Shown here in pieces: positions 1-45,224 of a stretch of 45,224 bases of DNA (positions are counted from its first letter, which is position 1; the number at the start of each line of letters is the position of its first letter). The position numbers and the translations under genes were made by a program. The stretch lies in IMG/VR virus record IMGVR_UViG_3300031354_000004, positions 1-45,224 of that record. One strand, given 5' to 3'. Source of the DNA: a virus. Its lineage: Duplodnaviria > Caudoviricetes. The notes under the pieces were generated by a model. That model ran no database searches. It was not told where the DNA came from and saw only the letters and a list, made by a program, of their open reading frames with translations.

Positions 1-127
1 AATGAAAGTAGTCCAATGTATCTACTCACCAGCAAGGCCAGTTCTTTATAGCTTCTTCACAGACATAGATCTCGAACCCGGAGATATCGTGGCTGTAGAG
101 TCAGGTGGGAAATTCAATCCTCTTGGA
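1..127. repeat. Terminal direct repeat, left copy (assembly overlap; contig is circular/complete)
   Basis: 1..127 is identical to 45098..45224; 127 nt is a common assembler k-mer; the repeat runs through the start of a gene. Confidence 0.95.
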
Positions 128-223
128 ATCGCGATTGTTCAAGTATATCGAACAGAAGGAATTCCGAAGGGTGACGAGCTAAAAGCTGAAAAGTGGGTAA
201 TTCAAAAGATCACACCTCGATAA
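2..223 (+). CDS. Hypothetical phage protein (73 aa)
   Basis: ORF; GAGG RBS seen at the other end of the circle (45087-45090) just before the duplicated ATG. Confidence 0.75.
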   Translation: MKVVQCIYSPARPVLYSFFTDIDLEPGDIVAVESGGKFNPLGIAIVQVYRTEGIPKGDELKAEKWVIQKITPR

Positions 224-325
224 CAAAAAACTCTCTCCCAAAGAGGGCTAGCTGTGGAGGGTCTTGGAGTTTGTGTCTAGGGTCCTCCCGGTTGGTTGGC
301 TGGGGAGAAAAAAGGAGCATAAAAG

Positions 326-862
326 ATGTCTGAGAAAAAACTCGAATACATGAAGCAACGGAATGCTTCAGAATATCGAAAAGAACAAGCTTCTGTCGGC
401 TTGCCTGTAAAATCGCAAGCACAAATAAACGCCGGCAAGATTGCCGACTATCGGACGACGGTAAGGATCCGCCCAACGAAGGCTCAGGTCTGGCAGGTCC
501 TAGAATACTGTCGAAAGATGGGTCGAGATCCGGCTGGCCGATCTTTTCAATGGGCTTTCCAGCTCATTATCGACTCTCTGATTATTTCGCGTATCCAAGA
601 CGGTACGTTAAAGCCAATCTCGGAAGAGGCCGCAATAGCGAAGCTTCGTGAATTCAAGTCTGGAGCTCCTGTTGGGGAGGAGTATATCTCCGTAGATAAT
701 TTAGATGCCCTTCGACAGGCGGAAGAAGATACAACACTTCCAGATAATGTAAACGCCTTAGATTTTATCCGAAGTGAACAAGCTGCAGATCAGGATGATT
801 TTGGGGATTTGTTTCCTTATCCATCGGGAGGGAGAGTAGATGATGATGAGGAGGAAGAATGA
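326..862 (+). CDS. Hypothetical protein with acidic C-terminal tail
   Basis: AAGGAG RBS; 178-aa ORF ending DDDEEEE. Confidence 0.8.
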   Translation: MSEKKLEYMKQRNASEYRKEQASVGLPVKSQAQINAGKIADYRTTVRIRPTKAQVWQVLEYCRKMGRDPAGRSFQWAFQLIIDSLIISRIQDGTLKPISEEAAIAKLREFKSGAPVGEEYISVDNLDALRQAEEDTTLPDNVNALDFIRSEQAADQDDFGDLFPYPSGGRVDDDEEEE

Positions 863-1011
863 AAGTAACTCGCTGGCATAAATTATTATGCTATCTATTT
901 GGGCATAAGAGCTTAAATAGTCTATTCACTATAACAAACGAGCAGTGTTCTTATGGCACTCTAGTTTGTCCTCGTTGTGGTTATGAACATACTTGGCAAT
1001 GGGATTTTTGA
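859..1011 (+). CDS. Small Zn-binding protein, DUF1660-like (50 aa; not in ORF track)
   Basis: MKVTRWHKLLCYLFGHK...CPRCG...; GAGGAGG RBS; ATGA overlap with upstream gene. Confidence 0.7.
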   Translation: MKVTRWHKLLCYLFGHKSLNSLFTITNEQCSYGTLVCPRCGYEHTWQWDF

Positions 1012-1023
1012 TAAGGAAACAAA

Positions 1024-1146
1024 ATGAAAACACTAAAAAGAATTCTTGAAGCTCTGGGCTTTACTCTTGTTGCCATCTGGGCATTTGGCTGCTATGTAGG
1101 CATCTCAGTAATGACGCCTAAGAAAGAAAAGCGAGAAAAGAGATGA
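1024..1146 (+). CDS. Small membrane protein (40 aa; not in ORF track)
   Basis: MKTLKRILEALGFTLVAIWAFGCYVGISVMTPKKEKREKR; AAGGA RBS; one hydrophobic segment; ATGA overlap with next gene. Confidence 0.6.
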   Translation: MKTLKRILEALGFTLVAIWAFGCYVGISVMTPKKEKREKR

Positions 1147-1412
1147 AAAAGCTTCTATTTTCGCTTTGCTGTTCGCTTCTCCTGGGCTGCACGACACAGC
1201 TAGGCTCGACTGCCCTGTCAGAACAGGCGATTCGAAGCTCGAATGAATTCACAAACGTATACTTCATTGCGCAAAGCCCGGATTATAGTTGCTATCTTGT
1301 TCGAACGCTCGAAGGACACATCCAGGTCCTCTATGTGACAAGAACAAGCCCTGTTCGAGTTTTGCGTACGAAGATTCTTTTTAATTGTAATAGTTGTAAG
1401 TGGGAAGAATAG
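1143..1412 (+). CDS. Putative lipoprotein
   Basis: Signal peptide II pattern MKKLLFSLCCSLLLG-C (lipobox LLGC). Confidence 0.65.
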   Translation: MKKLLFSLCCSLLLGCTTQLGSTALSEQAIRSSNEFTNVYFIAQSPDYSCYLVRTLEGHIQVLYVTRTSPVRVLRTKILFNCNSCKWEE

Positions 1413-1419
1413 GAGTCTT

Positions 1420-1650
1420 ATGTCATCATGTGAGAAATGTTGGTCGGATTCGTATAGAATAGCGAGATCGTCTGGAAAGGTTCAGGCAGAAGTTTATTCT
1501 GAATTAGTTAAAGCGAGAAAATGTACACCAGAAGAGCAAGCCGGTGAATATTCTGAAGTATGCGATATCTGTAATAGAAAAACGATTCATCAAGTTACCG
1601 GGCAATGTATGAATCCTGAATGTAAAAATTGTAATGGAGAGATAAAATGA
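1420..1650 (+). CDS. Cys-rich (Zn-finger-like) hypothetical protein
   Basis: AGGAG RBS; CEKC, CDIC, CMNPECKNC motifs. Confidence 0.7.
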   Translation: MSSCEKCWSDSYRIARSSGKVQAEVYSELVKARKCTPEEQAGEYSEVCDICNRKTIHQVTGQCMNPECKNCNGEIK

Positions 1651-2102
1651 AATTAGAAGATCAAGTTTGCTCGTTTGATCAGGCAAGAAAACTAACTGAG
1701 CTTGGAGTTACGCTAGATACAACTTTTCATTGGGAGTGTTTTAATTTTGAAACTCCAAAATTAGCCTATCTAGAAGCGGAAGACGTAATTGCACTTTATG
1801 ATTATCCGGAGTCTTTTTATCCGGCACTGACAGTCGCCGAACTCGGCGTTCTATTACAACCTTATACTGTAGTGAGGAATGTAGATAATGGAAAAATTTA
1901 TTGGCGGCTACTGGATGATTATTATCTTCCTAAATGGGAAAGTAAAGCGCCTTTATTTTACAAAGATACAGAGGCCGAAGGCAGGGCGGAAGCCTTAATT
2001 TGGTTAATCGAAAACGGCTATGTAATGTGGCTCTTCCCGCAACAAAGGCGCATAGAAAAGACTGACATACACAATCTACACATCGAAGGAGTATCTAAAT
2101 GA
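1647..2102 (+). CDS. Hypothetical phage protein
   Basis: GGAG RBS; ATGA coupling on both sides. Confidence 0.75.
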   Translation: MKLEDQVCSFDQARKLTELGVTLDTTFHWECFNFETPKLAYLEAEDVIALYDYPESFYPALTVAELGVLLQPYTVVRNVDNGKIYWRLLDDYYLPKWESKAPLFYKDTEAEGRAEALIWLIENGYVMWLFPQQRRIEKTDIHNLHIEGVSK

Positions 2103-2428
2103 AAAACAAAACTGAGTCTTACGTGTCCAATGACACTAATTTTTGTCGTATATTTGAACTACCAGACAAATATCCAGAAGGCTTTTTATTTTCGGGCGCC
2201 AAACCAGTAACTTTTCTTCTTATGGATTGGTTTTATCCTATTCCAAGTGAAGACATACGCGGGAAAAAAGTAAAGCCTTGGGCATATTATGCAGAGAGAT
2301 TAAAAACTTTCATCCAGGGCAAATTGTATGCACGCCCCGGAAAAACATATCTCCTAATAACCAACTTTGGAAAATCTTTAATCATAGAAAAAGGAGCAGA
2401 AGATGGCTCTCTGGATAGCTCGCGATAG
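2099..2428 (+). CDS. Hypothetical protein
   Basis: GGAG RBS; ATGA overlap. Confidence 0.7.
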   Translation: MKNKTESYVSNDTNFCRIFELPDKYPEGFLFSGAKPVTFLLMDWFYPIPSEDIRGKKVKPWAYYAERLKTFIQGKLYARPGKTYLLITNFGKSLIIEKGAEDGSLDSSR

Positions 2429-2600
2429 AGATGGATACTTATACATCCATAGGCGAAAACCTACACTTCTTAAAAAGACTGGAATCTTTGAAAGTTTCAC
2501 GACTCCGGAGAATTGCTGGGAGCTTCCTAAGCAAATGCTTCCAGAGGTTACATTCGAGAACTCTCCACAGAGAGTTAAACTTATTAATTTGGGAGCTTAG
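2403..2600 (+). CDS. Hypothetical phage protein (WIARDxDG...PEVTFENSP type)
   Basis: AAGGAG RBS; pattern resembles a common small phage protein family. Confidence 0.7.
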   Translation: MALWIARDRDGYLYIHRRKPTLLKKTGIFESFTTPENCWELPKQMLPEVTFENSPQRVKLINLGA

Positions 2601-2602
2601 AT

Positions 2603-2947
2603 ATGGAAGACAAACAAGACTACGCCATAGATTATTGGACTCGTCTACAAAACTCTGTAAGGCTACTAACTCACTTGGCTTTTAAACGCGCCGCACAAGT
2701 AAGGACGCCTTCTATTGAGTATTGTACAGCGATAGCAGACATACGAATGATAGATAAAATGCTTGTACACAAACTTGCCCGGGCTTACAATATAAAGAAA
2801 TATACCGATCCGCTAGAAGCTGAGATCTTATATCTTAGAGAAAGACTTAAGGATGTAGAGGGCAAATTAGAAAATCAAGAGCGAGCTCAAAAGATCGTAT
2901 CTGGAATTGTAGCCTTACAGAAACTTTTAAAGGAGGATCTCTCATAA
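2603..2947 (+). CDS. Hypothetical protein with C-terminal coiled coil
   Basis: GGGAG RBS; follows upstream gene by 2 nt. Confidence 0.7.
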   Translation: MEDKQDYAIDYWTRLQNSVRLLTHLAFKRAAQVRTPSIEYCTAIADIRMIDKMLVHKLARAYNIKKYTDPLEAEILYLRERLKDVEGKLENQERAQKIVSGIVALQKLLKEDLS

Positions 2948-3130
2948 GGGCGATTATTATAGTAGTGGCAGAAGCGCTTAGTAGAACCTAATTTGCTCCC
3001 TAGGTTCGAAATTCTAAGCGAAAAATAATGCCTGGCTGACATACGATGTCGTAAGGGAAGCTAGCCGCTCTAGCCATCCAGCTTGACGAGGTGCGGGTTC
3101 GAATCCTATCTACTATATAATCGCTCTTAT
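2944..3130 (+). ncRNA. tRNA-like structured RNA with expanded D- and anticodon loops
   Basis: Acceptor-like ATAGTAG(2959-2965)/CTACTAT(3110-3116) extended to about 21 bp; D-stem GCA/TGC; 5-bp TGGCT/AGCCA stem; GGTTCGAATCC T-loop at 3096-3106. Confidence 0.65.
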
Positions 3131-3146
3131 AAGGGATCCTTTCCCT

Positions 3147-3208
3147 ACAAAGGAGCACCTAAAGTAAGCCCTCTCAAAATCGCTCCTTTGTTTTCTTAAT
3201 TGAGAGGC
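3147..3208 (+). promoter_or_regulatory. Predicted H-type pseudoknot in 5' leader
   Basis: S1 ACAAAGGAGC(3147-3156)/GCTCCTTTGT(3182-3191); loop CCTCTCAA(3170-3177) pairs with TTGAGAGG(3200-3207). Confidence 0.55.
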
Positions 3209-3234
3209 ATCTAAACTCTTTACGGAGATTACAA

Positions 3235-3684
3235 ATGAAAGAACAAATCATCGAAGTTGTTGCGAATGCTAAAAAAGGTGAGAAGGAGAGAAGTATCAAA
3301 GTGCCTCTAATGGTTCCGGAAAGCATTAAAGAAGCGGAAGAAATCTTTGGGGAGAAAGTGGTCTTTGATACTTTTAACGCCCAGCTAATTATTAAATTCC
3401 AAGCATTCGTTCGTGGTCAGCTCGCAGCCGAAGACAATGAGACCGGCCTAGTGAAGAACTCAGAAGAGGAAGTCACAGCCGCTGCGGCCGCCTGGAAACT
3501 TACTGGTGGGAACAGGTCTAAATTGTCTACCAAAGATAAACTGGCTAAATTGTTCTCTGGTATGTCTAAAGAAGAAGTCGAAGCTGCCCTGGCCGATCTG
3601 GATGTCGAGGAGCTCGTCGCTTCTCAAGTCGAGGAAGGCGAGGACGAAGACGAAGGTATCAACGAACCTGAAGACTTCGAATAG
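3235..3684 (+). CDS. Hypothetical protein with long acidic C-terminus
   Basis: GGAG RBS; 149 aa; D/E-rich tail. Confidence 0.8.
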   Translation: MKEQIIEVVANAKKGEKERSIKVPLMVPESIKEAEEIFGEKVVFDTFNAQLIIKFQAFVRGQLAAEDNETGLVKNSEEEVTAAAAAWKLTGGNRSKLSTKDKLAKLFSGMSKEEVEAALADLDVEELVASQVEEGEDEDEGINEPEDFE

Positions 3685-3714
3685 TCAAAAATCCTGGAAG
3701 AATAAATAAACCCT

Positions 3715-3754
3715 GAGGTCTGCGCCCTTCGTAAGGAGCGGCGCATCCTCTTTT
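3715..3754 (+). terminator. Possible intrinsic terminator or processing hairpin
   Basis: GAGG..TGCGCC / GGCGCA.CCTC stem followed by TTTT. Confidence 0.45.
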
Positions 3755-3767
3755 AGAGAGAAAAAGA

Positions 3768-4454
3768 ATGAAAAAAATAACTGAGATGGCTCATGACGAG
3801 ATCATCAAACTTGACCAAGATGACATTAATCGACTTGTCGATCTTGCTTGTGCCGAACAAGGGATTCCGTTACTTCCTGAGCTTTTACCGGAACCGAAGA
3901 AGCCTCATTATGATGACGCTCCAAATGCTTATGAGCTAGCAGGAATTACTTGTAGGACGCGAGATACTGCCGAGGCTATACAAGGGTGTCTTCGTAGCCA
4001 TCAACACGACATTCTGGATCATGAGCATTATGTACGACACAAGAACAATATCTGGGAAATTAAAGAATGCGTATTTGTGCCTAAATCTGAGGAGAAAAAA
4101 CGAGGGGCCGCTATGTATGAGTATCAAGCAGCTCATACTAATTGGCAGGAGGATAGGGCTTTGTACCATCGGATTTCGGAACAACGCGAAAAGCTCGAAC
4201 TCCCAATCGTCGAGATTTGGTCTTTAGCTACACGTAAACAAAGCACTGCCGAATGGATTCAAAGAAAAGCCCAGAAATATCTCGACCTTGCCGAAGGTAA
4301 TATCGATGTTGCTGTGAATTTCCTGACTCAGGCATATCCAGACGAGTTAGCAGAGATAAGTGATATCTTCTCTGCTCATGTATACCTTGAAGAGTTAGTC
4401 ACTAGACAAGAATGGAAAGAGAATAATGAACAATTAAAGGAGGAATCCAAATGA
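3768..4454 (+). CDS. Hypothetical phage protein
   Basis: 228-aa ORF coupled to the next gene. Confidence 0.8.
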   Translation: MKKITEMAHDEIIKLDQDDINRLVDLACAEQGIPLLPELLPEPKKPHYDDAPNAYELAGITCRTRDTAEAIQGCLRSHQHDILDHEHYVRHKNNIWEIKECVFVPKSEEKKRGAAMYEYQAAHTNWQEDRALYHRISEQREKLELPIVEIWSLATRKQSTAEWIQRKAQKYLDLAEGNIDVAVNFLTQAYPDELAEISDIFSAHVYLEELVTRQEWKENNEQLKEESK

Positions 4455-4750
4455 GCAACGAAATGAAATCGCAAGACTGGTTAAAAACTCCGCAAGGGCG
4501 TAATCCTAAGGAGGAAATCCTAGCCCTGATAGCCAAAGCTAAGAATGACTACGAACTTAGTGGGATCGTAGGCTTTGAGAATCTTTATCGGGAAATGGAA
4601 GCCCGCTTGGATATGCTTGTAGATATACAAAAGTATTGTTTCTATAAGGAACTTCGAGATATGGTAAAGGGTGAGGATTTTAAGATAAGTTCTTCCCTTG
4701 GGGAGCTTCATCTTAAGTGCGTTAAGAATACTATCCTGGAGGCCAAATGA
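4451..4750 (+). CDS. Hypothetical protein
   Basis: GGAGG RBS; ATGA overlaps; flanked by a 16-bp direct repeat. Confidence 0.75.
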   Translation: MSNEMKSQDWLKTPQGRNPKEEILALIAKAKNDYELSGIVGFENLYREMEARLDMLVDIQKYCFYKELRDMVKGEDFKISSSLGELHLKCVKNTILEAK

Positions 4751-4983
4751 GCAACGAACTAATGGCGATTCAAATCTGTGTAATGAAAGGCTCTGAGGAG
4801 AGTATTATGGAGCAGTTGAGTCGCAGTTGGCCTGACGGACAGGCGGTGCATAATTATCATGCACGAGCCACAGCCCCAAAACTTTACAAGAAAACTCTCA
4901 TTGTAAAAGATACCGATATTTTTACACGTAATCTTTTAAAAGCTATCTTGGAGGACTCAGAATGCCCACACAACAAATCCTGA
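4747..4983 (+). CDS. Hypothetical protein
   Basis: GGAGG RBS; ATGA overlap. Confidence 0.7.
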   Translation: MSNELMAIQICVMKGSEESIMEQLSRSWPDGQAVHNYHARATAPKLYKKTLIVKDTDIFTRNLLKAILEDSECPHNKS

Positions 4984-6020
4984 CCTATGATAACTCCCGG
5001 ATAAAGACATACAAAAAATGTCCTCGGGAATTTCAACTTTCTCACATCCTATACTGGGCCGTGAACAAAGACGCTCCAGCTCTTGTCTTTGGCGGGGCCT
5101 ACCATGAAGGGATGGCGAAGATCTTCGAGCTGAAAGATAAGCTTCCAAAAGCTGAACTCCTAAATGCAGCTATGCTCGCCTTTGATGCGGAATGGAAGAA
5201 GCGAAACGGCCCTACGACTGATGAGGGTCTCGAGATGTGGTTTCCACGAATCCCTTCCGTAGCGGCCACAATGCTTAGTAATTGGCTTGATAAGTATAAG
5301 CATTGGCTTTCAAAGATCGAAGTCTTAGAAATCGAAGAGCCCTTTGCAGTCCCGCTCTTCTCTCGGCACCAATGCCCTTATTGCATGGAACACCTATCGG
5401 AGTCCTATTGGGAGAACAACAAGTATTGTCTTCACTGTCATGCCCCCTTAACTGAGACAATGCTCATCGGACGGCGAGACCTTGTATACAAAGAAGGCTC
5501 TAAAAAGTATTGCTTCGATACTAAGACCTCCTCTATGTATGCAAAAATAGGAGGCTTTCAACGCTCTTTTGTCGACAGCTTTCATATCGACTCACAGATC
5601 GATGGTTATTACTACACGACAATCATGACTCATGGGTCATGTGAGGCTGTAGTAATCAATGCATGTATGACGAAGAAAGACCATTGGGACGTCTTTGATA
5701 TGTACCCCCAATATAGGGATTTCAACTCCCTTTATCAGTGGTATTCTGAGACCTGTCTTTATGTAAATCGCATCTTGAGTGATCTTGCAAAAGGTTCGCA
5801 GATGTTCACGCGGAATCCTGAGTCTTGCCAAACGCGTTTTGGCTCGTGTAAATTCTATGATATCTGTCGAGTGATCCACGAGCCTCATAAGGAAATCGCA
5901 CAACCGATCGGATTCAAGATCGAAAAGTGGGAGCCCTTCGACGAAGAAGAACTCAAGGCATTGATTATGAAGACCCAAGAAGCGGCTCGTGTTGAAGACA
6001 CGCGTCCGATTTGCGTATAA
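4962..6020 (+). CDS. PD-(D/E)XK Cas4/RecB-like exonuclease with inserted Zn ribbon
   Basis: S.IKTYKKCPR N-terminal Cys; FGGAYH; E..F...GRRDLV...FDTKT; Q..GY; C-terminal C......C.F...C; CPYC/CLHC insert. Confidence 0.85.
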   Translation: MPTQQILTYDNSRIKTYKKCPREFQLSHILYWAVNKDAPALVFGGAYHEGMAKIFELKDKLPKAELLNAAMLAFDAEWKKRNGPTTDEGLEMWFPRIPSVAATMLSNWLDKYKHWLSKIEVLEIEEPFAVPLFSRHQCPYCMEHLSESYWENNKYCLHCHAPLTETMLIGRRDLVYKEGSKKYCFDTKTSSMYAKIGGFQRSFVDSFHIDSQIDGYYYTTIMTHGSCEAVVINACMTKKDHWDVFDMYPQYRDFNSLYQWYSETCLYVNRILSDLAKGSQMFTRNPESCQTRFGSCKFYDICRVIHEPHKEIAQPIGFKIEKWEPFDEEELKALIMKTQEAARVEDTRPICV

Positions 6021-6029
6021 GAGGTAATC

Positions 6030-6245
6030 ATGCGCTGCATAATCTGCGGGGCTCCGGCCCTGCCCAAAGAATCCCATTGCCTCCCTTGTAGGCAGATGAA
6101 TGATCATCTTGTATATCTCTTCATAGAGAAACCAGATCGTCTTCTTCCTTACTTGGAGGCAAAGTACTTTTTAATCCGTGCATACAAGGAGTATAATGGC
6201 GAACGAACTAAAGATTGTCCAGGCGAACAGCCTACCAAAGTTTGA
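6030..6245 (+). CDS. Small Zn-finger protein
   Basis: GAGG RBS; CIICG...CLPC. Confidence 0.7.
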   Translation: MRCIICGAPALPKESHCLPCRQMNDHLVYLFIEKPDRLLPYLEAKYFLIRAYKEYNGERTKDCPGEQPTKV

Positions 6246-7026
6246 AAACGATAACTACATCCTAGTCGGGCCGGCTGGGGGAGGTAAATCAAGTCTCGCT
6301 GCAACACTTCCGGGCAAGACTCTTGTCCTGGCCTTTGATGTCTCTGCTCGTCCTGCTTATCAGAAGTTTGGTAGCGATCACGTAGACATCATCGAGATAA
6401 TGCCAGAGCAACAAGATCTTACGCCCTACACAACGAAAGACATGACGAATCCCCCACCGCCCGCACAAGGACAAAAACGCGAGACCGGTCGAGTATTTTT
6501 AGATGCTGGAGCTTTTTTATCTAAGCTTGTAAATGATGGCGTAGTCCCAGGCGTATATCGGAACATAGTCACAGATACAGTAACAACTCTCCAAGGACAC
6601 GCCCTCGATTCCGTAATGGCAAAGGACAACCGAGCTGCGCATGTCCCCACTATGACCGACTACACAGCAGCCGCTCGCCTAGTCGAGTCCTGGTTCGATA
6701 ATATCTGTCGCCTTCCAATGAACGCGATCTTTCTAATCCATGATGAGATGGTTCAAGACGAGGTAACAAAGCGAATATCTTACCAACCTTTGCTGACTGG
6801 TAAATCTGGAAAGCGCTGTATCACGAAGGTAAATCATCTAATGCGTTGCACTCGAATGACTGAGCGCACTGGAGTAAAGTGCTATCTTCAAACAGCGCCT
6901 GATAACTATTCCGAACAGATTCGAACATCCTTCGTTGGGCTCGAACCGAAAGAAGATGTAACAATCACAGATTTCTCACGTCCTCAAGACTTCGGTCTTG
7001 GGGCCATTATTAAGAAGCAATTATGA
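6196..7026 (+). CDS. Sak4-like AAA (AAA_24) recombination ATPase
   Basis: Walker A GPAGGGKS; Walker B-like IVTDTVT; LIH; located between exonuclease and SSB; start moved to ATG 6196 after AAGGAG. Confidence 0.8.
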   Translation: MANELKIVQANSLPKFENDNYILVGPAGGGKSSLAATLPGKTLVLAFDVSARPAYQKFGSDHVDIIEIMPEQQDLTPYTTKDMTNPPPPAQGQKRETGRVFLDAGAFLSKLVNDGVVPGVYRNIVTDTVTTLQGHALDSVMAKDNRAAHVPTMTDYTAAARLVESWFDNICRLPMNAIFLIHDEMVQDEVTKRISYQPLLTGKSGKRCITKVNHLMRCTRMTERTGVKCYLQTAPDNYSEQIRTSFVGLEPKEDVTITDFSRPQDFGLGAIIKKQL

Positions 7027-7340
7027 AACTAAATGATTATCAACTTACTATATCGGCTAGACTAAATAGCGATATAAATTATTCCGCTATGGATTTAAAA
7101 GCCAGGTTGACTTTAAATTCTTTAGCCTTATGTGGCGAAGCTGGAGAGATAGCTAATAAAATAAAGAAGTTAATTTGGTATGATCCAGAATGGACTGATA
7201 ATAAAGTAGATAGTATAAAAGATGAGTTATGTGATGTGTTATACCATCTTAGTCAGCTATGCACCGAGCTTAATATGACTATGACAGATTTAGCTAGCCG
7301 TGGTTATAGCAATGTAGTCAAAAAACGCGCCTTAAGTTAA
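7023..7340 (+). CDS. mazG: MazG-like nucleotide pyrophosphohydrolase (copy 1)
   Basis: LALCGEAGEIANKIKK...DELCDVLYHL (ExxE...ExxD). Confidence 0.85.
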   Translation: MKLNDYQLTISARLNSDINYSAMDLKARLTLNSLALCGEAGEIANKIKKLIWYDPEWTDNKVDSIKDELCDVLYHLSQLCTELNMTMTDLASRGYSNVVKKRALS

Positions 7341-7462
7341 GCGCCCTTAGAATGAAATCCCCCGCCCTCGGGATAGCAATATAAGTAGGGCATTTTTCTT
7401 TATCCCTAATCCTGCCCAATATTTGGGCGGTCATTCTCATTAAATATTTATGGAGAATAAAA

Positions 7463-7879
7463 ATGTCAGATCAAACTGTTGGAGGTACCGTATTTTCTTT
7501 ACCTTCGGACTTTGCCGATATAAAAGAAGATCAGCCAGTCGAATTTGGTTTCTATCGTGTTGTAATTGCTGAAGCTGAACTAACGACTTCCCAGAAAGGT
7601 AATCCTATGGTTAAGGTTATAATGCAGATTGAAGGGCAAAGTGATGACGTGCCTAATATTTGGTATAATCTGAATTTACCTTATCCAGGGTGTCACAAGT
7701 TCATCAAGCAAGAACTGAAGCGTTTTATTCAAGCTTTTGATATCGACGTTCAGCCCGACGGAAATATTGATGTAGTAAGTTTCCTAGGCAAAACTGCTGA
7801 TGTGACCCTGGAAAAGAAGAAAAACAATAAAGATCGTTGGGTAAACGAAGTGAAACTTCCCGACATTGAAGAACAGTAA
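7463..7879 (+). CDS. DUF669-like single-stranded DNA-binding protein
   Basis: G.Y.V.I.EAE...SQKGNPMVKV...; LGKTADV; NEVK; position after Sak4. Confidence 0.75.
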   Translation: MSDQTVGGTVFSLPSDFADIKEDQPVEFGFYRVVIAEAELTTSQKGNPMVKVIMQIEGQSDDVPNIWYNLNLPYPGCHKFIKQELKRFIQAFDIDVQPDGNIDVVSFLGKTADVTLEKKKNNKDRWVNEVKLPDIEEQ

Positions 7880-7888
7880 AAACCAGCA

Positions 7889-7925
7889 AACTAGCAGGGC
7901 CTCCTAAGAGGGGGGCCTTCTAGTT
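7889..7925 (+). terminator. Intergenic hairpin (terminator or RNase III-type site)
   Basis: AACTAG.AGGGCCTCCT / AGGGGGGCCTTCTAGTT inverted repeat right after the SSB stop; no clear U-run. Confidence 0.45.
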
Positions 7926-7944
7926 CCTACCAAAGGATTCTATT

Positions 7945-8166
7945 ATGAAGCGGAGAACATCTATACATATTGGTCTCGATAAGCGGACTCAAGAGATCAT
8001 ATCAGAAATTCCCCATAATTATAGATCAGCCATTGTTCGAGGACTCTTGCGAGCATATAAGGCGTATGCTGACAAGAATTCTAATAAACTCAGCAATTGC
8101 TTTACGGTGATGGATGATCTCATAGAAATTAAAAAGATTGAGGAGGGTTCTAATGTTACTGGATGA
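7945..8166 (+). CDS. Putative ribbon-helix-helix DNA-binding protein
   Basis: RTSIHIGLD beta strand, helix, then RSAIVRGLL pattern. Confidence 0.55.
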   Translation: MKRRTSIHIGLDKRTQEIISEIPHNYRSAIVRGLLRAYKAYADKNSNKLSNCFTVMDDLIEIKKIEEGSNVTG

Positions 8167-8389
8167 TATTCAAAAGAGCGCATCGAAGATGACTACGCAA
8201 GAGCTACGCCAACGGATCGAAGAGATTCGACGGGGTCGTGTACAAACTGTGAAACAGGTCGAAAAGAAAGTTAAGAAGACCAAAGCCACAAAAAAGAAGC
8301 AGGGCGTTGCCTTAGCAAAGAAACTTAATCTAACACCTCAACAAATATTGGATTTGCTTTATGGAAACGAAAAAGATACAAATAAATGA
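8153..8389 (+). CDS. Small basic hypothetical protein
   Basis: GGAGG RBS before ATG 8153; Lys-rich. Confidence 0.65.
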   Translation: MLLDDIQKSASKMTTQELRQRIEEIRRGRVQTVKQVEKKVKKTKATKKKQGVALAKKLNLTPQQILDLLYGNEKDTNK

Positions 8390-9740
8390 TATCAAGATCG
8401 AGGAGCGTATGCGGACCGTTTATGCTGGTGTCGAAGAGCTTGCGGCTTCTTTTAGGGAGAAGGGACAACTATCAGCAATTCTCGTAACTCCTGATATACG
8501 CTTGATTGCTGGGGGCCGACGGCTCGCTGCAGCAAAATTTAATGGTTGGGAAGAGATTGAAGCGAAGATCATTAATACCGAGGATACCTACGAAATCGAA
8601 TTCATAGAGAATCACGAGCGAGAGGATTTCGCTTGGCCAGATTTTGCCCGGGGCGTATCGAAGATACACGAAGCTCGATTGGAAAAGGACTATAAATGGT
8701 CGGCGAAGGATACAGCCCGCGTGATTGGTCTATCAAAAAGCTCTGTTCTGAATCAGCTTCAACTTGCCAAGATGATGGCCGTGATTCCTGGTCTCGATCA
8801 ACTTCCTACCGAAGCAGAAGCCTTTCGAAAGATCGATGCTTTGTATGAGAATATATACGCAAAAGAGCTCGCAGCAAGGCCGGAAGAAGAACAAAAGGAA
8901 GAACAGCCTGTAGAGGCCCCACAGAAACCTCAAAGCGTATTCACAGAAGAGCAACGAGCTCAGTCTAAAAAAGAGGTCCAAGAGCTCCTTGATCGTTGTA
9001 AGCAATTAAAAGATGAAGGAATCACGGATGAAAATGGAAATCGTATCTTGCCGGCCGTTCCGGAGTTTATTATAGATGACTTCTTTACGGCTGTCGATAA
9101 GATGGCGGATGGAGAGCTTGGAGACTACTCTTTAATTGAATGCGATCCTCCTTATGGAATTGGCTTGGATGAGAATAAAGAATCTTCTCCTGCTATGATG
9201 GACGTCTATAATGAGATTTCTCGACAGGACTATCCAGAGTTTTTGAATACTCTTATGTTCCAAATGTATCGTATCTTAGGAAACAATGCACGTGTAATTT
9301 TCTGGTACGGGCCTGAATGGTATCCTACAATCATGTCGATCGCTGGAAGCGTTGGATTTAAAGTAAATCCTATTCCTTCCATCTGGTATAAACCGAACAT
9401 AACAGGACAAAACAAACAACCCCGGGTGAATATGTCAAATGTCTATGAGCCTTTCTTACTACTTCGAAAGGGCACTCCGATCCTTGGAAAATTCGGAGCA
9501 AAGAATGTCTTCGCCTTCGACACGGTTCCGGATAAGGACAAGATCCATCCGACTGAACGACCTATTGCCTTGATCGAAGAGGTCATTCAAACCGTTGCCA
9601 GCCCTAAATCTACTTCGCAGTGCCTTGTACCTTTTCTTGGAAGTGGTAATACTTTGATTGCTTGTAAGAATCTTGGTATAAAGGTAAAAGGATATGAGAA
9701 ATCTCAGGAGTATAAAGATCGATATATAATTCGAAGATAA
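8361..9740 (+). CDS. ParB/Srx-HTH domain fused to an N6-adenine/N4-cytosine DNA methyltransferase (beta arrangement)
   Basis: EELAASF...GQL..ILV....LIAGGRRLAA...IENHEREDF; HTH AKDTARVIGLSKSSV; DPPY; HPTERP; PFLGSGNT. Confidence 0.85.
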   Translation: METKKIQINDIKIEERMRTVYAGVEELAASFREKGQLSAILVTPDIRLIAGGRRLAAAKFNGWEEIEAKIINTEDTYEIEFIENHEREDFAWPDFARGVSKIHEARLEKDYKWSAKDTARVIGLSKSSVLNQLQLAKMMAVIPGLDQLPTEAEAFRKIDALYENIYAKELAARPEEEQKEEQPVEAPQKPQSVFTEEQRAQSKKEVQELLDRCKQLKDEGITDENGNRILPAVPEFIIDDFFTAVDKMADGELGDYSLIECDPPYGIGLDENKESSPAMMDVYNEISRQDYPEFLNTLMFQMYRILGNNARVIFWYGPEWYPTIMSIAGSVGFKVNPIPSIWYKPNITGQNKQPRVNMSNVYEPFLLLRKGTPILGKFGAKNVFAFDTVPDKDKIHPTERPIALIEEVIQTVASPKSTSQCLVPFLGSGNTLIACKNLGIKVKGYEKSQEYKDRYIIRR

Positions 9741-9749
9741 GGAGGCTTA

Positions 9750-10010
9750 ATGACTAATTACACTGAAGATCCTTATATGTGTCGAGTGGATTTTTTTACT
9801 TCTTCTGGAAAATGGTATATTACTGAAGCTATATCTTTTCGTGGATTGTATAATAAATTACCTATACATGAAGCTTTTCGTATAGCTCTTGAAAACCATC
9901 TAAAGGGCCAACGGTTAAATGGTATGACTGCAGTCTGTCTTAAGCCATATCATAAGTTAGAGCACCCTATTATGATGACGGTATGTAAATTTGTAAAGGA
10001 GGAGCCTTAA
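9750..10010 (+). CDS. Hypothetical phage protein
   Basis: AGGAGG RBS; TAATG coupling to the polymerase gene. Confidence 0.75.
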   Translation: MTNYTEDPYMCRVDFFTSSGKWYITEAISFRGLYNKLPIHEAFRIALENHLKGQRLNGMTAVCLKPYHKLEHPIMMTVCKFVKEEP

Positions 10011-12619
10011 TGTTTAATATCCTTGGAACACAAGAAGAGAAGATTCGAGTACCTGGGCACGGAGATATAAACGCTCCTATCGTTTTAGTAGGAGAGGCCC
10101 CAGGAGCTACAGAGGAAAGGCAACGTCGGCCCTTTGTAGGTATGTCTGGTCGGCTACTTCGTGACTGCGCGCTCAAAGCAGGTATTCCAGAGTATCAACT
10201 CTATATGACAAACGTTATAAAAGAACGGCCAAAGAATAATGTAATAACCCCTTTCTTTTCGAAAGGTAAGTTTACCGAGCGTGCTCAACCTTATCTCGCA
10301 GAACTACGAGATGAGCTTGTACAGACAAAGGCTAATGTAATAGTGCCTGTTGGGAATGTTGCGTCTGCTGCTATCTGCGGCTTAGAATCAATCACGAAAT
10401 ATCGAGGTTCCATCATGGAATCCACGATGCTTCCTGGACGAAAGGTAATTCCAACGATACATCCTGCGGCAGCCTTGCGTATGTATATACAGAAATACTT
10501 TATCACGCACGACCTAAAGAAAGCGCTTGTGCAAAGTGAATTTCCAGATATTCGGCTTCCTAAAAGGAATCTAATTATCAATCCAACTATCACAGACTTT
10601 TGTCTCTGGTATACAGAATTTAAAAACCTTTGTAATCTTGAAAATCTGCCGAAGAAAATCTCCTTTGATATCGAAATTACAGGTGCTCTAGAGCTTTCCT
10701 GTTTTGCTCTTTCGTATGATTATCGAGAGGCAATTTGTGTTCCAGTAGATCATTATAGTGCTCAGGATGAGATGGCCTCTATTCTCATCTTGGCCGAGCT
10801 CTTAGAAGATCCAGAGATGACTATCATAGGTCAGAATATAAACTTCGATCTAATGTTTATGATTCGTAAGTATAATATTCATCCACGTTGTCGGATTGAG
10901 GATACTATGATTGGGCATAATGTGGTATATCCGGACTTTCCGAAGGGCTTAGATTTCTTATGCTCTATATATACCGACGAGCCTTATTATAAAGCCGACG
11001 GAAAAGAGTGGCGCCAGATTCGGGACTTTCCAAAGTTCTGGCGCTACAACGCAAAAGACGCCGCATGTACACTGGAAATCTGGGAGAATGCAATTGAGCC
11101 ACAACTTAGAACGCAGGGTTTCTGGGATACTTATCGAATGGATGTAGAAAAGCACTATCCTATGTTCTATCCGATGGTTCGAGGCGTACGGGCAGATCCC
11201 CCAGCAGTGCATAAGGTAAAGGACGATCTCGAAGCCACAATATGGCGTCTCCAGGAAGAGCTTGACTCAGAAGTTGAGGCGACAATTGAAGATAATACAT
11301 TGAAGGTCGTCGATAAAGAAACCCAGCAGATGGGGCTCTTAAATGAAGGCTCTCCTAAGCAGGTAATGAAGTATTTCTACTATGATCTAGGAATTCCCCC
11401 TTACCTAAACAAGAAAAAGCCAACCTGTGATGATAAGGCCCTGCAAAGGCTTGCAAAAGGTACTGCCTCAAGAGCCCCTTTAAAAGCAGCCTCTATTATA
11501 CAGGAGCTTCGAAAGCATCGAAAGTTTCGAAACACTTATCTAAATATGAAGTTCGATTCCGATGATCGTTTTCGTTGTATGTATAATCCAAGAGGTACAA
11601 TCTTTGGACGCTTATCTTCGTCTCAGACGATCTTCCACACTGGTATGAACCAGCAAAATTTACCGGCAGAGTTTAAACATTTTCTTCTGGCTGATGAAGG
11701 ATACCTCTATATGGAATTCGATGGAATCCAGGCAGAGTGGGTTGCAACTGCATATATCGCAAATGAAGCCCGCATGATGGAAGTCGTAGAATCTGGAAAA
11801 GACCCGCACGCAGCGACTGCTGAGATGCTTACAAACATGCCACTGCCTCTTATAAAGATGGAAGATGAGCGAATTGGGCATACGTCAGATCCAGATGCAA
11901 TCGAAGGTATCCGAAAAGAAATCGCCCGGGAGAATCCAGAATACCTTGCTGCCCTAAGAAAGATCACATTTATGCCTCGGATCTTCTCATTTCGACAATG
12001 TGGAAAGAAATCAAATCATGGATTTAACTATGGTATGGGCCCTGATAAGTTTGCTTTGACGAATGAGACTCCGACTGCCGACGCGCGTATGTTTCATACT
12101 CACTACCACCGAGCTTATCCAGGATTATCTAATTGGTATCAAAGGACTCAATATGAACTGAATAAGAATCGAACGCTTATAAATCCTTTTGGCCGACGAA
12201 TCAGACTTCTAGGTCGCTGGAGCCCTGAGTTGTTCAATCAGGCATACTCATTCCGTCCGCAATCGACAGTGGCGGATCAAGTGAGGAATGCAATCGATAT
12301 TATATATCGTAGGGATGTCAAAGGAGATCTCATTATACGACCCTCTGAGTTGCTTTCGCAGACACATGACTCGGTCGGATATCAATATCCGCTAAGCCAG
12401 GGAATTGAGGCTCTTGCGCATTTTGCAATCATGGTGAAGGAAGCTTTAGAGCAACCCATCACCTATGAGGGCCGAGAGTTTGTAATCCGAGCAGAATGCA
12501 AAGCCGGTTTTGATTGGGGAGCCAAGACTAAGATCGATATAAGCTCTGTAGATTCGACTATGAAAGGTATTCAAAAACTATTGGAGAGTCATGAAAAACA
12601 CAAAACCGAGGCAGTGTAA
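10010..12619 (+). CDS. polA: Family A DNA polymerase with N-terminal family-4 uracil-DNA glycosylase and 3'-5' exonuclease domains
   Basis: UDG: GEAPG, PFVG.SG, TN, HPAA; Exo I FDIE, Exo II N..FD, Exo III YNAKD; Pol: GRLSS, N.QNLP, motif A D..QAE, motif B R...K..NHG..YG, motif C HDS. Confidence 0.93.
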   Translation: MFNILGTQEEKIRVPGHGDINAPIVLVGEAPGATEERQRRPFVGMSGRLLRDCALKAGIPEYQLYMTNVIKERPKNNVITPFFSKGKFTERAQPYLAELRDELVQTKANVIVPVGNVASAAICGLESITKYRGSIMESTMLPGRKVIPTIHPAAALRMYIQKYFITHDLKKALVQSEFPDIRLPKRNLIINPTITDFCLWYTEFKNLCNLENLPKKISFDIEITGALELSCFALSYDYREAICVPVDHYSAQDEMASILILAELLEDPEMTIIGQNINFDLMFMIRKYNIHPRCRIEDTMIGHNVVYPDFPKGLDFLCSIYTDEPYYKADGKEWRQIRDFPKFWRYNAKDAACTLEIWENAIEPQLRTQGFWDTYRMDVEKHYPMFYPMVRGVRADPPAVHKVKDDLEATIWRLQEELDSEVEATIEDNTLKVVDKETQQMGLLNEGSPKQVMKYFYYDLGIPPYLNKKKPTCDDKALQRLAKGTASRAPLKAASIIQELRKHRKFRNTYLNMKFDSDDRFRCMYNPRGTIFGRLSSSQTIFHTGMNQQNLPAEFKHFLLADEGYLYMEFDGIQAEWVATAYIANEARMMEVVESGKDPHAATAEMLTNMPLPLIKMEDERIGHTSDPDAIEGIRKEIARENPEYLAALRKITFMPRIFSFRQCGKKSNHGFNYGMGPDKFALTNETPTADARMFHTHYHRAYPGLSNWYQRTQYELNKNRTLINPFGRRIRLLGRWSPELFNQAYSFRPQSTVADQVRNAIDIIYRRDVKGDLIIRPSELLSQTHDSVGYQYPLSQGIEALAHFAIMVKEALEQPITYEGREFVIRAECKAGFDWGAKTKIDISSVDSTMKGIQKLLESHEKHKTEAV

Positions 12620-13820
12620 TGACTGGATTGAGGCATATCTTAAGTATACCTATGACAATGAATACCCAAGGTCTTTTCATCTATGGAACGCGATCTGTTG
12701 TATTTCTGGAGCTATGCAAAGAAGATTATGTATGCCTTGGGGCGCCGAGGATATAATATATCCTAATCTGTTCGTTGTCCTAGTTGGCCATTCTGGCCTG
12801 GGCAAGGGTCGATCAATGAAGCCGGCAATTTCAATCTTTAAAGAAACAGGGCTTCCTGTATCGCCTGCCTCAATCACGATTGAGCAACTTCTAGTCCATA
12901 TGGCTAAGCATAATGATGTCTTTATGCATCGTATTACAAAGAAACCAATCAGTCATACGTCGATGCAGATCTTTGCCGAGGAACTTTCTGTTCTTCTTGG
13001 GCAGCGAAATATAAAGAAACTCTCGATTCTCACAGATCTTTTTGATTCCCACGAACTATGGGAGAATGCGACTAAAACCTCTGGCGAAGAGAGTCTTCCA
13101 AATGTATGCTTAAATATGCTCGGAGCTTCTGCGCCTGATTGGTTTCCTAGTATGATTCCCCAAGAAGCTCTTGGAGGAGGTTTTACAAGCCGCATTATAT
13201 TCGTAGTCGAACGGGCGAAGTTTCAGTCTATGCCTCGCCCAGTAGTAAATGACAAGCTTGCAATCCTTCGGCAATGCCTCATAGAGGATCTCCGCCAGAT
13301 TGCTGCGAAGACCTTTAATGGAGAAATATCCTTCAGTGATACTGGTTGGGCAGCTTGGGATAAGTATTATATCAATCAGGAAGACAACATAAAGAAAGAT
13401 AAGTGGCCTGTACAAGATCCAATCTTTCGTGGCTATTGTAATCGCCGGGCTCTGCATGTACGAAAGCTAGCAATGGTCTTTGCTGTGGCTAGAAAGAATT
13501 TTAATTGGCTCGTAGAACCTGACGATCTTCACAGGGCAATTCGCGTTCTACGAAACGTAGAAAGGAAGATGCCTCGCTTATTTAGTGGCGTCGGGATTAA
13601 TACTTATGCCCAGGTTACAAACGCGATCCGTGAGTATTTACACATGCGTGGCAAGGCATCCAGGAAAGAAATCCTAAACAATTTTGCTTCTGAACTGGAT
13701 GCGCAATCAATTCAGATCGTTGAACGAACACTCCAAGAACGGGGCGTTATGCAGCTCTCATACGTAGCCGCGACCGGAGAAGTTTATTATAATCTTATAG
13801 AGAAGGAGGAGGAGATATGA
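12591..13820 (+). CDS. DUF3987-like P-loop ATPase (putative replicative helicase) with C-terminal winged helix
   Basis: PNLFVVLVGHSGLGKG Walker A; EELSVLL; L..LFD; GGFTSRIIFV; directly after polA. Confidence 0.75.
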   Translation: MKNTKPRQCNDWIEAYLKYTYDNEYPRSFHLWNAICCISGAMQRRLCMPWGAEDIIYPNLFVVLVGHSGLGKGRSMKPAISIFKETGLPVSPASITIEQLLVHMAKHNDVFMHRITKKPISHTSMQIFAEELSVLLGQRNIKKLSILTDLFDSHELWENATKTSGEESLPNVCLNMLGASAPDWFPSMIPQEALGGGFTSRIIFVVERAKFQSMPRPVVNDKLAILRQCLIEDLRQIAAKTFNGEISFSDTGWAAWDKYYINQEDNIKKDKWPVQDPIFRGYCNRRALHVRKLAMVFAVARKNFNWLVEPDDLHRAIRVLRNVERKMPRLFSGVGINTYAQVTNAIREYLHMRGKASRKEILNNFASELDAQSIQIVERTLQERGVMQLSYVAATGEVYYNLIEKEEEI

Positions 13821-14134
13821 GTGTTCAAATAATGAACTTGCGAAATTCCAAACCAACTGAAAACTTCGATTTTATAGTCGATCGACGAACGGTTCTAGGA
13901 AACAAATTTATTTTGAATGCCGAAGAACAAAGAGATTCAGTGTGTGATAAGTACCACACCTGGTTTTGGCAATGTGCGCATACACAAGACTTTTTTACCT
14001 ATTTAGCTGATATAACAGAGGCCTATAGAAAATATGGGCACGTTCGTCTGTTTTGTTGGTGCGTCCCTAAAAGATGCCATGCAGAGACTATTAAAGAATA
14101 TTTAACGCGACTAGAACAGGAGAAGACGACATGA
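13817..14134 (+). CDS. DUF4326-family protein
   Basis: VDRRTVLGNKF...LFCWCVPKRCHAETI signature. Confidence 0.8.
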   Translation: MSVQIMNLRNSKPTENFDFIVDRRTVLGNKFILNAEEQRDSVCDKYHTWFWQCAHTQDFFTYLADITEAYRKYGHVRLFCWCVPKRCHAETIKEYLTRLEQEKTT

Positions 14135-14532
14135 GTCATATTATTAAGATTATCTTAGAATTGCTAATAATTACACTACTGGTAGTTGCCTGGCTTTTTT
14201 CTTTAATCTGTTTAGTAAGAGGTCAAACACTCGAAACAACCCTGGTAAATCCAGGATACTTACAAACCGATGTACCCTATTCCGATTTCGCCCTTGGAAT
14301 CTGGATACCTACTCAATACGAAAACATAAGCCTAAGTTTTCGTTATAACACTTACACATTCACAGGCTCAGCCGGAGCTGTCTATATGACCGATAACGTC
14401 TATATTCGCATCGCTCCCATTACGAGCCGCGTTTCTTTAGAAGACCTAATTCAAGTAGGTTTTCCTTTTACATCCTATTGCTTCGCATATGTGACGCTTG
14501 GCGAGATAGGATTTACTTATTTATGGAGATAA
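14131..14532 (+). CDS. Exported or membrane protein
   Basis: N-terminal hydrophobic segment; aromatic, beta-strand-like body ending IGFTYLWR. Confidence 0.65.
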   Translation: MSHIIKIILELLIITLLVVAWLFSLICLVRGQTLETTLVNPGYLQTDVPYSDFALGIWIPTQYENISLSFRYNTYTFTGSAGAVYMTDNVYIRIAPITSRVSLEDLIQVGFPFTSYCFAYVTLGEIGFTYLWR

Positions 14533-14535
14533 AAG

Positions 14536-14901
14536 ATGAGATCCATGCGTCACGGCTTTTCAATGCGAAAATTCCTCCGGCCAATTCCAGAGGAGGACAC
14601 TCGCCCAATAACGTTCAAAGCCCTTTGGCATTCTGAATGGTCCTCAGACTTCGAGGAGCTTCAACGGCATAGGCTTGTCCAGGGAGCCTTACGCTATGGA
14701 CCTTTAAATGCCCCTGGAAAACCTTCTCGGGACCGCGCTTCAAATATAATAAAGCGTATACAAAAATATCAAGAAGATCACAATCTCGAACACCTTGTAG
14801 ATGCGGCAAATCTCTGCATGCTTGAATTCGAAGAGGGCCGACATCCAGATAGGCATTTTTCATCACAAGATGATACACAACATACAAAGGAGATAAAATG
14901 A
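14536..14901 (+). CDS. dATP/dGTP diphosphohydrolase-like (all-alpha NTP-PPase) protein
   Basis: GALRYG...EHLVDAANLCMLEF resembles the DUF5664-type pattern. Confidence 0.55.
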   Translation: MRSMRHGFSMRKFLRPIPEEDTRPITFKALWHSEWSSDFEELQRHRLVQGALRYGPLNAPGKPSRDRASNIIKRIQKYQEDHNLEHLVDAANLCMLEFEEGRHPDRHFSSQDDTQHTKEIK

Positions 14902-15206
14902 ACCTCGTAACCTTACAACAAGCTGTAGCCGAATGGTCAGAAAAGAACTTTGGAACCCAAGAAGCATGGAAACCCCTACTTGGCGTCGGCGAAGAATTAG
15001 GTGAGCTAAACCATGCATACCTTAAAATGTCCCAGAAGATAAGACAAAACGAAAACCACGAGGCAAAACTCAAAGATGCCGTAGGGGATATCGTAATCTA
15101 CCTCGCCGATTTTTGTGCTTCTTATGGAATCTCCCTAGACGAATGTGTGACAACTGCCTGGAATGAAGTTTCTAAACGTGATTGGACAAAGGAGACAGGC
15201 GTATGA
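14898..15206 (+). CDS. mazG: MazG-like nucleotide pyrophosphohydrolase (copy 2)
   Basis: LLGVGEELGEL...KDAVGDIVIYL...AWNEVSKR. Confidence 0.85.
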   Translation: MNLVTLQQAVAEWSEKNFGTQEAWKPLLGVGEELGELNHAYLKMSQKIRQNENHEAKLKDAVGDIVIYLADFCASYGISLDECVTTAWNEVSKRDWTKETGV

Positions 15207-15442
15207 ATAAAGAGAAAAAACTTAAGCCTTTTGACGTATACGCGGGGCAGATAATATCAGAGATGCCTCGGGATTGGCTTATTCGAAATCTCAAACTTAT
15301 ACTTCGCCAAGCCCAAGAACAACGAAGCCTTTACTTAGATCTATTTAAACAGTGCCAAGAATATAAAGACTCTTATGATGGACAATTATTGGGCAGGGTG
15401 TCTTATGGACAAAAAGAAGAGGAGAGCGCAAATGAAACATAA
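15203..15442 (+). CDS. Hypothetical protein
   Basis: AAGGAG RBS; ATGA overlap (start 15203). Confidence 0.65.
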   Translation: MNKEKKLKPFDVYAGQIISEMPRDWLIRNLKLILRQAQEQRSLYLDLFKQCQEYKDSYDGQLLGRVSYGQKEEESANET

Positions 15443-15806
15443 ACCAGTTATTTATATCGCGTCTCCTTATACAAAAGGAGATCCATGTATGAATACACAT
15501 TTCCAGATGCAGGTCTTTAACAAATTACTTGTTGATAATATAGTAACTCCTTATATACCGCTCTGGACACATTTCCAGCACACACTATATCCACAGCCTT
15601 ATCATATGTGGATAAAGTATGACAACGAAATAATCCGTATTATGGATGGTTGTATTAGGTTGAATGCGGATATAGTAGAACTAGGGTATTTTATGGAAGA
15701 TTCTACAGGAGCCGACGCAGAGAAAGCACTGTTTATTAAGCTGGGTAAGCCTGTGTTTTCGTCTATTGAACAGTGCTATGCTTGGACTGAAGCAAGGAGA
15801 GGATAA
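15432..15806 (+). CDS. Nucleoside 2-deoxyribosyltransferase-like (DUF1937/DUF4406-type) protein
   Basis: IYIASPYT...W..YD...I..MDG.I.L...STGADAE......GKPVF. Confidence 0.75.
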   Translation: MKHKPVIYIASPYTKGDPCMNTHFQMQVFNKLLVDNIVTPYIPLWTHFQHTLYPQPYHMWIKYDNEIIRIMDGCIRLNADIVELGYFMEDSTGADAEKALFIKLGKPVFSSIEQCYAWTEARRG

Positions 15807-15808
15807 AG

Positions 15809-15961
15809 ATGAGAAACTTAAAAATTCTTCTTCTATGGCTTTTTATAACGCATCCTCCAAGAGATTATACATTAAGAATAATTATATGTTTAATGCTCTT
15901 GGAGATGTTTTTACTAACTATGAGATATGTCCTAGAACTTCTCCTTCTCAAAAGCCCTTAG
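15809..15961 (+). CDS. Small hydrophobic protein (50 aa; not in ORF track)
   Basis: AGGAGAGG RBS; MRNLKILLLWLFITHPPRDYTLRIIICLMLLEMFLLTMRYVLELLLLKSP; overlaps the 3' end of the convergent gene by 30 nt. Confidence 0.5.
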   Translation: MRNLKILLLWLFITHPPRDYTLRIIICLMLLEMFLLTMRYVLELLLLKSP

Positions 15962-18900
15962 ATAATAAAAGAACTGAGGACTCCCATAAAAGCCAAAAGC
16001 CTTAGCGAGATTTCTATAAGGCGTATATGCAACATCATCCTTTCTAGGAAGATTTACCATGTACCAGCGAGCCTTAGATTCTACATTTGCAGAACTGACT
16101 GCCTGCCATTCACGAAACGAGGGGAGGTCATATATAAACTCCTCTCCTTGTTTCTCTTGATAGTGCTTATAAAGCCTCCAACCTTTTAGATTCCTTTTCA
16201 AAAGAGAGACAGTACTTTTTTTCTCGAGGCTATTCAAATCGTCGTGTCGAAGGATCTCTCTTGCAGCTACCTCATAAGGAATTCCTTGCTCCTTTATCTG
16301 CTCTACTGCATGGTCCAGAATACTCCCTACGGTGCGTTCTCTATCACTTGCGCCTTGCCTTAGAATTGTTCGAGCAATGGATGTTTGTGGCCGAGTCCAC
16401 TTGAAAAGATTACGCATGCCAGGCACAGCCTCTGTCATAGTGCGGAACATGCTATTTTTCTCCTCAACCGTTACGTCTCGAAGCAGATAGCCCATGAAGG
16501 ATGTAATTGGATTCGATCCAAGCATCGAAGCTGCTCGATCTATTCCTACAGGACTTATATCGCCAGGGATGACTTGAGCAAGATTTCGTGCAACATCTGT
16601 AGTATCTCGATAGGCTCTTAGGGAAGGGTCTACAAACTCTGAACCTTTCCAAATACTATCACCAGTTCTTGGATCCTGATTTCGATATAGTGCTTTAAAG
16701 GCTGCAATTGAAGGCAGAAAAGAACCGGCTTCGTATATTGGAACATCTTGAGAGACACGATTAATAATCTCTTCGTAGCCTAGGGTATTAGTCTTGTCGC
16801 GCATTATGTCTATTCCCGCAAACATCACAGCATCAATCGCTCGTACTATAGGCGAATTATCTGTAGGAATAGCTAGATAAGCATGAGACGTATCACCATT
16901 AGCGTCCGTGGTAGAAATTCCAATAGGAAGGATAAAATTATTCACCTTGTGATAAGGACTTACATCGTCCATACAATAATCTGCCAGCGTGTATGCGGCC
17001 CAAGCAGCTGTAAGGCGAAGTCCCCAATACTGAGCTAGCTTAGCGGCATACAATTTAGGATTCCCCTTGGCGGCTCGAATCTGAGCATCTAGGGCTTGAG
17101 CAGCTACGTTAGCAAACGGATAGATAGAATCCATAAGACGCATGAAGTTTCCTTTACGCCCAAAGTTCAACATATCATTCACTCGACGAACTGCCGTTGT
17201 CTCTGGGATACCGGCCTCGACCATCTTTTTAAATTGGTGTACACGAATTGTAAGCTCAGTGTTTGTTCCAATCCAACCCATCTTATCAACAAAGCGTTCC
17301 CAGCCGGTGCGTCCTCGTTGAGTCATTGGAAGCTCTCCATGGTGTCGAAGCATTATATCTTCCTGCGCGATTCTTGTCACTGTAAGAACATTACCGCCAA
17401 GGCTTTTGTATTTTGTACTCCATTTTCCATCACTTATCACATCTTTGAAAAGTTGTGGCTGTTCGAGAAGGGCATCCTTAGTGAATTTCAAAATATTCCC
17501 GCGCTCAAGTTCATTCGCCGTATAGAAGTGCATATTATCTGCCCACCACCTACGAATGGGAAATACAGGATTAATAGCCGTTGCGAAGAACTTAACCGGA
17601 GCCACGCCAGAGGCAAAAGACATTGCCTTATATACCTTCTGTTGAAGCCTCGTCACGTTGTGATTAAGGTTTGTAAGCCGTGCTGCCTCTCGATCTAGCA
17701 TCACATACTCAACTTTACCATCTCGCAGAAAAGGCACTGGCTCAAAGCCTTCCATTGGTTCGATAATCTCCTCAATCTGCTTAAGCTTTGTCATATGCTC
17801 AAGCTGAGTTTTCTGCGTTAGTAGCTCATCTCGCATAGACTTAGCAGTCATATACGTGGCCGTCTCATCATTAATAACAACGCTTCGAGGATCTCGACGC
17901 TCATCAATATGTTTCACCGACTGAACATCATATGTGTCAAAGTCTTGCATAGCCCAATCAGTCAGCTTCTGGTCTTTTCTCTTCAAAGAATCAACTCGCT
18001 TCTCAAGCTGCGCGATTTCCTTTTTTATCTCCTCAAGTGTAGGTTCCGCAGGAGTCTTCTTCTTTCGAATCGAATACTCACCACTTTCAAGCTTCTCATT
18101 TCTTCGATCCCGAGCATTCTTCATTGCTCGCTTTACGCGTTCATTTATAGTCACAACTTCGCGAATCTGATTCTCGTCAAGAAAGCCTTCTATGCCCTGA
18201 ACTTTATAGCGCTTCCTTGGAAGTCGGGCAAATTGAGAAGCATCGCCTTTCCCACTCCTCGCAGCCTCGTACCAAGTTCTCAAAAGCTTATTCTTAGCTA
18301 TTGCATATTCCTGTTTCCGGATTTCGGACTTTACCAGATATTCAAAATCCAGTACAAGCGGTTCTCCAGTAGCTCCTTTTAAACGGGGATCAATACGAGT
18401 GAAACCAAAAGTCTCATGAAAGATCGGATCATTCTTTAAAAGAATGGAGGCCTCCACATCATACAAGGTCTTATTTGGCCTCCACCGAACTGCGCGTTTG
18501 TCTGGCAGATAATCATTTGCATTATAAGCCTTAAGAGTATCCTCGCTAATAATCCCTGAAGCATGCTTCCGAACATTAAGATCTTGAAGGGCTTTGAAAC
18601 CTACACGAAGAGCTTCTTCATATCTAGGAAACGCATCGGGCCCTTCATTCTCCGCGATCCATTTATAAGCGAATTGCTTTTTCGCGTCTACTAGCTCCTC
18701 GCTCCAAGGAAGTTTCTTCGGGCTTGTCTGTTTCGAGGCGCGTTGAATAGTTCTTTTATCTTCATGCCACGCAATTGTCGCAAGCGTATCAAGGATCTCT
18801 CGGCTCTTACCTTCAAAAGCCCCAAAATTAGCAGCTGTTTCGACTTGCTTCTCAAGAAAGCCTACCCTATGAGGAACATCATAAGTCTTATATTTGATTT

Positions 18901-20431
18901 GTTCTTGTAGATCCTTTCCTAGTGGAAGATTCATCAACTTATCATAAGCAGGCCCCTCGGGATTGACTAACTCTTGCCAGGTCCTAGAGATCCAACCCTT
19001 GACAGGCTTGTTTTGTTCTGCAGCACGAGCTTCCAGGTTTTTGTTTCGGATGACCTCTTGGGCCTTTTCTACTTTCCAATCCCGAGCGCCTTTTTCCGAC
19101 AGTTGAAGTTGAATTCCACTATCATCAACGACTACGTTATTTTTTATTACTTCATAAGATTTCTTCTTAGGTACAATAAGCATATCTCTATGCATATCAA
19201 CAAACTTCTCAATTACCGCTGGGCCAGAAATCGTATCCGGGTCAGATAGATACTCAGCAGTACGTACGAAGTTTTCAGCAAGTGTCAAGGCTCTAGGAGA
19301 CTCAAGCTCTCCAGAGTCAAAAAGCACTGCCCCTAATTGCTTTGCCAGCATGGCTCGATCCTCAGATACTTGGCCTTTTCCGTATACAAGCTCGAGATTT
19401 CTTCGAAGGTCTATAATTGGTGTCTCAGCCTTAGGATCTTGCATATAAGCAGCGCGCATATAATCCCAATCCCGCTCAGCAAATTCTGCAAGTACGCTAT
19501 TCAAATCGGGCGCTCGCCCAAGAGCCTGTTCCTTGGCCACATATGCTTTAACCTTAGCCTGTGCTGTGGCAGGGTCTTGGGCGATTCGCTCTCTTTGATG
19601 TTGCGGCATAGCAGCAAACAGACCCCCAAGAATAGCCGCAGCAATCCACTCATCACTATAATCAGCCCGACTAGAATCAGTCGTAGCAGCAGCCATGCCG
19701 CCATTTAACAGAGCCGAGCCTAGAACGCGTACTGAAAGATTATAACCCCCTAAGGCAGCAAGGCCGGCCTCCATTATAGTAAACTGCTTAGCCCCAGCAA
19801 CTGCTCCCTCTTGGCCACCAAAAGCACCACCTTTTAAGGCGCCGAAAGAAACTCGACCCATAGCGGCGCCAAGCGATACTGCGGTTTTCTCAGACAATCG
19901 AAGCACACCCCTTGTTGAGAGTCGGGCAAGCCCCGTACCGATTGTCTTAGCACCTCCAATACCCCCAGCAAGCAGACCAATCAAATCAGGCACTGAGTAG
20001 CCTACATAATAAGCAATCTTATCGGCAATAGTGTCTCGTCCTTGTATAGGATCTATAGACTCACGAATCACCTTAGATACATTTCCCAGTACATCAAGGC
20101 GATCTTCTGGATTCCAACCGAGAGCATCCCCTACATGATTCACTAGAAGCTCTGGAAGTTCTACTAAATCCGCGGTCGAGTCTACGAATCCCTTAGCAAG
20201 TTGGTGCGCAAAACGCCCGGGCAAAGCCACGGCTCTATCTAGAAGCCCTGGATCCGCATAGTTTACACTATTCGAAACAGCTGTGTATGTGCGGTTTTTA
20301 CTTAGGTTGTCCAATCGTTGGGCATATTGAGGGCGGTCGGAATCAGCTCCTGCAGGTACTAAAGTCTGACTTTGTTGTCGTATCTCCTCATTCTGCTTAT
20401 AGCGAATAAGGGCTTGATCATAAAGTCCCAT
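15932..20431 (-). CDS. Large internal virion/ejection protein with C-terminal LPD38-like region
   Basis: 1499 aa; last gene of the structural arm; Gly/Ala-rich hydrophobic N-terminal part; NFGRKG..MR....YPFANVAAQALD..RA.K.NP and NNFILP...YLAIP pattern. Confidence 0.7.
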   Translation of the reverse strand: MGLYDQALIRYKQNEEIRQQSQTLVPAGADSDRPQYAQRLDNLSKNRTYTAVSNSVNYADPGLLDRAVALPGRFAHQLAKGFVDSTADLVELPELLVNHVGDALGWNPEDRLDVLGNVSKVIRESIDPIQGRDTIADKIAYYVGYSVPDLIGLLAGGIGGAKTIGTGLARLSTRGVLRLSEKTAVSLGAAMGRVSFGALKGGAFGGQEGAVAGAKQFTIMEAGLAALGGYNLSVRVLGSALLNGGMAAATTDSSRADYSDEWIAAAILGGLFAAMPQHQRERIAQDPATAQAKVKAYVAKEQALGRAPDLNSVLAEFAERDWDYMRAAYMQDPKAETPIIDLRRNLELVYGKGQVSEDRAMLAKQLGAVLFDSGELESPRALTLAENFVRTAEYLSDPDTISGPAVIEKFVDMHRDMLIVPKKKSYEVIKNNVVVDDSGIQLQLSEKGARDWKVEKAQEVIRNKNLEARAAEQNKPVKGWISRTWQELVNPEGPAYDKLMNLPLGKDLQEQIKYKTYDVPHRVGFLEKQVETAANFGAFEGKSREILDTLATIAWHEDKRTIQRASKQTSPKKLPWSEELVDAKKQFAYKWIAENEGPDAFPRYEEALRVGFKALQDLNVRKHASGIISEDTLKAYNANDYLPDKRAVRWRPNKTLYDVEASILLKNDPIFHETFGFTRIDPRLKGATGEPLVLDFEYLVKSEIRKQEYAIAKNKLLRTWYEAARSGKGDASQFARLPRKRYKVQGIEGFLDENQIREVVTINERVKRAMKNARDRRNEKLESGEYSIRKKKTPAEPTLEEIKKEIAQLEKRVDSLKRKDQKLTDWAMQDFDTYDVQSVKHIDERRDPRSVVINDETATYMTAKSMRDELLTQKTQLEHMTKLKQIEEIIEPMEGFEPVPFLRDGKVEYVMLDREAARLTNLNHNVTRLQQKVYKAMSFASGVAPVKFFATAINPVFPIRRWWADNMHFYTANELERGNILKFTKDALLEQPQLFKDVISDGKWSTKYKSLGGNVLTVTRIAQEDIMLRHHGELPMTQRGRTGWERFVDKMGWIGTNTELTIRVHQFKKMVEAGIPETTAVRRVNDMLNFGRKGNFMRLMDSIYPFANVAAQALDAQIRAAKGNPKLYAAKLAQYWGLRLTAAWAAYTLADYCMDDVSPYHKVNNFILPIGISTTDANGDTSHAYLAIPTDNSPIVRAIDAVMFAGIDIMRDKTNTLGYEEIINRVSQDVPIYEAGSFLPSIAAFKALYRNQDPRTGDSIWKGSEFVDPSLRAYRDTTDVARNLAQVIPGDISPVGIDRAASMLGSNPITSFMGYLLRDVTVEEKNSMFRTMTEAVPGMRNLFKWTRPQTSIARTILRQGASDRERTVGSILDHAVEQIKEQGIPYEVAAREILRHDDLNSLEKKSTVSLLKRNLKGWRLYKHYQEKQGEEFIYDLPSFREWQAVSSANVESKARWYMVNLPRKDDVAYTPYRNLAKAFGFYGSPQFFYYLRAFEKEKF

Positions 20432-20432
20432 G

Positions 20433-22421
20433 TTATTTTCCTATTTCAGGTAGTGTTTTTGAATTATATTGAGTTGAGTATTGTTGAAGCAAGTAACGAA
20501 GAATCTCAGAATTCTGAAGAATTCCATATTTTCTAAGGTCTCGCTCAAGTGCTGTAGGAGGAATGTATTCTCCATTATCAAGCATGTAGTCATTTATAAG
20601 GCTTCCAAGGGTTTGCCTAGCGGCCGTTTCTTCCTTGGTAGAGGTATTACCTATGAATAATTGCGCCCGCAGACCCTTCTGAGTACGTTCACCGAAGTAC
20701 TCTGGATAGTACGTAGCAGGAAGCTGCCCAACTGTAGTTTGGCCTTTCCCGGGTAGGTTATATACATCGGATCGGGTATTTGCCATCGCGCTATTATTGA
20801 ATTGCGATACAAGTTCGGACTTATATGCCTGACGTTTATTCTCCATAGTAGGATTCTTTGCCAAGACATCTGCATAGCTTTGAATAAGTTCTGTTGCCCT
20901 GCCTGATTCAACGCCTGTAAGAGCTCCTGCCATGGCAACAAGCTTATCGAATCGTGGAAGAGGCCTTTCGACATTTCCATGAGAGCGAGCAACTATATAA
21001 GATTCCGTAAGGGCACTATACATAGCGGCAACTTTTGCTTGTGTAGTTTCGCTGGTATCCGAAGGAGACGCCCGAAGACCTCGACGATCAAGATCTGCGA
21101 TTTGTTGTTCCCACATACTTCGCTCGTCATCGGCAAGTGGAGGGTCGGGGTTACTCTCGAAGTCCCCACTCATCAGAGCCTTTATAGCTACTACTATATT
21201 AGCACCTTCTGGAGTCAAAGTGAGCCGGGGCGTGCCGGATTCATCGATGGAGCTCTCTGAAGTTTTAATTGGCAACTGGCTATTCATGGTATACATCTTC
21301 ATGCCTTGTACGATTGCTTGTGGAAGTCTCTGGGCTTCCTCGAAACGTCCTTGAAGAGCATAGTCCTTATATAGGCTATCGAATAAATAAGTTGCAGTAG
21401 CTACACGGCCTTCTGCATCTTGATAAGAAACTTGGCCCTCTTCAGGAAGTCCTAGGTCACTCTCGCGCTTAGGTACTAAAGAAGTAAAGAAGAATTGCTG
21501 CCTAGCTGCCCGAGCCTGTTCATTATAGAAGTATTTATGTCGATCTACCTTGCTAAGACGTCCTGCGATGTCTTCAGCCTTAGGATCTTTGGCTCGCAGA
21601 TTTTGCCTTACTTGAGCTTGTTCTTCTGGGGACATCGAAGAGTACTTACCTTCGGTTAGCATATCAGCTAGGTTAGCTGTCAAGACGAAATCTTGGGTAT
21701 CGCGGGCTTCTGTGTCTCGGGCTACTTGCTCCTTACTTACCTTTAGATTGAATCGGGCCGCCTCTGTTTGAGCTTGTAAGAGATTTATACGTGCCTGTTC
21801 AGCTACGCCAGCACGACTACGCTGTTTTTCTAAAGCCGCCTCGGCAAGGATCTGCTTATCGAGAAGTTCGGCATTCTTCTTATTTTTTAGCTCAGTATAA
21901 GTGACAACTCGATGTTCTTCAGGATCCCAAAAACCGTCGGAGAGCCCTTTTTGAAGAAGCTCTTTCTTTTTATAGTAAATGGTCTGTCCTTGCCTCTCAA
22001 TAGGTACTAGCTCTTCTGGATCATATGTACCAGATTGCATAGGCGTAGAAGGCTTTGTAGCTGCTTGGCCGGGCTTCATTACTCCAGTATCCGTTGGAGC
22101 CTGTTTAGGTTCTGTGGACTTTGGAGTAGCGGATCTTTGCCCACCAGTAAAATACTCTTGGATAGTACCTTGAATCGCCGCATTTAAGTCGGATTGAAAT
22201 TCAATCGCAGTTGATTGTGCTCTATTATCAAGAGTAGCCTGATAATCTGCCGTTTCCCTTGCGTAATCAGAACGCTTTTTATATTCCTGATCCAGCAAAT
22301 ATAGACGGAAGGCACGATCTCGCTCTTCAGCCTGCCGTTGATCGATAGAAGTGCCAATTCCACCGATAGCCCGTTGTAGAGGGCCATAATTGATATTTCG
22401 TGCTGGTAAAACTGTTGCCAT
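20433..22421 (-). CDS. Internal virion/ejection protein
   Basis: 662 aa, helical, Q/A-rich; second of the three-gene podovirus ejection block. Confidence 0.6.
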   Translation of the reverse strand: MATVLPARNINYGPLQRAIGGIGTSIDQRQAEERDRAFRLYLLDQEYKKRSDYARETADYQATLDNRAQSTAIEFQSDLNAAIQGTIQEYFTGGQRSATPKSTEPKQAPTDTGVMKPGQAATKPSTPMQSGTYDPEELVPIERQGQTIYYKKKELLQKGLSDGFWDPEEHRVVTYTELKNKKNAELLDKQILAEAALEKQRSRAGVAEQARINLLQAQTEAARFNLKVSKEQVARDTEARDTQDFVLTANLADMLTEGKYSSMSPEEQAQVRQNLRAKDPKAEDIAGRLSKVDRHKYFYNEQARAARQQFFFTSLVPKRESDLGLPEEGQVSYQDAEGRVATATYLFDSLYKDYALQGRFEEAQRLPQAIVQGMKMYTMNSQLPIKTSESSIDESGTPRLTLTPEGANIVVAIKALMSGDFESNPDPPLADDERSMWEQQIADLDRRGLRASPSDTSETTQAKVAAMYSALTESYIVARSHGNVERPLPRFDKLVAMAGALTGVESGRATELIQSYADVLAKNPTMENKRQAYKSELVSQFNNSAMANTRSDVYNLPGKGQTTVGQLPATYYPEYFGERTQKGLRAQLFIGNTSTKEETAARQTLGSLINDYMLDNGEYIPPTALERDLRKYGILQNSEILRYLLQQYSTQYNSKTLPEIGK

Positions 22422-22424
22422 AAG

Positions 22425-23231
22425 TTAACTCCATAAATTAGATACGCTAGACCAAAGATCCCCATGAAGAGTCTTATCAGGAGACTGGGTCGCAATATTC
22501 TCACCAGTTTGAGCAGTCGCCAGACCGAGAAGATATTGCATCTGAGCAGCATCATACTGCGTGCCAAGCTGTGCATTTAGACGAGCCGTTACATTAGCCA
22601 TATCAAGAACGCCCAGTTCAGTCTGCTGATTTGCTACAAGTCTTTGTAGTTCCTGAGCTGCGAATTGGGCCTCTAAGCCTCCGAGACCCTGGGTAGCGGC
22701 AAGGCGCCTATTTTCAGATTCACTAAAGGCGTCTGTATAAGCCTTTGTAATATCCTGACCAAGTTTCAGTTGTACATTTCCAGCGGCCCTATTAGCAGCG
22801 CTACTTCTGAGACCCTTGCCAGCAAATTGGGTTTGTACCGCGCCTATGCCCTCACTAGCCGCTTGCTTAGCTAAATTAACCTCAGCCTGAATCTTTTCCT
22901 TATTTGCCTCTGTGTCGAGAAATGTTTGATAAGATTGTACGGCCTTACTTGTATTGTAGGCATCCAAACCGGCAATACTAAGGGCCTCCGGATCCTCAGG
23001 ACCTATATATTTCGCTTGTTGGGCAGAGCCCTGCCCAGCTGTCTTGAGGAGCTGTTGATAGAAGGCTCGTTGCTCCGGAGATTGTGTACTTGTCCAATCA
23101 ACATTCCACTCACCACCGCCATAAGGCGTAGTCATCGCAGTTGTAATTGCGTTAATAATGGCTCCCTGAGGAGTACTACTGCCGCCTCCTTGATAGCCCT
23201 GTACCTTTTGCCCTTGTAAATCATCTGCCAT
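22425..23231 (-). CDS. Internal virion/DNA-transfer protein
   Basis: Q/A/G-rich 268 aa; GLRSSAA motif; directly after the nozzle gene. Confidence 0.6.
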   Translation of the reverse strand: MADDLQGQKVQGYQGGGSSTPQGAIINAITTAMTTPYGGGEWNVDWTSTQSPEQRAFYQQLLKTAGQGSAQQAKYIGPEDPEALSIAGLDAYNTSKAVQSYQTFLDTEANKEKIQAEVNLAKQAASEGIGAVQTQFAGKGLRSSAANRAAGNVQLKLGQDITKAYTDAFSESENRRLAATQGLGGLEAQFAAQELQRLVANQQTELGVLDMANVTARLNAQLGTQYDAAQMQYLLGLATAQTGENIATQSPDKTLHGDLWSSVSNLWS

Positions 23232-23239
23232 ATTAACTC

Positions 23240-24952
23240 CTATTCTTCTTCAGCTCTATAAGCTATTGTTAAAGGACCAAACTTTACATTCCCGCCAGTA
23301 CCAGAAAATTCGAACATTATATTCTCGAATTCGATATTGTCGCCAATCATATATTTTTTAAGTTCGTAAGAATCAATTGTGATAGTGCCGAAGGAGTACC
23401 AAGTCTCCCCATCATCAACACTTACACGAATTGTAATTTGATGATCTAAATCTCCAGAAGCAGCAATTTGTAAATGCTCAAGCCTTGAATCAATTGCACC
23501 AGAAGGAAAATTCTTTGTCTGAACGAGATATGGAATATTTGTCCCCGTGCTATAATCTACATCTAGATAACCATCGGCGTCATAAGAACCAGTCATCCTA
23601 TCTTTGGGTAGTATATGATCGTATCTTATAAGTTTACTTACGTAACTAGCATCTAGACAAGAGAAGAATACAAATGGATACTCAGTTAAGAAAACTTGCG
23701 ATACCCAAGCACGATCAGGGCCAACGGCTTCTACACCTGGATCTTCTACAAGCCACGTACCCTCTTTCCCTGTAGTACCTCCCCAGATATCATCTTCCTC
23801 AACCCTACGAAGAGACATCGAAGTTAAAAGAAGACTTACTCGACGCTCAGACCAAGCTCTTTGTTTCACTTGATAACGGATAATATACGTAGTAGCTGTT
23901 CCAGCACCTTCATCGATCACAGGAAACATAAACCAAACTGTGTCAGTTTCCTTTAGATGGATAGATCTTATATAATCTAAATAGTCTAGATTAAGAATTC
24001 CAGAGTCTCCATATACTCGATCCTGAATAAGTTCTCCAAAAGGCTCAATTGAAAGCCCTCCAAGGTAGCGAAAGATATTACTACGCCCAAGGAATATATG
24101 CCAACTTCCAAGAGAGGCGACAGAAAGCCCACCAATTACACCCTCATTATCTACAACATTCTCAAATATAACAGGAGCACTTGTAGTATTTGTCCAAGTT
24201 CCTCGCCAAACACTATCAGAGCAATAGACAATCATATAAGGGCCAAGGAGCTCTGCTTGTTTTATTTGATTATTCTCACTAAGAAGATCATAGTAACCGG
24301 CCGCTGTATAAGTACCCCCGTCTACATGCTCTTCATTTCCAGGAACCGAATATCTTATTCTATGCTGATACTTTATGCCATCCTCCTCAATCGACAAGAA
24401 CCAAACAGCATCTTGCCATACCCGAAGGAAATCTACAGATTCCACGCTTATCCCGGGGAGCCCAGTGAGAGCATCACAAATCCAGCCGGAGCCATCGTAG
24501 TAGAACTTATGAACACGATCTACACCGTTTGTCCAAATGACCATGTTGTGGCCATTTCCATTAGAAGAGCCAGAGAAAGTAACAGCTATCAAAGGCTTTG
24601 TGTCGTGGCCTTCAATTGCATCATCTCCTCGATTCGCAGCATCATCAAGATAGTAGCCACTGGAATCCTGAACTTCTACCCACGCATTAGCAGCCCATCG
24701 ATATAAAGCATTTTTAGTAAATAAGAGAGCTTGCGTAGTCCCATCTTGATCCTTCATAGTATACGTAAGCTTAATAGTCTCAGCGCCTATGTCAGGATCT
24801 TCAAAAACATATCCAGTATCTAAGACAAGATTATCTTTAAGTACTCTTAAGTTTGTAAGAGCCACTACCTGATTATCTTGAATAGCATCTGCCCGATTCA
24901 ACAGATTTATACCGCCGCCAAATCCAGGGGTAGTTTTATAATTAGTAGGCAT
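23240..24952 (-). CDS. Tail nozzle / tail tubular protein B (P22 gp10-like)
   Basis: 570 aa; F.GG.N start; beta-propeller-like (WTNGVD, RIRYS..G); VSVDDGETW near the C-terminus. Confidence 0.75.
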   Translation of the reverse strand: MPTNYKTTPGFGGGINLLNRADAIQDNQVVALTNLRVLKDNLVLDTGYVFEDPDIGAETIKLTYTMKDQDGTTQALLFTKNALYRWAANAWVEVQDSSGYYLDDAANRGDDAIEGHDTKPLIAVTFSGSSNGNGHNMVIWTNGVDRVHKFYYDGSGWICDALTGLPGISVESVDFLRVWQDAVWFLSIEEDGIKYQHRIRYSVPGNEEHVDGGTYTAAGYYDLLSENNQIKQAELLGPYMIVYCSDSVWRGTWTNTTSAPVIFENVVDNEGVIGGLSVASLGSWHIFLGRSNIFRYLGGLSIEPFGELIQDRVYGDSGILNLDYLDYIRSIHLKETDTVWFMFPVIDEGAGTATTYIIRYQVKQRAWSERRVSLLLTSMSLRRVEEDDIWGGTTGKEGTWLVEDPGVEAVGPDRAWVSQVFLTEYPFVFFSCLDASYVSKLIRYDHILPKDRMTGSYDADGYLDVDYSTGTNIPYLVQTKNFPSGAIDSRLEHLQIAASGDLDHQITIRVSVDDGETWYSFGTITIDSYELKKYMIGDNIEFENIMFEFSGTGGNVKFGPLTIAYRAEEE

Positions 24953-25224
24953 TAGTTTTTCAGTGGTTGAATATTTGCCTGGCCTTGAGATTCTTGCCGT
25001 ACTCTTTCTTGCTGAACCTCAAAGAACTCACGGGATAATTTATAGCCGTCATATTTATCAAGCATGACTACTTCACGCGTGTCGTCTTCATAAACCACGA
25101 GCATAGCATTAGGAATATCTCGTAGGGTATTATTACCTACTACGTTTTCCAATACGTAGTCAGACTTGATTATTTTTCCCTTATATACATATTCACGATA
25201 AAAAATAATTGTATAAGTTTTCAT
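24952..25224 (-). CDS. Hypothetical protein (possible fibre assembly protein)
   Basis: GAGGA RBS; TAATG coupling on both sides. Confidence 0.65.
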   Translation of the reverse strand: MKTYTIIFYREYVYKGKIIKSDYVLENVVGNNTLRDIPNAMLVVYEDDTREVVMLDKYDGYKLSREFFEVQQERVRQESQGQANIQPLKN

Positions 25225-26024
25225 TATTTTATCCTCATGTAGTATAAACAAGTAAAATAGAGTGGGCGAGAGTCCGTGGATGTCGGAGCGTCGCCAGAGC
25301 CGATATTATGGTTATGAGTATCAGAATCTACATTTGTATTATTAGTAGCTAAGTTAGAATTACCGCTAGCAACATAAGATCCAAGACCTAAACCACCTAC
25401 AATAGCCCCATGCGAGTGACTTGTATCATAATCACTGCACGTATGTGTATGATCAATCAGAGTATTTGATCCACCAGTACCACTTTCAGTACCACCCATA
25501 AGAAATCGCCCATCTGTAAGATCTGGAACACTTACCCCTGTTGTAGTAGTTCCATCAGGATAGGTAAAGGTACAAGTGCCTACTCCATCACAAGCAACCC
25601 AGTAATTAGTATCAATAGCCTTAGCAATAGTAACGCTAGGATAAAGCCCAATAATAGATCCTATAGGTGGAGCGCTCCTCTGTAAGATTTCAGACGTAGT
25701 GTGAATTAAAACTCGTTTCGTGCCTCCCTCAGGATAGTATTCTAATGTATCATCGGTAGAATTATACCCTAATTCAGCATACCCACTCGCCGCTTCACTC
25801 GGCCCACCAGCTATCTTCTTAAGCGTAACTCGTTTATGGTATCCAGAATCTGTCTGATCGTCTACCCCAGAGGCCGCAACTTCTTGACCAAACTCGTGAT
25901 CAACCTGCATCCTCTCGACTACGGCGTCCTTAAAGTTTCTAATTTGCTGCGCCCCATAACGGCGACTTTCAGAATCCTCTGGATTGTTTCCAAAGCTAGT
26001 ATTCCACGTTTGTAGAAATGCCAT
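25224..26024 (-). CDS. Short tail fibre with collar-like domain and HxH motifs
   Basis: PPIGSII...WVACDG...VPDLTDGRFLMG; HTH, HSH, HNH; RPLYF...Y.MRIK terminus. Confidence 0.75.
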   Translation of the reverse strand: MAFLQTWNTSFGNNPEDSESRRYGAQQIRNFKDAVVERMQVDHEFGQEVAASGVDDQTDSGYHKRVTLKKIAGGPSEAASGYAELGYNSTDDTLEYYPEGGTKRVLIHTTSEILQRSAPPIGSIIGLYPSVTIAKAIDTNYWVACDGVGTCTFTYPDGTTTTGVSVPDLTDGRFLMGGTESGTGGSNTLIDHTHTCSDYDTSHSHGAIVGGLGLGSYVASGNSNLATNNTNVDSDTHNHNIGSGDAPTSTDSRPLYFTCLYYMRIK

Positions 26025-26032
26025 TTTACTCC

Positions 26033-26815
26033 CTATTGATATTTTATAATGTACATTACTGATACGTTTATAGGCCTTGTTTCATAATCACTTGTTTTTG
26101 CTTGGTTTGGGCTCATTGACAAGGAATTGTCAAATAATATAGCTCTGTCTTTATTTGCAACAACTGATGATCCTATAAGATACCCGCTTAGACCATTTCC
26201 GGATGAAAAAACACCGCTAACAGTTGGGTTAAGAGATGTGTCAGTTCCAGATCCATTTTTTGCAATGAAATCGCCTGTCGTTCTCTGCATCGCGTCAGCT
26301 TGTACTGACCCAACGTTATCACCAGTAGCACCCCCAGTTGCCTGTGCTGTCCTACTTGCCGCGTCTGGATCATTCCCAGCGCCATGATCATAACCCCTAG
26401 GGAATTTACCTCTTAAGTCTGGAATATTAAATGTTGTTGAGCCATCACCATAACCATAATTAGTACCAATAGCTGTATAAAGTGCCGCATAAGTAGTACG
26501 ACTAATGGCTACACCATCACATTCAAACCAACCTGTAGGTGCTGAAGAGCCCCCATATGCTATAATAGATCCTACAGGAACTGCACTACCAAAGGCCGCT
26601 ATAGCAGAAGCATTATCAGATATATCAGAAGCATTTGTAGCGATATCGGCCGTATTGGTGTCTATAGCGCTCTGTAAACTCTCAACATTCGCGACCACTT
26701 TAAGCGCATTTACCTTATCAAAAGCATTGGCAAGTTCAAAATACATACGATCGCCAAGAGGCCCATCTTCAAAAGCATCTCGCCTAATAATAATCTGTCT
26801 AGGATCTTGTACCAT
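26033..26815 (-). CDS. Tail fibre protein with phage tail collar domain
   Basis: VPVGSIIAYGGSSAPTGWFECDG.AISRTTYAALY.AIGT.YG.GDGSTTFNIPDLRG.F.RG; ETRP.NVSVMYIIKY. Confidence 0.9.
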   Translation of the reverse strand: MVQDPRQIIIRRDAFEDGPLGDRMYFELANAFDKVNALKVVANVESLQSAIDTNTADIATNASDISDNASAIAAFGSAVPVGSIIAYGGSSAPTGWFECDGVAISRTTYAALYTAIGTNYGYGDGSTTFNIPDLRGKFPRGYDHGAGNDPDAASRTAQATGGATGDNVGSVQADAMQRTTGDFIAKNGSGTDTSLNPTVSGVFSSGNGLSGYLIGSSVVANKDRAILFDNSLSMSPNQAKTSDYETRPINVSVMYIIKYQ

Positions 26816-26820
26816 TTATA

Positions 26821-27630
26821 CTAATCCCAATGAGGAGTAGAAGTAAAAACACCATCATACGCTGTATAGCCGCTTTGAGCATCTGAGCTAGGAGCAGTAG
26901 TCTGCTTATTAATATGCCCCCACGAGCCTCCAGATGGATAGTAATCAAGCTTTTTCCCATGCTTCTTTTGATCTTGTATCTTTTGCTTCTCAAAAATAGG
27001 ATAGAAACTACGCATCTTCTCAGTATTTGATAGAATCATATAAGCGTAGTAGATACCGCCGATTATAATACAAGAGTCACTCTTTCGAAATGAGTTAGAA
27101 GCTGAGGCCTGTCCAGGGTCAGTTCCCGCAGTAATTGTACCGCTTGAATGCTGTATTGGGGTAGGCCACAAAGAGTAAAGAGTCGTAAGTGTGTATACAG
27201 CATCCGGAGTAGGATATAAATATAGTCTTTGGTCAATAATTGTATAGAAACTTGGACGATTCTCACTGTCCGTATCTGCATGCATAGGAAAACTTTTTCG
27301 AAAAACTCTTGGCGGCCTTCCTTCAATAGGGTGATACGAACTTCCTTCTATAGCATGTAACGAGAATATCTGATCTACGAGATCATAGTTTTGATGTCCC
27401 CCAGCAGTTATAATAGCACTCAATTCGACGTAGTTTTGGTGCGCTACGGTGCTTATATCTACAGGGTCTTGCTTAAGCTCTGGATAGTCAGTCTCCTTCG
27501 CCATATCTTCCATAGCGCTATTTAACGCATAGATGATATTAGAATTCTGATTTGTCTGTATAACAGAGCCGCCCCGACCAAGGGCAGCCCTTACATGATC
27601 TTGTAACTCAGAATTTGTAAGGGATGCCAT
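26821..27630 (-). CDS. Head-tail adaptor / tail tubular protein A-like
   Basis: LN.A..D...; RP.FYT....LYLYPTPD..YTL pattern; position after the capsid genes. Confidence 0.7.
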   Translation of the reverse strand: MASLTNSELQDHVRAALGRGGSVIQTNQNSNIIYALNSAMEDMAKETDYPELKQDPVDISTVAHQNYVELSAIITAGGHQNYDLVDQIFSLHAIEGSSYHPIEGRPPRVFRKSFPMHADTDSENRPSFYTIIDQRLYLYPTPDAVYTLTTLYSLWPTPIQHSSGTITAGTDPGQASASNSFRKSDSCIIIGGIYYAYMILSNTEKMRSFYPIFEKQKIQDQKKHGKKLDYYPSGGSWGHINKQTTAPSSDAQSGYTAYDGVFTSTPHWD

Positions 27631-27645
27631 AAAATTACCTCCTTA

Positions 27646-28131
27646 TTATGGAGAATACGTAAAAGCGTAGCAATTTAGGATCGCAGTTAAGGCGGTAGCG
27701 TCGATCAATTTACCATAGCAATCTTTCAACGTGGTAGCCTTGTCACAAGCTCCGTCTGTCGAAGCGCCTAAACTGATACCCGCCCCGGCAGCAGCCGAAT
27801 TTTCCACAGTAGTAGATAATGTAATCGGTCCACTAATCTGCATCCAGAAGTACTGTCCATGTGTAGGAGTATTTACACCGGTCTCATTCTGCACACAACC
27901 GGCCAGCCAATCAGCAATACAGTAGCTCACATCGCTTGATACAGTATAACCGGTAAAGCCAGTAGAAATAAAGCCTAAGGCATCGCCCTTCGAAGGCACG
28001 TCTTCGCCGTCGCCATAGTGGAACTTAACCCACATATACCGACGACCCTTCCATTCACGGATCGCGCCAAGCTCCTCGACATCTGTATCATAGACATCGA
28101 ATAAGTCGGTAACCCAACTTGTCTTTTTCAT
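27646..28131 (-). CDS. Putative capsid decoration/cement protein
   Basis: LG......GRRYMWVK...GQYFWMQISGP; follows the major capsid gene. Confidence 0.6.
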   Translation of the reverse strand: MKKTSWVTDLFDVYDTDVEELGAIREWKGRRYMWVKFHYGDGEDVPSKGDALGFISTGFTGYTVSSDVSYCIADWLAGCVQNETGVNTPTHGQYFWMQISGPITLSTTVENSAAAGAGISLGASTDGACDKATTLKDCYGKLIDATALTAILNCYAFTYSP

Positions 28132-28179
28132 ATCAAATCTCCGATACGTAGTTATTAGAATTGTTAGGAAATTAACAGA

Positions 28180-29196
28180 TTAAGTTGGTAATCCGTGAAT
28201 TACACCCTGGGTTCTACGATCACTCGTGCCAAAAGAACAGGCAAGCAATGTATGAGCCACCATATCTTCCGGCTGATCTGGAATAGGCATCCACTGACCG
28301 AGCTTAAAGAAATAGCGAGGATCGTAAGTGAACTTCAAACCATCCATATTCAGGAAATACATCTTACCAGAAGGACAATTATCACCCCACAGAATAGGAA
28401 TACCCTCCCAGGCAGGAGTCTCTGCCAGGATTCCAAGATCGGCCGGCTGCTGTCCATGCCATTGATAGTAAGACATCAAGTCTTGTTGCAGCAGTTTGTA
28501 GATTGCCCACGTGGTAAAGATCAACGTGGTCTTCTTCAAACACAGCTTAACCATCTCACGCATAGCATCCTGCCCTGTGGCCAAGAAATCAGCCGCTGTT
28601 GGGGAGCCCGTAGTCTCGACATACGTCTCAGATCCATCATAATCAATAAACTGATTTTTCCACCACGTATAGGTTCCAGCAACAATTCCACCAACTGTAC
28701 CTGTGCCATCATCACTGATCAAATGCTGAATCCCTGGAGGCGCATTCGCAACTGTAGTTCCAGATTCGTCATTAGCCCCCAGTAAATGAGAGTCCAGATC
28801 CTCTTTCCAAGATTTAAAAGTATTCATAATCTTCTTCTTAATCATACTATAAACCTCAGCATCCCCGGCATTCTCCTGATCATCAGCCCAAAATCTTACA
28901 ATAGGCTTAGATGCTCTATACCAATCAAATTGAGCCTGATCCATAATATCGAAGTCATGCAGTTCAGTCGCACCACCTTTCTTCAACCAATAAATCTGCT
29001 CGTTCTTCCCGACTTCTAAGTCGTATTTAACATGAAGTCCTCCTCGCTTCGGCTGCAGGCCACCTTTCATACGTAGCATAGCCCAAAAAGCACTGGAGTA
29101 CGGATCAAATACGGAATCCCGAAGCCCACCAATAGACTTATCATAAGTCGAAACGAATAAGTCATTGATATACTCAGTTCTTGTTCTATAAGCCAT
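28180..29196 (-). CDS. Major capsid protein
   Basis: 338 aa after the scaffold; GG..V...L...N...; AQFDW; ENAG; GTVGGI....TWWKNQ; CPSGKMYFLN pattern. Confidence 0.85.
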   Translation of the reverse strand: MAYRTRTEYINDLFVSTYDKSIGGLRDSVFDPYSSAFWAMLRMKGGLQPKRGGLHVKYDLEVGKNEQIYWLKKGGATELHDFDIMDQAQFDWYRASKPIVRFWADDQENAGDAEVYSMIKKKIMNTFKSWKEDLDSHLLGANDESGTTVANAPPGIQHLISDDGTGTVGGIVAGTYTWWKNQFIDYDGSETYVETTGSPTAADFLATGQDAMREMVKLCLKKTTLIFTTWAIYKLLQQDLMSYYQWHGQQPADLGILAETPAWEGIPILWGDNCPSGKMYFLNMDGLKFTYDPRYFFKLGQWMPIPDQPEDMVAHTLLACSFGTSDRRTQGVIHGLPT

Positions 29197-29269
29197 TTTT
29201 CATACCTTATAAAGAGATTACAAAAATAAATATCTCAGACTGCCCAATAATTGTGCAATCATTCTATGC

Positions 29270-30067
29270 TCAATTTAAATCAGGCAATGGACCATGAATC
29301 TCTCTCATCTCCGCAAAACTATCTGCCAAGGCTTGCTCGATAGGCAGATTATTAGCAGTGCTATTATGCGCCCCAGCAGATATTGTTTGAAGCCCACCGA
29401 AGTCAATAGGTTCCGAGGCCTTTGGCTTTTCATCTTCCGGAAAATATTTCTTCTGGATCTCAGCAAATTGCTCAGGCTGTTCGTCTTGTTGACGAGCCTT
29501 TGCAAGTGTGTAGGCCTCAAGAACTGTTAGGCCCTTCTTGGCTTGCATAAGCTTCTGCATATCATTTTTATATACAGGCCAATCAGGATACTTAACTTTC
29601 TGATCTGCAGTTTTGGCGTTTACAAAGGCAGCTATCTCATTCTGTAAGCTGGTTTGAGAGTTAGCAGTAACTAGTCCGTTCATCTGCTCATGTATAGGAG
29701 CCACGATATCTTTCACGGCGCCGGTTACTACATGGATCATGTCCTCTTTCTGAAGTTGTAAAAGATCTCGTCTAGACATGGTTGCTAATTCCTCTTCAGA
29801 AATCTCAGCAAGTCTAGACTTAGGCGGCTCGTTGGGCGGTTCCGAGGGACTTCCGGATTGATCTCCAGCACTAGCCGAATAGTTGTCAATACGAGCGTTA
29901 AGGCTGTCCACTTGAGATTGAAAACGACCTTCCAATCCCTCTGTTCTCTTAACGACGTCTTGAACCAAGGTCAGAAGTTTATCAAGCTGTCCAGATAGTT
30001 CAGGATCTGCTGCTTGCCCGCCTGTCTGACCAGTCGAAGGCGGAGTTTTCGGATTCCAAAAAGGCAT
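29270..30067 (-). CDS. Putative scaffolding protein
   Basis: Helical, P/Q-rich; LEAYTLAK; directly upstream of the capsid gene. Confidence 0.65.
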   Translation of the reverse strand: MPFWNPKTPPSTGQTGGQAADPELSGQLDKLLTLVQDVVKRTEGLEGRFQSQVDSLNARIDNYSASAGDQSGSPSEPPNEPPKSRLAEISEEELATMSRRDLLQLQKEDMIHVVTGAVKDIVAPIHEQMNGLVTANSQTSLQNEIAAFVNAKTADQKVKYPDWPVYKNDMQKLMQAKKGLTVLEAYTLAKARQQDEQPEQFAEIQKKYFPEDEKPKASEPIDFGGLQTISAGAHNSTANNLPIEQALADSFAEMREIHGPLPDLN

Positions 30068-30079
30068 GGGATCTCCATA

Positions 30080-30532
30080 CTAGGGTTTTTTAGTTTTAGC
30101 ATCTTTGGCTTGTTGAGCAAGTTCTTTCTGCTCATTAGCAATGATGCGTTTGTGAGTAATTCGACGCCGTTCAATTTCGCCTTCTTTTACAAGTCGTCCC
30201 ATGAAGGAACGTAGACGGCCAGAGGTGGCGATCAGAGCAGCCTTGCCAGAGAAACTAACTTTGGCGATTTGTCCGTGCCGATTAAAATCAATAGTGATTC
30301 GAGTAGGCTCTGGGTCTTTATCAATACCAAAATCAGGCGGAGGCGTCACTACAGACGTGTAGTCTCTTTTTGGTACTGGTTTGATACGTTCTCGCGCCTG
30401 TAAGTGGCCAAGAGCGGACGCTTTATCGGCAGCCCTAGCTTCGGCAAGGGTCAGCTCTTTAGTAGCCAGAGGCTCAGTAGGTTTCTTGTCTCGTTTTGAG
30501 ATTTCTACCTTAGGGAATTTATCATTACTCAT
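30080..30532 (-). CDS. Hypothetical protein
   Basis: GGAGG RBS; 150 aa, basic. Confidence 0.7.
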   Translation of the reverse strand: MSNDKFPKVEISKRDKKPTEPLATKELTLAEARAADKASALGHLQARERIKPVPKRDYTSVVTPPPDFGIDKDPEPTRITIDFNRHGQIAKVSFSGKAALIATSGRLRSFMGRLVKEGEIERRRITHKRIIANEQKELAQQAKDAKTKKP

Positions 30533-30553
30533 TGGAAGCCCTCCAATAGGCGG

Positions 30554-30790
30554 TTATTGCTTTTTCTGTTGAGCCTTCATATACTTATCAAGAATCTCAA
30601 CGATTTCTGGAATACCCTTTGAAAGGGCATCGTGTTGAATTTGCGGATTTGGATCAGACAAATCGTCAAGGTATTTTCCAGCCCCTTTGACAAGCCTCTT
30701 GTACTTTTGTACCGAAGGCTGCCGGGCGATAAAACCGAAGATGAGTCCCAGAAGGGGAATCACGATCTGCACAAGGATGTCCTGTGTCAT
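30554..30790 (-). CDS. Small membrane protein (holin-like)
   Basis: One N-terminal TM segment ILVQIVIPLLGLIFGFIA; AGGAG RBS. Confidence 0.55.
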   Translation of the reverse strand: MTQDILVQIVIPLLGLIFGFIARQPSVQKYKRLVKGAGKYLDDLSDPNPQIQHDALSKGIPEIVEILDKYMKAQQKKQ

Positions 30791-30799
30791 AATGGCTCC

Positions 30800-31126
30800 T
30801 TAACTATGCGCCGTAGTATTTCTTGGCGACATATCTCTTACATGTTCATGGAGCTCCTTAGAAATCTCTTTAAGACCTTTTTCATGCTCGATCAGAGAAT
30901 GCTCTATGCGTTGTAAGATACTTGTTTGTTTCTCAGCCACGGAAGCAAGTCTTCGAAGGATGGCTTCATTTGTAAGCTCCCGCCTAAGTTGATCGGTACT
31001 GACGGAAGTGACCTTGCCCGGAAGGAATTTAGTAACTCCCCAACGGGCAAAGTTAAGTAGTTCTTTTAGAGCTAAGAGTAGGAAAACGGCCGCTACTCCC
31101 AACTCAGTGGGAGATAGCGAATTCAT
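30800..31126 (-). CDS. Membrane protein with coiled coil (holin-like)
   Basis: TM LGVAAVFLLLAL followed by a coiled coil; TAATG coupling. Confidence 0.55.
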   Translation of the reverse strand: MNSLSPTELGVAAVFLLLALKELLNFARWGVTKFLPGKVTSVSTDQLRRELTNEAILRRLASVAEKQTSILQRIEHSLIEHEKGLKEISKELHEHVRDMSPRNTTAHS

Positions 31127-31860
31127 TACAGATCCCTCTCATATTTGAGACGGGCCCCGGATAGATAGAGCTTGTCAGTGGTATGAGCAAAGGGCGTGAT
31201 AGTTAGGGTTAGATTCTCAGAATCCGTAGTAACATCGGCTGCTGGAATAGTGGCAGTGATAGTTGTAAAGGATGTCGTCGAGTTCGTGTCCGTAGTCACG
31301 TCTCCAGTGACATCGCCTTCGTTGAAATAATAGGCTATAGTAAAACCAACCGCATCTGTCGTGCCGTCAGAAGATACCCGAAATTCTACCGTCACGTCCG
31401 TGGAATCTGAAAAATCATAAGGCAACATCATTTGCCGCATCAAGGGATCATTATTAGATGAGGTCCAATTAATTTGCGGAGCTAGCTTAGTAAAGTTTGT
31501 AATAGCCTCATATACTGGAGTAGTATCACTACTTAGAAAACCAGCACCATTCGCAGTAGCAGCCACGTCACCAGTTGCGTCCAACTCTCGCCAAGAACCA
31601 AGATCTAGATCTATATAGCCATAGGTCAAAAGAGTCTCAAGGGCCGTAATATCAGTAGTAGCAGTACCAAGCGTAGTTCCATTGGTATTATGCTCTGTCA
31701 CAAGGCCATTGAGATCCGAAGAAAGATTTGCGATATGCTTATTATACTCCCCAGAATGGATACGATCCTTTCTTGTTGGAGTATTATAAGTGCGAGTAAA
31801 ACCGGCAATGAGAAGAGCAGCCAAGATAAGACCAAAAAGTCCCAACCAACGTTTTTTCAT
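31126..31860 (-). CDS. Signal-anchored, Thr-rich beta protein of unknown function
   Basis: AGGAGG RBS; MKKRWLGLFGLILAALLIAG; short coiled coil; T/D-rich beta-type C-terminus. Confidence 0.7.
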   Translation of the reverse strand: MKKRWLGLFGLILAALLIAGFTRTYNTPTRKDRIHSGEYNKHIANLSSDLNGLVTEHNTNGTTLGTATTDITALETLLTYGYIDLDLGSWRELDATGDVAATANGAGFLSSDTTPVYEAITNFTKLAPQINWTSSNNDPLMRQMMLPYDFSDSTDVTVEFRVSSDGTTDAVGFTIAYYFNEGDVTGDVTTDTNSTTSFTTITATIPAADVTTDSENLTLTITPFAHTTDKLYLSGARLKYERDL

Positions 31861-31873
31861 ATTACCTCCTTAA

Positions 31874-32470
31874 TTAAGAAGCTGGCGTTATGCCATACAT
31901 GGAAAGATTCATGCCAAGGCCCTTTGCGCCATCATCTGACGTGAGCAGAAATATATAATTAGTGGCGGCCGCCAATATAATTTCTCCGTCTGCTCTACCT
32001 TCTCCACCACCAAACGCCTTGGCACTGAAACAGTATTCTGTGAGGCCTTTAACCTCAGTACCGGTGGGGGAGGTTACATCTGTTAGATATTTTTCATTCG
32101 CTTGGAATGCCGGAGTGCCGGTCTTATCTTCAAGGATACCAAGAGTCTTCGTTGAGGCCAGCTTTCTATTATCCAGTGCGATAAGAGTCCCGGTGTTCGT
32201 AGTCCAAGAAGCCGCTTTGAGGACTTGGAAATGCGCTTTAGACTCAGAAGACCATTTATACTCAGCATGCAACTCCTTAGATCCTGTCTTAAAGGCTATA
32301 CTTATTGCCGCAGCCGAGGCATTATTATTAGATAGCGCAAATACCTCTCCAAGATGGATATAATGATGGCCCTCAAGAATAAGCACCTGCGCCCCAGAAT
32401 CAGGATCTACAGGATTTATCTTGTACGTCTTTCGTATAGAGGCCATAGTGTCTTGGGTAAGTTCTCTCAT
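31874..32470 (-). CDS. Hypothetical (probable virion) protein
   Basis: GGGAG RBS; 198 aa after the portal gene. Confidence 0.7.
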   Translation of the reverse strand: MRELTQDTMASIRKTYKINPVDPDSGAQVLILEGHHYIHLGEVFALSNNNASAAAISIAFKTGSKELHAEYKWSSESKAHFQVLKAASWTTNTGTLIALDNRKLASTKTLGILEDKTGTPAFQANEKYLTDVTSPTGTEVKGLTEYCFSAKAFGGGEGRADGEIILAAATNYIFLLTSDDGAKGLGMNLSMYGITPAS

Positions 32471-32479
32471 AAAATCTCC

Positions 32480-34180
32480 CTATTGTAATAGGCGTTGAGC
32501 AGGAGCTCCGCCAGATAAACGATTAGCATAATCTTGAACAGACAAAGGCGTCTCCTGTGCCGGAGTCTGCTCAAGAAGGATATCTTCTAAAGATACTCCT
32601 GGAAGCTCACCAAGAAAGTACTTTGTAAGACTGAGATTACTTATCAAAGGATTGTTTTGTAGCCTATCATAATAGGCCATAGCCCGTTTTTCGCGAATCT
32701 CTTTTGTCTCAGGCAGCGCTGAATCAGGATTTATTTTGATCTCATAGTCGCCTTGGCGAAGCATCTTTCCAGTGAAACGTACCCAAACAGCCGCACCCTG
32801 AGGATCAAGCACTTTAATGACTTGTTCCTGGCCCCAATGCCGGAAGATGATACGCATAGTATCTTCCATTACAGATAGATACATATCAGCAAGAATGTCT
32901 CGACGCTCATCCATGCGTAGATCAAGAGCACGAGCTACTTCACGAGTCTCTGTCGCCGTAGGTCCATGAGAAGTCGCCTGGTATTCACCAAAAGCATTAC
33001 GGTTGAAGCCCATAGTCTCACGAATGTCCTGCATTACTTGGAGTTCCATTTTGAAGAGGGCGTCTGGAATATGATCGGTCTCGATGATTTTTACCCCATT
33101 CAGATCTGCGATCTGGACCACGGCACTTACATCCTCACTCAAGAACTTGGCCTCTTGGTCTGGCTCTATAAGTCCGCTTTTTACCAAAAGCTTGACGAGA
33201 GATCTTCTCATATGCCAATGTTGCTTAGTCTTGATCTCATTTAATTGATCTTGGAATTGATGCAAGATAGAGGCATCTGAAACTCCCCAGACAGTAGACA
33301 TATCTGGATTCGGAATATAAAGATACCAAGGGCTCGAATGGTCCGTCTGTAGTTCGTCATCGGCCAGAATCAAAGCCATATCCGATCTATTAGGAGCAAG
33401 CACCATCACTTTTCTATTTCGCCGGTCTCTGATTTCAAGCAATCGAATAGTATCTCGACTGGGCATACTCGAACTGCCCCAAATTACTGGCTCTCCTTCA
33501 AGCTCTCCAAACATATTCTTTTGCTTTGAATGGAGCTTATCAAAGGCATTCTTTGGATATCGAGGGTCTCTTTTTACATCATCCTCATAAAGCGTAAGCC
33601 AATGGGCCTGAAACCAGGCACTTTCTTGATCTATGCAATCTTGTGGAAGTACATAGCTTTTCATATCGGTGATGGCTTGAAACCAAGGCATGTTACTTTC
33701 AAGGCCCATCCGATATTCAAAGCGTCTTCCATACTTATCAATAGGAATCTCTGTCCCACCAGGCTCTGGGGTAGGTGTTCTCTGGGCACCATAACCAAGC
33801 TTGCCAGCCCCTGTCCCAGTGAAAAAAGCTATATTCACGATCCGTTGCATTTGCCGCTTCATGTCCATGGTCTTAGTAAGGGAATTTAATACCCTTTCCA
33901 TAATACGCGCAAGTGCAAGATGTTCAAGCCCCGGCTTTGCTGGAGTTACGCTTATAGATGGATTTCGAAAGTATGTTCTCGGAACCAGTGATCTACACAT
34001 AGTAAAGAACATATTCTTAGTAAAGATTCCCGGACGGAACGCGTTCCGATAGTAGCTCATATATATTGGCCACTTATCCTGACGGGTCTGCACACGGGCA
34101 TAGTTCTCCCCCGCATGGATCTGTTCAATCCACCAGTTTATATTTGGATTTCCTTTATTATCGTATCCCTCAAGACGCAT
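32480..34180 (-). CDS. Portal protein
   Basis: 566 aa directly after TerL (TAATG); GTGAGKLG; WG.S; TATE motif. Confidence 0.8.
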   Translation of the reverse strand: MRLEGYDNKGNPNINWWIEQIHAGENYARVQTRQDKWPIYMSYYRNAFRPGIFTKNMFFTMCRSLVPRTYFRNPSISVTPAKPGLEHLALARIMERVLNSLTKTMDMKRQMQRIVNIAFFTGTGAGKLGYGAQRTPTPEPGGTEIPIDKYGRRFEYRMGLESNMPWFQAITDMKSYVLPQDCIDQESAWFQAHWLTLYEDDVKRDPRYPKNAFDKLHSKQKNMFGELEGEPVIWGSSSMPSRDTIRLLEIRDRRNRKVMVLAPNRSDMALILADDELQTDHSSPWYLYIPNPDMSTVWGVSDASILHQFQDQLNEIKTKQHWHMRRSLVKLLVKSGLIEPDQEAKFLSEDVSAVVQIADLNGVKIIETDHIPDALFKMELQVMQDIRETMGFNRNAFGEYQATSHGPTATETREVARALDLRMDERRDILADMYLSVMEDTMRIIFRHWGQEQVIKVLDPQGAAVWVRFTGKMLRQGDYEIKINPDSALPETKEIREKRAMAYYDRLQNNPLISNLSLTKYFLGELPGVSLEDILLEQTPAQETPLSVQDYANRLSGGAPAQRLLQ

Positions 34181-35865
34181 TACATCTCCAAGAAACTATG
34201 CTGAGGTTGTAGTGGTTGGCCTTCCCAGTCTGAAACAGTCTCCCAACCAGCAGGAAAAGGTGTATCGTGTGTCGGTTCTGTCTGAGTCGGAATCTTAGGT
34301 GCCTGAGCAGCAATAATATATGGTAGTTGCTCAAGCCCTACATAGGCCATACAAAGAGCCATTACATGGTCATCGAAGCAGCCTTCCATTGCCTTAAGGT
34401 CGCCATTGAATGTAGCTATTTCACTCATTAAATCGTCAGAGTAGAAAGAGATTTCTCCTAGAGCGCAATCACGCCGAAGAGCCGAGAAGAACATAGGCTT
34501 ATTTTTCTTCGTTGTCAGAAGCCCTGTACCTGTTACGTTGCTATTTCGACCATCGCTATAGATCATACGGATTGGATAGTTACGGCGCTCATTAAGGGCC
34601 ATCAAAGTAGCTATTCCGTAGTTGTTAGATTCCACGACAAGAAGTGGATAGCAATAGAGATCTTTATTTGGCTGTCTTCGATCATGATAGATCCACTGAA
34701 ACATCTTTCCCAGAGCTTCGATTTCTACTGCCAGCGCATCCGGGGCGATCGTCTTACTTTTATACTCGGCAACCTGTTCGCCCGTCTCATAACAAAGTAC
34801 CTGTATCACACTAGCGTCTTTATCAACACCGGCACCAACATCGACACCAATTGTGTAGTGCATATCCGATCTAGGATAGCCATCAAGAATCCACAGAGTC
34901 TTATCAACTTCTCGCCACCGATTTGTTTGAAAGAAAGCCACTTTATGGAAAAATGAATCTCTCATAGCCATAAAGCACTCACTCAGGGTCATAGGATATT
35001 CCTGCTTAAATAGCTCAATATCCATATCCATCTGACGAATTTTCATCCGTCTCCAAAGTACCTGACCCGGCGTTAGCTTTGGAAACTTCATAAGAAGTTC
35101 CGGCTCTTCAAACTCGAGTGAGACTTCTATCGTACCATGAACCTTAGGATCATAAGGAATTGTATATTCCTCAAATTCATGCCACGGTAGAAAATGAAGC
35201 TGTGCATCATAGGTCATTTCCTGTGCCCTCAAGCAGCTTCTATGATACCAAGTCATTGCACCATTCCCAGTAGACTCACAAAAGATCTCGCCATTCGCAG
35301 GGACCGTCTGAAAAAGAGCCGCAGTCATCGGCTTTGGATCATCCCAGAAGGCTACTTCAGAACAATGTAGATCTGTGATCATGTCACTACGGGCAGCCTC
35401 CGGAGAACCAGCAGTGTAGATAGAGATCGAGGAGTCCGTGTCTGGGAAGGTCAATTCGTTCTTCGTATTGTAATGCAACTCTGGACTCGGCCCCTTCATA
35501 TGAGCAAGGTAGTACTTGACCCGAGCAAGCATCCTCTGAGTAGCAATTGTAGTATGCGCAACTATCCTTACATTTCGATTCCTCATAGCTACAGCCTTGA
35601 CAGTAAACCTCCCAAGGACATACGCCGAAACACCTTCCTGACGAGCCTTCGGGACCCAAAGCCTGATTGGCCATCCCGCTCTCCTTATAAGTTGTATTTT
35701 TGTGTCTAATGAATACTGTGCCGAGTTCAGAATAAAATCAACGTCTTCTGCCTTCTTATTCGCAATCCTCAACGTCTGTTGCATAGCCAGACCCTCTGAG
35801 GTGCCCGTCCAGTGATTTTGTTTCTGAATCTGGGGTAATATCCCTAGAATCTGAGTTTCCGACAT
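34180..35865 (-). CDS. terL: Terminase large subunit (true start may be ATG 35784)
   Basis: F.LN.AQ; KARQEGVS Walker A; LHCSEVAFW Walker B; ESTGNG; IGVDVG..D.S; VESNNYG; DDHVMAL. Confidence 0.92.
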   Translation of the reverse strand: MSETQILGILPQIQKQNHWTGTSEGLAMQQTLRIANKKAEDVDFILNSAQYSLDTKIQLIRRAGWPIRLWVPKARQEGVSAYVLGRFTVKAVAMRNRNVRIVAHTTIATQRMLARVKYYLAHMKGPSPELHYNTKNELTFPDTDSSISIYTAGSPEAARSDMITDLHCSEVAFWDDPKPMTAALFQTVPANGEIFCESTGNGAMTWYHRSCLRAQEMTYDAQLHFLPWHEFEEYTIPYDPKVHGTIEVSLEFEEPELLMKFPKLTPGQVLWRRMKIRQMDMDIELFKQEYPMTLSECFMAMRDSFFHKVAFFQTNRWREVDKTLWILDGYPRSDMHYTIGVDVGAGVDKDASVIQVLCYETGEQVAEYKSKTIAPDALAVEIEALGKMFQWIYHDRRQPNKDLYCYPLLVVESNNYGIATLMALNERRNYPIRMIYSDGRNSNVTGTGLLTTKKNKPMFFSALRRDCALGEISFYSDDLMSEIATFNGDLKAMEGCFDDHVMALCMAYVGLEQLPYIIAAQAPKIPTQTEPTHDTPFPAGWETVSDWEGQPLQPQHSFLEM

Positions 35866-36475
35866 TTATATTTATCTTAGCATCGATGTTTTTTAAAAGC
35901 GAGCTCATAAATTGAGCAGCACTCATATCACCTTCCTTAGGCTTATCTTCTCGCTTCGCAAGGCCTTTTCCATTCAGTCGAAAGATCCGGTCGGCAGTCT
36001 TTATTCGAGTATCCAAATCTACATGCTTTCGAATACCGTCTCGATAGGCCTCTAAGGCAGAGCCCATAAGTGACGAAATGTCTTCATCAAGACTTTCCAT
36101 TAGATATGCCTTTGCTGCGCGGACCCTATGCTGACGAAGCCTCAGATTAATCGCCACCTCAGTCACATGGAAAAACTCAGCAAGCTCTCGAGTCTTCCAG
36201 CCTTGCATATGCAATCGAAGCGTCCTATATTCCATAGGGCTCAGAGCCATCACAGGATTATTATCTACCTCTTCTCGCGACAGGTATATACTATTTGCAT
36301 ACCCTGGATTCGGTCTAGGCTTTCGGCCCCGCTTAGCACCATGAGAAACCGCGGGAAGCATATCTCGAAACACTGCACCAGACAAAATCATCAGCGTGTC
36401 TGGCAACAACTCAAAAGGCCCTACAGCAAAAGGCTCCCCGACTTCCATTTGTTGAATATCACTCATGTTGCCCAT
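35756..36475 (-). CDS. terS: Putative terminase small subunit (HTH)
   Basis: HTH GWKTRELAEFFHVTEVAINLRL; R.KTADRI...G; KINININ; first gene of the late arm, upstream of terL. Confidence 0.65.
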   Translation of the reverse strand: MGNMSDIQQMEVGEPFAVGPFELLPDTLMILSGAVFRDMLPAVSHGAKRGRKPRPNPGYANSIYLSREEVDNNPVMALSPMEYRTLRLHMQGWKTRELAEFFHVTEVAINLRLRQHRVRAAKAYLMESLDEDISSLMGSALEAYRDGIRKHVDLDTRIKTADRIFRLNGKGLAKREDKPKEGDMSAAQFMSSLLKNIDAKININVGNSDSRDITPDSETKSLDGHLRGSGYATDVEDCE

Positions 36476-36497
36476 CCATTGGTCGATTTGTCTCAGT

Positions 36498-36638
36498 TCG
36501 GGAATCGAAGAAGGACAAGGATCCCAAGGCTTCGAGACTCATGTGAGTATCTGTGGGAGAGCACACAGAGAGAGTCTCGAAGCCCGGGGGCTGTTTCAGT
36601 TTGTCTAAGGCGCCTCTTGTTTGGGGCTGGAGCCCCCG
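36498..36638 (-). promoter_or_regulatory. Structured 5' leader of the late operon (three adjacent stems)
   Basis: Inverted repeats 36528-36540/36572-36584 (13 bp), 36585-36592/36631-36638 (8 bp), plus a weaker stem near 36498-36526. Confidence 0.5.
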
Positions 36639-36792
36639 AGAGAGGTGTTTTCTGAATCCTTCTTTGAAATTCATTATTTTTCAGAGTGGAAATTTTTGGT
36701 AGTTAGAAATATGGTCTAAGATACTTGGACCCGCGCACTGAAAAGGGGGGTACAAGTGTTCATAGTTGGGTGAATGTTTGTTCCTTTGAGTT

Positions 36793-36808
36793 TGGCACAC
36801 GGTGTGCA
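36793..36808 (+). promoter_or_regulatory. sigma54-type -24/-12 motif (degenerate)
   Basis: TGGCACACGGTGTGCA; GG-N10-GC. Confidence 0.45.
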
Positions 36809-36812
36809 TGGG

Positions 36813-36828
36813 TGCAAGTGTTGGGCCA
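36813..36828 (-). promoter_or_regulatory. sigma54-type -24/-12 motif
   Basis: TGGCCCAACACTTGCA on the - strand; GG-N10-GC. Confidence 0.55.
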
Positions 36829-36898
36829 CGTTCGGGCATGATTTTGTATTTTGTGTTTTGTATGATGTGGAAAAAAGGTGTATCTTGCGCGCGGAAAA

Positions 36899-36914
36899 TG
36901 GCACGGTATATGTA
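36899..36914 (+). promoter_or_regulatory. sigma54-type motif with perfect -24 and broken -12
   Basis: TGGCACGGTATATGTA (GT in place of GC). Confidence 0.35.
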
Positions 36915-36919
36915 TATGT

Positions 36920-36935
36920 TGCAATTTCCGTGCCA
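36920..36935 (-). promoter_or_regulatory. sigma54 promoter, consensus match, facing the late operon
   Basis: TGGCACGGAAATTGCA matches TGGCACG-N4-TTGCW. Confidence 0.75.
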
Positions 36936-37119
36936 CTTTTGGGCAAGATGGGAGAAATAAATGGCCTGATCCAATCGGGTCTCCGGTTCAAGGGCTCATG
37001 TGATCATGCCAGGGGTGCCCCTAGATCAAAAAATGTTTCAACATCGCAAATCATATTTGAATAAAAAAAAATATATAAGAACATATAGAAACCCCATACA
37101 TATCAAACATATGCATTTA

Positions 37120-37135
37120 TGCAAGTCCCATGCCA
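37120..37135 (-). promoter_or_regulatory. sigma54-type -24/-12 motif
   Basis: TGGCATGGGACTTGCA on the - strand. Confidence 0.6.
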
Positions 37136-37373
37136 TATTAGAAAAGTGAACATTTGGACACCCCAAAAACACGCTTTTTCACAAAAAACCCCATAATTTC
37201 AAACACCTACGCCCGGTGAACATATGGGACCCCCAGCATGAACACATGAGCCCTTGAACCAGGGAACCAAAGACCCAATGGTTCAAAATATGCATTCCAA
37301 GCAGGCCCGGCAGATTCTTCCCAAATGGGCATTTATTGCCGCCAAAACAGGCAAAATATGCCATTTCTCCCAT

Positions 37374-37389
37374 TGGCACACCTTATGCA
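37374..37389 (+). promoter_or_regulatory. sigma54-type -24/-12 motif
   Basis: TGGCACACCTTATGCA. Confidence 0.5.
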
Positions 37390-37463
37390 TTACCTTGGAA
37401 AAAACGCCCAAAAAACTCAAGCATTTCAACGCATTACGAAAAAATGTGTCCGTTTTTGTCCTT

Positions 37464-37479
37464 TGGCACCCACATTGCA
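37464..37479 (+). promoter_or_regulatory. sigma54 promoter facing the early operon (predicted +1 near 37490)
   Basis: TTGGCACCCACATTGCA; a 14-bp leader stem begins 7 nt after the predicted start. Confidence 0.7.
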
Positions 37480-37496
37480 ACATATATACATGACTC

Positions 37497-37589
37497 CAGA
37501 CGGGGATCACATCATACAAGACACCTTATCAAAATCATGCCGTGATCCCTGTCTGTATCTTGTTCATTGAAATGCAATCTTACGATTGC
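37497..37589 (+). promoter_or_regulatory. Early leader: long stem, boxA-like element and small hairpin (nut-like)
   Basis: CAGACGGGGATCAC(37497-37510)/GTGATCCCTGTCTG(37542-37555); TGTTCATTGAAA (37561-37572); GCAATC-TTAC-GATTGC (37574-37589). Confidence 0.5.
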
Positions 37590-37618
37590 CTATCTAATAT
37601 CTTTTTGGGAGAAAAATC

Positions 37619-38203
37619 ATGACTGAAGAAAGTACCCATCTTGCAACATATCCCGCGACGTCTTCGGATGTACCACGGGATGCAAGGACAGAAGATTGCT
37701 ACATCAAGATAGATGTATGCAAAGCATTCAAGTATCAGATCGACATGTCGGCCCAAAAACCAGACGTCTTTCACGCCTGGACCAAAGGCTCAGAATCCTT
37801 GCGAACCCTTGTGGATCATTCGATCCGGATCAAGGGAGCCGACGCACTTCGTGGCTATATGCAGGACGTTTTTGGCGAACCCAACAAAGCGATTCGTGAA
37901 AACTACACAGCCTACGCCGCGCAAATCGGATCCGATCCGGAAAAACTCTCGAAAGTCCGAGAGTACATGATTTCCTGGTGCTGGGAAGGCAAGGTAACAA
38001 AGCCAAAAACCCTGGAAGCCCAACTCGCCGAATGCATCGCAGCACAAGGAAAAATCGTACAAGCTGCAAAAGCTGGCAAGTACGTCACAGCCGACGACAA
38101 GAAGCAAGCCAAAGCCCAACTTACAGCTTTGGTTGACAAACGTGCCGCCCTGGAAACCCAACTCGCCGACCAAGAAACCGATCTGGACGAGCTTTTCGAC
38201 TAA
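37619..38203 (+). CDS. First early gene, hypothetical
   Basis: GGGAG RBS; 194 aa; C-ending codon bias differs from its neighbours. Confidence 0.8.
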   Translation: MTEESTHLATYPATSSDVPRDARTEDCYIKIDVCKAFKYQIDMSAQKPDVFHAWTKGSESLRTLVDHSIRIKGADALRGYMQDVFGEPNKAIRENYTAYAAQIGSDPEKLSKVREYMISWCWEGKVTKPKTLEAQLAECIAAQGKIVQAAKAGKYVTADDKKQAKAQLTALVDKRAALETQLADQETDLDELFD

Positions 38204-38277
38204 AACCTTTGGTTTTTCCCGCAACCTGCAAAGGCCTACACTGAAAGACGTGTGGGCTTTTCGCATTTATGCAGCTT

Positions 38278-38336
38278 AGCAAATCGTATGATTTCAAAGT
38301 CTCGCTCATACGATTTGTTTTGCTTCATAGAGACTT
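38278..38336 (+). promoter_or_regulatory. Hairpin/pseudoknot (may double as terminator)
   Basis: CAAATCGTATGA/TCATACGATTTG 12-bp stem then TTTT; loop AAGTCTC(38297-38303) complementary to GAGACTT(38330-38336). Confidence 0.55.
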
Positions 38337-38359
38337 AAGAAATATCTTTGGGAGACATC

Positions 38360-38656
38360 ATGAAAGCTCTTTTCATACATCATACGGCAGCCGGACGCGA
38401 AGCTGGCCTTTATGATAAGCCCTGGAGACTAATAGAACCTGACTTTGAAGTCAATGATGTATTTATTACTCGAGACGGGCAGTTAGGCTTATCTAAGACA
38501 AAGAATAGACTATGCCCGCCAAAAGATTTTACCTGTGTTATCACTACCAACAGCAAAGAGGAAATCTTAGCTATGTGGGATAAGAAAGCGCAACGTTTTT
38601 CTACTACTTGGGTTGGTGGCATAGATATCAAACACATCTGGAATAACTATCCTTAA
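38360..38656 (+). CDS. Hypothetical early protein
   Basis: ATG 38360 after TATCTTTGGGAGACA leader. Confidence 0.75.
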   Translation: MKALFIHHTAAGREAGLYDKPWRLIEPDFEVNDVFITRDGQLGLSKTKNRLCPPKDFTCVITTNSKEEILAMWDKKAQRFSTTWVGGIDIKHIWNNYP

Positions 38657-38677
38657 TTTATCTTTGGGAGACAAAAA

Positions 38678-38899
38678 ATGAAACTTCTTGCACAAGTCCT
38701 CAGGGAGGCCGCGGCGATCCGTGAAGCCTCCTTCGACGAAGAAAAAGGATCGTATAGACTACCTGATCCTGAGGCAGTAAAAGTATCCATCAAGCGTCTC
38801 GGATACGATGACCGCTATCTATTCCCAGCAACCTTGATGATTTATCACTGGAACGATTGCATGGCCTGGATTGATTCTGTCCTAGGAGAAAGAAAATGA
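38678..38899 (+). CDS. Hypothetical early protein
   Basis: Same TATCTTTGGGAGACA leader. Confidence 0.75.
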   Translation: MKLLAQVLREAAAIREASFDEEKGSYRLPDPEAVKVSIKRLGYDDRYLFPATLMIYHWNDCMAWIDSVLGERK

Positions 38900-39300
38900 C
38901 CGAACTCGAAGCATTAGAAAAGTCTGTAGTTTTATGGACAGTCTTAGTAGAGCGCTTATCAGCCTTGCAAACTACAGAGATAGAAGGGCTTGACGAACAC
39001 GATTTAACTCGCTTAAAAGAAACCATAGATCTAGGCATTCGGAATTGTGCCTGGCGTTGTTACCTATGCGAGTTTTTTACTGTCGCTTATGACTTCGATA
39101 GCGATCCTACAGACGTAAACTGTAATGCTTGCTGCATCTCCGCCGATTGTGGTGAGTGTAATATAGACGAAGACAATCAATTCACAGAACTAACTAAGTA
39201 TGGCAACTCAAGAATCAAAAAACTTCGTGCTGCGAATCGTATGCTTCGATCTATGAAAAAGCGGCGATCGGAGCTTCAAAAGCAGGAGACCCAAAAATGA
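38896..39300 (+). CDS. Cys-rich early protein, paralog type A
   Basis: ELEALEKS..LW...CYLC...C..CC....C..C...LRAANRMLR. Confidence 0.8.
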   Translation: MTELEALEKSVVLWTVLVERLSALQTTEIEGLDEHDLTRLKETIDLGIRNCAWRCYLCEFFTVAYDFDSDPTDVNCNACCISADCGECNIDEDNQFTELTKYGNSRIKKLRAANRMLRSMKKRRSELQKQETQK

Positions 39301-39455
39301 AACTACTCTTCGACCTTCGAGACTCTGAAGGAAACATCCTTCGTACGCGTCTCATACACTCAAAACTAGTCCGAAACTTAAACCTAATCGAAATGCTGGT
39401 GAAATCCAACACGCGATGGTACAAGGTTGACGTTGATAATCAAGTTGACGGCTAG
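39297..39455 (+). CDS. Small hypothetical protein (52 aa; not in ORF track)
   Basis: GGAG RBS; ATGA overlap; MKLLFDLRDSEGNILRTRL... Confidence 0.55.
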   Translation: MKLLFDLRDSEGNILRTRLIHSKLVRNLNLIEMLVKSNTRWYKVDVDNQVDG

Positions 39456-39484
39456 CCACTAATCCAATAAAGGAGGAAAATAAC

Positions 39485-39697
39485 ATGCCTACTGAAGAAA
39501 CCAGAAACACTAAAGAATGGAAAGATAGCCTGGACAAGGTACAAAAGTTCTTTGATAAAGTCGTAGAAGCTAATAAGTTATTTCATATCGAGGCAACCGA
39601 CTGTGATTACTATGAATTATTTGGCCGTCTTGAGGCACTTTCAGATAACCTAATAAGCGCTCGCGTAGCTCTAGGAAATCTAACAAAGACCCTATAA
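39485..39697 (+). CDS. Hypothetical protein
   Basis: AAGGAGG RBS. Confidence 0.75.
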   Translation: MPTEETRNTKEWKDSLDKVQKFFDKVVEANKLFHIEATDCDYYELFGRLEALSDNLISARVALGNLTKTL

Positions 39698-39726
39698 AAT
39701 CCCCAATGAGAGCTCTCTAAGGAGAC

Positions 39727-39775
39727 TCTCTCAGGTTGCACAAAAATTGTGCGGCCTGAGAGGCTTTTCTTTGTT
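39727..39775 (+). terminator. Intrinsic terminator-like hairpin with a competing upstream helix
   Basis: About 16-bp stem 39728-39743/39747-39762 followed by CTTTTCTTTGTT; TGAGAG(39707-39712) can pair with its 5' strand. Confidence 0.6.
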
Positions 39776-39819
39776 GCCTCTTTTTCGTAAAAACTTTTTC
39801 TTTGGGAGAAAAAAAAAAG

Positions 39820-40197
39820 ATGAAAAAACTTACAAGAACAAAAGCCGAGACCGTACAAGAGCATCGAAAGCTCTGGAAGCGGATTGCAAAAGACTCGCTT
39901 GCTGCGAAGCTGGAACTTAGCGGTGTGATAAATAACTGTTATTTTTGTCACTATACTGTGGAGCGTCGAGAAGGTCGGGTTATATTGGATAACGGTTGGC
40001 TATATTATCCAAGACGCATAGACTGCAAACGTTTCTGTCCCGGACTTTGGAAAGATGCTGCTGGTCGTATACTTAGCAAATGTGTATGTTTTGGCTCTTC
40101 ATATTATTTATGGGCCTTTTGCTCCTCGGATAAGGCAAAAGACTACGCTTTAGAAGTAGCAAACATTGAGATTCGAAGGGAGAAAAAAGATGACTAA
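39820..40197 (+). CDS. Cys-rich early protein, paralog type B
   Basis: HRKLWKRIA...NNCYFCHY...CKRFCPGLW...C...Y.LW...ANIEIR. Confidence 0.8.
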   Translation: MKKLTRTKAETVQEHRKLWKRIAKDSLAAKLELSGVINNCYFCHYTVERREGRVILDNGWLYYPRRIDCKRFCPGLWKDAAGRILSKCVCFGSSYYLWAFCSSDKAKDYALEVANIEIRREKKDD

Positions 40198-40408
40198 AAA
40201 ACACAAACATATAGATCTATCCACAAAGACTTGCGCGCATCGAGATTGTTCGAAGCGCCTGAAACAGCGTCTTGTGGAAAAAAAACCCACAGTGAGCCTT
40301 TGCTACCTGCACTATAGAGAGCAGGAAGCAGGACGAAGTCACTTCATCGATATGCAGCCGCGAAAGAAACGAATCAAGGCAGGGTTGCCTGTCAGGGATT
40401 ATGTATAA
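40190..40408 (+). CDS. Small basic Cys/His (Zn-binding) protein
   Basis: CAHRDC...CYLH; GGGAG RBS. Confidence 0.7.
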   Translation: MTKKHKHIDLSTKTCAHRDCSKRLKQRLVEKKPTVSLCYLHYREQEAGRSHFIDMQPRKKRIKAGLPVRDYV

Positions 40409-40417
40409 GGAGACAAA

Positions 40418-41122
40418 ATGACAGAAATAAGTAAGGAAGTCGAACTTGAAGCGTTGAATAGGTCTATTGCTCTTTGGACGCCCCTGATTACAGAACTCCA
40501 GGCAATGGACGAGGCTACTCTTAATGAGCTAGAGGAGTATGATATTCAAACAATTAAGGAGCTTATAGATCCTGAGGTAGCAATACGGATTTGGAACTGT
40601 TATTTATGCGCAATGTTTTGGAACGGTACTATTGGGGTAGATTGTGAGCGTTGTTGCGTGGGCATCGCCTGTGGGCCTTGTAAGGATGACGACTTTAACG
40701 AGTATAAGATACTGGTAAACCCAGCGAGCCTTCGTATAAAAAGACTCCGCGCCGCAAATCGAATACTACGAGCGATGAAAGCAAGAAGGAAGCAACTTCA
40801 ATCGGAGGTTGCCTTTCGATTGCATCAAAAGATGTGGCGAGAGCTTGCGGAGACTGGGCATGATAGAAAGCCTTGGTTGAAGGGCGTAAGGAACAATTGC
40901 TATCTCTGTCAGTATGTAGTAGACAAGGCTGGTAAGTTACAAGACGACATATGTCGTAAACACTGCCCTGCGATATGGCCGATTAAAAGTGAACGAACGT
41001 ATTGGGCGGCCCCTTGTGAAGAGTCATATTACGGTCTTTGGCGAGATAGTTGCTTTCCTGACGACAGGCAAAAACTAGCCAAAAAGATCGCAAACTTAGA
41101 ATATCGAAAGGAGGCGCGATGA
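40418..41122 (+). CDS. Cys-rich early protein, fusion of type A and type B domains
   Basis: N-half matches 38896..39300; C-half matches 39820..40197. Confidence 0.8.
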   Translation: MTEISKEVELEALNRSIALWTPLITELQAMDEATLNELEEYDIQTIKELIDPEVAIRIWNCYLCAMFWNGTIGVDCERCCVGIACGPCKDDDFNEYKILVNPASLRIKRLRAANRILRAMKARRKQLQSEVAFRLHQKMWRELAETGHDRKPWLKGVRNNCYLCQYVVDKAGKLQDDICRKHCPAIWPIKSERTYWAAPCEESYYGLWRDSCFPDDRQKLAKKIANLEYRKEAR

Positions 41123-41493
41123 AAAAGCTCACAAGGACAAAACGCGAAGCTATACGCAAACATAGGAAATACTGGAAAAGGATTGCGAATGAGACACCCT
41201 ACAGGCCTAAGCCCTCGTCATCTGACGTAATCAACGATTGCTATTTTTGCCATTATACTGTGGAACGCCAAGAAGGGAGAATCGTAGAGAAATCAGAATG
41301 GATTAAACCTCATTACAAGTCGTGTGTTAAATTTTGCCCCGGGCTCTGGAAAGACCCTGAGGGGTTGGTTCTTAACTCTTGCGAAGAACAAAGTTCCTTA
41401 TATTCTTTATGGTCGGCTAGCGTTAATCAGTTACTATCCACTCGTTATGCCTTGGCAATTGCGAACATAGAAATTAGAAAGGAGACACGATGA
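41119..41493 (+). CDS. Cys-rich early protein, paralog type B
   Basis: MKKLTRTK, CYFCHYTVER.EGR, FCPGLWKD, ANIEIR shared with 39820..40197. Confidence 0.8.
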   Translation: MKKLTRTKREAIRKHRKYWKRIANETPYRPKPSSSDVINDCYFCHYTVERQEGRIVEKSEWIKPHYKSCVKFCPGLWKDPEGLVLNSCEEQSSLYSLWSASVNQLLSTRYALAIANIEIRKETR

Positions 41494-41984
41494 ACCTATT
41501 CATATTTTGCCAAGACTTTCATGAATCGGCAGTCTATTTCTTTCAACGATCTCCAAAGAGGGCCCGAAAGCAAATTGTAAAAGCCACGCAGATGATCGCG
41601 ATCGCAGCAGACGTCTTCGATATGCCGCGGCTTATCAAATCAAACGGTGAGTTCTACAAAACGACTGCCCATAGATTGTATCCAATGTCTTTATGGGTTC
41701 GTAAATCCAAGGAGCACCTACTCTGGACGGTTCTATACACATTCGAACTCGGTCGTGTATATGAAAAGCTGTATAAAAAGAAACACGCTTGTATTATAAG
41801 CCTGACTAATTGGCTAAAAGCGAGTGGCCTTACGCCGTCCACGATGAGAAAATTCTCCGAGATAGAGCCTATTTTTCTAGGCGCCGAGGAATATTTGCAT
41901 CATCCTTTCAATGTCACGGCCGAAACGAGCATATATCGAAAGTATGCTCTCTATTTAGATAATAAACTCTACGCGGAGGCTTAA
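41490..41984 (+). CDS. Pyrimidine-dimer glycosylase/endonuclease V-like protein (divergent)
   Basis: MNLFI...KQIVKATQM...YKTTAH..P..LWVRKS....W......L...Y...Y.KKH. Confidence 0.7.
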   Translation: MNLFIFCQDFHESAVYFFQRSPKRARKQIVKATQMIAIAADVFDMPRLIKSNGEFYKTTAHRLYPMSLWVRKSKEHLLWTVLYTFELGRVYEKLYKKKHACIISLTNWLKASGLTPSTMRKFSEIEPIFLGAEEYLHHPFNVTAETSIYRKYALYLDNKLYAEA

Positions 41985-41985
41985 G

Positions 41986-42186
41986 ATGGAGAAGCTCGTT
42001 ATAGTTCTACTTGGCATTATCATTATGTTTCTTATTCAATGGGTAGTCTATCTTCTACGCCGCCTAAAGAAAGCTGACTATATGCGCTTAGAACTGAATC
42101 GAGAGCTTCGAAAGCGAGGTCATATCTCGGCATATGATTATGAGTTCCACAGACTTAACGAGGAAGAACACAAGAAAGATAACTAA
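41986..42186 (+). CDS. Small membrane protein
   Basis: GGAGG RBS; one N-terminal TM segment. Confidence 0.7.
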   Translation: MEKLVIVLLGIIIMFLIQWVVYLLRRLKKADYMRLELNRELRKRGHISAYDYEFHRLNEEEHKKDN

Positions 42187-42193
42187 GAACGAT

Positions 42194-42357
42194 GAGCACC
42201 TACACACCCGATACCTTCGGCCTTTTGATTCCTCGCCCTAGCCTTTCTAAAGGCCTAGTCGGGCGGTAGGTGCTCTTTTATTAGGTAATTGTAAGTAATC
42301 AGCACGCAGGACACTCCTCAAAATAGTGTCTTGTTTGGTGGTTATTTTCAAACTACC
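42194..42357 (+). ncRNA. Structured intergenic RNA candidate (two long stems)
   Basis: GAGCACCTAC/GTAGGTGCTC and CCCGA/TCGGG closing a multi-hairpin, then TTTTATT; second stem GCAGGACACT/AGTGTCTTGT extending to 42284-42357. Confidence 0.45.
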
Positions 42358-42387
42358 GATTCCTTAACCTCTCTATGGAGAAAACAA

Positions 42388-42621
42388 GTGGCAGAAAAAA
42401 CTAAACCCACGGAAGCAAAAAGTGCTCCTAAGAAAGAAGAAACACCTAACAGCTTAGTCTGGACGCTAAAATCCGAAAGCGACTCTCGTTTCGATCGCAC
42501 TGGCCTAGTAGCGAATCTAGAAGAAGCAGAAGCCGCAGCAAGGAGCTGGAAAGATGCTGTGAAGGCTACATTCGGAGCCAAGGCCCCCGCGGATATGGTC
42601 TTCGAGACAAGAAAATTATAA
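42388..42621 (+). CDS. Hypothetical protein
   Basis: GTG start after GGAG RBS. Confidence 0.7.
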   Translation: MAEKTKPTEAKSAPKKEETPNSLVWTLKSESDSRFDRTGLVANLEEAEAAARSWKDAVKATFGAKAPADMVFETRKL

Positions 42622-42688
42622 ACCTTTTGCACTTGGAGAGCACTCATGAATAACGTTGAATTAAGGTCTATTAAAAGAAGGAGAAAAA

Positions 42689-42964
42689 ATGTCAATAGTA
42701 ATTCGCCATAAAGAAACTGGCAGACGCGCACTTATAAAAGGCGCCTTTATAAATTTCACTCGGCCCGAATGTCCAAAGTATGCCTATTTTCGCATGCCCA
42801 AGAACACCCCAAAATACGTTCAGGCAGAACGTATGAACATTGTAAAGACCTGCCGTTCATTGCCCATTCAGATGTTTGGAAAGCGAAAGGGCCCATTTTT
42901 GAAACTCGCTCCCGTTCCTGGTTGGGAGATCGTTGATGCTTGGGAGGAAATCTATGTCTATTGA
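42689..42964 (+). CDS. Hypothetical basic protein
   Basis: AAGGAG RBS. Confidence 0.7.
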   Translation: MSIVIRHKETGRRALIKGAFINFTRPECPKYAYFRMPKNTPKYVQAERMNIVKTCRSLPIQMFGKRKGPFLKLAPVPGWEIVDAWEEIYVY

Positions 42965-43232
42965 AATAGAAAAGACCGTAACGGTCGATGTTGATCTAAG
43001 TGAATTCGACTCAGAAGAAGTCTGTACCTACGTGGCTGAAAATTGGGGTGTAGGAGATGTATATTCTAGGGATGATATTATAGATTTTTGCTGGTGTGAA
43101 CTTGAGTTAGAAGAGCTCTATAATACCGCACACGTACAAGACTATTGCATCGATCAGAAGCCAGAGGACATTTTCTCAGAAGCTGCCCTAGCAGATTGGG
43201 CTAATCGCCACGGTTGGAAAGGCCCGAACTAA
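42954..43232 (+). CDS. Small highly acidic protein with short internal repeats
   Basis: GGAGG RBS; LSEFDSEEV / VGDVYSRDDI / LEELYNTAHV / PEDIFSEAAL periodicity. Confidence 0.7.
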   Translation: MSIEIEKTVTVDVDLSEFDSEEVCTYVAENWGVGDVYSRDDIIDFCWCELELEELYNTAHVQDYCIDQKPEDIFSEAALADWANRHGWKGPN

Positions 43233-43257
43233 AAATCTTATCTTGGGAGAGGACAAA

Positions 43258-43881
43258 ATGAAAACAGTAGTATTTTGCCTGCCTATTATTGAACTGTCTT
43301 ATGGTTATGTGATAGGCATAGTACACCAAGAATCTTTAGCCTCATTAAAAGATTTTGGCTGGGAAATTCATCCAGAAGACCAAAAAAAGGCACCTAGCGA
43401 GATAGTTCGCATATTTAGGCCTATGCTTGAAGGAACTGAGCGCGCCTTTATATGTAGAGTGGATTCTATCAATATTGGCGATATGAGATATCGCGCTGAG
43501 CGTGAGTATGGCCTAGATTGGAAAATTCCATCTAATTATGATAGCCTATCAGTACAGCCAGACGTAAAACTAATCCACCTAAAAAACTGGTGGGTTCAGG
43601 CCGCAACAGGCTACCTAAAGCACCAAAAGGCACCTACCATGCTTTCTGGTATTGATGCCGACACTGATGAGCTCGTGTCGGTAGACATAAAATATCTATC
43701 TCGGATAAGCGGCAAGTATTTCTCTTATACCGGGCCGGCGATTGCCTCCGAAACAGGCCCTAAGACTGAGATCCTCCACATAATTCTCAAAGATATCCGC
43801 CCAGAATACGAAAAATGGATTCGTCGCTGGTCAGTAGAAACTTGGGATCCAGAAAACCCAATCAGATTGGAGACAAAATGA
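43258..43881 (+). CDS. Hypothetical protein
   Basis: TATCTTGGGAGAGG leader; 207 aa. Confidence 0.75.
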   Translation: MKTVVFCLPIIELSYGYVIGIVHQESLASLKDFGWEIHPEDQKKAPSEIVRIFRPMLEGTERAFICRVDSINIGDMRYRAEREYGLDWKIPSNYDSLSVQPDVKLIHLKNWWVQAATGYLKHQKAPTMLSGIDADTDELVSVDIKYLSRISGKYFSYTGPAIASETGPKTEILHIILKDIRPEYEKWIRRWSVETWDPENPIRLETK

Positions 43882-44084
43882 AAAGAACCTTACATAGCAA
43901 CTCTATTCGAGCGCATATGAGAAATCGCGCGAAGGGTGTAGTTTCCTTTATCGTTGAAGCTATCGAAAAGCTCGACACTGATGCCCTTTACCCAGAAGAA
44001 ATCATAGCCTTAGGGACTGTCTGCAAAATATCTTCTAGGTTGCGAAAGAACTGGAAAAAAGAGATTCCAAAGGAGAAAAAATGA
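43878..44084 (+). CDS. Hypothetical protein
   Basis: GGAGACAAAATG; ATGA overlaps. Confidence 0.7.
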   Translation: MKRTLHSNSIRAHMRNRAKGVVSFIVEAIEKLDTDALYPEEIIALGTVCKISSRLRKNWKKEIPKEKK

Positions 44085-44851
44085 ACAAACCTAAATATTG
44101 GGCATGTACATGCTGTTCAGAAAACTGTCTGTTAGTAACATCTGGAGAACTGCCCGCAGCTTGTATATTAGACCCAGACGATACCGATGAGGTCCCTTGG
44201 AGAGAAATTACCCGCGATGAATTCCAACGTCGAGACGACCTTGTAAATGACCCATCTTATATTGCCCAAACAATGGGCGATGTTCCTTTGAAAGAAACTC
44301 GAAAGCCGGAAGCAACTTTTTTAGATTATGTATTAACGTTGCAGGAGAGGCAATTCTCTAAAGTACGCCAGCGTGAGATGGCCGGATGGCCTAAAATACC
44401 AGAGGCTGACTTGAGAAGACACCTTGAACGCCCAGAGAAATTTTGGGCTGGTGTTGATCCGGCTGGTGAGGATGGGGATAGCCAGGTAGCAATTGATTAC
44501 GAATCTACGTTAAAGGATCACAGTTCTCGCTTTTTTGACCGCCTTACAAGAGAAGGCATACCTATAGTTACAAATTGGCCCACGCGTCAATGGATAGATA
44601 AAGAATACGAAGGTATGCTAGACGAGAGTGCTCAGCGGCTTGACCAGCATATTAATGCGGCAATTAACTCTAAATCTAGAGGCGTGGTGACTAAACGTTG
44701 GGCTGTTCCAGGGCTAGTTCTTAGTGATGAGATAAGATATGCTATAGACGAAGGTTTTGAGCAGATGTACAAAGCTTTTGAGACTAGCCGTATCAATTGG
44801 CTTATGCGAGACTGGCGACTAGAATTTATAGGCGAAGACCCTAACGACTAG
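44081..44851 (+). CDS. Hypothetical protein with Cys-rich N-terminus
   Basis: AAGGAG RBS; CTCC..C...C. Confidence 0.75.
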   Translation: MNKPKYWACTCCSENCLLVTSGELPAACILDPDDTDEVPWREITRDEFQRRDDLVNDPSYIAQTMGDVPLKETRKPEATFLDYVLTLQERQFSKVRQREMAGWPKIPEADLRRHLERPEKFWAGVDPAGEDGDSQVAIDYESTLKDHSSRFFDRLTREGIPIVTNWPTRQWIDKEYEGMLDESAQRLDQHINAAINSKSRGVVTKRWAVPGLVLSDEIRYAIDEGFEQMYKAFETSRINWLMRDWRLEFIGEDPND

Positions 44852-44854
44852 CAA

Positions 44855-44948
44855 GGGAAGGATAAGCTGAAACAGCAACGAAGCATAGAAACTCATAGTT
44901 AAGAGCGCTCGTGGCTATGTGGACACTGTTAGTAAGCTTATCCTTCTT
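44855..44948 (+). ncRNA. Rod-shaped structured RNA candidate upstream of the tRNA
   Basis: GAAGGATAAGCT(44857-44868)/AGCTTATCCTTC(44935-44946); AACAG/CTGTT; CATAGTTA/TGGCTATG. Confidence 0.5.
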
Positions 44949-44972
44949 CTGGTATTCATTAGGATACTAATT

Positions 44973-45055
44973 GGAGAGTTGGCAGAGTGGTTTAATGCGC
45001 CGGGCTTGAAAACCGGTGGCCTTTTGGCCCAAGGGTTCGAATCCCTTACTCTCTT
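44973..45055 (+). tRNA. tRNA-Ser (anticodon UGA)
   Basis: Acceptor GGAGAGT/ACTCTCT; D-arm GCAGAGTGGTTTAATGC; anticodon loop CT-TGA-AA; long variable arm GGCC-TTTT-GGCC; T-arm AAGGG-TTCGAAT-CCCTT; CCA not encoded. Confidence 0.92.
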
Positions 45056-45097
45056 CAGGTAGGCAACGACGATTTACCCTTTTAACGAGGAAAACAA

Positions 45098-45224
45098 AAT
45101 GAAAGTAGTCCAATGTATCTACTCACCAGCAAGGCCAGTTCTTTATAGCTTCTTCACAGACATAGATCTCGAACCCGGAGATATCGTGGCTGTAGAGTCA
45201 GGTGGGAAATTCAATCCTCTTGGA
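45098..45224. repeat. Terminal direct repeat, right copy (assembly overlap)
   Basis: Identical to 1..127. Confidence 0.95.

What the first reader, a model, noticed from the sequence alone, without database searches (positions are those of the whole stretch)
2944..3130. tRNA-shaped RNA with D-loop and anticodon loop replaced by structured inserts, clamped by a 21-bp stem
Seen: canonical tRNA spacing. A 7-bp acceptor ATAGTAG/CTACTAT is followed by TG and a D-arm whose ends TGGCAGA...TAATGC are the same as in this phage's tRNA-Ser. One nt later come a 5-bp stem TGGCT/AGCCA, a 16-nt variable region and GGTTCGAATCC. The D-loop holds a roughly 45-nt hairpin (CGCTTAG/CTAAGCG, GAACCTA/TAGGTTC) and the anticodon loop is 34 nt (GACAT/ATGTC hairpin). 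The T-stem is weak, no CCA is encoded, and the acceptor extends into ATAAGGGCGATTATTATAGTAG/CTACTATATAATCGCTCTTAT. Inference: a non-decoding tRNA mimic or a new ncRNA class. Possible roles are a decoy for anticodon nucleases or tRNA-sensing defences, a processing signal, or a tRNA carrying unusual introns.
Basis: partly seen in the sequence, partly recalled or inferred. Interest (0 to 1): 0.8.

Follow-up and report, generated by a model that had tools for sequence, protein, structure and literature searches.

The report
Clamped leucine-tRNA-framed phage RNA cassette
Between two genes of an uncultured salt-marsh phage lies a folded RNA built on a leucine-tRNA frame with no codon-reading arm, closed by a long helix that a related phage shares; a host enzyme likely cuts that helix to free the RNA, and its inserted hairpins rather than its weakening tRNA shape are likely the working part.

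Summary
The structure is real (MFE z -3.8; no ARAGORN or Rfam hit), but three details change. (1) The frame is leucine-type (A15, U48, A73), not serine-type. It resembles 34 distinct phage RNAs found here by pattern scan and T5 RNA1, all with a tRNA upper body and inserts in place of a decoding arm. (3) The clamp runs at least 22 columns. It is conserved, with 2 double and 3 single consistent changes, at the same place in a related phage, where it encloses an RNA with no tRNA frame. A 97.5%-identical strain differs inside the element at only 3 bases, and all three repair the V and T stems, so this copy's tRNA shape is eroding. It also lacks G18G19. None of the 34 look-alikes is clamped. Best reading: a likely RNase III release cassette that frees a stable ~185-nt cargo RNA and leaves a protected 5' end (hairpin plus conserved pseudoknot) on the next gene's mRNA. 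It is not a spliced tRNA. No expression data. New variant of a known but unexplained kind.

The parts
2603..2947 (+). Upstream 114-aa ORF; its last codons and stop overlap the 5' clamp arm. The relative has an unrelated ORF here whose stop abuts the clamp.
2936..2957 (+). 5' arm of the outer clamp (22 columns; one C.A mismatch at 2943/3131)
   Evidence: against L012:8460-8481, 15 identical pairs, 2 double changes, 3 single consistent changes, 1 mismatch in each genome; 17 of 22 bases identical
2958..2958 (+). Single bulged U between clamp and acceptor (2957 or 2958); a bulged U sits at the same place in L012
2959..2965 (+). Acceptor stem, 5' strand (A1-U72 pair)
   Evidence: probability 0.8-1.0; covariance-model match begins here
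2966..2973 (+). U8-G9, D-stem 5' strand, A14 and A15 (leucine-type). Alternatively pairs with 3069-3076.
2975..3020 (+). D-slot insert: two-stem hairpin. Its 5' arm resembles the family D-loop (7 of 8) and its 3' arm holds a second T-loop-like word at 3003.
3021..3032 (+). A-rich linker (no G18G19) and D-stem 3' strand
3032..3080 (+). Anticodon-slot insert; favoured helix 3032-3037/3059-3064 with an inner hairpin; several near-equal folds
3081..3092 (+). Variable-arm hairpin ending in U48; U.G at 3083 here, C-G in the sister strain
3093..3109 (+). T arm; C.A and G.U here where the sister strain and the family consensus have C-G and A-U
3110..3117 (+). Acceptor 3' strand and discriminator A73; no encoded CCA
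3117..3138 (+). 3' arm of the outer clamp; best-scoring predicted RNase III cuts after 2945 and after 3130
3132..3146 (+). Small hairpin that competes with the outer clamp pairs and could form after a cut; present in L012 too
3147..3208 (+). Predicted H-type pseudoknot (stem 1 3147-3156/3182-3191; stem 2 3170-3177/3200-3207); also drawable in L012 with one double change in stem 2; both sister-strain changes fall in loop 1
3235..3684 (+). Downstream 149-aa ORF with an acidic tail; phage-only family, no Pfam, PHROG or fold assignment

Best explanation
The stretch is a leucine-tRNA-type frame without a decoding arm, holding two inserted hairpin domains and closed by a 22-column helix that a related phage shares, and host RNase III likely cuts that helix to release a stable RNA of about 185 nt whose inserts, not its tRNA shape, are likely the working part. 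Shown: the frame, the inserts, the covarying clamp, the downstream hairpin and pseudoknot drawable in both phages, and the loss of T and V pairing relative to the sister strain. Inferred: (1) the element is transcribed in the long rightward early/middle mRNA (no promoter above chance in 2400-4000); (2) RNase III cuts near the outer mismatch (after 2945 and after 3130), leaving a 19-bp closing stem that protects both ends without RNase P or CCA addition; (3) the freed 3' arm refolds into a 5'-terminal hairpin that, with the pseudoknot, stabilises the mRNA of the 149-aa gene; (4) because the clamp now supplies excision and end protection, the tRNA frame is redundant and drifts; (5) the released RNA most likely acts in trans as a ligand or decoy for a host RNA-binding protein through its inserts. 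Step 5 is the weakest, about 0.3 on its own.
For: Clamp conserved at the same place in L011/L012 (identical over the element), with 2 double and 3 single consistent changes and G.U pairs, i.e. selection on an RNA helix. It scores -19.7 on the E. coli in vivo RNase III pair matrix (best listed real target -19.45, strict cut-off -25.5); the relative's best site (-21.0) is one column away. Two helical turns is the typical substrate length (PMC1540722). DicF is a 190-nt prophage RNA whose 5' end is made by RNase III from a polycistronic mRNA. The relative's clamp encloses a 128-nt RNA with no T arm and no match to the frame model. All 3 sister-strain differences in the element lie in the 29 nt of V and T arms and pair better there; 0 lie in the other 174 nt. 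The family has C-G in 29 of 33 and A-U in 31 of 33 at those two T-stem pairs, so this copy is the derived one. G18G19, needed for leucylation in E. coli (PMC9976931), is absent, though present in 30 of 34 look-alikes.
Against: Only one independent relative carries the clamp. Any good long duplex scores high on the matrix: the inverted repeat near 37 kb gives -20.1. The matrix is for E. coli and the host is unknown. The interiors of the two cassettes do not align better than shuffles (1195 of 2000 global, 546 of 2000 local, 110 of 2000 for the 5' part), so a shared cargo is unproven. Interior-only folds are weak (z -1.2 here, -2.2 in the sister strain, -1.25 in L012). The zero-change stretch also covers 200 nt of upstream coding sequence, so it need not reflect selection on the inserts. 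The sister strain keeps a perfect T arm, A73 and U48, which argues that the frame still matters there. No partner protein was identified.
Confidence: 0.5

Rival explanations
1. Only the clamp, hairpin and pseudoknot matter, as an mRNA cutting and stabilising site. The enclosed RNA is a decaying relic of a leucine-framed RNA gene and does nothing.
For: The interior is unalignable with the relative; interior z only -1.2; 3 weakening changes in V and T arms; G18G19 lost; signs of refolded D-loop and T-loop remnants in the insert.
Against: The insert hairpin is fully paired. Both phages keep a multibranched interior with a first hairpin of about 45 nt ending in the same 8 bases and a second hairpin after it (noticed after the fact). 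No sister-strain change in the inserts.
Confidence: 0.24
2. The tRNA frame is the working part: the RNA is trimmed to tRNA ends, gains CCA, and acts as a charged or uncharged tRNA-Leu mimic that draws off a tRNA-cutting or tRNA-sensing defence.
For: A15, U48, A73 and a 7+5-bp acceptor/T stack are kept in the sister strain. E. coli LeuRS does not need the anticodon arm. The older RNase III consensus (PMC4357697) fits best, among 35 registers per arm, with cuts exactly at the acceptor ends (6 of 8 and 7 of 8), and the conserved bulged U would leave a 1-nt discriminator overhang.
Against: No G18G19; T stem probability under 0.1 in this genome; the in vivo matrix scores the acceptor-end site only -28.7 here and -32.4 in L012; in L012 the consensus gives 5 of 8 at that site and a better site elsewhere; the relative's cassette has no frame.
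Confidence: 0.15
3. The whole 2936-3234 region is an uncut cis-acting leader that controls translation of the 149-aa gene, like the T4 gene 32 pseudoknot operator, with the clamped domain as a protein- or ligand-binding part.
For: Pseudoknot 27 nt upstream of the start codon, drawable in both phages; T4 gene 32 precedent (PMC3014915); clamp and pseudoknot stay with the same downstream gene while the upstream gene differs.
Against: No Rfam riboswitch or leader match to E 10; the closed clamp isolates the interior from the ribosome-binding site; distant relatives have the gene without a clamp.
Confidence: 0.08
4. It is a functional tRNA with two introns removed by a splicing endonuclease, for example tRNA-Val(GAC).
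For: A possible 7-nt loop with GAC follows the D stem; oversized phage tRNAs have been read as intron-bearing in Lak phages (10.1101/356790).
Against: Strict BHB-like sites 3 against 3.3 in shuffles, none at a junction; neither single-stranded D-loop segment holds GG; trial excisions gave ARAGORN calls of many isotypes with no single winner; no endonuclease or ligase among the 46 ORFs scanned.
Confidence: 0.03

Closest known systems
Phage T5 RNA1 (GenBank AY543070, 30501-30644, 'tRNA-like stable RNA with unknown functions') and the leucine-framed phage RNAs found
   Same: Acceptor stem, A14-A15, U48, T arm, and a long insert where the anticodon arm should be. 6 of 34 look-alikes also carry a hairpin in the D loop after A15. 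Model scores: T5 RNA1 37.8 bits, sister strain 41.9, this copy 28.6.
   Different: Those keep the D-loop GG (30 of 34) and a full T stem and have free ends (longest acceptor extension 5 bp against 14 here). T5 RNA1 lies in a tRNA cluster; this one lies between two ORFs inside a conserved clamp.
Phage T4 RnaC (species 1 RNA, AF158101 70908-71046; role unknown per PMC3014915 and PMC9697503)
   Same: About 140-nt stable RNA with a terminal stem, two long arms and a canonical T arm before the 3' strand.
   Different: No D-arm motif, only 11.8 bits (E 0.68) with the frame model, in a tRNA cluster, no clamp.
DicF RNA of the E. coli Qin prophage
   Same: A prophage RNA of 190 nt made from a polycistronic mRNA by RNase III; a double cut 130 nt apart is listed in the dicF-dicB region.
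   Different: DicF is a base-pairing sRNA with no tRNA frame; no sequence relation is claimed.
Bacterial tRNA-Leu (Rfam RF00005)
   Same: A73, A15-U48, long variable arm; real tRNA-Leu genes score 33-36 bits with the frame model.
   Different: No anticodon loop, no G18G19, 159 nt, acceptor buried in a long helix; not found by ARAGORN or Rfam.
T4 gene 32 leader pseudoknot
   Same: H-type pseudoknot upstream of an A/U-rich ribosome-binding region.
   Different: The downstream protein has no detectable likeness to gp32; autoregulation is untested.

Membership tests
Canonical tRNA (RF00005) | Detected by ARAGORN or the Rfam tRNA model | tested here: not met
   the sister strain gives only a junk call at a relaxed threshold
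Canonical tRNA (RF00005) | 5-bp anticodon stem with 7-nt loop | tested here: not met
Canonical tRNA (RF00005) | G18G19 in the D loop | tested here: not met
tRNA-Ser identity | G73 (or U73) discriminator; G15-C48 as in this phage's tRNA-Ser | tested here: not met
   A73, A15, U48; identity rules
tRNA-Leu identity (E. coli rules) | A73 and A15-U48 | tested here: met
tRNA-Leu identity (E. coli rules) | G18G19 and A20a for D/T-loop contacts | tested here: not met
T5 RNA1-type leucine-framed phage RNAs | 7-bp acceptor, A15, U48, A73 and T arm around non-decoding inserts | tested here: met
   A15 and the T loop were forced by my search pattern, U48 (34 of 34) and A73 (31 of 34) were not
T5 RNA1-type leucine-framed phage RNAs | D-loop GG kept (30 of 34 look-alikes; common, not universal) | tested here: not met
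   filed as an aberrant derivative, not a typical member
T5 RNA1-type leucine-framed phage RNAs | Common descent distinct from ordinary tRNA-Leu | tested here: inconclusive
   the model scores real tRNA-Leu genes (33-36 bits) above this copy (28.6)
T5 RNA1-type leucine-framed phage RNAs | Accumulates as a stable RNA | not testable with these tools
   needs RNA from infected cells
BHB-spliced intron-containing tRNA | Bulge-helix-bulge at the insert junctions | tested here: not met
RNase III double-cut substrate | About two helical turns of intramolecular duplex | tested here: met
RNase III double-cut substrate | Pair pattern within the range of real targets | tested here: inconclusive
   -19.7 passes the strict cut-off, but a control duplex scores -20.1
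RNase III double-cut substrate | Cleavage with 2-nt 3' overhangs | not testable with these tools
   needs an in vitro or rnc-mutant test
tmRNA, Y RNA, 6S, SRP, riboswitches, ribozymes in Rfam 15 | Match to the family model | tested here: not met

The most novel reading that the evidence does not exclude
The clamp with its conserved bulged U is an RNase III jig that cuts out a tRNA-shaped RNA with exact tRNA ends (5' at acceptor position 1, 3' at the discriminator), bypassing RNase P and 3' trimming. It is a swappable cassette: in this lineage it captured a neighbouring leucine-tRNA frame and loaded its two cargo hairpins into the D and anticodon slots, while the relative still keeps frame (L012:7778-7875) and clamped cargo as two separate genes 600 nt apart.
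Probability: 0.12. Interest if true: 0.82.

Novelty: new variant of a known kind. Interest (0 to 1): 0.5.

Why it matters
T4 RnaC/D and T5 RNA1 have stood as 'stable RNAs of unknown function' for decades. This locus gives natural comparisons for asking what the tRNA frame does: a strain with an intact frame, a strain with a weakened frame, and a relative with the same clamp and no frame. If the frame only serves excision and end protection, a clamp can replace it and attention should move to the inserts. All parts can be tested in vitro with standard enzymes. The scan also shows that leucine-framed RNAs are common in phages and missed by ARAGORN (33 of 34 gave no call).

Tried and rejected
Homologue searches by interior motif (17 loci, only this genome and the L011/L012 contigs are relevant), by V/T-arm word in viral contigs (1 of 1 is this genome) and in bacterial genomes (0), by blastn in cultured phages (0), and by exonuclease in bacterial genomes (0) gave no new copies. 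The first strict pattern gave 8 loci: this element, one leucine-framed RNA (L003) and 6 chance spans in tRNA clusters or beside tRNA genes. The metagenome scan gave this genome, the sister strain and one contig cut 64 nt upstream of the gene. Distant relatives L013, L014, L026, L027 and L029 show no clamp in front of the 149-aa homologue (L014 lacks that region). Sequencing runs: no RNA holder listed. Four of the 8 listed runs were laid; one shows the same three changes as L017 and is not counted as independent. The 149-aa protein: model pLDDT 74, no fold match at E 0.001 in the viral library, best Z 5.2 on helices only, Atlas hits are unnamed viral clusters; a role as RNA partner is untested. 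Resemblances to TPP, SAM-I, glycine, SRP, pistol and HDV-like motifs were recalled from memory and dropped: no Rfam match, and the pseudoknot lacks room for HDV P3. A MITE reading was dropped: G.U pairs are kept and I saw no target duplication by eye. The exact-end RNase III idea was lowered after the in vivo matrix. Paper searches showed no description of the leucine-framed family or of a clamped copy; the library lacks most subscription papers and the older T4/T5 RNA literature, and I did not open the supplements of PMC10690425, whose 10,006 candidates could include this family.

Full report
Setting. The window is a complete 45.1-kb phage genome with 127-nt terminal repeats. It encodes a family A polymerase, Sak4, an exonuclease, portal, terminase and capsid genes and one ordinary tRNA-Ser. 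The 8 listed DNA runs are from salt marsh or wetland. The host is unknown. The element starts at the stop codon of a 114-aa ORF and lies upstream of a 149-aa ORF, in a long run of rightward genes; a sigma-70 scan of 2400-4000 found 2 sites against 2.1 expected.

Observation. The 187 nt fold at z -3.77 and match nothing in ARAGORN or Rfam. The clamp, acceptor and D-slot hairpin are firm (probabilities mostly above 0.9). The proposed anticodon stem is not (about 0.01); 3032-3037 pairs with 3059-3064 instead, and the D stem competes with a second pairing of the same 5' bases (0.5 against 0.35 here, 0.12 against 0.8 in the sister strain). The interior alone is z -1.2.

Sister strain. L017 is 97.5% identical, with 42 differences in 1712 nt. 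Three fall in the element, all in the 29 nt of the V and T arms. Each pairs better in L017 (U.G to C-G, G.U to A-U, C.A to C-G), which lifts the T stem from under 0.1 to 0.9. The other 174 nt have none, but neither do 200 nt of coding sequence upstream, so that is weak evidence.

The frame is leucine-type. An earlier scan note (e1-6107528) pointed to T5 RNA1. I fetched and folded it and ran my own pattern scan of IMG/VR: 58 loci, 43 with a paired acceptor and T stem, 34 distinct after removing duplicates and this element. Of the 34: U48 in 34, A73 in 31, D-loop GG in 30, A1-U72 in 19, encoded CCA in 4, a D-loop hairpin insert in 6, and an ARAGORN call in 1 (L064, probably a false member, left out of the alignment). 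The pattern forced A15 and the T loop, and I filtered on acceptor pairing, so the acceptor covariation is partly circular. The element shares A1-U72, A15, U48 and A73. It lacks the GG, and it alone is clamped (14 bp against at most 5). At the two altered T-stem pairs the family has C-G (29 of 33) and A-U (31 of 33), as in L017, so this copy is the derived one. A model of 33 members finds 2959-3117 at 28.6 bits and L017 at 41.9, T5 RNA1 at 37.8 and true tRNA-Leu genes at 33-36; the window's tRNA-Ser is not listed. The model therefore shows a leucine frame, not a separate descent. In E. coli, leucylation needs A73, A15-U48 and G18G19 but not the anticodon arm (PMC9976931), so typical members could be charged and this one probably could not.

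The clamp. A relative (L011/L012, 67% identical exonuclease) has the same helix at the same place, after an unrelated ORF and before the homologue of the 149-aa gene. Of 22 columns, 15 are the same, 2 change on both sides, 3 change on one side and still pair, and each genome has one mismatch. A bulged U and an inner stem follow in both. The relative's interior (128 nt) has no T arm and no model match. It folds as a junction with two hairpins, the first about 45 nt and ending in the same 8 bases as here, but the alignment is not better than shuffles. The relative carries its single leucine-framed RNA unclamped, 600 nt upstream (55.6 bits). Downstream, both phages have a small hairpin that competes with the outer clamp and a drawable pseudoknot with one double change; both sister-strain differences there fall in a loop. 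That downstream region aligns better than 1978 of 2000 shuffles.

RNase III. The older E. coli consensus fits best with cuts exactly at the acceptor ends (6 of 8 and 7 of 8 among 35 registers per arm); the two arms are complementary, so this is one observation, and a second site at the outer mismatch fits almost as well. The in vivo pair matrix (PMC6212723, Table S4) prefers the outer site: -19.7 here and -21.0 one column away in L012, against -28.7 and -32.4 at the acceptor ends. A control inverted repeat scores -20.1, so the score shows a suitable duplex, not a proven site. The outer cuts would free 2946-3130 with a 19-bp closing stem. DicF is a precedent for a prophage RNA of this size made by RNase III.

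Mechanism. The part under clearest selection is the cutting and protecting machinery: clamp, switch hairpin, pseudoknot. The tRNA frame is real, but it has lost its elbow GG, is weakening in this strain and is absent from the relative's cassette. I read this as a release cassette in which the clamp has taken over the frame's likely job of defining stable ends, and the inserts are the cargo, most likely binding a host protein. A dead relic inside a working mRNA site is the main rival, then a true tRNA mimic. Splicing is unlikely: BHB-like sites are at chance (3 against 3.3) and off the junctions.

Unexplained. The word at 3003-3010 is one of only three such T-loop words in 45 kb, and the opposite arm of that hairpin resembles the family D-loop (40 of 20,000 shuffles). 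The D-slot hairpin may be made of refolded tRNA remnants. The two likenesses are linked by pairing, so they are not independent.

Papers seen. Passages: PMC5389517, PMC3014915, PMC9697503, 10.1101/356790, PMC4357697, PMC10690425, 10.1101/2023.04.14.536235. PMC9976931: passages and section 12. PMC6212723: passages, section 27, supplement part 1. PMC1540722: abstract, introduction, first part of results. Others: search listings only. tRNA numbering, RNase P's use of the D/T elbow and the stabilising effect of 5' hairpins are from my own knowledge.

Verdict. Real structured RNA locus; new variant of a known, unexplained kind; interest 0.5.

Noticed in passing
window 44840-44963: Long imperfect hairpin between a stop codon and tRNA-Ser; part of its 3' arm is kept in L012. 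A possible second processing stem (matrix score -24.0).
   Followed up: partly
L012 6737-6816: The relative's tRNA-Ser(TGA) lacks the 3' strand of the D stem that the window's copy has; a D-truncated class II tRNA.
   Followed up: no
L012 8655-8740: A rod with a 12-bp stem and a central bubble sits inside loop 1 of the pseudoknot, where the window has 11 nt; 6S-like in outline, no Rfam match.
   Followed up: partly
L029 11730-12016: Two tandem expanded tRNA-shaped RNAs in a distant relative: one with acceptor, three arms and T arm (z -4.2), one leucine-framed with a long insert (73.9 bits).
   Followed up: partly
L013 3170-3285 and L014 255-360: A hairpin plus a long rod with shared sequence follows the 149-aa homologue in two distant relatives; a probable separate conserved RNA. 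The window has a similar short hairpin at about 3733-3747.
   Followed up: no
window 36908-37491: Two nested long inverted repeats (43 and 28 nt arms) at the turn between the two gene blocks; a similar repeat lies at L012 324-583. Possibly origin, packaging or promoter region.
   Followed up: no
window 38896-41493: Two pairs of related small Cys-rich ORFs (38896 and 40418; 39802 and 41119) with no PHROG match.
   Followed up: no
L050-L104: At least 33 distinct leucine-framed, non-decoding RNAs in IMG/VR phages, many with one shared acceptor sequence; missed by ARAGORN. The pattern caught only a subset.
   Followed up: partly
window 3147-3197: Stem 1 of the pseudoknot is followed by a U-rich run here but not in L012, so a terminator role is possible but not conserved.
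   Followed up: no

Follow-up and report, generated by a model that had tools for sequence, protein, structure and literature searches.

Phages that depend on the RNA polymerase of their host are usually said to begin transcription at sigma-70 promoters, and these fire unaided. A sigma-54 promoter remains closed unless it is acted on by an activator that is driven by ATP. Bacterial sigma-54 promoters, such as nifH, glnHp2, and the M. xanthus NmpR targets, carry TGGCAC and TTGC boxes at a fixed spacing upstream of a gene, in line with the RpoN consensus given as TGGCAC-N5-7-TTGCT (PMC12316311), and NtrC-like activated promoters have tandem upstream dyads (PMC11841059). Among phages, Pseudomonas phage YuA has no RNA polymerase of its own and uses -24/-12 promoters. 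The literature cites it as a rare case of strict dependence on sigma-54 (PMC5053324), and one sigma-54-like start site is reported as mapped (PMC10914365). The three annotated YuA promoters of this type are late and lie dispersed through the late region, where sigma-70 and phage-specific promoters also occur. None of the annotated YuA promoters falls within two mismatches of the consensus used below on the sense strand.

We analyzed a virus record of 45,224 nucleotides, here called the window, which represents a complete, circular assembly with a terminal overlap of 127 nt. Its sites have the same boxes and fixed spacing as the bacterial promoters, agree with the published consensus, and likewise lie upstream of genes. 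Unlike those promoters, they are six within 690 bp, in both orientations and in part face to face, with no linked activator gene and with upstream boxes that are direct repeats lacking a clear dyad; tandem dyads do occur in relatives of the window. Unlike the YuA promoters, they are near-perfect, clustered, and face both arms of the genome including the earliest genes, and the YuA-type pattern of late genes only, beside sigma-70 promoters, was not found. A first-pass annotation of this DNA had regarded a phage program run on sigma-54 as undescribed. That is wrong for the late promoters of YuA (PMC10914365, PMC5053324), so phage use of sigma-54 is already known; what is new here is textbook sites facing both arms. 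Our literature search, whose coverage left out most subscription journals, found no phage with clustered sigma-54 sites of that arrangement.

Genome layout

By family searches, the phage is podovirus-like. The early and replication arm runs on the plus strand from 37619 round to 15806 and includes exonuclease, Sak4-like ATPase, SSB, ParB-methylase, UDG-PolA, and DUF3987 primase/helicase families. The late arm, on the minus strand from 36674 to 15932, holds a probable terS, terL, portal, capsid, tail, and large virion proteins. Between them lies a 1,143-bp intergenic region (36476-37618) with the sigma-54-type array. The first early gene (37619..38203, plus strand) encodes a 194-aa protein without a known family in Pfam, PHROGs, and model searches; its structure model has a pLDDT of 78.9, and a fold search with it gave only generic helical hairpins and nothing informative. 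The late arm begins with a 71-aa ORF (36459..36674, minus strand) present also in the relative L003. The probable small terminase (35756..36475, minus strand) has a helix-turn-helix-like segment and is named from position and family, with no library match. The large terminase (34180..35865, minus strand; phrog_2, E 1e-23) served as the anchor for fetching relatives.

The best match of the window's PolA among named phages is that of Desulfofustis phage LS06-2018-MD01 (OP947158), at 31.6%. This phage has the same two-arm layout and early module, but it differs from the window in having no sigma-54 site cluster. Its host was predicted from CRISPR spacers (PMC10370329). In tblastn, no match was obtained for terminase, portal, or capsid, and therefore MD01 does not identify the host of the window phage. 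The capsid and portal of the window had no match in named phages.

Several features of the early arm are recorded here in their own right. A tRNA-Ser(TGA) lies at 44973-45056 (plus strand). A tRNA-like element at 2959-3116 (plus strand) has complementary 7-bp ends, a T-loop-like GGTTCGAATCC, and about 110 extra bases; it received no ARAGORN or Rfam call, and its folding z is -0.39. The segment 38896-41493 (plus strand) encodes four small, Cys-rich proteins that are related to one another and composed of repeated domains of two types. A strong terminator-like hairpin of 17 pairs at 39727-39763 (plus strand) has no recognizable promoter downstream, which suggests read-through or antitermination.

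The array of sigma-54-type sites

Sites were scored by mismatches to TGGCACG-N4-TTGCW and not by a PWM. In a sigma-54 promoter the GG stands at -25/-24 and the GC at -13/-12, with the start expected some 12 nt beyond the GC. The first-pass annotation had listed seven motifs, six of them with the exact GG-N10-GC spacing, and both statements hold. All seven strings are in place, the coordinates given for the minus-strand copies being the leftmost bases of sites that begin at 36828, 36935, and 37135. The six spaced sites have zero to two mismatches each, and the exception, at 36899..36914 on the plus strand, is a -24 half-site in which the -12 GC is absent. The clustering that was expected from a genome scan against shuffles is also evident. 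All five genome-wide matches to TGGCA-N7-TGC lie inside 36793-37479. At two mismatches or fewer, the intergenic region holds six sites. Its dinucleotide shuffles average 0.087 sites and have at most 3, none of the 1,000 reaching six; the remaining 44 kb of the genome has two sites. At one mismatch or fewer there are three sites versus 0.009 in the shuffles, and the other nine spacer lengths gave zero to two matches each in the intergenic region.

Five of the six sites point into the adjacent arm. Two are early-facing. The proximal early promoter candidate (37464..37479, plus strand, one mismatch) lies 155 bp upstream of the first early gene, with a predicted +1 at 37490. The distal early-facing site (37374..37389, plus strand, two mismatches) follows by 95 bp a degenerate copy, outside the six, at 37279..37294 on the plus strand, which keeps GG-N10-GC with four mismatches and belongs to repeat family D2. 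Three are late-facing. The main late-facing promoter candidate (36920..36935, minus strand) matches the consensus perfectly, and its +1 is predicted at 36909; a distal site (37120..37135, minus strand) has one mismatch and a proximal one (36813..36828, minus strand) has two. The sixth site, backward in orientation, is on the late side and faces the early arm (36793..36808, plus strand, two mismatches). It stands face to face with the 36828 site across 4 bp, so close that joint occupancy should be impossible. The half-site at 36899 lies opposite the 36935 site and overlaps the predicted start of that promoter. The two best sites, correctly described earlier as sharing ATTGCAACATATA, form a 28-nt inverted pair with 82% identity.

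Neither the control region nor the early intergenic gaps up to 15.2 kb gave a sigma-70-type promoter of at least 9/12, and the deficit in the control region is not significant (0 versus a mean of 2.58, fraction 0.08).

Conservation in relatives

The terL alignment fetched 164 loci, of which we retained 57 whose upstream DNA extends for about 1.7 kb or more, leaving out the window's own copies and obvious duplicates. The conservation in related phages that had been anticipated for the motif was found in this set. With a spacer of 4, there are 22 sites at one mismatch or fewer in the 301 kb upstream of terL, against 0, 2, 2, and 2 matches with control spacers of 2, 3, 5, and 6 and one match with the reversed pattern; the 385 kb downstream of terL has two sites. 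The spacer bases vary freely among the relatives' sites. A T stands before TGGCA in 22 of 33 sites, although the search pattern did not demand it, and the extended RpoN consensus likewise has a T at this position. The array is non-random and conserved.

The lineages with the motif have 34-68% terL identity and keep the same 12-base consensus and exact spacing. In a FastTree terL tree of 59 rows, the window belongs to a four-member clade (support 99) whose members all have a late-facing site. Elsewhere on the tree the trait is patchy, with six changes over 33 scored rows (12 positive, 21 negative), the arm junction not being surely in view for every negative row. Matches are concentrated at the arm junction in the near-complete genomes G001, G002, and G003; G006 has no match and G009 has four scattered ones. 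L010 is without the motif despite its closeness to L018 and L137, and four MAG-binned relatives, distant from the window, showed none in their visible part.

Two relatives allow a closer comparison. The window and L003 share both main sites, including the perfect late-facing one, while the intervening region does not align; the 37464 site is retained together with the following ACATATAT.CAT in surroundings that cannot be aligned. L120 differs from the window at 24 of 1,027 positions, one of them inside the sites (in the spacer of the 37135 site) and none in the boxes described below, which is weak evidence since about 1.7 differences would be expected at the 72 consensus positions. The loop of the early leader (37508-37541) matches the late-side segment 36835-36869 in the window and not in L120. 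Because this shared block is present in the window and missing from L120, recent copying between the inverted halves is likely. We had considered the block downstream of both main sites as a functional signal and dropped it, as the early leader of L120 is without it. Shared blocks between the two halves, one of them missing from L120, could also suggest that the array arose by chance clustering or as a by-product of a recent inverted duplication. This origin is very improbable, given that no shuffle reaches the observed count and that the motif persists in relatives whose control regions cannot be aligned. The recurrence of the motif among the 57 loci refutes chance or duplication as the sole cause.

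Sites also stand in front of first genes. A sense site precedes nine of 21 first-gene starts, at a distance of 51-173 bp for the nearest one, and is absent from the other 12, the positive loci among the 21 having been picked after being seen. Sigma-70-type promoters of at least 10/12 are found at three of the 12 starts without a sense site and at three of the nine with one, so replacement of one type by the other is a tendency and not a rule. Strict exclusivity is rejected since both types co-occur, as in L025. The distance from a site to the next gene is not fixed, at about 50-620 bp. The specific spacing, the recurrence of the motif in distant relatives, and its location ahead of first genes give strong support to the first-pass sigma-54 reading, and at the level of sequence alone the sites belong to the sigma-54 promoters.

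Not every site needs to fire. Most of them may be silent, with closed complexes serving as roadblocks, timers, a sink for sigma-54 holoenzyme, or a shield for the genome end while transcription starts elsewhere. The pair at 36793 and 36828 fits such a role, and L018, L137, and L127 have face-to-face sites, with 17-bp tandem sites also occurring among them. L018 has three sites in tandem, and a sigma-70-type promoter separates the site from the gene in L018 and L137, so that in two cases the sites surround a gene with a promoter of its own. Sites on the late side that face the early arm also occur in L018, L137, L127, and L143. However, five relatives (L109, L110, L047, L025, and L089) have one or two sense sites at 51-173 bp before the first gene, the window offers no other recognizable promoter for either arm, and six sites per genome would make a small sink before replication. 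We regard mostly silent sites as a minor possibility.

Other elements and candidate readers of the control region

The control region is roughly symmetric, with the arms of a 43-bp, 84% inverted repeat (I1) on either side of an AT-rich center (37020..37145, 73% AT). The left arm (36977..37019, minus strand), a candidate upstream element, lies 42-84 bp upstream of the 36935 site, and the right arm (37226..37268, plus strand) lies 106-148 bp upstream of the 37374 site. TGAWCAYWTG boxes occur at 36753-36762 and 36997-37006 on the minus strand and at 37147-37156, 37217-37226, and 37239-37248 on the plus strand. All five genome copies of the box fall within 36753..37248, a post hoc result as the motif was derived from the same region. 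The boxes are direct repeats that are not common to L003, and they are candidates for an operator, an enhancer, or an iteron. Together with the 43-bp arms they may provide activator sites. Reading them as GAAC-N4-GTTC was rejected for its weak fit. Sigma-54 promoters commonly, though not always, have an IHF site between enhancer and promoter; two one-mismatch matches to an IHF consensus, scanned with no control, are at 37101 and 37527.

Downstream of the early-facing sites, a hairpin with a 14-bp stem (37497..37555, plus strand; z -3.69) begins 7 nt downstream of the predicted early +1. Its stem is retained in the variant L120 with an exchanged loop, and L003 has a different hairpin in its place. 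The position is no more than consistent with the predicted +1. Before the first late gene there is a C6-T4 run (36741..36750, minus strand). C5-C7 runs, often followed by T's, precede the first late gene in many relatives, whether or not these have sigma-54 sites, and they are possibly a terminase or genome-end signal.

GTGAC-N7-GTCAC dyads stand beside a site in three of the 12 positive control regions (L047, L109, and L127) and in none of 10 negative ones. Such a dyad with a site within 10-40 bp was found in 17 viral stretches (L191-L207), compared with one stretch when the spacer was one base longer. These stretches represent 14 distinct cores in 12 groups, nine of the 14 cores have tandem dyads, and within 1.5 kb they have no detected protein in common with the window's family. 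Tandem dyads are described as the binding pattern of NtrC-family activators (PMC11841059). The recurrence of the dyad with the site in unrelated phages points to a host reader, and the module supports host activators for phages at large, not for the window itself, which has no such dyad even at two mismatches. Searches of 201 and 13 genomes from two phyla gave no instance of this pattern, a result that is uninformative.

As side observations, the tandem dyads often lie 29-30 or 38-40 bp before the sigma-54 site, forming a widespread phage module, and repeated TTGCA-N-TGCAA-like dyads were seen by eye, with no control, near the arm junction of L021, L104, L157, and L047, with or without sigma-54 sites. 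We also considered a PilR-dependent (pilA-type) promoter, for which the upstream consensus in P. aeruginosa is given as TGT-N11-ACA (PMC8035640). It was rejected: TGT-N8-ACA and TGT-N12-ACA are the sole TGT/ACA spacings in the control region of the window, and by inspection the dyad of the relatives gives no N11.

The motif might instead be read by a DNA-binding protein of the phage (the small terminase, the ParB-methylase fusion, or a ribbon-helix-helix protein) in packaging or replication, with only a resemblance to RpoN sites. The array does adjoin terS and the family-wide C-run and surrounds an AT-rich center with repeated boxes, and the phage has a 178-aa early protein with weak ribbon-helix-helix look-alikes, which we take as a lead only. 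Against such a reader, the exact-spacing consensus recurs at 34-68% terL identity in a patchy manner, with L010 lacking it next to L018 and L137, and it pairs with the dyad in phages that share no detected protein with the family. Binding by TerS or ParB in place of sigma-54 had been raised at the outset; homologues of both occur in motif-negative relatives and the motif does not track them, which speaks against it. A phage DNA-binding protein as the reader is quite unlikely. The 178-aa protein (326-862, plus strand) has homologues in G001 and L143 and is possibly a regulator.

Search for a phage-encoded activator

The absence of a GAFTGA protein, a sigma factor, and an RNA polymerase, noted earlier from the letters alone, was upheld by our searches. 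Pfam and PHROGs recognized none of these among 65 window ORFs, nor did NCBIfam among the 46 of them that were searched with it. Sigma54_activat (PF00158) was found in none of 10 virus records, and no GAFTGA-like string is present in the six-frame ORFs of the window. Across 6,886 ORFs from the window plus 166 loci, a GAFTGA-type pattern gave three loose matches, none of them in the window. The only Walker A proteins of the window, the Sak4-like ATPase and the DUF3987 primase/helicase, are family-wide.

The sigma-54 promoters could still be opened by a phage protein without GAFTGA: a virion protein ejected with the DNA for the early promoter and an early product, for example the 194-aa protein, for the late one. 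Most early and internal virion proteins have no family assigned, and a PDB sequence search with the 1499-aa and 662-aa virion proteins found nothing. The window and L003 have their promoters in common but not their upstream boxes, which fits lineage-specific proteins. There is also a proposed example, as a preprint on Htm (Gp204) of an E. coli phage puts forward an AAA+ protein without GAFTGA as a hypothetical sigma-54 partner (bioRxiv 10.64898/2026.10.06.757011). The Htm hypothesis concerns host transcription, and no dedicated AAA+ protein of such a kind was recognized in the window. Other evidence goes against a phage opener. The two Walker A proteins also occur in G006, G007, and MD01, none of which has a site cluster; a homologue of the 194-aa protein was found only in G001 among five other genomes compared, while the sites occur across the tree; and the dyad-plus-site module points to a host reader. 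We consider opening by a phage protein unlikely. The larger proposal, in which the whole lytic program runs on sigma-54 polymerase with the phage's own GAFTGA-less activator of a new class and inward-facing sites time the early-to-late switch, is to be doubted to the same degree.

An unnamed family of 105-180-aa proteins was observed often to be the first early gene in relatives; the window member is at 3235-3684 (plus strand), and others are found in L025, L109, L110, L047, L021, L097, L104, L122, L132, and further loci. Some phages have two paralogues, and the family is built of three strands plus helices. It was rejected as an activator because it occurs with and without sites and its model has no clear fold match, and a relationship to the 194-aa protein is unsupported (hhalign probability 0.2-1.6%).

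Proposed mechanism and significance

Three mechanisms had been proposed for the array: a host activator, a new phage activator, and a sponge or roadblock. The first appears to be the best supported, indirectly, through the relatives and other phages. We somewhat favor the view that the sites are host RpoN promoters that drive both arms with the help of an enhancer-binding protein of the host. Desulfobacteria and Myxococcota are described as rich in activators (PMC12316311), which is compatible with this view but is not evidence for it.

Under host activation, the sigma-54 holoenzyme of the host would form closed complexes on the sites upon phage entry. A host enhancer-binding protein on the upstream repeats would then open the early promoter, with a start near 37490, and later the late promoter, with a start near 36909. 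Mutually exclusive occupancy at the 36793/36828 pair and at the 36899 half-site could help to order early before late transcription. If the physical ends of the genome are in the control region, the late-facing sites might join the late arm only after circularization.

If the first and last genes are both sigma-54-dependent, infection would be tied to a host signaling protein or would need an unknown activator. Relatives that differ in having a sigma-54 or a sigma-70 site in one and the same place can be compared as natural pairs. With its occurrence in 12 groups of other viral contigs, the dyad-plus-promoter module gives a direct handle on which host activator phages borrow, and it may be useful for host prediction of uncultured phages.
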